Positions 1 to 64,000 of a stretch of DNA of 64,000 nt are shown one piece after another (position 1 is the stretch's first letter; every line of letters begins with the position of its first letter). The translations under genes were made by a program, and so were the position numbers. The notes under the pieces were generated by a model. The model ran no database searches, was not told where the DNA came from, and saw only the letters and a list, made by a program, of their open reading frames with translations. The stretch spans positions 676,161-740,160 of the forward strand of contig NW_003314340.1 of NCBI RefSeq assembly GCF_000143415.4. The letters are read 5' to 3'. This DNA is from Selaginella moellendorffii. Lineage: Eukaryota > Plantae > Lycopodiophyta.

Positions 1-1018
1 ACCCAAACACCAACTCTTGTCACCAAGTTATATACTTGTCCAACATGAATGTGATACCCCAGGTACGAGATAAAAGTTCATAGACAAGCATAAACTAAAT
101 GACCACTCGAATCCAACTCAACCGCAATAAGCTCACTAATGCATTTAGCCAATAGCTCTGAGCATGCCTTGAAGAGGTTAACTATGCGTAATCAACACTT
201 AGTCGAAACTAAAGTGAAGACCATGAGATAGACTCATATCGGTACACAACCTCCTTATAGACAAAGCTATAGTATGGGTACCAACATCTCAATCTCAAAC
301 AACTAAGTTGGATATCACCATCCTCAACCAAGGCGTAGGGCCACCAAGACCAAGTCAAGATCAGCGAGAGCTCACTACTCTCATAGAGTCTAACAAAATG
401 CAAGATAAAAACTGCCACCAAACACAATGCTATAGAAGAAAGGCACAAGGGTCACCTTTCTTAGAAAAGTGCAATGGCCACTTTTCTACACCAACTCCAG
501 ACTCTATCCAACTCAATTGTCTTAGCCCCAAAAGTCAACATCCCTTTCGGGCTGCATTATACAAACTATTTACTAAAGTCTAAGTCAACCAAAGTCAACT
601 CCAACCCCTTCACTAGTTTGTACTGGTTTACGAAAATGGAATGGTTTACGGCAAAGTAATCAATAGATCAGCCATTGGAAAAGCTTAAGAAAATTTGTGG
701 AAAATTTTCCATCCTAGAGTCTCAGTCCAGGATTGCAAACTTTTAAGACTCAATCTCATGGAACCACCGATAGGCTAACATTAATCCTACCAACTCAAAG
801 TGTAACCTCGAGTTGCTAATGTGCCTTACTCACGAGCCCAAGCGCAAACTCATATAATACGGTACAAATGGTAACCAAATCCATACCCAAGGAACAATTG
901 CGAAGTCTTTGCACCCAAATGTGTACCCACTTGGATTATCGTTTTCATCTCTGCGTATGCAACTAAATTAATTGCCCAATCTCATTGAATAGTACTCACT
1001 GAAACTCATGATACCAAA
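1..1018 (-). mobile_element. Internal 5' region of an LTR retrotransposon, truncated by the window edge, with tRNA-iMet PBS
   Basis: The minus strand reads ...GCACTACA-TT-TGGTATCA: an LTR end (CA) followed 2 nt later by the canonical tRNA-Met PBS core (plus-strand tgatacca at 1009-1016). No recognisable intact gag in the window. Confidence 0.7.
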
Positions 1019-2178
1019 TGTAGTGCACGTGGTTTTTACCCTTTATCCTATGGTGATTTACCATAGGATAACACCACGAAGTAGAACCTAAACCCTCTTT
1101 GTGCCATGTGACAGATGCCACGTGTCACATACCACGTGTCCAAAGGACAGTGGTGTGGAACCCGAGGTTCAGAGCCTTGGGACTGAACAAAGGAACGATG
1201 CCAAACTCCCAAGCATGAAGCCAAGGAGTGATGGAACCGAACCATGGAGCAACTCCTGAGCATACAGCCTAAAGAGTGAAGGGACAGGAGCCTAGAGCGA
1301 CTTGGAACAGTTGTGGAGCAACTAGCATCCTAATGCCAGGACCAGCACGCAAAATGGAGCCAAATGGAGTTTGGTGCTATTTCGGCATACTGATGGCCTA
1401 ACGTGAGGACATGGGTACTCCACCAGCTAGCATGGAATGGAACTTGGGCTTAGACCCAAGCCGGACGCAGAACAAGGACAGGCACGCAAGCGGGAGTTAG
1501 ACTATGCCTCAGGTTGGTCAGCCATACCCGACCTACCCACTATCCCTACTACACACTTGGAACCCTCTATAGCCTGCCCCCCCCCCCCCCCCCCCCCCGC
1601 TTGAGGAACACATGCTTTGGGCTTTCACCCCAAGCCTCCCTTAGTATCAGGAGTTAGTCTCTAGGACAAGCTTGAAACTTACTAAATATGGAATGGTGCT
1701 AGAATGTGAATTTGGACACGGGACGAACACCATTGTGTTCAAGCCAATCTTTACATTCCATAGATATGCCAAATGAGCAAATCTAGACACTTTCCATAAT
1801 TAGCATTTAGGACCGAAATGAGACTAACACTAAAAGCATGATAGTGAAGGTGTTTGGCAGACACGGTAAGTTATCTTCCAGCGATATTGAAGGACTAATC
1901 TCAATACGCGAGGGTTTTTTGTCAAGCTAATGCAAAACAGAGCAAAAGAGAACTAAGAGCCAGGCCGAGTATGCTCAACTAGAAACACATAGGAGTTCCT
2001 ACCTTATGTCCATCTGGCTAAATACAGGTGCTAAGCCCAGTTTACTAACACTTGAATAAGAGGGGCTGATAAAGGGAACCAACAATACCAACCTCCTGCC
2101 ATCGTGGCAGTAAGGTAAGAGTGTCGATAAGGACTAGTCAACAAGTAACTTTCGATACCCAAAGTCACATTCGCAACA
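1019..2178 (-). mobile_element. 5' LTR (about 1.16 kb) of a tRNA-Met-primed LTR retrotransposon
   Basis: Termini are TGTAGTGCAC...CACATTCGCAACA. It is colinear and similar to the solo LTR at 8597-9545, including the poly-C tract and the 'gctttcaccccaagcctccctta' block, and has an adjacent PBS. Confidence 0.85.
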
Positions 2179-2679
2179 CAATGTTAGTATAGATTGTCAT
2201 TTTTATCTGCCACCATCACTCTATAGCATTTATATGTTGCCATCTCTTCCTTCAACATCTTGTAAACAATTGTATGTCGTGTGATAGCACCATCTAGAAT
2301 AAAGTATATTACCTACAACTAATATCATCTATATATAAGTAATTCTAGATCTTACATTCCACTATAGGTGGCCTAAAAATTCTATATTTCACACTAGGTG
2401 ATATAGTGTTTCCCAAGGGATGTTATTCTTCAACATGAAGAGAAAGCATGTGTATACATAATAATTTAAAATTCTAAAAGCTCTTATGTTTACAAGTAAA
2501 CTATGATTATGAAGCCCCATTTCTAAGATTGATATTTCAAGAAACTCAGTATTTTTTATGTCATAATAAATAAACCTCATTCCCAAGATTAAAACTTAGT
2601 ATATAAATTACCAAGAAAAGTTACAATACAATAAATTATATAGTATAATAAATTTGAAAACAAGTTATGGGCATATAGC

Positions 2680-3040
2680 TGTCAGGAATCCCCCAATTCT
2701 TGCCACATTCCTGACTCTCGCCGGATTCCTGACCTGCAGACCACATTCCTGACTCTCGAGACACTTCCCTATTCCTGACTCTCGAGACACTTCCCGATTC
2801 CTGAGTCTCGAGCCACATTCCTGATGATGATGTGGCGCCTCCTCGACCTCAGCTATATTTAGGCCGTCCTCGATCCAAGAGTGGTAGAGCTTCATCAACC
2901 TATAGTATATATAAGTTAGCCTTGTTCCATTTCTCCACAATCTGAATCAACACCAGTCTAAGGCTTCTTCTTTGTTTTCACTAGCTTTTTCTCTTTGTCT
3001 TTAGCATTTTCCAGTCTTGATCTTGCTGGGGGTCTTGACA
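2680..3040 (+). repeat. 5' LTR of chromovirus (361 bp)
   Basis: Direct repeat of 7852-8186 with an internal ATTCCTGAC(T/C) repeat array. It has one extra 26-bp unit relative to the 3' LTR, and TATATATAA at 2906-2914. Confidence 0.97.
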
Positions 3041-3137
3041 GTTTGATTCAGATTGTGTTTTTTACTTTTCTTTTAGCTCGTTTTGATTATTTGATTGCCT
3101 TTGTCTTTTTCCCCCTTTCTTTTCTTTCTTCTTGCCA

Positions 3138-4109
3138 ATGGAGTCTCCAAGCCATCCTGATTTCTTTGCCGAAGTCCTTGCAAAAATCCAGTCTGAGAAT
3201 ACCGAGCTGAAAGCGACCCTTCTTCGCATGCAGCAGGAGCTTGCTTCACTTTCGGCTCAAGGATCCAGCAAAGTTCCTGAACCGAAGGTGAGTTTCTCGG
3301 TGAAATTTTCAGGCAAGCGTTCGGAGCTTCGTGGATTTTTGAACCAAATGGAGCTGATCTTTGCACTTCAACATCGGCGGTACCCCACTCCCGAGTCTCA
3401 AATCGGCGCGATTGGGACGTTGCTCGAGGGTGTAGCTTTGTCATGGTTTTCTCCTCTTCTGGAGAAGAGCATGAAAGGGGTCGTGGTTCCGGAGCTGATG
3501 GATCTTTAATTGTTCAAAGAGAAGCTCGAAGCATGTTTTGGCGAGACGGATCGGGTTCAGGCTGCTACCACAAAGATGAGACGTCTCTCTCAAGGGTCTC
3601 GTCCTGCCTCGATCTACGCTGCAGAGTTCCAACTCCTTGCCTTGGACACTCAGTGGGATGAGTGAGCCCTGATTGACCAATTTCGTTTCGGCCTCAACAA
3701 CGGTGTCAAGGATTTGTTGCTCACCATGGAGGATCCCAAGGACCTGTCGGATGCCATCAACAAAGCTGTTCGATGTGACAATCGTCTCTTTGAACGTCGT
3801 CAGGAAAGTCGCCGCGCCGCTGTTTTTCCGTCCCAGACTCAGGAATCCCAGCTTGAGTCTTCGGGGCATATTCCTGAACCTACTACTCCGGTTCCGATGG
3901 ATATTTCTGGTACTCCCCGACTCATCAAAGGGAAGTTGAGTCCTGCTGAGAAGCAACGTCGAATATCTCATAATCTTTGCCTCTATTGTGCTGATCCTAA
4001 TCACAAAGCAGCTGTATGTCCCAAGAAGCCTCCTCGACTGCTCGAGCTCACTCCGCCTCAAAGTCCACCTCTATTGCAGTCGGGAAACGACCCTGTCCAA
4101 ACAGAGTAG
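3138..4109 (+). pseudogene. gag: gag of chromovirus, interrupted by TAA 3507 and TGA 3663
   Basis: KFSGKRSELRGFLNQ capsid-type motif and CLYCADPNHKAAVC (CCHC knuckle); the fragments 3132..3509 and 3714..4109 are in the same frame. Confidence 0.9.
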
Positions 4110-7100
4110 GAGCTGTCTGTTTGGACTCCCCGAATAAAAATCACTTTTCTTCTTTATCAAGCTCCTCACCACCTTTCATCAAAGCCACCACCAATTCCCG
4201 CAACTTCCGCATCCCATGTCTCCTTTCTTTCATCGGACAATCAGGACTCAAGGCTCTGGCATTACTGGACTCGGGTGCAACTTCCTGCTTCATGGACACG
4301 GACTTTGCTGCCCGACATCACGTTCCTCTTTCTCCTACCATACGGGATTTGAGGGTTGAAGGCATCGGCGGGCATTTTGTGTCTCCATCTTCTGGACTTA
4401 GGGAAACGTTGCCAGTTCAAGTACACATCGGGTCCACCGTCACCGATATCGCCTTCAACATCATCAACAGCAAGTCCTCCTCTGTGGTGCTCGGTCTTCC
4501 TTGGTTCCAACTACATCAGCCTTAGATCTGTTGGAAGGAATTACAGCTCATCTCTCCCACGGCTTCCCCTGCTGTTCATCGAGTCCGAATCAGGAAAAGT
4601 TCCCTAAACTCAAATCGGGGTTCTGTTCATGACTCTATAAAGTTTTCACCCTCTTCTTTTTCCTCTCTTCCATCTTACACTGGACCGTATCCTCGTCTCA
4701 TCATTCCATTTAGTCGTACACCTCCTCCTATCTCCACAATCACTATGAAAGAACTCCTTCATGAAGAACCTCTTTTTCTTTTTGCTTTGCATGTTTCTCC
4801 TGTCAGTCTTCCTGAGAAGTATCATGATTTTGGGGATGTGTTTGACAAGAAAAAAGCTAGTGTACTGCCTGTTGATCGGCCTTATGATTGTCCCATTGAT
4901 TTACAGGAAGGAGCGTCACCTCCATGGGGGCCTATCTACGGGTTATCCCCGTCTGAGCTTAAGGCCCTCAAAGAGTACATGGATGAGAACCTTGCCTCGG
5001 GCTACATTCAGCATTCGCAGTCCCCGGCTGGAGCACCTGTCTTCTTTGTCAAGAAGAAGGATGGGAGCTTGCGGCTAGTCATCGACTACTGAGGTTTGAA
5101 CAAGGTGACTGTTCGGAACCGTTATCCGCTGCCCCTGATCTCGGATCTGTTGGAACGCCTCGGCGGTGCCCGCTTCTTCACCAAGATCGACCTCCGTGGA
5201 GCATACAACCTGATCCGGATCCGGCCTGGTGATGAATGGAAGACTGCGTTTCGAACCCGCTATGGCCACTTCGAGTACACTGTCATGCCATTTGGCTTGA
5301 CAAATACTCCAGCAGTTTTCCAACACATGGCGAACGACATCTTTCGGGAGTTTCTTGATCAGATGGTGATCGTCTACCTCGATGACATCCTCATCTACTC
5401 AAAAACTCAGGAGGAGCATGACGGACATGTACGCAAGGTGCTAGCGAAGTTGCGAGAACACGGCCTATACGCGAAGCTTGAGAAATGTTCCTTTGATCAG
5501 CAGTCTGTGGAGTTCCTTGGGTACATTATCACTCCTGAGGGTATCACGATGGATCCTGCCAAAGTCAAGACTATTCTCGAATGGGAGCCTCCACAATTAA
5601 TGTCGGACGTTCAGGTTTTCCTTGGCTTCACCAACTTCTACCGCAAATTCATTGATCACTACTCTGACATTGTCCTTCCTCTCACACATCTCACTCGCAA
5701 GGATGTTCCCTTCTCTTGGTCTGCTGCTGCCCAGCAGGCCTTCGACACACTCAAGGCGGCCTTTAGTTCTGCTCCTGTCTTGATCCATGCTGATTCCTCA
5801 CAACCTTTCTTCATCGAGGCTGACGCCTCCAACTTTGCCATTGGTGCTGTGCTGTCTCAACTCAGAGCGGATCACGAACTTCATCCGGTCGCTTTCCATT
5901 CTCGGAAATTTCAGCCTACAGAGATCAATTACGAAATCCACGACAAGGAGCTCCTTGCCATCGTGGATTCCTTCGGAGAGTGGCGCCGTTTCTTGGAGGG
6001 GGCGAGCCATCAAACAACAGTCTAGACGGATCACAAAAATCTCGAGTACTTTGCCACTTCCCGAGTTTTAAGCCGTCGTCAAGCAAGGTGGGCACAATTC
6101 CTGAGTCGGTTTGACTTTGTTATCAAGTACAGACCTGGAAAGTTTCAAGGTCTTCCTGATGCTCTTTCAAGGCGCTCCTATCTCAGTCTCAAGCCTGGTA
6201 ATCCTGCCTTCGATCAACAAGATCAAGTTATCCTCGGTCCTGATCGGCTTCAAGTTATGGCAATTTCCCTGGCCCCTCAGGACTCCTCCTTGATGGATGC
6301 AATCAGAAACGATCTTCAATCCGATGATCTCGCTAGCGACATTTTCCCCCATCTTCAGGTTGGACACCCAGTGACTCCCGACTGCCGGCGATTTGACGAG
6401 TTCGAGTTCTTAGATAGCTTATTGTACCGTGGGGAGCAACTTTACGTTCCTGAAGGTGATGCTCGAAGGTTGGTCCTGATGGCGTGCCACGATAGCCCGA
6501 CTGCTGGTCACTTCGGCATTGCGAAAACCTATGAGCTAGTTGCACGGGACTTTTGGTGGCCTCACATGGACAACTACGTCAAAGCTTTTGTTACCTCCTA
6601 TGACACTTGTGCCCGGAATAAGGTACCTCGCCACCTTCCTTCAGGTTTACTTCGTTCCCTTCCGGTCCCTTCAGGTCCTTGGGAATCCATCTTCATGGAT
6701 TTCTTGAGTGATCTTCCGAGTTCTGGAGGCTTCAACAGCATTTTAGTCGTGGTGGATCGCTTCACAAAGATGGCGCACTTCTTGCCATGTACCAAGGAGT
6801 TTTCGGGCGAGGACATGGCAAAACTGGTATTCAGGGAAATTTTCCGACTTCATGGGATTCCTACAGATGTGGTTTCGGATCGGGGGCCTCAGTTCATCTC
6901 TCATTTCTGGCAACGGTTTTTGCAGCTGCTTGGAGTGAAGGCCAACCTCTCTTCGGCATATCATCCTCAAACTGATGGGCAGTCCGAGCGAATGATTCAG
7001 ACGTTGGAACAATTCTTGAGGTGCTTCATCAACTATCATCAGGATAACTGGTTCGATATCCTTCCCCTTACTGAGTTCTCCTATAACAACTCTGTTCACT

Positions 7101-7840
7101 CCTCTCTTCGAGTTTCCCCCTTCTTTGCAAACTCTGGCCGAAATCCCCGATTCAATCTCTCACTTCCTTCTCCATCTGAATCCTCTCGTTCAAATCCCCG
7201 CTCTGAGGCATTTATCTCCAACCTCCAGGAAATCCACAACTCCATCTCCTTCCACCTCCACCGTGCTCAAGAATCTCATAAAACATTTGCCAATGTCCAT
7301 CATCAGGATTGTCCCCCTTACAATATCGGGGATAAAGTCTGGCTCCTCAGGCGAAATATCTCCACCACCAGGCCCTGTCCAAAACTCGATTTCAAACGCC
7401 TTGGTCCTTTCCCTATCACTGCCATCATTAATCCTGTCACTTATAGCCTTGCACTTCCCTCCTCATATCAAATTCACCCCGTTTTTCACTCCTCTCTCCT
7501 TGAGCCTTATATTCCCAGTCCTATTCCAAATCGGGTCATTCCTCCGCCTCCACCAGTGCAGCTCGAGGATGGGTCTGAGTACGAGGTTCAGGACATCCTT
7601 GATTCCAAGATTTCACGGTCTAAACTCTACTATCTGGTGGACTGGAAGGGTTACGGACCTGAGGAACGCACTTGGGAACCTGCGGACAACCTGATTCATT
7701 CTCCTGACCTTGTTCAGGACTTCCACCGCCGCTATCCTTCTCATCCCAGTCCTCATTCTTTTTCTCCATCTCCCATCCCTCGCCGCTCATCTCATCCTCC
7801 TCTTCGTTCTCGTTCACATCCTCGTTCCACTCGTTCTTGA
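4085..7840 (+). pseudogene. pol: pol (protease, RT, RNase H, integrase, chromodomain) in the -1 frame to gag, with stops at 4523, 5090 and 6023
   Basis: LLDSGAT (PR), VYLDDIL (RT), EADASNFAIG (RH), H-x6-H...C integrase Zn motif, GPF motif, and EYEVQDILD...YYLVDWKGYG...TWEP (chromodomain). All ORF pieces share one frame. Confidence 0.95.
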
Positions 7841-7851
7841 GGAGGGGGTGC

Positions 7852-8186
7852 TGTCAGGAATCCCCCAATTCTTGCCACATTCCTGACTCTCGCTGGATTC
7901 CTGACCTGCAAACCACATTCCTGACTCTCGAGACACTTCCCGATTCCTGAGTCTCGAGCCACATTCCTGATGATGATGTGGCACCTCCTCGACCTCAGCT
8001 ATATTTAGGCCGTCCTTGATCCAAGAGTGGTGGAGCTTCATCAACCTATAGTATATATAGGTTAGCCTTGTTCCATTTCTCCACAATCTGAATCAACACC
8101 AGTCTAAGGCTTCTTCTTTGTTTTCACTAGCTTTTTCTCTTTGTCTTTAGCATTTTCCAGTCTTGATCTTGCTGGGGGTCTTGACA
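7852..8186 (+). repeat. 3' LTR of chromovirus (335 bp)
   Basis: Repeat of 2680-3040, preceded by the polypurine tract. Confidence 0.97.
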
Positions 8187-8596
8187 ATACCCACTATGAA
8201 AATTTACTTTGCTATATATATATATATATTCTTTTCTACATATGCCAATTTTCTAAAGAAATAGACTACAGGGAATATAGACTACACTATTGTGGTAGGG
8301 CACATTGCCATACTGCCATTTTCTTGTGTGAAATTGCATTTCAATCTTGGAAATGTAGATAAAATTGATTCTTTAATGTGATATCACTTTTGAGTCTTTC
8401 AAAAAAACATCATTTCTTTTATTATTACATAAATGACTCCCAAAAACTCTTATTAGGGATTCACTTCAAAAATATACCTTAGTCTTCTCATATGAGAGGA
8501 TTGTGATATAGGTAAGCACCAAAGTCCTTGATATGAATTAATATATAAATTATAAATGTCATAAAAAGTTTTATGAAATAGATTTATTGGTGCTTT

Positions 8597-9545
8597 TGTA
8601 GTGCACCTGAATTTAGAGCCGAACTCGCACTACGAACGAGGGTCCGGTACAATCCCACGAGCACCAGCTCCCCATATCCAGCACCTACACGCAAAATGGT
8701 GTCAGACGGAGTCTAGCACAATTTTGGCATACCGGTGGCATAACGCGAGAAGGAGGGTACTCCACCGACTAGAGCAGCGTGGAGCTTAGGCTTAGACCCA
8801 AGCCGGACCCAGAACAAGGAGCGACACAACCCAGCGGGAGCCAAACTAATGTTTCAGGTGGTCGGACATGCATTCCAACCACTATCCCTATTATATATTA
8901 TATATTTGGAACCCCCCACAGCCCCCCCCCCCCGAACCCCCCACAGCCCCCCCCCCCCCCCTCTGAGGGACACACGCTTTGGGCTTTCACCCCAAGCCTC
9001 CCTTAATACCAAGAGTTAGTCTCTGGGACAAGTTCGAAACTTACTAAATATGGAATGTCTTTAGATTGCGAATTTGGACATGGGACAAACACCATTGTGT
9101 TCAAGCCAACCTCTACATTCTGTAAATATGCCAAATGAGCAAATCTAGACACTTTCCATAAATAGCATTTGGGATCGAAATGAGACTAACACAAAGGGTG
9201 TGATAGCGAGGGTGTTTGGCAAACACGGTAAGTTATTATTTAGCGAATATTGAGGGACTAGTCTCAATATTGCGGGGGTTCCCAATACTAGCAAGTGCAA
9301 GTCAACATCATGAGTTTCTCATCACCGTGTCAAGTATGCTTGACTTAATGACAACTTAGGATTTCCTTCCTTAGTGCCTTTCCGGTCTAAGTGCACATGT
9401 GCTGACCAGTTTCTCAACTAGCTTGGGCGGAGACCATAAAGGGAACCAACAGTACCAACTTTCTGCCGTTGTGGCAGTAAGGAGAGAGTGTCCGTAAGTA
9501 CTAGCCGACAAGTATCTTTCGATACCCGAAATCACATTCGCGACA
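8597..9545 (-). mobile_element. Solo LTR of the same family as 1019-2178
   Basis: TGTAGTGCAC...CACATTCGCGACA flanked by a perfect 5-bp TSD GCTTT (8592-8596 and 9546-9550), with no PBS or PPT adjacent. Confidence 0.9.
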
Positions 9546-11088
9546 GCTTTCTACCCATTTCTTCATTTCTCTTACTTTAGACTGTTGTTTCAAAAATAAC
9601 AAAAGCACTTTTATTAATAGTAATAGTAATTTCCACATTCCTAGATGGAGTGTAATATAGAAATTATGGTAGTGAAATAAAATTAACATTTTCACATTCT
9701 TTTGCATTACAACTCTTACTCACAATTTTTCTTGCTTTTCATCAAGAAAAATTTAGATGGAAAAACCTAAAAAAAACTTTTAAATGAGGAAATAGTCTAT
9801 AATTATATGACAATTGTAAAAGTAATCAAGATATAAAGCAATCAAATCAAAATATGACAGTTGTAACAATAATCATAATCTAATAGAAACTTTTAACTCA
9901 TGTATTTACATTTTTCAATACTTTAAAGTTCATTAAAAACTTTATTTCTGTAATTTAAATTTCCTTTATAAAACCTCTAATTAATTACATTGACTTATGT
10001 AAATTTGTGTTGAGTTGAAAACTCGTGAGTTCAACTCAAGTTTAAACCACCCTAATATGATTACTATGGTGGGGTATTATGTCCCTTTGTAAAAACAACT
10101 ATATACGATTCTACCAAATTGATAAAGTATTTGTTTCTCTTATGGAAGTAGCACAATTGAAATGTAACCCATGCTATAAAACACAACCAAAAATTGTTGC
10201 CACGTATCCCCATCTAAGGGTCTTGGCGGATACAAGCACAATCTTCCAACTATGCAAGAATGAAGCATAATCTAAATCACCTGCGTTTCGTGGAGTTCGC
10301 TGCTCAATGTGTAAGTTGCTAGCGTAGATTTTCAAGTGATTATGTGGATTTTGATGCTCAGCGCATATGCCCGGGTTGGGCATCTGGAGCAAGCAATGTC
10401 CTTCACGACGATGGGCAGGGTGCCGTTCGGGACGTGGATTCAGGCTGGAGCTGCTTCGTGTTGGCGTTGGCTGGAGCTGAAAACTTCAATTTCACAAGAA
10501 AAGGGAGAGCGAATGGACAAGCAAAGCGCATCTCAAAGGAAAATCACCCCCAAAATTGGAAAAAGAACAAAGAGAAAGAAATCGTCGTCACCTCCAGCTC
10601 ATTTCTGGAGTGGCAAGCGCTCAGGCTGCTGAGCCGCCTACAAAATAGTCAAAACAACATTATTCATGGCACCAAGAATTCCATCCGGATGGTCTAGCGC
10701 ATATCTCAGGAGTCCAAGAGCCGCAGGTGCTGCGAGCCAGGTCTTGAAGATGCGCTGGTTGCATGTCCACATTATCCGGAACCGCTGAGACTTCCAAGCC
10801 GCTAGGAGGAGCTCGCTCTCGGACTCTCTTTGCGCCCTCGATCGGAACCTCTGCATCGATAGATTGCTTTAGACAAATTGCCGCGTCGGCAGTCCCGGAG
10901 AAATCGGCGGAGAATACCAACTGGTTTTTTACGGACAGCCACTTGGTGTCTGTCAATGCCATTGAACGTCATCTTCGAAATCTGATAGCTCGGTCTAGGT
11001 GTCACGAACTGTAAGATCAAAGTTACCTTCCTTTGGATGTCGAGAATGGGATCGAGCTCCATTTCTTCCATTTTTAGGGTTTCAAGAG

Positions 11089-13563
11089 ATGGCTTTCCCT
11101 TTTGTTGGGTACTTGTTTAAGCGGCTGTATCCGCCGCCTCAATGGCAGTTGATAGATGTTCTCCCACAAGCCCGATCCCTGGTATGCTATTTTTCTGGTC
11201 CTTGTGCTTGGTTTTTACCTTGAATCCCTTGCAGCACAGCGCGGCTGCCATCGAGGAGAAGATGTATGTGGTGGGAGGATGCTCCGCGGACCGATACTTG
11301 AACGATGTGCTGGTGAGTTTAAGTAGCGTGGATCTTTCTCAAGTTCTTTTTATAACACTCTCGTGGAGGTTTTGGACTTGGGAAGCTTGAAGTGGTCGAC
11401 AGCCCAACCTTGTCCCGTGTCGTGCGCCGGCCATTGCCTGGTGAGTTGACGCTATTCAAGTTGTTTCTAGCGGGCTTTGCTTAAACACAGTCGACGAGCT
11501 TTGCAGTTAGCAGGTGGAAGAACGCTCTTTCTCGTTGTTGGCATTCCGTCTGATGAAAAGATGCGCGGTACTGTGTGGGTCTTTTGCTTTCCTCTTTTCT
11601 CATGCCTTGGGCTCATCAATCTCCGTGTGTGCAGTCTATGAATTTGACACGAATATCAATGAGTGGTCACTTGTGGAAACGGCGGGAGACATTCCGGTAA
11701 GCATTTCAAGACTGTCTCGTTGTATCTTCATGCGGATTTATGTAGGCTGCAACTCGTGGTCACTCCGCCACCCTGGTCGGGAGCAAAATATGGGTGTATG
11801 GCGGTGTGGACTTTCAGGGTCAGCTGCAGCCTCGGGTACATGCACTCGACCTGGAAAGCAAGCAGTGGGAGCTGGTTAACGCAAGGTACGCAGATCCAAT
11901 ACAAAGATCGCAGTTCCATACCTCCATGTGGCAGTGGCTCCATCCCGCCACCGCTTGCTTTCCATGCTGCGGTGCATAAAGGCGATCATCTCTACCTTTT
12001 TGGAGCTGGTTCATCTGGCTTTTGCAAGAACCTATACGCACTGAATCTCGTAAATGTAAGCACGGAGTCTTATTATATAGCTCTGATCAAGTGGCCAAAA
12101 TGTTTGCAGCGTCAATGGTCCTGGTATCCAGATCAAGGTCCGACCCGCGTACCTGCAGCACGTTTTGCAACTGCTGCCACTGGAGACGAGTGCTATCTTG
12201 TTGGTGGTAAGTTTAATTCTTCCATGCTCCGACTACCTCTTATATCTATCTATACACTAGGCGCTACAGAAGAAACCATGCGACTGAACATGGAGTCTTT
12301 GAAGTGGACCGTAGTGTGCGCTGAACCTCGTTTGGCTACTGACGTAAGTGCTTAAGTTTCATTTGTTTCTTCGTACGGAGGAGATCACTTGTGTAACATG
12401 TAGAGCCTGAGCATGGTGCACGCGAGAATCAAGGGTCGAGGCGCTCTGATTGCTTCAGGGGGAAATCCGGTATGCGTTTTTATGTGTTGGCCGCTCACCC
12501 GACTTCTTGCCTGCAGTTTAGCGTCTTTCTACTCAAGACTATGAAGTCATATCCAGTGCTGCCGCATCCGATGGGCAAGTGCCAGGTCAGGGGCGTAGAC
12601 GGGTCACTTCTGGCGCTGTTTGATATTCCAGACGCAGGGGAGCAGGCTCTTGAGATTACAGACAGGGCGTGGAGGAAGGTGGGGGACAGAGGCTTCTTGG
12701 TGAGGGACGGCCGTCCTCTGGAACGTAACGCCGCCATCTTTCCCGGAGACGAGCTAACATTCCACCGGAGTGATTCTGTTGGAGTAGCTAGCATTCAACG
12801 TAACAGAACGTGTGAGGTCCATCTCATGACACTTGAAGACTGTAAGCTTGTCCTCGCCCGGGTGAAGATCGAGGTTATGAGAGGGGAAGGGTGGCTAAAC
12901 CCACGGGAGGAAATCGAGTGCGAAGCCTTCGCAGGGTGGAATAGCAGGAGGCCACGGGAGATGGTAACGTACCTGGAGGAGCATGCCAAAGTTGGCGATC
13001 TTTTCAGGCTGCCGCATGTAGTTGACGGCGATGGCATAGACTTCGTGCAGGAGATATGGAGCTCGACCGCGGGTGAGGAGTTCCCCTACACCCTCCGCTT
13101 CGCGCTGGACGTGATGCTCGTGTACATGTGTGTGGCCGAGGACGTCATCATTGGCTACTCTATCAAGGAAGAGATTAACGAGCTGCACATATGGAGGGCG
13201 CTCGTGATGTTGCTGGGAGTGAACATCAAATGCCGCACCCTCAAGCCGTGGGTGGTGATCACGGACCTCAAAGACGAGTGGCACTTCGCGTGGATGGACT
13301 GGCCACGCATGTACGTGTGCAAGGCGCGGAGCAGGAGCCAGGGACTGGGGATTGTCCAGGACCTGTGCAACGACTACAACCTGGTGACATCGCCTGAGAC
13401 GGCCGGCGTGCTCTCGAACCTGCCCAGCGTCTACACTCGCGCTTGCTCGGGGTTCAAGTGTGATTTTGATGAGGAGACACGGCTGATGTTCTCCCCTCAC
13501 CCGGTTGCGGTTTGGAGGAACGACACACTCGAGCCATATAGACCTGAGGGGGAAGGGTATTAG
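11089..13563 (+). CDS. Multi-exon Kelch-repeat protein (ACBP4/5-type Kelch domain) with a large intronless C-terminal exon of unusual domain content
   Basis: Exonic pieces HSAAAIEEKMYVVGG, GHSATLVGSKIWVYGG, FHAAVHKGDHLYLFG and ECYLVGG are separated by short GT-AG introns. The acceptor ctgcag at 12516 leads into the long ORF ending at 13563. Confidence 0.7.
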
Positions 13564-14326
13564 CTTATCAACTTTGGTGGTAAATGTTTTAGTAGCCAAG
13601 TTTGAGGCTCTACTTCCTTTTTCGTCCTGCAACTCTATCCGTTGCGCTACAAGGAGAACGCTGGTTTCCAACACTACAGGGAAGCTGATTTCTCAAAGTT
13701 TCTCATGGGAATGAATTGCCAGAGAGCGAGCACTTCCAAAAGATTCATCAATAGTCCAGCTGACGAGCAACGCAACATAAAAGATCTCTCAATCTTCCTA
13801 CGAAGGTTTCCTGAAGCTTTGGCAGGGGCTCAAGGATTACATCAAGAAATAGCTTTGGACACGGCTGGTGGATGCTAAACACACTCAGTTTAATGCAGAA
13901 GTTGGAGCTTGTTTGAGAACCACCAAAATCAGCTCCGAATCGCCCCAGCTCTTCCGCGCCATGCGGACAACATCACATTGATCAGCGTCGCCTGCGGAAT
14001 CTGCTCGGGATCATCCCGGAGCACGGATTACCCGAGGACACTCCCCTGGGCATCAATATTATGTTTGCCAAGTGTGGGGATTAAGATCTTCGACAGAAGC
14101 AAGCAGGAAGGAGAAAGCACAACCAAACATGCCGCTACACTTCGTGGTGGCTTCATGTTCGCCCAAAAGAGGCTGGCTCCCAGTACACACAAAAGCAAAA
14201 GCGCTGGCTCCCAATACACACCAAAGCGGATCGCATTTACCACCAGAAATTCAAATTCAAACGAAGTATATCCACAATGATTCCGTGTTTAGGGCTAGGG
14301 TTTAGAATGCTCGCCGCGGAGTCTCG

Positions 14327-15544
14327 CTAGCTGTTGAATCTGGAGCAGTCCTTTCGGATTTCTCCCTGGTTTCCAGTCTTGACGCCGACGGCTCCCAGGT
14401 TGTCCATGGCGGTGGCGAACGCGGCGAAGAATGCGCCCTGCTGGCCGGCGTATGCCGTGACGAGGCCCCTTGTTCTAGCGTCGCTGTGGAGGATTTGGTC
14501 CGAGGCGAGCACCGTGACTCCTCTCACAGCGTTTTGGTAGTAGACGTTGTCGAATTTGGCGGGGGTGGTCACGTCGTTGTTGGCGACCACTCTTGGATCC
14601 ACTGACTGGGGGCAAGTGAGCCGCAAATCCTTGGCGAAGTTGGGATCCATTGCGGGATCGAATTGGTGAGTGCTGTTGAAGTTGTAGATCCGGCTCATGA
14701 ATTCCTTGCAGTGAGCGAAGCCGATGGTGTGAGCTCCTGAGAGATTTCTTTGGTGAGTTTGATAGAGGAAGGAGAAGGGAGTTCACCTGAGAGAGCCACC
14801 ATGTCCGTTTGAGAGAGTCCTTTGGAAGCGAAGAGCTTGGTGAGCTGGTCGACCGATTGCTCGGGCTTTGGCAAGTTACCGTCGACTCTTGAAGCTTGCG
14901 AGATCTTTCCATCTTTGCGGCCTTTCCTCACTGTCCAAGATGGTCCTCCTGCCTGCCATCCCGACAATCAATGCAAGAAAAAAATTCGGAGAACAAAGAC
15001 CAAGAGAAAAAAAGGAATTTTTTTTCCTTGGACACGAAGATAAGATGGAGGAGAATCACTCGCCAGCACAACGAGGTCCCTGGTCGCAATGGCGAGAATG
15101 TCCGCGCAAGAGACGATCCCGGGGCACTTCTCCTCAACAGCAGCTTTGGCTTTGATGACCGAGTCGAAGCCATCGCCTGCCAGCGACAAGTTGATCTCGG
15201 AATCCTTCTCTGCGCTGTTGCTGGCCGTGGAAGCGATGAGCACCGAGGCATCGCATCCCTGCGGCCGAATTCCATTCGAAAACTCAGACTTTTGAAGGGG
15301 ATAGAACTTACAGGGAGATTGGACTTACATCGACAAAGCAGTCGTGGAAGAAGAGCCGCAGCGTGCCAGGGACGCTGTTGGGTGTGATCTTGAATTTCTG
15401 GAGCATCACTTGCTGGATGATAGACTCCACATTGGGGCAGGAGCTGCTGTAGTAGCCTGGAGAGAGCTGGGCATGAATGCCGGATCCAAAGAGGAGTAGC
15501 AGCAGCAAAGCAACAAGACAAGAGGCCTGGACTGGTACTAGCAT
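14327..15544 (-). CDS. Class III secretory peroxidase, 4 exons (15544-15329, 15258-15064, 14952-14787, 14736-14327)
   Basis: Signal peptide, RLFFHDCFV (distal His), [23 protein letters not shown] and GEIRKDC, with canonical peroxidase intron positions. Confidence 0.97.
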
Positions 15545-17090
15545 GGCGCTATCTCTCGACTACTCAATCAGCTCAGAGGGCTCTCTCAGAGGCTTTGCTT
15601 GCGAGGAGCAAATGGGAAAAAGGGGAAAGATCTACTCACGCAAGTCTAGGAGGAGAAGAAGAAAGAGGACGTAAGATATAATGAAGGAAGCTGGAGGAGA
15701 AATGCAAGGACACCCGAGGGAAAGACAAGCGCTGGAATTGAAAAGAGGCCAAAACTACCCAGCGGCGACGTCTGGTTCTTTCCAGCTGTGGTCAGCTTTA
15801 TATCTCCGACTCTGTGTCTGGAACGTTTGGACGCTCGAGAACGAAGACTGATACCCGCGGCCCCACGCTTGGATCTCTGCAACAATCCTCGACGCGTAAC
15901 TCCGTCTCCGCGAGATCATTTTTTCTGGGATTGCGTGAGGGAAAGTTACCAGTTCATGGTTTCCAGTTTTCTCTTGTTTATTGCTGGAACTTGACCATTC
16001 TTTCATCTCTTTGTTTTCTGACAGAGTTTGATGGTTTCCAGGTACGTAGCGTTCTTTGTTTACTGCAGAAACGGCATTTCTTTGATTTCTTGCAAAGTTA
16101 CCAGTTCATGGTTTCCAGGTACGTAGTTTCTCTAGTTTATTGCTCAAACTATCTCTTTGTTTTCTTACACAGTGTATCTCTTTGATTTCTTACAGTTCAA
16201 GGTACGTATTTTTCGTTGTTTACTGCTGAAGCTTCTCACTCTTTTTCTTTTTACTCGTGTGCTTCCAGGGGCCCTTCGAGCAAGGTACATGGAATGAGCT
16301 GCTTAACAGCTCATTTTTCTACGGCGCCCCGACTTTTATATTCACGGACTGGTGGACGAGGGAAATAGAATCTCGAGGCCCGGTAGATGCGACAAAGCGG
16401 CAAGAAAATATGAAAGCTTTTTGATCCCGCGGTGGTGGTGGCGGTGGCGGCTAAGCAAGCGGAACCTACGCAGCAATGTTGATTGAGAAGGAAAGGCGGC
16501 AGCTTTCTGGAGAGAGTGTGGTACTGGTACATAATCTTCTGGTCAGTAGGCTTCTAGAGGCGAGAAAAAAGCTCGCAAACAGGGAAGCGAAGAGAAAAAG
16601 AAGAGTGAAGGGCGGCAAAGAAGATGAAGGAAGGTGGAAGTGAATTTGGAATGGGACGTGTGGTACCGTCTTTAAAAGCATCACCAGGACATAACAGTAT
16701 GGATTGGGATGGGAAATGGAGGATGGAAAGATGGACCACAACAACAACACCACGCACGCGGAATGAAGGATATAAATGGGGAGAGTTTGGTTCTATTCCT
16801 CTGGGAGACACTTTATGCGCTTGAATCGAATATTTATCGTCGTGAAGAACCGCAGCATCAAAGCTTGGCACCCACTCACGCAGAGGTGGGTCATGGTTTG
16901 TTGTTGTTTAATGCTTCTACCTCTTAGTTTACTCTTACCGTTTGTACAGGTACTGAAGAGTCTCGGACAAACAGGCAGGTTCTCGTTTTTCTTTTTCTTT
17001 TTCTTTTTCCAGGATTCTTTGCATGGAAACTGTTGCTGATGACGATCACTTTGCAGAATAAACAGGACCTTCCGTTTCCATGGCGAGGAA

Positions 17091-17097
17091 ACGTGTC
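17091..17097 (+). promoter_or_regulatory. ABRE (ACGTGTC) upstream of the LEA gene
   Basis: Exact ABRE about 150 bp upstream of the LEA ATG. Confidence 0.5.
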
Positions 17098-17238
17098 AGG
17101 TCGCATGCAAGGCTCGCCGTAGCTACAAAAAGGCCAGCTTTGGGACTAATCCATCGCTCATCAGTGCGCGCGTTTGCTGCGACGTAGCCATCCCACCGGT
17201 CAAAGGGGAGTTTCTCGTTTTTTTAATTCTTTTTCAAC

Positions 17239-17688
17239 ATGTCGTCGGACAGCGCGCAGGGAAGGAAAGAGGTATTGTGTCTCTGTCTGCTTTCGTGTGT
17301 TATCTTAACTCCCAAGTGTTTCGTTTATCAGGAGCTCAAGGGGAGTGCTCAAGACAAGATGGACCAAGCCGGTCAGAAGAAAGAGGTGAAGTGTTTTCTT
17401 TTCTCTTATTGTTGTTTTCTGTTTATTCTTCTCTTTTGTTTCACTCCGAGAGTGTTGATGCGCAGGACATGAAAGGCACTGCTCAGGAAAAGATGGAGCA
17501 AACCAAAGATCAAGCCAGCGGTATGTTCCAGCAGGTAGAAACAATTCTTAGCTGAAAGACGATTGACAAACTATTGGAAATTTTGGATCTCACAGATGGG
17601 AGACAAGGTGAAACAGGCTGCGGATAAAACGAAGGAAACTCTGGCTGGAACTGGAGATAGGATGACTGCGGACAACAAGAAGGCGTAA
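17239..17688 (+). CDS. Small group-3-like LEA protein, 4 short exons
   Basis: Spliced product MSSDSAQGRKE|ELKGSAQDKMDQAGQKKE|DMKGTAQEKMEQTKDQASGMFQQ|MGDKVKQAADKTKETL...KKA*: hydrophilic K/E/A/Q repeats with phase-0 GT-AG introns. Confidence 0.85.
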
Positions 17689-17899
17689 ACGAATGCTCCA
17701 AAGAGTTGAGAGAAAATAAGAGACCTTATGTGCGAATGTTGTCAATCGTGACCCAACGATCATTGGAATTTAGTTGTGGTTTTACTGTCTTAGGTTATAT
17801 CTAAATGGATAATCCTTTTAAAAAGGTGGAGAGCAGCTCAACACACCGACTCGCTTTATCGCATAGCATCCCAGCAAAAGGTCGAAGTTTGCGATCTCA

Positions 17900-19270
17900 G
17901 GTGGAGGATTTGGCACGAGGCTGTTCGTCACGTCCTTGAAATGCCCACACCGGATGTTGTGCAGCTCGTAATCTTTGCTGGTGATTACCATAGCCAGAAT
18001 CTGCCACCCTTTTCCTTTGCCTTTAAAGCCGCCAAAAAGTTCGTTGATACTTCTTTTGATTGACTTGCACTTTGCATCTTGACTAAAATGCTTTCTTGCA
18101 GGATGGTACCAGCTTCAATTCAGATGCGAGCGAAGAAGCACTTGCAGGTAAATGCAACATGGTGGAGGCGGTGGTGTTACTTCCCTCAACTTGCCACAAA
18201 CACTCATCCAAGATGCGGCCAAGCTGTTTGACAGAAGCAGTATGCGATCTTGTTCATATCTGGCTGCTGATTCATCTTTGCGGCAAGAGTTACGAGCAGT
18301 CGATTGAATGGCTGGTTGATTTTGAGAAGCATGCAGATCTACACAGTGCCTTGGTGATCTTTACGAGGAATCATTACATCTTGGATCCACCATCAAGGTT
18401 CATGCCTCGGAGACTCGCGCAGTGGTTCGACACGGTCCTGAAAGTACTGGCTGGTGATATTGATCTCACGCCTGTTGTGCGCCAAATGTGCGAGGTGACA
18501 ACAGCATCATGGAGCTTAGCTTTGGATGAGATATCGATCTCTACAGGAAGTGATCGTGAATGATGATCACAGGGATGGAGAATGGCGATGCCATCAACAA
18601 CTCTCAAGCGCGAGGAGATGTCAGAAGAGTATACTGGCTGAGGAGTGACGAGAGTGTGACAATAGGACGCTTGATCCACAGTGGGCCATGACCACCAAAG
18701 GCATGAGCGACCATGCGGAGCTCCAAGAGCTGCGCGGCTCCACCACGAAGTCATTCGTGGAGCACGTCAAGCGTCATGCAGGATCAGCCGATGGTCAAGC
18801 CGTTGAGCAGCTTCCTGTTGCAGTAACCATAATTTTTGGAAGAGCGTTTGCTGGTATCTTTGTTTGCCTGTGCGAGAACGCTCACTGGGAGGAATCTGGA
18901 GTAATGAGTTCTCCTTGGAGGAGCTCGGGGAAATTACTGTGTTGGCCACCCAGGGCTCGAAAAGAATGCAATGTGGCTGATGGCTTCTGTCAACGATATT
19001 ATCGTTTACTTGATAGACGTGAGTATCTTTTGTAGAGCTTCTCATTCTTTTTGGTTTTTTTACATGCTGCAGCTGATTTATGAAGATGTCTACAGCGAGG
19101 CATCCTTTTCCCTTCCTCGCAGTTCTTGGATAAGAGATTGTGAGTAATCAATTTCACTTATTCAGGAGGCTGAATCTTCTTGTTGAATTTCCAGGCCAGT
19201 CTTTACTGTTTTGCAGGCATGTTGCAGAGGACAATGAAAAGGGAGTTTATCTAGTGGAAGAAGAAAAGTA
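17900..19270 (+). other. Unidentified spliced-gene remnant
   Basis: ORF 18096..18563 follows an acceptor (ttcttgcag), and further GT/AG-bounded pieces follow. No family recognised. Confidence 0.3.
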
Positions 19271-19529
19271 ATAATGGAAAACTCACGGACCTTTTATTCG
19301 AATCAGTCTAAAAGAAAACCACAGTCATATGTGAGGAAAAAACTTGCAAGGGATGATGATTTGATAAGCTTAGTCAAGAAAAGCTAAGTACTGCCACCAA
19401 GTATGGCTCTGCATTCCAGTTCTAGGCATGATCTAGTTACAAGAGTTTTTTCCAGCTTAATCCGTGTAGAACTTGCATAATCTCGGCTGCATTGAAATAC
19501 AAGGCTTACATGCCAGAGAGCCCTGGTAT

Positions 19530-22510
19530 ATAGTATGGGAGTGATACATTTGCAAGAGGAAAGGGGAGAGGAGATACAGCAGGAGCAGCTAGACCAAGAC
19601 GGAAATGAAGATGATGACATCTCCATTTTTTAGCAGGCTTTAACTAGTAGTGAGCATGAAGCGTTCTTTGATGACAAATCCGGTGGAGAGCTCTCTGAGT
19701 ATGAGGAAGATGATCAGTCCGCCAATGCCGACGAGTCTACAGCAGAAGCTGACCAGATGGAGCAATCCTCAGAAGTCCAAGATGCCAATGCTTCCAATGA
19801 GAACCTGCTAAAACTCAAGATTCTATAACTGTCGAAGTTATGCATGAAGCATCGCTACTCAATCCAGTCTCAAAACAAGCTTTCCAGCCTTCTATTTGGG
19901 GAGGACACTGAACATGAGACTGCCTCGTTATACAAGGTGTTGTGGCGATTTCCAAGTGAGTGGGATGAGTGTTTGGACGGACGATAGCTCCCAACTTCAC
20001 ATGCAGCTGTTTTGAAGATCTACAAGTCAGTGGGATACAAAAATCCAGTTCGATGGCAGGAGAGAAGAGCAATAAAACAAGTCATAAAGCGAAAAACTTT
20101 CCCCAAGTGAGCATGCTGAGAAATGTGACAGTTGTGCGTAGAGGCGCAACAACATGATCCCGCTAGATGTTCTTCTAATCAGCCACACTTTAAGGCATGC
20201 AATTTAGCTACGAGCTGAAGGAACTCTAGAGGCATACTAGCAGTGATCCAAGATGTGGTATGTCTGGGATGGTGACAAGTTCCAGAGGTTGCGAGATTTC
20301 TTTGATCCATCAGATAGTTTTGAGTTACCTATCCGATGCTTGACCTGTTCACAGCCACACCAAGCTTTCCCAGATAGGTGTGAGGTGATAACTTGGGATG
20401 TAGAGAACAGGATTTCCAGGTTCCAATGCTTTTCATGTGGCGAAGATAATATTGCTAAATGAGCTGCAATTCAAGGTGATCCCAAGAACCTCCTTCTCCA
20501 ATGCCATTGGGATGGTTTCAACATTTCAAAGACAAAAAACTCTCTAAAATTATTTGTATGATTATGCTTTATGATCTAATTTGAATCTACTTTCTGCAGT
20601 GCTACAGAGTTTTGGATCCTCAATGCTGGAAAGTTTTTGAATCTCGGGCCTTTTCCAATTGTTTTTTGTGCCACTGAGGAAGTTTGATGGGAAGACAGTA
20701 AGTGAGGTTGTTCCAACAATAGTATCCATCATCGTGGGTGAGCTTGAAGAGCTGTTCAAGCATGGAATTCAGGTGGTGGATGGCAAAGCTGAGAAAGCAT
20801 TCATGCTGAGAGCAATGCTCATGCAATGGGCTGGATATTACAATGCACACTGTGAGGTTGGCAAATTCGTGAACAAGGGAATGAATGGACGTTGCAAGTT
20901 TGTGTTTTCATTTCTCCTAGCAATTGTGTTTTAATATTTGTATCTTCTCTATAGGTGTATGGTGGAAACTAGTCTTATCCCTGGATCATCGATATATGCC
21001 TTCAATAAAGGTAAGCTCGCTTTCCTGCTGCTTGCCTAAGTACAAGCTCATTCTTGCGTGCATTTGACAATCCTACAAACTTGAGAGACCCTGGAGTGAC
21101 AAGTACACAATCGCTATGATCAATAAGATTGCATATTTTAAGCCTTTTATTTTCAAGGAGGAGCCCATTGTGGAGGTTTCACTCCCTATATGGATTCAAG
21201 ACTCACAAAGATATGATCGAGGATGAGCTTCATCTCTTTGCATTGGCCTTCAACAAGGATTGCATTGATCTAATTTTCAACAATAGGAACCTCTACCAAG
21301 ATGTCAAGGCTGCAACCGAGTATGTCTTGAAGTGGCCTGTTCTTTCTAGTAGCAACCAGAGGAACAAATGCTTGTCTTTTAAAGGTGAAGAGTATATAAA
21401 GGCTGTGCATTGGCAGCAACAGGGTGGGTAGCAACTGTTCCAGGCAGTTTTTAGAAGTTTGCGAGCTCGCGATCTAGATCACAGATGTTGTTTTCAGCAT
21501 CTCAAGGGCTGGCTGGGACATGTGGCTAGTCGAGGCAATGAAGCAGCTGTGCTTAGCATGGGGAAGTTTCTAGATGGCATCCTCGAACATGGACCACTGG
21601 AGGTCTACTACTTAAAGAACCTAGCAGCAACGATTATGTTACAAAAACTTGTGGGTGCATAATCAACTTTTGCCACGCAAATGAGCACACAACATCATCG
21701 ACTCTAAGCTTCAATACATGGGAGCTCCCTCCGAGATGGATATAAATGGTGGCCGGTTGAAAGTTCAATTTAAGAAAGTTGCTCAAGGTTTGTGGAAGTT
21801 GAGGCATGTTTCGGATGAGCGACACAAGAGCCTTCTTAGCAAAGGATTGTCATCTCAAGGGGCAAAGAGATCCACGAGCAAATTCCAGATGATATTGCTG
21901 GTGAGTTTTTCAATTGTTATAAGTGTTGGAGATTTCACCGTGTGACATTCTAGGCGAGCTTGGGTGCTCTGAAGTTTCAGAGTTTTCGAGTAAGATTAAG
22001 AGGTGTTTCTCCATGACAACTTTATTCTCAAGGGAAGTTGGGGTTGCACTAGGGGAAGGTGGAGTCAATTTTTATGTTTGAATGTGAGACAACAGCCTCC
22101 AGCTCTACATGAGAATGAGATGCTACCAACAAACAGACGAGCTCGATAGAACATCCTATATGCCACTTTGTTTCTAGGAAGCCTCTGTGACAGAGTAAAG
22201 AAGTTGGACAACATTACTGGTTTGTTTTTCCCAGCTCCATACCCTGGTGGTATCAAGTTCATTGGGTCCAAGCTCGACAGGATCTTTAGAGAACAAATCT
22301 TGGACTTTGGACAACTTGGATTTGTGCCGATCTATCCCCAAGTGAACAATGTGGTGCAATGGATGGCAGGAGATTTCGGTATCGTCACAGCTATTGACAG
22401 AGAAAGTAGAAGCCTTCGGATGATTCCACTTGACCACCAAGCTGGGCAGCATATTGCAGAAGAATGGATATGATGGGATGATCTTATAATCCATCCTCCC
22501 ACATGATGTG
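19530..22510 (+). pseudogene. Degenerate CACTA/En-Spm (Tnp2 / Transposase_21-like) transposase
   Basis: Fragments in colinear order: GDPKNLLLQCHWDGFN (cf. DPRN..L..DGFNP), ELEELFKHGI.V.D...F.LRAMLMQW (cf. EL..LW..G...D....F.LRA.LLW), SPLWRF...D.IEDELH (cf. S.FW.L...D.MH). Many stops and frameshifts; ends not defined. Confidence 0.7.
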
Positions 22511-24484
22511 AATGGAGGGATTCATCTCTTGTAGTAGTGGAGTTTATTCATTGTTACATTCAATTACTGTATACATATTTTGGATTGCAATCAACAGTTA
22601 TAATTCATGGAAATTTTGCAAATTTCCCTGAGGAATTCCCAATTTTCAAGAATTCCCAGAAATTCCAACAGAAATACCCGGAATTCTATCGGGAATTACT
22701 GGGAAACCAAGTTTAGTTTCTTTTGCCGGTCGCCAGCGGCCTCCTCCTCCTCACGCCTTCAAATCCGATCGGGCCATCGCTTCCCCCAAGGATGAGCCCA
22801 GAGCCGTTGGTTATCAACGGCATAGATGGTTTCGAGATTAATTTTCTCTTTTATTCTCTCTGAAGCGAGCGCGAAGAGGAGAGACTCGCGATCCAAGCAC
22901 CGCCTTATTTGCCGCTCCTCCTCTAGAAAATGCCCAGGAGTCACGTATGAAGCGGCGGCACAAGTCCAGGGACACGAAAACTCTCATGAACTCGAGCTCC
23001 GGTTCACGATTCCCAGGTTTGCAGCTAAATTCTCAAGAGATCGTTGTGTGTCTGAACTTAGCGGGACTGGCCTCGGCTACTTTGAGTTCCTCCAAGTAAG
23101 TCTAGATTCTAGCGTGGCGTTTGTTTTGCTTCCAGTGGACTTGCAGAAGACTTGGACGCTTGGCCAATATGGTTTCAACAATGGTGCGCAGACAAAGAAC
23201 TCTCGACAAACTTCCAGCGAACTTGATAACTTTGCGCAACTTTGAATCTCCATCTTTGTCCAGGTACTTCGTCGTGAGATATGCTTTAAGTTTTAGAAAC
23301 TTTTGCTCTCATTGTCTCCAGCTCTAGCAAATATGTACTATGAGAACAAACGAGGACTGTGGCAGTAATCTCTTCAATAACCAGTTCGTAGAAACGATGG
23401 ACCAAAGGTATAGTTCTAGTCCATTTCTTCCATTTTTTCTTTGTTTTCCCAGGCCTTTGTAAGTGAGTACGCAATTACTGGCAACGATGCTGGCCGCGGG
23501 AGTCTTGGCTGCGCTCGCACAAGCAGCATTCGTGATTGGCATAGAGCGAAGTAACTTCCACTAGAAAAATAGTAGAAAGTTTTCTCTACCACAGTGATGT
23601 TGTAAGATACGCTATATGTATTGTGTTACAAGTTACGATTCCCTCTTGGTGAATACTAGCGATCACAGGTATGATAGAAAATTTCAAGATCTCCAGTGTT
23701 TTTTATATGAGAACTGTGCACTGACTTTGCCACTTGATTATAGATGGAATCTAGATTTTATAGTCTGCGACTCATGGCAATCGTATGGAACGCCATACTG
23801 GGTCAAAAGTTCTTCAAGCTCTTGAGTAAACGTTACCAGCGTGGTACTTCGGAAACAATCCATCTCGTAGGTGAGCAAAACAAGAGGTATAATGGATGGA
23901 TTTTTTGCTCTAAGGCTGGAAGCAAAAGCGTGGGATTCTAAGCTCAACATTGATGGATCATTGTGGAACTAGGCAAACTCCACGTCGCAGCAGCCAGAAT
24001 CGATTCTGTCGTCGAGCAATGCGATTCTTGATACATGACATTGCTCGACGTCAGAATCACAGCCATGAGAATCGATTCTGACGTCGAGCAAAGTCATGTA
24101 TGAGAATTCACAAAGATGCGCTATACAGATATAAAAAGAAACAAAGTTCTTAGTTAAATTTGTTTTGATCTTGACCGTGACAATGTCTTAGTGGTGAAAT
24201 GTTTTGTAGTTTAAATTAAAATTGTCAATCTATATGTATGGTCAAAACATTGACGTTCTCCTGATCGATCTGAGTGAAGTTCACGAAGAACATGATCAAA
24301 TGCGGAGGTTTTAAAGCACTGTCCAATCGTTTGATCCATTCTAACCTCTTTACCAGCCACAGTTACAAGCAATCCACTTGGCGCGTTTACATTGCGCCAG
24401 CTCAAAAAGGCTCTCTTTTCGTTGCTTTTCGGCTTTTTAGGGTTCCAGCAGCGCCGAGCGGCCGCTTCCATCGATCGAGCTCTC

Positions 24485-26230
24485 ATGGCCCCCGCATTGC
24501 CGGTCCGGGGCAAGAATCCCGCCGCCAAGCCAGCGCCGGATGAGCCTGACAGGCCGATCAAGATGAGGAGGAAGAAGAAGAAGCTGCCCCACGAGGTCGA
24601 GAATCCCCAAGGTGAGATCTCTCCTTGCAAGCCCGCGGCGTTCCTGGGCTTCTTCAAGCCTGCATTGGCAAAGAGGGCCGGCGAGGAGCCAAATCCCCAT
24701 GGTGAGATCACTATGACGAATCCAGAGGCCTTTCTTGGGTTCTTCAAGCCTCCCCGGTGGATTAGAAAGTGCCCGGCGACGCGGGATGAGGTCTACTCGC
24801 CATTGCCGCCGCCCGATCCAGCCAAAGTTCCTCGTCTCAAGAAGAAAAAGGTATGGTTTCTTTGCTCTTAGAAAGAACTAGACTTGTTTAGTTTTTTTTC
24901 TTGCAAATCTAGACCCTGTTAGTTTTCTTTCTTTCTTGCAGTGGAAGAGGAGACCTCGCGGCTATAGAGTGAGACGAGGATGGTTTTGTGAGCACGCAGG
25001 ATTGTCTCCCAGGAAAGGCCGCGGCAACAACTTCATGAACTTCACTCCGCAAGAACAGGAGGTTTTTCTCTCCACCACCAACGTTTTTCTTTCACTATCA
25101 GCTCGCGAATGGTATACTTTCAGAACGAGTTCTTCTTTGTATGAGTTTTTTAATGCTTTGGCTTTGTTGCTATGTAGATGCTGAAAGAGGCCGCGGAACG
25201 CAGGCGGAGGAGAGCCGAGGCCAAGTACAACAAGATGTACCGGTCTTATATCAGCGGCTTGGAGAATCGGCAAGGCCACATAATGCGACTGATGAGTGAC
25301 TTGGTGAATCTCGCGGATCGAAAACACCATGAGAAGCATTCGTTGCTCTACGAGCAATGGCGAGTACAAGTGTACGAGTATATTCAGCGGCAGATCGAGG
25401 ACTCTCTCGAAGAAATATCCCCTGACTATATCAAGGACAAGCTAAGTACGTTCTTCAGGAGATTTGTTTTGTTGTTACATGTCACCTCATCTTCTGTTTG
25501 TCCAGGGTGGTTCCACTATCAATATATGGCGATTGCGAACAAGCAGATGGTGATGCGGGACTATCCGAGACCGGACTACGATCCGTTTGAACCGCTCAAG
25601 CATACCATTAAATTTTCGGTGAAGGAGTTATGCGACCCTGTGAAGCACGACTTGACAAAGGTCAGTCAGTCACATTGATTTGCACGTAAGATACTAACTT
25701 ACAAGGTGACAGGAAAACACGGAGAAGCGTTTCATGGGTGATCCTGTTGCAGACCAGGCAGTGACTAAAGAAACGCTCGATCTGAAGTACTGGCCAGCAT
25801 ACCAGTTTCGCGCATCAAAGTGGGGACATATTCAGGCAGATGAGGAGGATGGTTCCGAGATTGTCATTTCGCAGCCTGAGTGAGCCGTCCTTCTCTCGGC
25901 ACCAAGTTACGAGATAACTGAATTGTTTGTTTGTGATGTTTGCAGCACATTGTATTCTCACGATGTCCTGTACAACCAAGTATTCGTCGGAGATGAATAT
26001 GTCAAAGCTGAGCTTCCAAGAGGAAAATATGTAAGTGTAACGAGTTTGACGTCAATTTCCTCTTGGCACATTCTCTCATCATACTTCACTGATCCTGGTT
26101 TTCTTTTTCGCAGATGGTTCCTAACAAAGGAATGTTACCTGAAAATCACGTGGAGAAACCACATGGGAAATGCCAGGTTTGGGATGCGGAGTTTCGAAAG
26201 CAGCCCAAGCTCAGGCTATGGTATAACTGA
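24485..26230 (+). CDS. Multi-exon protein, probably FAM228-like (cilia/flagellum-associated family); 3' end approximate
   Basis: Spliced exons give ...LLYEQWRVQVYEYIQRQI...DYDPFEPL...LCDPVKHDL..., resembling the FAM228 signatures (W...V..PIQ..I, YDPF, L.DP.K). The family call is from memory. Confidence 0.45.
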
Positions 26231-26436
26231 AGTCAACAGTGGTTTCGGGCGTCAGCATGCATGGGTTTGCGAGACAAGTGTTATATCTAGCATATGTTTT
26301 AGCATATCTGCCTAATATTTTGATGTTACAGGAAAGCATGTTGTACATTACGAGCATTCGTTTGCGTGCTCTCTCAACGAGAGCCATTAAAAAACGTTCT
26401 CCAGCATGCTCAAAAAAAATTCTATCCTTACTTGAC

Positions 26437-27558
26437 TTAGAGCAACGGGTAAAGCTGTTGCTGTTGTTGCCGCCTGCAGGAAGGAAGAGGTGATCTGCAA
26501 GTGCTCTGGACGTCGTCGTCCTCAAGGTTTACCTTTATCCTCTTTCTAGCTTGCATGTGTTCCAAGATGTCGCTGATCGTACTTGGTGCTCTTTTCAGTG
26601 TTGGAGACTGCTCCCAGCCTCCAAAGAGATTGCCTTGCGGATAGAGGGACCAGTACGTACTCAGCTCCGAGGTGTTGCCAAAACACGGCTCCGAGCTGGA
26701 ACTCTTTGGATAGTCGTCGTGGTACTGACTTTGCTGGGGCACTCCACTTCGGTTGGATAGATCTTCAGGCATATCGTCGGGCAAGCAGCTGGCAGTCATC
26801 AGGTTCTCATGAGCACAGAACTGGGGAAGCGCTAGCTTGGAGTTATCTATGTCCGGCAAGGCTGCCAGCATTTCGTCCAACCCGGACTCGGACTCCTCGG
26901 CCTCGGCCTCCTGCTCGGGCTCCATCTCGGCTTCCGGCTCGGGCTCAGTGTGACGCGACGACACCATGACTTTGAAGGCCCCGCTGGTTTTTTCATATAT
27001 CCGACACAGCACCCAGTCATCCAGCTGAAAAAAAGACGAGACACAGTGAGCCCCCAATTCGGATAAGAGCAGGCAGGTGGAACTTACTCGGAGAGATTTG
27101 TGATCCTTGGCCGGCTTGTGGCTGCTCGACTCGACCAGCCGGTACTCGTGCATTATCCAGTTGGTCTTGACGCCCTTTGGAGCTTTTCCATCGTAGAAGA
27201 CGAGGGCCTTCTTGACGCCAACTTTGCGGTTGCCTCGGGTGTGAATCGGTTTGTCAGTGCCGGTGGCCTTCCAGTAGCCGGACCCGGCTGCTCGGTTGGG
27301 GCGAGCACCGTTTGGATACTTTCGGTCTCTGGGAGTGAAGAAGTACCACTCTCGCTCGCCGAAGTAGGCCTTGCTCGGGAGATCCCAGGGGCTGAACTTG
27401 TAGAGGTCTACTTCGGCTATCACAGGAACAGGGAATGGTTTGGACTCGGCCTTCTTGCACAAGTAGTGGACGACGAGCTCCTCGTCTGTGGGATGGAACC
27501 TGAAGCCAGCAGGCAAATGCAGCTGTGACGAGGAGGGGGAGAACTTCGCTGGAGCCAT
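26437..27558 (-). CDS. NAC transcription factor, ATAF/stress-NAC type; one 63-nt in-frame intron at 27025-27087
   Basis: [59 protein letters not shown] and SLR|[10 protein letters not shown]. Confidence 0.96.
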
Positions 27559-28204
27559 CTCCGACTTTGAGGTACTTTACTGTTGCTTGGCTAAAATCTC
27601 TTCTTCTGTGAAACCCGAGTCTATAAACTCTCTATGCTAAGATCCTGGTCGCCCTTTTCAGGTGCGCAGCTCCTTCTGCTCGATTAAGTCGCGAGAAATC
27701 GCGAGAAAACGAAGGGGGTGCTGCTACTCTGAGCTGCGCTTCCACGCTTCCACCACGAAGTCTCGCTGGACGATTCTATCTTAATTGTGCGCCAAGTGAG
27801 TGAAGAGCTCTCCTCTCATGATCTTCCCTTCTCTTCACAGGGTGCTTGTTTCTATTGCAGCTTATAGTAGGGCCTTAAAAGCTTAAGTGCCTTGGACAGA
27901 CTTTCTAGAACGACGACTTACTGGAAGGCCCACCGGTTTTAACTAGATACTTTTTGACTTGTATAGTGTGTGAGACGTGGTAAATTATCCTCGAGAGCGA
28001 GCAAAACTGGGCTATCTGCGGGGTAAGTTTACCGAAAAGCTACGTAGCGCCTAACAGGGATATCCCTGGCGACGAGTACAAAAGGAAGCTTCCTAGCGTG
28101 CTTCCCTGGACTTTATGGAGATGTTGCATATATTGATTTATTTTGACAGAGTCAATATCCAAAGATCAAAGTTTTTAAAAACATTTAAGTTCTCTTTAGT
28201 TTGA

Positions 28205-28450
28205 TCATTGACCATTGACCGAGCGATCGTGGCGGCCGAATCCGGTGAATGCTGCGAGCGGCAAGGGTTCAAACGGCCTGACCATTGACCATAAACCGCT
28301 GGCCGGCCATACAGGGGATCGTTGACCGCAATGACCGGGGGGGTTTGAATGCGTTTGACTGGCGGCTGTTGCGCAGCTGCTTGGTGGCCTTCTCGGACGT
28401 GGCGTGGTGATCTTGGAATTTGTTGACCAAACCGGGTTGCCAGGGTCAAC
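28205..28450. promoter_or_regulatory. W-box cluster (TTGACC/T) between the divergent NAC and NAD synthetase genes
   Basis: About seven TTGACY/RGTCAA motifs in about 250 bp. Confidence 0.45.
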
Positions 28451-28916
28451 CATCTTCAACGTGACCGTTTCCAATTTCTTTTGCGTTGCCCATTGAGGAA
28501 TGCTTTCTTTAGACGTGAGGGAAGCATCGCAAGAAGGAACACCCAAAATTTCGCGAGAAAGTTCCTCTTCTTTTTTTAAGGGGATCGAACTCCCGTCATT
28601 TTCAATTTTGCCCTAGAAGGACAAAACCCTAAAGTGATTGTCAACAGGATCACGTGCATTCTTGTTTTTACGGCGAGGTGGCGGCGTGCATGCGTGACAA
28701 TGGGGAAAGTTCAGGGGAGCTTTCCATGCTATGGAACCAAAAGTTGATGCTTCTAGCAATTTAGGTGTTTAATTGACATCTTTATATGTCCTAAAATAAT
28801 GCAGCTTTCATGTGGCCTTATCTTTTCGGTTGGAAATGGACGGCCACGATCAGGAGCATACGATGTGTACACGTGGCGGCAATGTGAGGTTTTAGGGTTC
28901 CAGAGCGAGCAAGAGA

Positions 28917-31779
28917 ATGAGGTTAGTGAAGGTCTCTACGTGTAGCTTGAATCAATGGGCTATGGATTTCGAGGGCAACCTCGGCCGGATCAACGAGTCC
29001 ATCCGCCAGGCGCGAGCTGCTGGATCGGTGCTCCGCGTCGGCCCCGAGCTAGAAATCACCGGCTATGGCTGCGACGATCACTTCCTGGAGAACGACACCA
29101 GCGCTCACGCGTAAGCTTAGAATTTCTAGATTTGTGGGAGTGATTGATGTGCATTGTTGTTTCTAGATGGGAGTGTCTCGCGGAAATTTTGTCCTCGGAT
29201 TTAACCTATGGGATCGTGTGTGATATCGGGATGCCTGTTGTGTCCGATGGCGTTCGCTACAATTGCCGGGTTTTTTGCCTCGATGGAAAGATCCTTCTCA
29301 TTCGTCCCAAGAAGTTCCTGGCCAACGATGGGAATTACCGCGAGCTGAGATGGTTCGCGGCTTGGCAGCATCACAACTCGGTGATCGAGTACAAGCTCCC
29401 GGAGATCATCTGGTCCAAAACTTCGCAGAAGACGGTCACGTTTGGTGATGCCTACGTTTCGTTCTTGGATACGTAAGTGATTGTCTTGCTCGTTTTTCTT
29501 GCTCTCAATCTTGGTTTTTTTTGTTCTTCTCTTTCTTTCAGAGCTGTTGCTGTAGAGACTTGCGAAGAACTCTTCACTCCATGGTCGCCACACATTGGCC
29601 TGGCACTAAATGGAGTGGAGATCATTGTAAATGGGAGTGGAAGTCATCATCAGCTTAGAAAACTCAACACAAGGATTGAGTTGATGCAAGGAGCTACGCA
29701 TAAGGCTGGTGGAGTTTATCTATACGCTAACCAGCAAGGCTGTGATGGTGCCCGTCTCTATTATGGTAAGCTTTGCTTCTCCAGTGAATAAGTTTTTTTA
29801 CGTCATGAAATGCTAGACGGATGTGCGACCGTTTTCGTGAATGGCGATATGGTGGTCCAGGGCTCTCAGTTTTCATTAGCCGATGTGGAAGTCTTGACTG
29901 CTTGTGTTGATTTGGACGCGGTAAGATCGGAAAAAATATTTGTTTTAGTTCTGTTGACACGAATTTGCAGGTTTCGACTTTCAGAGGATCTATTAGCAGT
30001 TTAAGAGAACAGGCCAGCCAGCATAAGTTTATGCCCTACGTTTCTGTTGATTTTCGGCTTTCTAGGCCGGACGATAGCCTTCTTTTATTTCCTACGCTAC
30101 CGATACTGGTGGGATCCTTACTTTATGATAAAGTGGTTGATCTATTTGTTTGTTACGTGCACGCAGCCTAGATACTACTTACCCGAGGAGGAGATAGCTC
30201 TTGGTCCTGCTTGCTGGTTGTGGGATTATTTGCGACGTTGTGGTGCGACAGGATATCTCCTCCCGCTATCTGGAGGAGCAGATAGCTCCTCTGTGGCCGC
30301 TATTGTGGGATCGATGTGCCAACTTGTAATAAGAGGTATGCTCTTCGCCTGAAGTTTCATGGAAAGTTTGATTTTGATCTTTTTGGTGTGTAGCTATTGA
30401 AGAAGGTGATGAGCAAGTTTTAAACGATGCCATCAGGATAGGAAACTACGAGAATGGGAAGGTGCCAAAAAGCGCCGAGGAGTTTGCAAACCGGATTGTC
30501 TTCACCGTTTATATGGGATCTGAGAACAGGTAGAAAAGTTTAGGCTTTGTTGATTGACTAAGTTTTTTCTTGTTTTCAGCTCAGCGCAAACTCTCAATCG
30601 TGCAGCTCAACTCGCTTCGCAAATTGGAGCTTCTCATATGGATCTCAAAATCGATAAAATAGTATCAGCGTTGGTGTCGCTGTTTACAAGCTTGACTGGA
30701 AAAGTTCCTCGTTACAAGGTAAGCCTCATTTTATATGTTCAGCGCCTGACAACAGGGCTTTTTCAGGTGGATGGAGGTTCTACTGCTGAGAATCTCGCTC
30801 TACAGAATTTACAAGCTAGAATCAGGATGGTGATTGCCTATATGCTTGCATCACTACTCCCTTGGGTGAAAGGGAAGAGGGGATTCTTTCTTGTTCTAGG
30901 AAGCGCGAACGTAGACGAAGGTCTACGAGGATATCTTACAAAAGTAAGTGCATGTGTTTAAGTTTGTTCATAGTCCTAATATATGCTGTTCAGTATGACT
31001 GTAGCTCGGCAGATTTAAATCCAATTGGTGGCATAAGCAAGCAGGATTTGCGATCATTTCTTCGCTGGTGTGTAAATAATCTCCACTATCCCATTCTTGC
31101 GGAGGTTGTATCAGCTCCACCGACGGCAGAGCTTGAGCCAATCAGAGAAAACTATTCGCAGGTAGTTTGAACACTCCTTTCAGTTCTTTTGTCCTGGAGA
31201 CGAATTACTACATTGTCGTTTTCGCAGACTGACGAAGAGGACATGGGGATGACATATGAGGAGCTTTCAATGTATGGCCGTCTCCGCAAGATCTTTCATT
31301 GTGGCCCCGTGTCTATGTTTAAGGTGTGTTTCGTAGCATCTTTCCTCCACGACACTGATGTGATTCTCTGCAGAACTTATGCCACCGATGGCATGGCAAG
31401 CTTGATCCAGGCCAGGTAGCCATAAAAGTCAAAGACTTTTTCCGGTTCTACGCGATCAATCGCCACAAAATGACCACCATAACTCCTGCGTATCATGCTG
31501 AGGTATGGTGTAAGAAAAACAGTCCAGCCGATTTCATTTTTTCTTTTTTTCTTTGACTTCTTGCAGAATTACTCGCCAGATGACAACCGATTCGATCAGA
31601 GGCAATTCCTCTACAACACTAGGTGGCCCTGGCAATTCAAGAAAATCGATGAGATCGTGGAGCGCGCTGCGAAGACAGTAGTGACTGAGGAGCCAACTAA
31701 AGCTGAAGAAGCGAGCAAACTGGCAACTGGAATGGGAGTTCCCGCGGCTGCCTCTGGCAATCCTTTGGTTGGAATGTGA
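28917..31779 (+). CDS. QNS1: Glutamine-dependent NAD+ synthetase (nitrilase plus synthetase domains), multi-exon
   Basis: [78 protein letters not shown] and YSPDDNRFD. Confidence 0.97.
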
Positions 31780-33230
31780 TAGCACGAAGTCACAACCATA
31801 CACGACCGTCGGATTGTAGCATCTCACGGTCTAGATTCGTAGTTGGAGATAACATTGGTATTAATGCTCTCCATTCTTTTAATGCGTGGTTCTAAAGTAT
31901 TGCAGCATGGCAGCTTTTCCACCTTTTGATCAGCTGCAGCATCTCATTCTTGCTCTAAGTTTGGATCAGGTAAGAGCTTTTCCTTCCTCTTTGTTTTCAT
32001 CTAGAACACATTGTCGACAATGGTGGTGTGGAAGCATTGCTCACACTCTCGTTCGAGTTAGAATCAACAAGTACAGAAATAGAGTAGCTCAGGTACGCAT
32101 TTCTTCCAGTTTCTCTCCTGTTAATAGTAAGCTAGTGCAGGCAGGGAATTTCTTGGTGGATGGGAATTTTTCCCGTGACTACACATTCTCACCTTCAAAA
32201 GAATGGCTCGCTAAATGTCCAAGCTGGGACAAGTTTCGTGGATTTCGAGTTCCAGGAAGGAAGTAAGTTTCAAATTCTGTTACTAGCAAGGGTGATACTG
32301 TTTGCAGGTTAAAACTGGAAAGCTAACTTCGTAAGAACTAAGTTCGCGGTTTATGGCACAATTATGCATGCGTTGCATTCGGACTTGCAGAAGGGGGACT
32401 ATCAAACATCCAACAGGTGATTGATTGAAGCTGGATTCACAGTTTCAAATAAACTTTCCCGCAACTGGACGAGCGTCTCAAAGAGCTCAACTTCACGCAA
32501 CTCAGAGGCCGTTTCCTAGGCCGTTCTCAACACTGTCAGCATCCTCTGGAGGCACCTGACTCTTCACAGCAAGCTTGCCGAGGCCATGGGCACTGGTAAA
32601 AGTGTAGGCCAATTGAAACTGAGCTTGCGGGATGCACGAACCTCTAAGCTTTACACAGATCACAAACAATATCCAGTTAAGTGTCTCTCGTTCTCTCTCA
32701 GCTTAAGGAATGATTTACTTGAACGAGATCACATTAATAGCACAAAATCCAAATCTTGAAAGCTCTACATTTACAAAACGATGGCAGCCTATTCGTGTTA
32801 ACTTATCAAAAGTGTGGAAGCTACAGAAGTGCGCGTGTGCTTGTTTGAATTTCTCTAGGTCATTGACACACTTACACTTGCAAGCTTGAACACGTCCTTG
32901 ACAAATCCTTTCGAGCGCTTGGTGCAATTTCATGCGACCCACCACCATGACCTGCAGAGAAAAAGATTTCAAATATTCAATCCAAAGTTCACGGATTCAA
33001 AAGGAGCTTACCTCCAGAATTACGAGATGATCACCACTGAGCTGTGAGCGATCTAGAATTTAAAAAAAAACACCATCAAAGTATGAGTGCGAGTGAAAGA
33101 ATAGTTCTCTCTTTTTGATATACATGAATCCCAGAAACGCTGTTACCTCTTCCAGCCTTCCCGTGGATCTTAAAAGTGACGTCGAGTCTATTCCTCCTGC
33201 CCCGCTAATTCATTTCCAGTTGTGTTCTCT

Positions 33231-34248
33231 TTACATGGGATCCGAGAACAGGTAGGCTAGAAAGTTTTTCGGATTTGTTAAGTGAATGTAAGATTTTTAT
33301 TTTTCAGCTCAGCGCCGACGCTCAATCGTGCAGGTCAACTCGCCTCGCAAAAAATCGATAAAATAGTATCAGCGTTGGTGTCGCCGTTTACAAGCTTGAC
33401 TGGAAAAGTTCCTCGTTACAAGGTAGGCCTCATTTTTATATGTTCAGCCTCTTGGCAACAGTTGGATGGAGATGGCTATTGCTCAGAATCTCGATCTACA
33501 AAGTCTACAAGCTAGGAGCAGGATGGTGATTGCCTATATGCTTGCATCACTATTCCCTTGGGGGACAGGGAAGAGTGGATTCTTTCTTGTTCTAATTAAG
33601 TTCGTTCATTGTCCTTTTGGTATGACTGTAGCTCGGCAGATTTAAATCCAGTTGGTGGCCTAAGCAAGCAGGATTTGCGATCATTTCTCCGCTGGTGTGC
33701 AAATAATCTCCACTATCCCATTCTTGCGGGAGAGCCAATTAGAGAAAACTATTCACAGGTAGTTGAAACACTCCTTTCCCGTTCCCTTTTCTCGGAGACG
33801 CATTACTATATGTTGCATTTGTTGTTTTCGAAACATCAAGTACGCAAGATCTTTCATTGTGGCCCCGTATCCAATGTGCTTAGGCCACCAACTGGCCGTT
33901 TTAAGGTGTGCTTCGATGTGATATTCCGCAGGACGTATGCCATCGGTGGCATGGCAAGCTTGACCCGGGCCAGGTAGCCATAAAAGTTGATCCAGTTCTA
34001 CTCGATCAATCGCCAAGAATTGACCAATAACTCCTACATATCATATCATTTCTTCTTTTTTTTTTGTTTTTTCTTCTTTGGCTTCTTGCAGAATTACTCG
34101 CCGGATGACAACCGATTCGATCAGCTCTACAGCACTAGGTGGCCCTGGCAATTCAAGAAAATCGATGAGATCGTCGAGCCAACTAAAGCTCAAACTGCCA
34201 ACTGGAATGGCAATCCTTTGGTTGGAAAGTGATAGCACAAAGTCACAG
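33231..34248 (+). pseudogene. Partial, intron-containing duplicate of the 3' half of the NAD synthetase gene
   Basis: Colinear with about 30509-31795, including introns and the start of the 3' UTR, with stops, frameshifts and multiple internal deletions. Confidence 0.92.
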
Positions 34249-34274
34249 GTAGAGAACTAAGTTCTTCATTGGGC

Positions 34275-34347
34275 TCTCATGGTTCTAATTTAATTGCTTT
34301 TCTCTCATGGTTCTAATATATAATTTTCTCTCTCTCATGGTTCTAAT
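34275..34347 (+). repeat. Short tandem repeat, CTCTCATGGTTCTAAT x3
   Basis: Three copies with spacers of about 12-14 nt. Confidence 0.7.
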
Positions 34348-34558
34348 CTTTTATGGTTTTACTTAAGCTATTTTTTTGCTTGGCTATGCGTTTCTTCGCG
34401 AGATGACACGTGACAAAGCTTCTGAGCATGAAGTGTAGCGTGACTGGATCATATATGCTTTTACTTTTTCATACTTCTCCCAGAGGGACTGTTGCATGAA
34501 GGAAAGAGAGGGGCCTCTTTTTAGGGATTTTTGGGGCGATCGAGCGGCCTAGGCGCCA

Positions 34559-47133: not shown

Positions 47134-48610
47134 ATGGCGGACGAGGAGAGCTCTAGCGCATGGCTCCACTCGGCGCTGATGCGCGTTTGCTCCGATCAAG
47201 CGGCGTTGGGCCTCCAGCTCGATTCCGACACCGTCGCCAGTCTGGTTTGCTACTGCGAGCTCGCCACGCCCGCCGACGCCGCGGAATACATCGTTGTAAG
47301 TTCCTTTCCTTTGTGAATTCCCTGTTTCCCATCTCCAGGGAAGAAATGCGGCATTGCCTTCTCATTGATTTTGCTGGCAGAACATTGTCGGACACGAATC
47401 GTGCGTGGAAATCGTCGAGGAGTATTTAAAACGGAGGACCACACCGCCAACCACGATCAAATCCAGCACCGGTACGCCATTGCAAGCATATCAAAAGCCT
47501 CAGGAAGAATCGACGTGGTCGGCCGGAGGGAAGAATGCCTCTCGAGCTGGAAAGCAAAAAGTCGCTAGCGGTCGCGAGGCAAATCCTGCTGCTGCCGCTG
47601 CTGCTCCAACTTCTTCCACAAAGGCTGCATCGTCTAGAAGAGAAAAAGCTTCCTCTGGAAGAGCAAAAAAGGGAGTGACAGTGGCGGAGGCAAGCAAGAT
47701 GATCCTCAATCCCGGAAAGCCTTGCGACTGCCAAGCAACGCGGCACGAGCTCGTGAATAATTGTTTGTCGTGTGGGAAGATCGTCTGCCAGCAAGAGGGT
47801 GAAGGCCCATGCAGCTTTTGCGGTGCTCTCGTGCTGAAAGAAGGCAGTGCCTATGCTGGTCTGGAGGGAAGTCTGTTGCCAACTTCGGAGGCCGAGGCTG
47901 CCGCGCAAGCGTTCAAGGACAGATTGGTGGAGTACGATCGAAACTCGGCTTCTCGCACGACTGTCATTGACGACCAGAGCGACTTTTTTGAGATCGAGGG
48001 TGATTCTTGGGTGTCAGAGGAGGTAAGTGCTCTTGCTCTCTTGACAAAAAACTTACGTGTTTTATGGAGCAGGAAAAGCAACTACTGAGGAAAAAGCAAA
48101 AGGAGTTTGAGATGGCAGAGGAGGAACGCAAAAAGCGAGTTGTTGTGACAATTGATCTCTTGGGCCGCAAGGTTTGTATTGTATTGGGAATAGCGACACG
48201 GATTGTAACGACTTTTACTTCTGTTTTTTCTTCTTTCACAGGTTGCCATGGCTGGTGGACCAGAAGAAGCAACAGTGGTTGGAAGCAGCAATTCAGGGAG
48301 TTTGGCAACAGCGCATGACCGGGAGAAAACTTTCCGCGTGAAAGCAAGTCCTGACGTTCGAGAGCTTCCGGTCTATGTCAACACCGAATCGTCCAGAGAT
48401 AGAGTAAACAAGAGCAAGGCAGCCTCCACAAGCACGGCGGCAGTGACCGGTCGAGTGCAGTACCAGGACGAATTTACGGAAGCATTACTGGGTCGCAAGA
48501 TGGAGCTTCTAGAGATTGATACAGCACAACAGCATAAGTGGCAGCAACCAAGGCTAATGAAAGGATCGTCAGCATTTGAGGAGGCGTCTCAGAGCTTCGA
48601 GTGTGCATAG
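47134..48610 (+). CDS. ASC-1/TRIP4 (Rqt4)-like C2HC5 zinc-finger protein, multi-exon
   Basis: CDCQATRHELVNNCLSCGKIVCQQEGEGPCSFCG, RLVEYDRNSASRTTVIDDQSDFF and VTIDLLGRKV. Confidence 0.93.
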
Positions 48611-48990
48611 AATTTCACGGGCTGGATAGCTGGCTGGCTGGTCACGAAATGGATACAAGGACGAGAACTGGTTGGTCACGCATTAGTGGGAGTTTGGATC
48701 AACCAATCCTTGCTGGACGTGTGGGACTAGAACAGCGACTTGCTTTCTTACAGGAGGAGTTTTCCGGAGTGTAGTGGTTGCCGCTTTTCGTACTCTAATC
48801 ACTCCTTTTACGTCGTGAGCTGGTCTTTTACATTGATGTGAGCTTTCGTTTTTTCCAGGAGCTTCCTTTCGTTCTTTGGTGCGGAGCAAAGATCTCGGCG
48901 GAAGCGTAAGCAAGTTCTCTTCTCTCCATGATTCGTATACATTCAATGTGGGATTTTTTTTGGCCAGGTGAAGCGCTCCAGCCGCTGAGA

Positions 48991-50214
48991 ATGGTTTCGC
49001 TCTTCGTCATTGCGGCTTCGCTGCTCTGGAGTCACTGGTACATCGACTTTGCACAGGGATGCATTGCTGCCGAGAAGGATGCCTTGCTCAAAGTCAAGGC
49101 GCAGATCACGGAGGACCCAACAATGTGTCTGGTTTCATGGAGGGCTTCTTCGGCGGACTGTTGCAAGTGGTCCAGGGTAACTTGTGACCCCGACACCGGT
49201 CACGTTGTCGAGCTCTACCTCCGGAATTGCTTCTTCAGGGGGACCATCTCCAGCTCCGTTGGGAAGCTCACAAAGCTCAAGTCACTCAACGTATACTTCA
49301 GCAAGCTCAACGGGAGCTTGCCAGCAGAGATTGGGAGCCTCGAGCGGCTGGAAGTTTTGGAGCTCCAGATTAATCAGCTGGACGGGGAGATACCATCTTC
49401 GATAGGACGTCTTTCGAGGCTGAGAGTGCTGGATCTCTCCGACAACCGCTTCACCGGCAGCCTCCCGGCATCCATTGGCAACTTGAAAGCTTTGGAACAC
49501 TTTCGAGTTTACGGGAACTCTCTCAAGGGGACTCTCCCCGAGTCCCTGGGTGGACTTACCGCGCTGGAGACGTTCGAGGCTTACGACAACCAGTTCAGAG
49601 GTGGCATTCCGAGCTCTATAGGGAATCTCACCAAGCTCCGAATCCTCAACCTCTACAGCAACCAGCTCAATGGAATTCTGCCGTCGACTATCGGTGCCTT
49701 GACGTCCCTCGAGATGCTCGTCCTCCACAGCAACAGGCTCAGGGGTGCCATTCCGGAATCGCTCAAGAACTTGGTGGAGCTGGAAACTCTGGCACTCTTT
49801 GGAAACCGGCTCAGGGACTCCATTCCAGACGTGTTCGGCTCCTTGAAAAAACTCCAGTTCGCAACCTTGTCCGACAACCGGTTTAGAGGAGACATCCCGA
49901 CGTCGCTGGCTAGCCTGGACAAGCTGGTTTCTCTCGACGTCTCGCGGAACGCAATGTCCGGCCAGATCCCGGAAGCGCTGGCTGGCAGCTCGGGCTTGTC
50001 CAACTTGGACTTCTCGGACAACCAGCTATCCGGAGTGATTCCTATGAAGATCATGGCACTGCCGGAGCTCAGATACTTCAACGTCTCCAACAATCGTCTG
50101 CATGGCCAGATCCCGCAGGTTGGAAGGTTCTCGGCTTCGGCGTTTATGGGAAACCCCGGGCTTTGCGACGCACCTCTTCCACCTTGCACTGCATCAAGCG
50201 AAGAAAGCACCTAG
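48991..50214 (+). CDS. Secreted LRR-only protein (PGIP/DRT100/RLP-like; no TM helix or kinase), single exon
   Basis: Signal peptide MVSLFVIAASLLW..., LRRNT cap (C...ALL...SW...CC.W..V.C), about 13 plant-specific LxxLxxLxLxxNxLxGxIP repeats, C-cap GNPGLC, then a stop. The ORF is open from 48928. Confidence 0.92.
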   Translation: MVSLFVIAASLLWSHWYIDFAQGCIAAEKDALLKVKAQITEDPTMCLVSWRASSADCCKWSRVTCDPDTGHVVELYLRNCFFRGTISSSVGKLTKLKSLNVYFSKLNGSLPAEIGSLERLEVLELQINQLDGEIPSSIGRLSRLRVLDLSDNRFTGSLPASIGNLKALEHFRVYGNSLKGTLPESLGGLTALETFEAYDNQFRGGIPSSIGNLTKLRILNLYSNQLNGILPSTIGALTSLEMLVLHSNRLRGAIPESLKNLVELETLALFGNRLRDSIPDVFGSLKKLQFATLSDNRFRGDIPTSLASLDKLVSLDVSRNAMSGQIPEALAGSSGLSNLDFSDNQLSGVIPMKIMALPELRYFNVSNNRLHGQIPQVGRFSASAFMGNPGLCDAPLPPCTASSEEST

Positions 50215-50358
50215 TTTTACGTCTAAAATTCACTTTGCCAGGTACTAATCTATACATCTTGAAAAGAAAACTTTTGTTCTTTCTCCCAGGTGTGTCGGGA
50301 GGTATTGTTTACTTGCTTCGTGCTCACGTCGATTCCATTGTGCTTTGCGTGACCAGCA

Positions 50359-50577
50359 TTAGGATCCAACTGGAGCATTTGCCGAGACGTCGGGCTTTTC
50401 GTAGCTGAAAACGACTTGATTGCCACGGGGACTGGGACTGGAGGGAGGAACTTGGATGTTCTTGGGCAGCCGGTTAAACGTGACGAGGTTCTCGTGATCC
50501 ATCGTCCCGGCCTGGTCCCTGGCAAAGATCGGCATCACCATCAAGCACCAGAGCAACATCAAAACCCGAGGTACCAT
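50359..50577 (-). CDS. Small secreted peptide precursor, IDA/PIP-like (72 aa)
   Basis: Hydrophobic N-terminus MVPRVLMLLWCLMVMPIFA; motif FNRLPKNIQVPPSSPSPRGN followed by a short C-terminal tail. Confidence 0.75.
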   Translation of the reverse strand: MVPRVLMLLWCLMVMPIFARDQAGTMDHENLVTFNRLPKNIQVPPSSPSPRGNQVVFSYEKPDVSANAPVGS

Positions 50578-51338
50578 CCTGAGAAGAACTCTGACGCTCT
50601 TTTCTCTGGAGAGGGATGTTTTGTTTTTCTAGCAGCCGAGGTGGTCGAAGGCAATGTGTTTGCCGCAATGGTTGAAATTACGCGGTGGTGGTGAGTTTGT
50701 CAATTCTAGTTTGTTAAAATTCTTCTCTGGCACTGTTGCTACGACCCGGCTTGGTTGGTGCTTTGTGCTCAATACTTTTCAGAGTCTTTGCGAGACAGGA
50801 CAATGTGTTACACGCGTTGGCTCAGATCTACAAAGTTGTCAAATAGTTTTTTCTCTCGATCCTTTGCATTCTTTCTTCCAACTTTGAGAGTCTTCTTCCA
50901 AAGAAGTACCAAACCTTCTACTTCCAAAAACTCGTCTTCTTCGCTCGAGTAATAATAAGCTTTGTTTTCATACTGTTTTGGTGTTCGTAGCTGGAGTCAT
51001 GGTTTCTGGCTGTTGATCCGGGACTTTTAGCAATATCAGCGCGTAGTTTTTGACATTGTGATTGTCTTTGCTTTCTTTCCAAGGTTTGAAAGCGTTGGGA
51101 TTGTACGTGATTTGTTGACTATTTGAATAAGTCATGCTCAAGATTCAGGTGTGGATGAGATAAGAGCAACAAACAAAAGTCCAGTTTTAATTGTTTAAGA
51201 ATTCGATGACACGACTATGTACAGAAAGAATAGATCCAACCAAGTCTAAACACAAAAATAAAACTCTCCTTTGGTGTGTGTACGTGTTCTTCCCTCAGCA
51301 AAAATGCAAGACTTTGGAGACTCTTGTCAAAGTATCTC

Positions 51339-51596
51339 TCAATTTCCTCCAGGATTTGGCCCCGAAGGAGGAGGATCATCGAAGAACTTGCTTCTCCCGT
51401 TCCATCCCGCATGGAGCTCCCGCAGCGCTCTCGTGCATCGATCCAGCGCCCCCGATGCCGCCACGCGAATCGCTTCCAGGCTGTGATGATGCCGGTGGCG
51501 ATCGTGGAGATTCCTGGCCGAAGAACACACACAACTGGAAGAAACCAAGAGAAGAGCCAGCAACAAAGCCACTCCAACACGACCCGGTGGAGCCAT
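51339..51596 (-). CDS. Small secreted peptide precursor, CLE/IDA-like (85 aa)
   Basis: Signal MAPPGRVGVALLLALLLVSSSCVCSSA-R; C-terminal DPPPSGPNPGGN-stop; TATAAAA on the minus strand at 51687-51693. Confidence 0.75.
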   Translation of the reverse strand: MAPPGRVGVALLLALLLVSSSCVCSSARNLHDRHRHHHSLEAIRVAASGALDRCTRALRELHAGWNGRSKFFDDPPPSGPNPGGN

Positions 51597-52664
51597 GAAA
51601 ACCACTCTCGATCGTGTCTAGATGATCTCCTCTTGACTCTCTCTCGCGCTTTTCCTCTCGATCGATCAATCGATGGACGACTTTGGTTTTATACCACGCC
51701 CCAGGGATTTGCGAGAGAAGATCAAGCAAAGCAAAGAAAGCGCAAAGAAAGCGCTTACCACTCTACTGCGATGATAAGAATTTCCCCTTGGAAGACGAAA
51801 GAGTGCTAACTTGGCTACCACGCCACCACCAATTAAAGATGTTGTTCATAAAACACGGTTTTGACCCTAGGCCAGCCAGCGCATACCATTCGTCACCCTA
51901 CTTTCACCCAGAGATAAGTTTTCTTGCTCTATCAAGCAACAACCAGCAATTTTACCACGAAACTCTTGCACCAAACTCTCTAGTTTAGAGTTTTACCCGG
52001 AGAAAACTTCCACCCAAGAACAGCAAGGTCTCGAGTTTAGAAATTTCAACGGGTTGAAAAGGAAAAAAGGATGCGAGGAAGTGCCACTTTTTGGTGTCCC
52101 AGATCGTGGGCTTCCCGCAAAATCATAGCCGGCATTTCGCGTAGCCGACCCATTTGACACAGTAAATTTTCTTAGTTAAGCGGTGAAGAGCTCCGCACGC
52201 CACCTTAAGCGGGTAAAGATTCGTCGTCAAAAATAGCCCGGAGTTTTTCAACGCTTGAACTTGAAATTGTGCACGTTCAAAAGCACGAATATGGGAAAAC
52301 CAGAAAAAAAAACGTTGAATGGTCAAGAGTCAGCTACTTTAGAACCAGAAAAACAGGGCCAGTCAACCATTGTCATGCCGTAGGCGCGTTCACGAGTCGT
52401 TTCCATGGCAGTTCCTGGGTGAAAAAACCAAAATATAAAGCTGGGGCACGCTCTCGAGTGGATCAATCACGGGTTCTTCCAAGCATACGAATCGATATCA
52501 CTCGAATTTTTCCACTCGGGCGATCATTAGAGTCTTCAAGGAGGAAGGAGCAGAAGATTACGATCTCAACGATTCCTTCTTCCTCATAGGAATACATATC
52601 ACCGGTTTTGAAGATTTTGACAACGCGATTCGGATCCGGAGAGATCGTTCTAGGCTCTTTGGGA

Positions 52665-52904
52665 ATGGCGAGATTTACTCAAGCGCTGGCTGCTTTCCTT
52701 GTGATGATGGTGATGTTCTCTCCGGGTCTTTGCGAGTGCCATGGTGGAGTGAGTGGATCTTTGTTCGGGATTGGAATGAATAACAGTGAAGTGGCGATCA
52801 ATTCGACGGGTAACAGGAAGATGTTGCTGGAAGGCCAAGTTTTCCAAAAGCTTCCCAAGAATACTCCAACAGCACCATCGGGTCCAAACAAGGGTCACAA
52901 CTGA
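52665..52904 (+). CDS. Small secreted peptide precursor, IDA-like (79 aa)
   Basis: Signal MARFTQALAAFLVMMVMFSPGLCEC; RKML processing-type site; C-terminal FQKLPKNTPTAPSGPNKGHN-stop; TATAAA at 52434. Confidence 0.82.
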   Translation: MARFTQALAAFLVMMVMFSPGLCECHGGVSGSLFGIGMNNSEVAINSTGNRKMLLEGQVFQKLPKNTPTAPSGPNKGHN

Positions 52905-54536
52905 GAGAAGGTTATCAAACTTGGAGCTGTTGCTGAGGAGTAAAAAGATGAAACTCAGACATTTTTGTAAATAGATTCATTTATAAATGTTTTCGATTTG
53001 AGGTCTATCTTTTAGTTCATCATAGTTGTCTCCAAACCGATCGACTTGAAGCTCAAAACATATAATTTCTAAATATAACAGCAAATTCTAGAATATTCTA
53101 ATCTATTTATTTACACATATGTGGACATATTTTTTGTTTTCTGAAGCATGCCACATAAGCAGGCCACCTAGGATTGCCCTTACAGTGACCTGGGTTTATA
53201 AACTATAAATGTGCTTATAATTTTTGACAGTTTTTAAGATGATTTCTATAATTAATGTTCCAACATTTTAAAATAAGAAAGAGTAGAATTAGAATACGAC
53301 AACAAAGTTATCTGATTATTCAGAAAGATGTAATTATGTAATTATTCAGAAAGTTTATTGTGGAATATAATATAAAGGCATTAATTAAATGCAATTTAAA
53401 ATTTCACCAAACTTTATTCTGATAGATGATTTTGAAGAAAAATGTAGTTTATTCATCCAGTTTCATATTAACTTTTTGTTTAGAATTTTTTTTTGAGAAT
53501 TCTTAATTGAATTACACATTAATAAACTAAATTGATAATAATACTAAGAATAACATTATTATTAAACAAATATGTAAGGCACAGTAATTTCTGGTTTGCT
53601 TCAGAAATAGAATTTCTTGGTCTGTTTGGTAGTAGTGAATATACCGAAAATATATTTGAATATTTTAAAATATTCTACCATCTAATAGTTGTTATTCATT
53701 TAGATTAATCTTATATTTATAATTTATAAACATGTTTATAATTTATAAGCTTTTCTAAACACTTCCTACTATTAATATTTAATTATACTTTTCTCAATAT
53801 ATTGTTATATCTATTAAAATAATTACTTATTCTTGAACAATAAATATAATAAATGTAATAAATGTCTAAAACTCTAAAAAAACTACAGCTTCTCGACTAA
53901 GGGTCACAAATAAGAGAACATAAGAGCTATAAAAAAATCAAAATGTACATAAATTTATTCATACTTTCAAATAGCTCGAACTTTCATCATTACTATAAAC
54001 CATTTGTAACTGCTTGAAACCAATGATTTTTTCTCCTCTCTCGCGTCCCATTAACTTCTTCCTTCACGGGCCTGCCTACCTCAAAGCTTGGCCTCTCCTT
54101 TTTTTGTGTCGTGCGAGTACTCCGTGACCACCCCCCACCTCTAGCAACATATTCACAGAAAAGTGAAGCTCCCTTCTAATCCCAATCCCAACATCAAAAC
54201 AATCACTCGAGATGTAACGGAAAAATATACGACAATAGCGAACCTGTCCAATCCTCCACACACTAGGTAGATCATAGGCGTCCTCATTTCTCCATGCTGA
54301 ATAAATTGCCCAGAGATAATGCCAGGCTAACTGTTGTGAAAGCTCCACTTGGCTTCATCTTGGTGACAAGAATTCAATCCGCTAAGATTCCAGGCCTTGC
54401 TGCTCGCTGCTCTTTCAGCAGCCATTTCCTTGTCCGCACTGTCAGGTAAGGTGTAAGTGATCTAGACAGGGGAGAAAACAACCAAGGAAGAAATCACACC
54501 TACATTCATCGATGCACGGAAGAAGCTCGAGTAGAA

Positions 54537-57189
54537 ATGGCGCGCGCTCTGAAGGAGAAGCTCCTCCCTAAGAACCAGCGGCAAAAGAGCAAGGCAAGTC
54601 CTCCGGAAGACAGGTACTTCACTTTCACTCCCGATGATGCAAGAGGAACTTGGGCCGCGGCTCCAAGACGGTCCACTCTCTCCAAATTGAGAGACTCGTT
54701 CAGGCTGTTCGAAAAAACCAAGAGCGGGTTAAACAGGAAATTGGCACAAGATGGCACCGACCTCGTCAAGGACAGAAGCAAAACCGGTCTAGATCCTCCA
54801 AGGTTCTCCTGCGACGGTATCAGCGAATTCAAGTTAAAGGAACCACCCCGTCGTTCTCTTGACGGTCGAATTCTCCTCGGAACAAGCGACCCTCCAGATG
54901 ATCCTCCATCTTACGAGCCACCTCGAAGGTCCTTCGACGTTGGCATGCTGTCAAAAACGTATCAGAACTCGCAGCAGCAGCAGCAGCAGCAGCAGCGAAC
55001 AAACGTTGTCGCACGGCTGATGGGTCTGAGCGACACTCATCTGGACGGACCATGCCGCAAGCTTGAAGACTTTTTTAAAGATGAGCTTGCTTCAAAAGGA
55101 GAGAAAACCAATGTCAGCGTCACCACAGTTCAAGCCGAAAGCAACGTACCAGTGCTTGGCCCCGGCGTAAAAACCGACAGCTCGCCAGAGAGAAACCAGC
55201 AGCAGCAGCAGAAAAGTCAAAACTTTCCCAAGGCCAAGCAAGATGTGATCTCCACCATGCAGCAGCAAGCTTCGTTTCAAAAGGTCGTGGAAAGGCTGGA
55301 GAGGCTTCAGCTATCGGAATCACTCAAGCAGCAGCAGCACTGCAGAGCACATGACAGTGACATCAATCCACAGCAGCACCCCGTCGAAGAACGCACGCCT
55401 GGGGATTCTAACTTGGGAGGACAAAAGTCTCTTTTCGAGGAGCTCCTCAAGCTGGAGGAGCTCAGAGCAAGGCCAGGAGCCAAACAGCTATCCAAAAAGT
55501 CCAAACCAGGCCCTCACCATCACCATCAAAAGATTTCCCAGAGCACTGATTCCCAGGCCAGAATTTCCATCCTCGTCCTCAAGACAACGCAGGCACCACG
55601 ACACAGTAGCAGCATCACGCAAGTTGGAGCTACTAGCACTGGCAGCAAGCGTCCAAAGCAATCTTTCACCACCAACAGAGAAAAAAAAGTTCCCAGCGCT
55701 GCCGATTGCAGAGGCGGCAGCGCTAGAAGCACGCAGGCGACAAAGACACCAGCTAGAAATACCAATCACAGGAACGCAAACCAAGAAGACGCGAAAATTT
55801 TCCTTCCAACGATTCCAGCTACGGAGAAGAGAATCCATACCGTTTCGCGATCCAGCTTGATGAGGCCGACGATCGCGAGCTCCGCGCGGGGCCAGCGGCA
55901 TCAGCGCCATCGGATCGTCGGCGCCGCGCCTGGCGCTCCAAAACCTAGCGAGACGCCCGCCAAGAACAAAAAAAATTCAAACGAATGGAGCCCTAGAAGG
56001 GACCAAAGTGAAAGTAGAGCCGCATTACTTACCTTGCGAGAGAGAAAGAAGCGCGAAGTGGCGGCGGCGGCGGCGGTGAGCTCGAGAGTGGACAGCGATG
56101 GTGGCGATTTGGGAAATGTGACAATCTCGCAAGAGAGCTGCGAGAAAAGCTTCCGACAGTACGATCCAGGCACAGAGGTTTGTGTGAATTTTTCTCTTTG
56201 GTTTTGTTTGTTCTTGCTTCTTGGTACTTGCGATCGATCAAAAGCTTTCTTTTCTTTCCTTGCGTTCTTTCTTGTTGGTATTCGTTCTTCTTTGTTTCAT
56301 AGTACTTTACGATCGATCGAGCTCCAGGTTTGTGTGAATTTTCTCTTTGGTTTTGTTTGTTCTGCTTCTTTGTACTTGTAATCGATCAAAATATTTCTTT
56401 TCTTCTTTCTCGTTGGTATTCGTTCTTCTTTGTTTGAGAGTACTTTGCGATCGATCGCGCTTCTCATGGTTCTTCCCACCTTTCCTTTGTTTTTCTTTGT
56501 TTCTCGATGGTCTCACTTACGATGATCTACTTTTCTAATGAACTTCTCACATTTTTTTCTTTTTTCTTTCGCCAGACAAGTACTGCTGCTGCTCCAGGCT
56601 CTGACCTCCGCTCGTCAACAAAACCAAGTGTGGATGCGTTTGAGAATTGGAGCCCAGTCTCGGTGCTCGAGCGCCCAGTCTCGTACGAAGATGAGGACGA
56701 AGATCTCCACCACTGCGACGTGGCCGCCGCAGTCAAGCCATCTCCAGGTAGCGAGCTTTGCATAGTTTGTTCTTCAAGTTCCAAAAGTCTCGGTCTTCAT
56801 TCCTCTCCTCGCTTTCGTTGTTTTGCACAGATCAACAAGTCAGAAATGTGGAGCCTGACAAATTCCGCGACGCGTCGAAGATTTCGCAGCCGGACAAGCC
56901 GGCGATGATTCGGAGACAACCGTTGCCAGAGCTGCCGAGCCTCGAGGTCTTCAAGGCTCCATTTTTTAGTGCTTTTGACGACGAGCATGACTCGTCGATG
57001 CACGTCTGCGTAGATCACTGGAGCCACCACCACCACCGCCACCATCGCCAGCAGTGCTGCGCAAAGTGCCTGGCGCAAGTTTGCATCCAAGTTGACACTG
57101 CGATATTCGACGACCTCGTCTACGATTCAATCATCCAGCTCAATGCGCAGCACATCACAAAGTGGATGAGGATGAGCATGCTCTCCTAA
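54537..57189 (+). CDS. TRM / LONGIFOLIA-family protein (VARLMGL plus DUF4378-type C-terminus), multi-exon
   Basis: PRFSCDG, KLKEPPR.SLD, NVVARLMGL, SPVSVLE and IFDDLV motifs appear in order. Confidence 0.85.
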
Positions 57190-57600
57190 AACACTAACAA
57201 GCCGGAGAGATTCTCAACATCACCACCATTATTTTACTCTTTCCTTGATCCTCACCAATATCGTCTCCCCCCTTTTTCCATCCATTGGTCGATCCATCCA
57301 TCCATCAAAAATCTCTTTTTTCTTCTCCAATTCGCTCTCACCGCCGCACGCACGCACGCACGCACGCACGCACGAACAAACGAAAAAACAAATTCCTCTC
57401 GCCGAGAATTCGAATCTGGCAGCTCTCGAGGGTGAAGAAGCAACAAATTTGATATACAGAATCATACACGAGAGAGAAAAAAAACCAAAAGCTTGCCAAA
57501 TTCCAGTGTCTGTTTCTCGACATTCATGAGTGAATGAGACTGCGCATCGCTCATCCAAAAAAATGTGTTTTCTCCTACAAAAACTCGCTGGATCATCCTC

Positions 57601-58845
57601 TCAAAACCGCGGATAGATCGGAACCACGGCCTCTGGCAGTGCCCGATCCGGCGCCGCGATGATGCACGGCTCCTCGCTATACGCCTGGCGCAAGAATTTC
57701 AGGAGCTCATACACCTGCTGCTTAGTCGCGGCGCTGCAATCTACGTGAAGCAGCAGCAGCAATCGCTCAAACGTATTCGCATCCACCGCCCTCTTGCGCA
57801 TCAATCCCTCGCTGCTGGAGAACTTACACAAGCTCCAGATGATCGAGACTGCGAGCTCGGTGGCGAGGGTCGAGACCCGGAACATCTTCTTGGCCACCGC
57901 GAACATCCCCAGCTCGTGGCCCGCGAAGGAATCCCTCCCCTCGGCGCTCCGGCACAGGAGCTCGAGCACAGACAGTCCGAGTTCCGTACATGACCGGCTG
58001 CCCAGCTCGGGTAAGAGCTCAATGACCCGGTGTACGGCACCCAGCGCGACGAGCCGGGCCCTGTTCCTCCGGAGCTCCAGGAGCGATCGCATCGCCTCGA
58101 GCCCCGCGCGGGGCATCGAATTCCTCCTCCCCTTGCCCGTGGTGGATGATTCGCTCGCGAGCATCCCGACGAGCGCGACGAGAAGGGGCTGACTGGAGCC
58201 CAGTTGGAGCTTGAGATCGCAGTCGGCGCTGGCGAGTTTCTCGACGATCGAAGCGGCGTTTATCCGGGCCTCCGTGCTGGAGCTGCGAGACAAGAGAATT
58301 GCGGTGGATGATCGCGCCAGCCGTGTCAGTGTGTCGTGATCGTCGGCGTTCTTGGAGGAGGTGGTGGGCATCAAGAACAAGATAGTGCCCAGTGCCTCCT
58401 CGACAATCTCGCTGCTACTGGATGGCGATTCCAGCACCGCCATGACCGCTGCCATCAAATCCTCTCGCAATTGAGGGCTCATCTTCTGCTGCTGCTTGAT
58501 CAAGCTCTTCCTCACGCTCCGGAGCTCCTGCGCTAGTCCAATTGACGAGCTACACAGTCTCTGGATCGTCACTGCTCCTAGAATTTCACAGCCTTGCTCC
58601 TCTTGCCGGCCATCCTTGGTCAGCGAGCTGCAAAACGAGTGGATCAAGCTCCGGAGTGTGAGATTGGGCACAAGCTCCGTGCTGGGCATACTCTGCATTG
58701 TCGCCGGGCACGTCGAATTCCCATCGGCGATCCACTTCTCGATGCTCTTGCGCTCGTATGTGATCCCCGTGCACAGCGTCACGGGGTCTCGCATGAGCTC
58801 CAGCGAGATTGGGCACCTAAACAGGGGGGGAATGGTGGTCGCCAT
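57601..58845 (-). CDS. Plant U-box/ARM E3 ubiquitin ligase (CMPG1/PUB20-29 class), single exon
   Basis: IPPLFRCPISLELMRDPVTLCTGITYERKSIEKW...CPATMQ...LVPNLTLRSLI, followed by ARM repeats. Confidence 0.95.
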   Translation of the reverse strand: MATTIPPLFRCPISLELMRDPVTLCTGITYERKSIEKWIADGNSTCPATMQSMPSTELVPNLTLRSLIHSFCSSLTKDGRQEEQGCEILGAVTIQRLCSSSIGLAQELRSVRKSLIKQQQKMSPQLREDLMAAVMAVLESPSSSSEIVEEALGTILFLMPTTSSKNADDHDTLTRLARSSTAILLSRSSSTEARINAASIVEKLASADCDLKLQLGSSQPLLVALVGMLASESSTTGKGRRNSMPRAGLEAMRSLLELRRNRARLVALGAVHRVIELLPELGSRSCTELGLSVLELLCRSAEGRDSFAGHELGMFAVAKKMFRVSTLATELAVSIIWSLCKFSSSEGLMRKRAVDANTFERLLLLLHVDCSAATKQQVYELLKFLRQAYSEEPCIIAAPDRALPEAVVPIYPRF

Positions 58846-59620
58846 GCAAATCGAACTGCTGGGCGGCCCCAAGATCAATCAATTCTTGCAGATTCTGCGA
58901 CCCAATCCGGCCCCCCAATCGACTCTAACCTCCGATCGTCCGTTCCAATTCCCCTTCCACCGCCCACTTCGCCTTCCACTTCCTCCACTTTGTGCTCTTG
59001 GAGAGTGGACTGTTTGTCCTGCTATTTGTTGTAACCTACTGTTAAGTATTTATACGTGGATGGATGGGCTACACACGTTGCCACACGCAATTGCCCCCTG
59101 TGATTTTGCGCTTCGTCAAATCCGCGTCCAAAGTCTCCTTTAGAGGAACTTCCGCGGCGTAAACTTAAACACACCGCCATTCCATTCTTCCATTCCATTC
59201 CAAAGCAGGCCATTCCAAACGGGCAAAAGTACCTCTGAGGAGAAGGAAGAGGAATTTGGGGGGGAACTTTCTTTTCTCGGGATTGTTTGAACGTTTCAAT
59301 TCTAAACGAACTCGCTGCTGATCACGCATTTAGTACTTGCTCTTGGGGGCTGTTTGCTGTTTTTAAGTCAAGATTCCTTGGATTTGCAGTGTTTAATGTA
59401 CACGGCGGTCCCAATCAAAACCCCATTGACCCCGCGCTAAGTGGCCGCTGATGCAACACGACGACGACCAAAACTCGTCTTTAAAGCAAGCAATAGAGCG
59501 GAAAAAAAGAGTATACTTTGCGGCTGATTGACTGACTTTGCTGGCCAGCAGCAGAAAAAACGGCCATCTCCCCCACGTTCAAAGCTGAAACATCCTAAAC
59601 TTCAACGATCACACAGCCCA

Positions 59621-59875
59621 TTGTCAACACTGTGAGAAGAGTATTCTAAACTTACTTTTCAATAGTAATCCCCTCTCCATTGTCAACACTGTGATCACAT
59701 CGGTTTTAAAAGTTCTTGTCAACACTGTGATAACATGATTCTAAAACATCTTGTCAACACTGCGATAAGTTTATAACAGCGATTCTAAAACTTCCGGTAT
59801 GATCATACTAAAACTTCTCTATCTTAAGAAACTCTGTCAGCTGTGTGACCACATACTAAAACGTCTTGCCATCAC
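59621..59875 (+). repeat. Degenerate tandem array (TTGTCAACACTGTGA...TTCTAAAAC)
   Basis: Copies start at 59621, 59680, 59716 and 59751, with further decayed copies after them. Confidence 0.75.
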
Positions 59876-62121
59876 TCTGGGAGATCATTCAATCAAACTT
59901 ATTGCCTGGTAAGAGCATCTCTCTCTCTCTCTCTGTGTCTCCGTGTGCGATGGTGGAAAACTTCACGATCCAGTAACAGTGATAGCTTGAGGTTCAAACT
60001 CAGGTGTTCATGCATGGGCCATGACCTCTTTGTTCCAACCTGAAAGATGGTGACTAAAGCTCCGAAGCTCCGCTACATGTAAAAGAGGCTCTATACTATA
60101 GCTGCATGAGAGCTAAGCTAAGCTTTCAAGCACTGTGTGCGTGTGGGCTCGTTGCCTCTTTACATATGTTTCTGCTTTGTACCCGGTCCACTACCGCGGA
60201 GGAAAAGGACTGATGGGAAACTTTCTGGAAAGTCAAGCAAGCATAATGTGTGTTGCGTGATCGTCGAGGGTTTCCTGTGTCAATCCATGCTACACAAATC
60301 AGTGCTTGGATTTCTAAATCTTTGTTCTTCCCAAAGGGTTAAGAGTTGTCTCCCTCTTTTTTGAGCGGATTAAGATGCAACACCCACCGAGGTTCTGTCC
60401 TTCGGCCCATTGCTTTCATGTTGGTCCAGCACAAAAACGCCCGTTTCCGCCAATTTCTCCAGATTTTTCTATCAGCCAATTGTACTCAATCGATTCATGA
60501 CTCACAAAGTTTCGGTGTTATACATGACTTTGTCTCTTTTTTCTCTTTTGCTGCTCCAGGGTCTCCATTCAATGCGCGAGATCTCAACAGCGCTGCTGCT
60601 TTTCCCTGTTTGCCGCCATATTTGTAGGAAAATCAGTACAAAATCCAGGGACGAAATTGGAAATGTTCGATTCATCATCCCACTAAATCTGGTGGTATTG
60701 CTTGTGTTGATTTCAGCAGCAGCACGATCGAGCACGAGTTGACCGGCGCGAGTACGAATATCCTTTTTGACATGATATCATTGTACAAGAGAACACTACT
60801 CATCATGCTTAGATTAGTGCTTTCTCCTAAGTTTTGTAGGCATGTCCTCCTCATTCATGAATTATCCACTCAGAGGGTGATGCTGATCACTGATGATCAT
60901 CCATTCCACAAAAGCAAAGAACGAGTACTTAATCCCAAAACAAAGCAACCTTGCAATGATAATCAAAGAAGTTCAGTCCCACTCATACACACATAGATGA
61001 TTTGTCCAGCCACCAGGCATATCCTGTCACCAATTTCTTCCAGCTTTCAACTAGTGAATTGCTCCAATTCAAGCTCTCTCTGCACACTTTGAAATTGACA
61101 CATCTATTCCAAGCTGAGTTGGCCACTCCCAAAAGTCTCCCCCACTTCTTTTTACAACACTATAAGACCCTCCCACAGCACAAAAACCTGCTTGTGCTGC
61201 CTTTTGCCCTCCTGAAACATTTCAAACTAGAGGGAATATGCCAGGTCTAGAATGAATGGCTGGTTGGGTGGCTGGCTGGCCAACTTAGCAGAGAGCAAAA
61301 ACTCAATGAATGCCTCCAACAGGAATAGAATAATCATAATGCTCATGGGTGGTTGGTCAGTCAGCCCTAACTATTTTGCCTCCCCTTTCTTTTTTTTCCT
61401 TTTTCTTTTCTTGGAAAAAGGTGGTATATGACAGGCATGAAAGGCACCACCAGTCAGACAGCAGCACTGCAGGCCAGCACCTCACATTTTCTTGGACCAG
61501 TACAAAATAGGGGTTGTCAAATGGACATCATCAATTCTTATTCTACATAAAGTCAACACCACCTCCCAACACACCATTCTCAACATGTATATTTTTTTTT
61601 TCCTGTGTTGTATGTATACTGTACCACTTCTCCATGATGTTATTCAATCCCCCACCAGCTGCCTGGCTGGAAATTTCCTGTACTGTACAGCCCCACAAGA
61701 ACACAATTGACTTGGGGCAGGGAAGTTGACAAAAAGCCAAGAACCCTAAAAATCCCCACCACAACCAAACAAAACAAACTTGCTTGCTTGTGAATGATTG
61801 ATTGATTGATTCATACGTTCTCAAAGGGCACCGCCAGCCCACTGAAAAATCTTGTTCACCATCCTCTTTTTATACAAAGGAGAAAAAGAAAGCACAGGAA
61901 TCCCATCCAGAAAACCTGCTCCATCACCAAAATTTTTTGAAGCTCCTTGCAATCACAAACAATGTGATCCCCCCACGCCTATGTACACAGCTCCAGCCAC
62001 AATCGACCTTCCTCTTGTGTTCTTCGAGCCCATGAAGATCAAAAGTAAAAAACCACGGCCCCCCAAAACTTTGATCTTCGCAAACTCCTGCAATCGAATC
62101 GAGCAAAAGAGAGGAAGAAGA

Positions 62122-63639
62122 TCACGCGGCAGCTGTGAGGAGGCAAGTGTTGTCTTCCTTGTTCCTGTTCTTGCCGCTATCACCGCCAGCGCCATCGTTG
62201 TTGCTGCCACTCCCATCGATGCATTCCCTGTAAGCCCTGTGAAGAAGCTTGAGCAGATCCCCGGCCTTGTGCTTGGTCCTTGGATTACACCCAATCTGGA
62301 GGAAGAAGAAGAGCTTGGGGAACAAACCCACCTCCACCATCCTCCTCTTGACGATCTCATCCGGGCAATACTTGCAAACCGCCCACAGCACATCGATCGC
62401 GTACTCGGTCGCCATATCCGACACCTTGAACAGCTTCCGCGCCACCGCCGGCACCGCCAGCGCGTGCCGCGCCACCGCCGCCCGCCCCTCGGCGCAGCCA
62501 CACAGGCATTCCAGCGCCGCCAGGATCGCCTCGGTGGTCACCTTGTCCGCCTCCACGAGAAGCTCCGCCAGCGGCGCCACCACGCCCGTCTCCACCAGCC
62601 GGACCCTGTTCTTGAGCGGCGGGCACACCGCCAGCACCGCGCGGAGGCTCCCCCGGATCGCTGGGCGGTGGCGCCGCTGGGAGTGATCCTCGCCCACCAG
62701 GCGCACCAATCCCTCGAAGATCCCCGCGGTGGCGCCGACCGCGCCGCGCGCCTCCTTGTCCGCGCAGCACAGCTCCTCGATCAGCGCCGCCGCCGAGACC
62801 CGCGTGTGGAGATCGCCCCTCTGGAGGAGCCGGGCGATGGCGGCGAGATTGCGCGGGGAGAGTAGCTCCTTGCGAGAGGGCTCGTCGAGATTCGCGATGA
62901 GCGGCGGGAGGAGGGAGAGGATCTGGGCTTGCGAGTCTTCCTCGTCTTGCTCTTGGCCTTGATCCTCCGAGAAGGACGATACCAGCACTGGCGCTAGCCC
63001 CGCCCGGATCAAGAGCGTCTTGCTCCTCTCCTCCTGGCTCCTCGCGATCAATCGCTTCACCGCCACGGGGCGCGAGCGGGGGATTCGCAGCTGGGCGACG
63101 AGCACTTGCGCCTCGCGGAGATCCATGGGCTGCTCGCGATCGCCCCGTGCGCCACTCTGGAATCGATTCGCGGCGCACCAGCCGTGGATGATCCTCTGGA
63201 GCGTGTGATTGGGGATGAGCTCGTGGGAGTGGAGCTCCTGCATCGTCACGGGGCACGTCCGGCGGCCCTCCTGGAACCACTTCTCGATGCTGGAGCGATC
63301 GTAAGTGATACCCGTGCACACGCTCACGGGATCGGCCATGAGGCACAGGGAGATCGGGCACTTGAAGTGCGATGGAACCTCGGGGTGATGCTTGCGCAGC
63401 GTTTCCTCCTGCTCGTCGAGACCCATTTCGCGGACGGTGATTTGGGGGCGACCCACTTCCCGATCATCAAGAACGAGCACCGCCCAGGCCCGCAATCGAT
63501 CCAAATCCCCCCTTTTGCCGAGCGTGGCGATGGTCGATGGCCCCAAATCCAAACCCGAGTCGCAAACGCTCGGAGATCTTTGCCTGCATTTAACGATCCT
63601 GGGCTGGGCTTCTTGCCAGGAATCCCCAAGATCACACAC
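62122..63639 (-). CDS. Second plant U-box/ARM E3 ligase (same class), single exon; likely ATG at 63426
   Basis: VPSHFKCPISLCLMADPVSVCTGITYDRSSIEKW...CPVTMQ...LIPNHTLQRII, followed by ARM repeats. It is a paralogue of 57601-58845. Confidence 0.95.
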   Translation of the reverse strand: MCDLGDSWQEAQPRIVKCRQRSPSVCDSGLDLGPSTIATLGKRGDLDRLRAWAVLVLDDREVGRPQITVREMGLDEQEETLRKHHPEVPSHFKCPISLCLMADPVSVCTGITYDRSSIEKWFQEGRRTCPVTMQELHSHELIPNHTLQRIIHGWCAANRFQSGARGDREQPMDLREAQVLVAQLRIPRSRPVAVKRLIARSQEERSKTLLIRAGLAPVLVSSFSEDQGQEQDEEDSQAQILSLLPPLIANLDEPSRKELLSPRNLAAIARLLQRGDLHTRVSAAALIEELCCADKEARGAVGATAGIFEGLVRLVGEDHSQRRHRPAIRGSLRAVLAVCPPLKNRVRLVETGVVAPLAELLVEADKVTTEAILAALECLCGCAEGRAAVARHALAVPAVARKLFKVSDMATEYAIDVLWAVCKYCPDEIVKRRMVEVGLFPKLFFFLQIGCNPRTKHKAGDLLKLLHRAYRECIDGSGSNNDGAGGDSGKNRNKEDNTCLLTAAA

Positions 63640-64000
63640 ACGCGGTACGAGTGGAGTAGCGCAAAAGATCGCTGCTCGCGCTCGTGGAAGGAAGGAGAAG
63701 AGTGGAAGAACCCTAAGGGAAAAGCCTGTGGAAAAAAGGGGTGGAAATAAAAACGAGCTTTTTTACCGAGGGTGGTAAATTTTGGTGCGGTGCCGGTGGT
63801 GCCTGCCACCGCACAGCACTGACTTTTGCCATGAATGCCTCCTCCCCGCTTTTAGCGGGTCAATGCCGCGTTTAATCGCGGGTTTTTCCCCCGGGTTTAA
63901 AGCGAAGTCAACTTTGCTTAAACCGGGTCGAGATTTGACCTGGTACCGAAGTCTCCGCGAATGGATCGATTCCATTCCATCCATTCGATCGATCCAAGTC

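Follow-up and report, generated by a model that had tools for sequence, protein, structure and literature searches.

The locus described here lies within a 64,000-nucleotide stretch of the Selaginella moellendorffii genome (the window) and comprises a gene for an LRR-only protein (48928/48991-50214, plus strand; 407 aa) and three short, intronless open reading frames confined to 2.6 kb. ORF1 (50359-50577, minus strand) encodes 72 aa including FNRLPKNIQVPPSSPSPRGN and is convergent with the LRR gene, the two stop codons being separated by 144 bp; ORF2 (51339-51596, minus strand) encodes 85 aa with DPPPSGPNPGGN at the C-terminal end, and ORF3 (52665-52904, plus strand) encodes 79 aa ending with FQKLPKNTPTAPSGPNKGHN. 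The three frames with their motifs, the convergent secreted LRR-only protein and the 144 bp gap were all found in the sequence as originally predicted. Genes around the locus are spaced ~2-3 kb apart, the unrelated neighbours being TRIP4-like and U-box genes. The window shows 100% identity to a locus of S. moellendorffii scaffold GL377644.1, and its U-box proteins are exact matches of entries from this species.

Predicted precursors and their annotation

The products of all three ORFs start with a basic segment followed by a hydrophobic stretch of 12-15 residues (Kyte-Doolittle 12-residue maxima of 2.5-3.2). In ORF1 and ORF3, the maxima of 2.47 and 2.73 are in line with the secretion signals of IDA/IDL precursors, and small residues precede a plausible, predicted signal-peptide cleavage site, which in ORF1 is followed by the Arg noted for that family. 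The putative prepropeptides carry EPIP-like 20-mers at 50419-50478 in ORF1, ending in RGN, and at 52842-52901 in ORF3, with a terminal HN, whereas the motif of ORF2 is a terminal 12-mer encoded at 51342-51377. The 12-mer of ORF1 is not terminal, as 19 further residues follow it, a feature overlooked in the original prediction.

None of the three ORFs appears in the GenBank gene table or in a collection of 15 billion proteins, which bears out the earlier suspicion that annotation misses genes of this size. The LRR gene is annotated in GenBank as a 407-aa gene.

Likeness of ORF1 and ORF3 to IDA/IDL precursors

The IDA/IDL family, defined by the EPIP domain, including the S(G/A/V)PS and [RK][RK]HN motifs (Vie et al., 2015; PMC4526919), is represented by Arabidopsis IDA and IDL1-8 as well as the putative MpIDA1-2 and SmIDA1-3. 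ORF1 and ORF3 are similarly small and intronless, and their products would likewise have a variable region between the signal peptide and a C-terminal EPIP-like module; in the latter, F..LPK precedes a Pro-rich 12-mer that has PS.P as its core and Asn as its last residue. Each of the two 20-mers is identical to the AtIDA EPIP 20-mer at 11 of 20 positions. When all 20-mers without a stop in the six-frame translation of the window (~62,000) were scored against the AtIDA sequence, ORF1 and ORF3 reached 63 and 59, respectively, the next best score being 31 (mean -21, sd 9.4); the corresponding scores against the GmIDA EPIP were 67 and 66, with 30 for the next best. Outside the signal peptide, ORF1 and ORF3 can be aligned to each other with a score of 47, which was reached by none of 2000 shuffles. 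Among protein-language-model neighbours (Atlas), which serve as leads to family membership, ORF1 was associated with IDL5 (PF27884) clusters (0.94, 202 shared features; the strongest of the three ORFs) and ORF3 with an IDL5 (PF27884) cluster (0.90, 176 shared features).

A joint profile of ORF1 and ORF3 retrieved nine matches at E<=0.001 from 1.84 billion proteins, six of which come from angiosperms and are precursors in which the F..LPK..P.PPSGPS module recurs. Single-module IDA proteins remained below significance in this search, so that the assignment of ORF1 and ORF3 to the family rests on the 20-residue motif. None of ORF1-ORF3 matched a Pfam model in the library searched, which appears to lack IDL5 (PF27884), and two word-based homologue searches, with ORF2 and ORF3, yielded no matches; orthologues of the three ORFs did not emerge from any other species.

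The two candidates agree with the family in some further details and differ in others. The S(G/A/V)PS position is occupied by SSPS in ORF1, and the ORF3 alleles of the window and of haplotype 2 read SGPN and SGPS, respectively; the haplotype 2 allele ends with PTAPSGPSKDHN. At the position of [RK][RK]HN, ORF3 has KGHN or, in haplotype 2, KDHN, that is, HN preceded by a single basic residue, whereas ORF1 has PRGN, with the final Asn preserved but Gly in place of the conserved His; the C-terminal His-Asn has been stressed for MpIDA and SmIDA. The description of the family permits a C-terminal tail of up to 13 aa: ORF1 has such a tail, although of 19 aa, and ORF3 has none. The RGN ending followed by a tail also occurs in MiIDL1, which is from a nematode and has been described as mimicking IDA functionally, and the RGN peptide has been reported to be active.

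The F..LPK..P.PPSGPS module is shared, furthermore, with PIP/PIPL and with angiosperm multi-module LPK-PPSGPS precursors (P0130-P0136). For instance, one module of Acer P0131 matches ORF3 at 13 of 20 positions, and one module of Fagus P0134 matches ORF1 at 13 of 20 positions and, like ORF1, ends in RGN followed by a tail. However, the multi-module precursors contain 3-5 tandem modules without a terminal HN, and PIP/PIPL end in GxGH, as does none of ORF1, ORF2 and ORF3. By their motifs, ORF1 and ORF3 look like IDA/IDL-type precursors.

ORF2 between CLE and IDA

The 12-mer of ORF2 contains the CLE core P4-x-G6-P7-[ND]8-P9 (P-S-G-P-N-P) with a terminal Asn at position 12 and, as in CLE precursors, forms the very C-terminus of a product that starts with a signal peptide. 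It is identical at 7 of 12 positions to the H-type CLE peptide TDIF (HEVPSGPNPISN), with which it shares the PSGPNP core and the final Asn, and at equally many to MpCLE1 (HKNPAGPNPIGN), with which it has the GN ending in common; with the Meloidogyne CLE-like effector 16D10 (GKKPSGPNPGGN), it shares the last nine residues. In contrast to CLE peptides, position 1 is Asp rather than His or Arg, and position 11 is Gly, as in MpCLE1 and 16D10, rather than His.

The Atlas neighbours of ORF2 include a cluster carrying CLE_plant (0.90, 184 shared features), with IDL5 first appearing at rank 32, and the LPK module is lacking. These observations, along with the shared core, would fit a CLE gene of the H type (TDIF/CLE46/MpCLE1-like) that has diverged, lies by chance between IDA-like genes and is not their paralogue, in which case the cluster would be silent on CLE-IDA ancestry. 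Such an explanation is possible but seems to us the less likely one, because, apart from the Asp at position 1, the score of ORF2 against MpCLE1 (38) barely exceeds that of an unrelated match in the window (34), whereas ORF2, situated amid the two IDA-like genes, shares their PPS.P..GN pattern. In the case of ORF1, the score of the shared tail was reached by 2 of 2000 shuffles, and in both precursors the signal peptide is directly followed by Arg and the motif is preceded by a Phe that aligns between the two. ORF2 is, judging from its sequence, best described as a CLE/IDA intermediate.

Transcription of the locus

The LRR gene contains introns in both untranslated regions. The 5'UTR intron (48906..48967, plus strand, GT..AG) is supported by the joint 48905^48968 in RNA contigs of four runs; the 13 letters found between the two sides of this joint in three runs stem from the other allele at this junction. 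Because the ATG at 48928 falls within this intron, the real start codon of the LRR gene is that at 48991. The 3'UTR intron (50242..50356) starts 27 nt past the stop codon, has GT..AG borders only on the plus strand and is likewise joined in contigs of all four runs. It is followed by the terminal 3'UTR exon (50357..50970), represented by contigs covering 50353-50955/50970 joined to the LRR coding sequence, with AATAATAA at 50951-50958 (plus strand), shortly before the end of the LRR mRNA contigs. ORF1 is located within this transcribed exon, on the opposite strand, a detail that the original prediction had missed.

ORF2 and ORF3 are transcribed. Small RNA contigs, without strand assignment, tile the ORF2 locus (51191-51843) in three to four runs from several studies. 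The ORF3 mRNA (52496..52998, plus strand) is covered, again in runs from several studies, by contigs running from 52496/52574 to 52998, where, in run X1, the loose end 'AAAAAAAAAAAAAAA' follows; this poly(A) tail is non-templated, because the genome is not A-rich from 52999 onward. The transcript is flanked by TATAAAG at 52434-52440, and ATAAAT precedes the poly(A) site by ~10-15 nt. By contrast, every stretch of RNA over ORF1 continues into the plus-strand, GT..AG-spliced LRR transcript and, being its antisense 3'UTR exon, does not demonstrate a sense transcript of ORF1.

Conservation between haplotypes

The four-gene arrangement is the same in the second S. moellendorffii haplotype, which is 96% identical at the DNA level and provides a comparison within one species. 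The LRR coding sequence differs by 11 substitutions, with no indels, and the splice sites of the 3'UTR intron are kept despite 6% substitutions. ORF1, ORF2 and ORF3 are all intact in haplotype 2 and free of indels, compared with 13 indel events in 2067 non-coding bp (P ~0.011). There is not a single substitution in the 219 bp of ORF1, whereas non-coding DNA averages 2.3% and the flanks of ORF1 2-6%. ORF2 differs by one synonymous and one signal-peptide change. ORF3 has retained its open frame with eight substitutions, including four amino-acid versus three synonymous changes, and two of the amino-acid changes fall inside the 12-mer; purifying selection on ORF3 between the haplotypes is weak at best.

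These data bear on the possibility that ORF1 is not expressed, being either a silent IDA-like relic or a frame kept only through a role of the LRR 3'UTR, so that only ORF2 and ORF3 would be functional. In addition to the plus-strand origin of the RNA over ORF1, the 115 bp downstream of its stop codon were devoid of coverage in four runs, each from a different study, and none of the runs covers 50242-50352, where any ORF1 3'UTR would lie; no TATA-like element was found upstream of ORF1 on the minus strand, and its motif has lost the His. However, the frame is intact, opens with a predicted signal peptide, contains the best IDA match of the window and received the strongest Atlas score. Moreover, its identity in both haplotypes is to be compared with eight substitutions in the 378 bp of the same 3'UTR exon outside ORF1, rare transcripts drop out of contigs, peptide genes are frequently active in a small number of cells or conditions only, and an RGN peptide, that of the nematode mimic, has been reported to be active. 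On balance, we regard a silent ORF1 as a possibility to be kept in mind, albeit not the probable one.

It is far less plausible, indeed hardly credible, that ORF1-ORF3 owe their open frames to chance, within transcripts that are non-coding, with motifs arising accidentally from Pro-rich composition. The frames are short and have no Pfam match, annotated homologue or entry in any protein collection, as would be expected under this scenario, but the scores of the IDA-like motifs lie ~9 sd above the window mean, whereas true Pro-rich stretches elsewhere in the window score at most 31, and each motif closes a frame that opens with a signal-peptide-like segment. Furthermore, the frames are devoid of indels, whereas a rival 177-aa ORF on the strand opposite ORF2 does not stay open in haplotype 2.

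The LRR-only protein and the peptides

The LRR coding sequence (48991..50214, plus strand) specifies a 407-aa protein with a predicted signal peptide, an LRRNT_2 domain (Pfam, 2.7e-10; plus LRR_1/LRR_8), twelve to thirteen 24-residue plant LRRs and a C-terminal Cys pair; outside the signal peptide, the Kyte-Doolittle 19-residue maximum is 1.25, and there is neither a transmembrane helix nor a kinase. The signal peptide, LRRNT_2 cap, plant-specific 24-residue repeats and C-terminal Cys pair, without a membrane anchor, are shared with plant secreted LRR-only proteins (PGIP-like, DRT100-like) and LRR-RLK ectodomains. The protein differs from these in showing no specific orthology to PGIP or any receptor ectodomain, in having neither an island domain nor an RxR motif, and in the unusual spliced 3'UTR of its gene, which overlaps a peptide ORF in antisense. 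Its sequence is that of a generic plant extracellular LRR protein.

The original prediction cast this protein as a linked binder, decoy or co-receptor, and one could envisage the four genes as a co-inherited signalling unit: the genes are adjacent, the LRR mRNA physically overlaps ORF1, the gene arrangement is kept in both haplotypes, LRR ectodomains bind such peptides, and the best alignments of the protein are to the ectodomains of GSO1, MIK2, PEPR1, HSL1, TDR and HAESA. Yet, homologue comparisons yielded no specific orthologue, the similarity being that of the generic repeat, with ~30-40% identity to all plant LRR ectodomains, and the ~13 repeats contrast with 21 or more in known receptors. 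In subfamily XI receptors, the C-terminal Asn of the peptide is anchored by an arginine pair (RxR) on the concave surface. No LRR repeat of the protein has Arg at both concave register positions 9 and 11, which we take to be those of HAESA in structure 5IXQ, the only R.R (SRLRV) occupying positions 6 and 8; this comparison is indicative only. Finally, two haplotypes of one species do not constitute a synteny test, and adjacency is unremarkable in a genome with genes every 2-3 kb and unrelated neighbours. A dedicated partnership is thus very unlikely and the functional link unsupported; the sole real tie between the LRR gene and the peptides is physical, namely, the antisense 3'UTR exon over ORF1.

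Discussion

The calls of peptide genes are upheld by the non-random IDA motif, the IDL5 and CLE_plant neighbours in Atlas, the frames kept between haplotypes and the RNA of ORF2 and ORF3, the latter polyadenylated on the plus strand. With a probability of about 0.68, the locus harbours three genes, intronless and missing from annotation, whose products are small secreted prepropeptides of the Pro-rich, Asn-terminated class that LRR receptor kinases of subfamily XI perceive; ORF1 and ORF3 would be of the IDA/IDL type and ORF2 a CLE/IDA intermediate, and the tie to the LRR gene would be positional apart from the antisense overlap. The secretion, processing, receptor and biological role of the peptides may be pictured by analogy with Arabidopsis IDA. 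The precursors would enter the secretory pathway, and cleavage by a subtilase after the conserved LPK would release 12-14-mers, with additional trimming of the 19-aa tail needed in the case of ORF1; the central prolines would be hydroxylated, and the peptides would be bound via the C-terminal Asn by HSL-type receptors. An HSL2 orthologue has been reported in S. moellendorffii.

IDA/IDL peptides have been reported to be absent from lycophytes (Vie et al., 2015); three tBLASTn matches in S. moellendorffii were described subsequently as SmIDA1-3 (Furumizu et al., 2021). ORF1-ORF3 look like genes of known peptide types, and one or other of ORF1 and ORF3 may be among SmIDA1-3. The notion of an old local family is plausible, although what unites its members is a short shared motif. 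A bolder scenario, which we consider rather improbable, is that the three genes are tandem paralogues preserving, within 2.6 kb, a transition between the IDA type (F..LPK, PS.PS..HN) and the CLE type (PSGPNP..N), with the spliced 3'UTR of the LRR gene coupling or gating ORF1 expression as a natural antisense RNA. If true, the former would support directly, at the genomic level, the common origin that has been proposed for CLE and IDA. In any case, the presence of a candidate CLE/IDA intermediate amid IDA-like genes bears on the question of a shared CLE-IDA ancestor, the evidence being a short shared motif, and the antisense overlap of the LRR mRNA with ORF1 is a small, testable regulatory curiosity. 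Public annotation wholly misses such peptide genes; concrete gene models, with coordinates and evidence of transcription, are of help in tracing the IDA-HSL module back to early vascular plants, and the ORF1-ORF3 loci supply testable candidate ligands for the SmHSL receptors.

Gene layout and haplotypes of the locus

The three small ORFs and the adjoining LRR gene were all found in the window sequence at the positions first described for them. ORF1 (50359-50577, - strand, 72 aa), ORF2 (51339-51596, - strand, 85 aa) and ORF3 (52665-52904, + strand, 79 aa) lie beyond the stop codon of the LRR ORF (at 50214, + strand), which is separated from that of ORF1 by 144 bp, as claimed. The 12-mers quoted for the three ORFs are correct, and the F..LPK extension is present in ORF1 and ORF3; the 12-mer of ORF1, however, is not C-terminal, since 19 residues come after it. 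By hydropathy, each of the small ORFs begins with a basic residue and continues into a strongly hydrophobic stretch. The putative mature peptides would be hydroxyprolinated NIQVPPSSPSPRGN, NTPTAPSGPNKGHN and DPPPSGPNPGGN-type species. The expectation that such small genes had escaped annotation was borne out: for both haplotypes, GenBank lists the 407-aa LRR protein and the next gene (723 aa) in its gene table, with nothing between them.

Two U-box proteins encoded in the window agree exactly with Selaginella moellendorffii entries. A locus from GenBank scaffold GL377644.1 matches the window at 100% identity, and one from GL377595.1 represents the second haplotype of the region (96.3% identity). 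The products of either allele had no exact match in a collection of 15 billion proteins, a search of Rfam with the 48-54 kb interval gave no match, and a repeat search found no DNA-level duplication among the three peptide genes. Elsewhere in the window, long ORFs that resemble reverse transcriptase and integrase in sequence (5096-7840) are probably a fragment of a Ty3/gypsy-type retrotransposon, and an intronless 276-aa ORF (38122-38952) had no exact match in the protein collection. Two intronless genes for PUB25/26-like U-box/ARM E3 ligases (57601-58845 and 62122-63426, - strand) are annotated in both GenBank and RefSeq, the entries of which differ in the start codons chosen (414, 462 and 485 aa; 434 and 582 aa).

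Conservation between haplotypes

In haplotype 2, all three reading frames remain open. ORF1 shows no difference in 219 bp, against substitution levels of 6% in the adjacent intron, 2.1% in the remainder of the exon and about 2.3% in regional non-coding DNA; about five differences would be expected at the non-coding rate (P about 0.006), and with the 0.9% rate of the LRR coding sequence the corresponding P is about 0.14. ORF2 differs by one synonymous change and one change in the signal peptide (G5R). A 177-aa + strand frame opposite ORF2 was rejected as a coding frame: haplotype 2 carries a stop and frameshifts there, so that ORF2 is the conserved frame. ORF3 has eight substitutions, resulting in four amino-acid and three synonymous changes, and is under weak constraint, because two of the four amino-acid changes (N to S and G to D) fall inside the 12-mer. 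The region has 13 indel events, all of them outside the 717 bp of the small ORFs (P about 0.011). The DNA at 52999-53123 is the most divergent between the haplotypes (12.8% substitutions, plus indels), and the kilobase that follows is AT-rich.

Transcription

Contigs from four runs, belonging to four studies, cover the locus and carry GT..AG joints, and hence derive from RNA. ORF3 is covered by a contig (52574-52998) that closes with fifteen non-templated A's, which identifies its transcript as a polyadenylated + strand mRNA; the contig of another run begins at 52496, and a TATAAAG (52434-52440) lies upstream of both starts. Over ORF2, overlapping contigs, which do not tell the strand, span 51191-51843 and are interrupted at heterozygous sites. 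In three of the four runs, RNA contigs of 2.6-2.7 kb contain a 40-nt piece of the locus (53017-53056) and are otherwise unlike it; the piece could be a micro-exon from a gene located elsewhere, or else a short shared element.

The LRR gene has an intron in its 5'UTR (48906-48967, + strand); the ATG at 48928 lies within this spliced-out intron and was rejected as the LRR start, which places the start codon at 48991. Upstream, contigs at 48400-48905 link the 3' end of a TRIP4/zf-C2HC5-like gene (stop at 48610) unbroken to the LRR 5'UTR exon, reflecting either overlapping UTRs or read-through transcription, between which contigs cannot distinguish. A second intron, with canonical splice sites conserved in haplotype 2, occupies the 3'UTR (50242-50356, + strand); a - strand reading of it was rejected, as that strand offers no canonical splice sites within the 4-nt ambiguity. 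The terminal exon reaches about 50955-50970, directly past an AATAATAA, and the RNA contigs place ORF1 entirely within it, in antisense. None of the four runs covers 50242-50352, the expected place of an ORF1 3'UTR, so that the LRR mRNA suffices to explain the RNA found over ORF1. With its apparent transcripts explained in this way and its presumed 3'UTR uncovered, ORF1 could be silent, an outcome that we regard as somewhat unlikely.

IDA-like motifs in ORF1 and ORF3

Every stop-free 20-residue window in the six-frame translation was scored against the EPIP (F..LPK extension plus Pro-rich 12-mer) of AtIDA and the soybean IDA1a (GmIDA1a) peptide. ORF1 and ORF3 ranked first and second in both cases, with scores of 63 and 59 against AtIDA (next best 31) and of 67 and 66 against GmIDA1a (next best 30), on a background with a mean of -21 and a standard deviation of 9.4; the runners-up, at 31 and 30, are ordinary Pro-rich stretches. 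Compared with each other without their signal peptides, ORF1 and ORF3 score 47, a value reached by none of 2000 shuffles. On the strength of these ranks and of the shuffle result, the IDA-like motifs of ORF1 and ORF3 are real, each ending a frame with a signal-peptide-like start.

A Pfam scan of the three ORFs with a local library apparently devoid of the IDL5 and CLE_plant models returned nothing relevant, and word-based homologue searches with ORF2 and ORF3 gave zero matches. In the Atlas of protein-language-model feature clusters, ORF1 (0.94, 202 shared features) and ORF3 (0.90, 176 shared features) adjoin clusters with Pfam IDL5 (PF27884). A profile built from ORF1 and both ORF3 alleles, used in an exhaustive search of 1.84 billion proteins, yielded nine matches at E<=0.001, six of which are angiosperm precursors with repeated F..LPK..P.PPSGPS modules, named merely 'hypothetical' or 'proline-rich proteoglycan 2-like'. 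Thirteen of 20 positions are identical between ORF3 and one module of an Acer protein (P0131), and likewise between ORF1 and one module of a Fagus protein (P0134), which has RGN at its end, like ORF1. Because single-module IDA proteins cannot be significant in a database that large, the matches support membership of the motif family and are not proof of orthology. The precursors from Cinchona, Acer, Tripterygium, Fagus and Salix (P0130-P0136), with three to five tandem F..LPK..P.PPSGPS modules, look like multi-copy precursors of IDA/PIP-type peptides.

Measured against the description of the IDA/IDL family (Vie et al., 2015), ORF3 is a good fit, above all its haplotype 2 allele (SGPS-KDHN), whereas ORF1 differs in its core (SSPS), in ending with RGN instead of [RK][RK]HN and in its 19-aa tail. 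An RGN ending and a tail are also found in MiIDL1, a functional IDA mimic in its authors' description. Selaginella was at first reported to have no IDA/IDL genes (Vie et al., 2015; PMC4526919); in a later study, three putative orthologues from tBLASTn, SmIDA1-3, are reported (Furumizu et al., 2021). ORF3, and possibly ORF1, may already be among SmIDA1-3, the sequences of which were published in figures only. In searchable paper texts, the 12-mers of the three ORFs were not found in any plant paper, the one coincidental match being 16D10.

Proposed mechanism

The sequence architecture, allelic conservation and transcripts constitute the demonstrated part of the mechanism. By analogy with established IDA biology, the precursors would be secreted and cleaved after LPK into 14-mers starting with Asn, the prolines would be hydroxylated, and the peptides would bind HSL-type receptors via the terminal Asn; the ORF1 peptide would additionally need C-terminal trimming. 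In work of Schardon and colleagues from 2016, a subtilase reportedly cuts after the Lys of LPK. Sufficiency of the EPIP belongs to IDA biology (Vie et al., 2015; PMC4526919), and the receptor contacts of IDA-type peptides form the published basis for the suggested HSL binding.

The LRR protein

The LRR protein possesses a signal peptide, an LRRNT_2 domain, twelve to thirteen regular 24-residue repeats and a Cys-pair cap (Pfam and register analysis), and indeed lacks a TM helix or kinase. Plant LRR ectodomains (GSO1, MIK2, FLS2, PEPR1, HSL1, TDR and HAESA) all score highly against it, at about 30-40% identity, which is generic repeat similarity; no specific orthologue was found among these comparisons. 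Paired arginines of subfamily XI receptors anchor the C-terminal Asn of the peptide. In an indicative test of the concave register positions, which we take to be those of the HAESA-IDA structure, paired Arg were absent from every LRR repeat. At the gene density of this genome, one every 2-3 kb, adjacency of the LRR and peptide genes is weak evidence, and two haplotypes are no test of synteny. With generic similarity, no orthologue, no RxR pair and unremarkable adjacency, the original suggestion that the LRR protein may act as a binder, decoy or co-receptor is unsupported. The only real link between the LRR gene and the peptide genes is the antisense overlap with ORF1, which could equally be incidental.

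ORF2 and the CLE question

The ORF2 12-mer, DPPPSGPNPGGN, has seven of 12 residues in common with each of TDIF and MpCLE1, and six of 12 with MpIDA1. CLE peptides are defined by Arg/His at position 1, whereas the ORF2 12-mer has neither. In the Atlas, ORF2 (0.90, 184 shared features) adjoins a cluster with CLE_plant (PF27922), with IDL5 first appearing at rank 32. Judging from its residues, 'CLE/IDA intermediate' is a fair description of ORF2. On a bolder and unlikely reading, ORF1-ORF3 would be tandem paralogues that record a transition from an IDA to a CLE motif. ORF2 shares its final nine residues (PSGPNPGGN, 51342-51368) with the mature form of the root-knot nematode CLE-like effector peptide 16D10 (GKKPSGPNPGGN), and 16D10 might mimic a host ligand of this kind, a plant-encoded peptide with the ending of ORF2.
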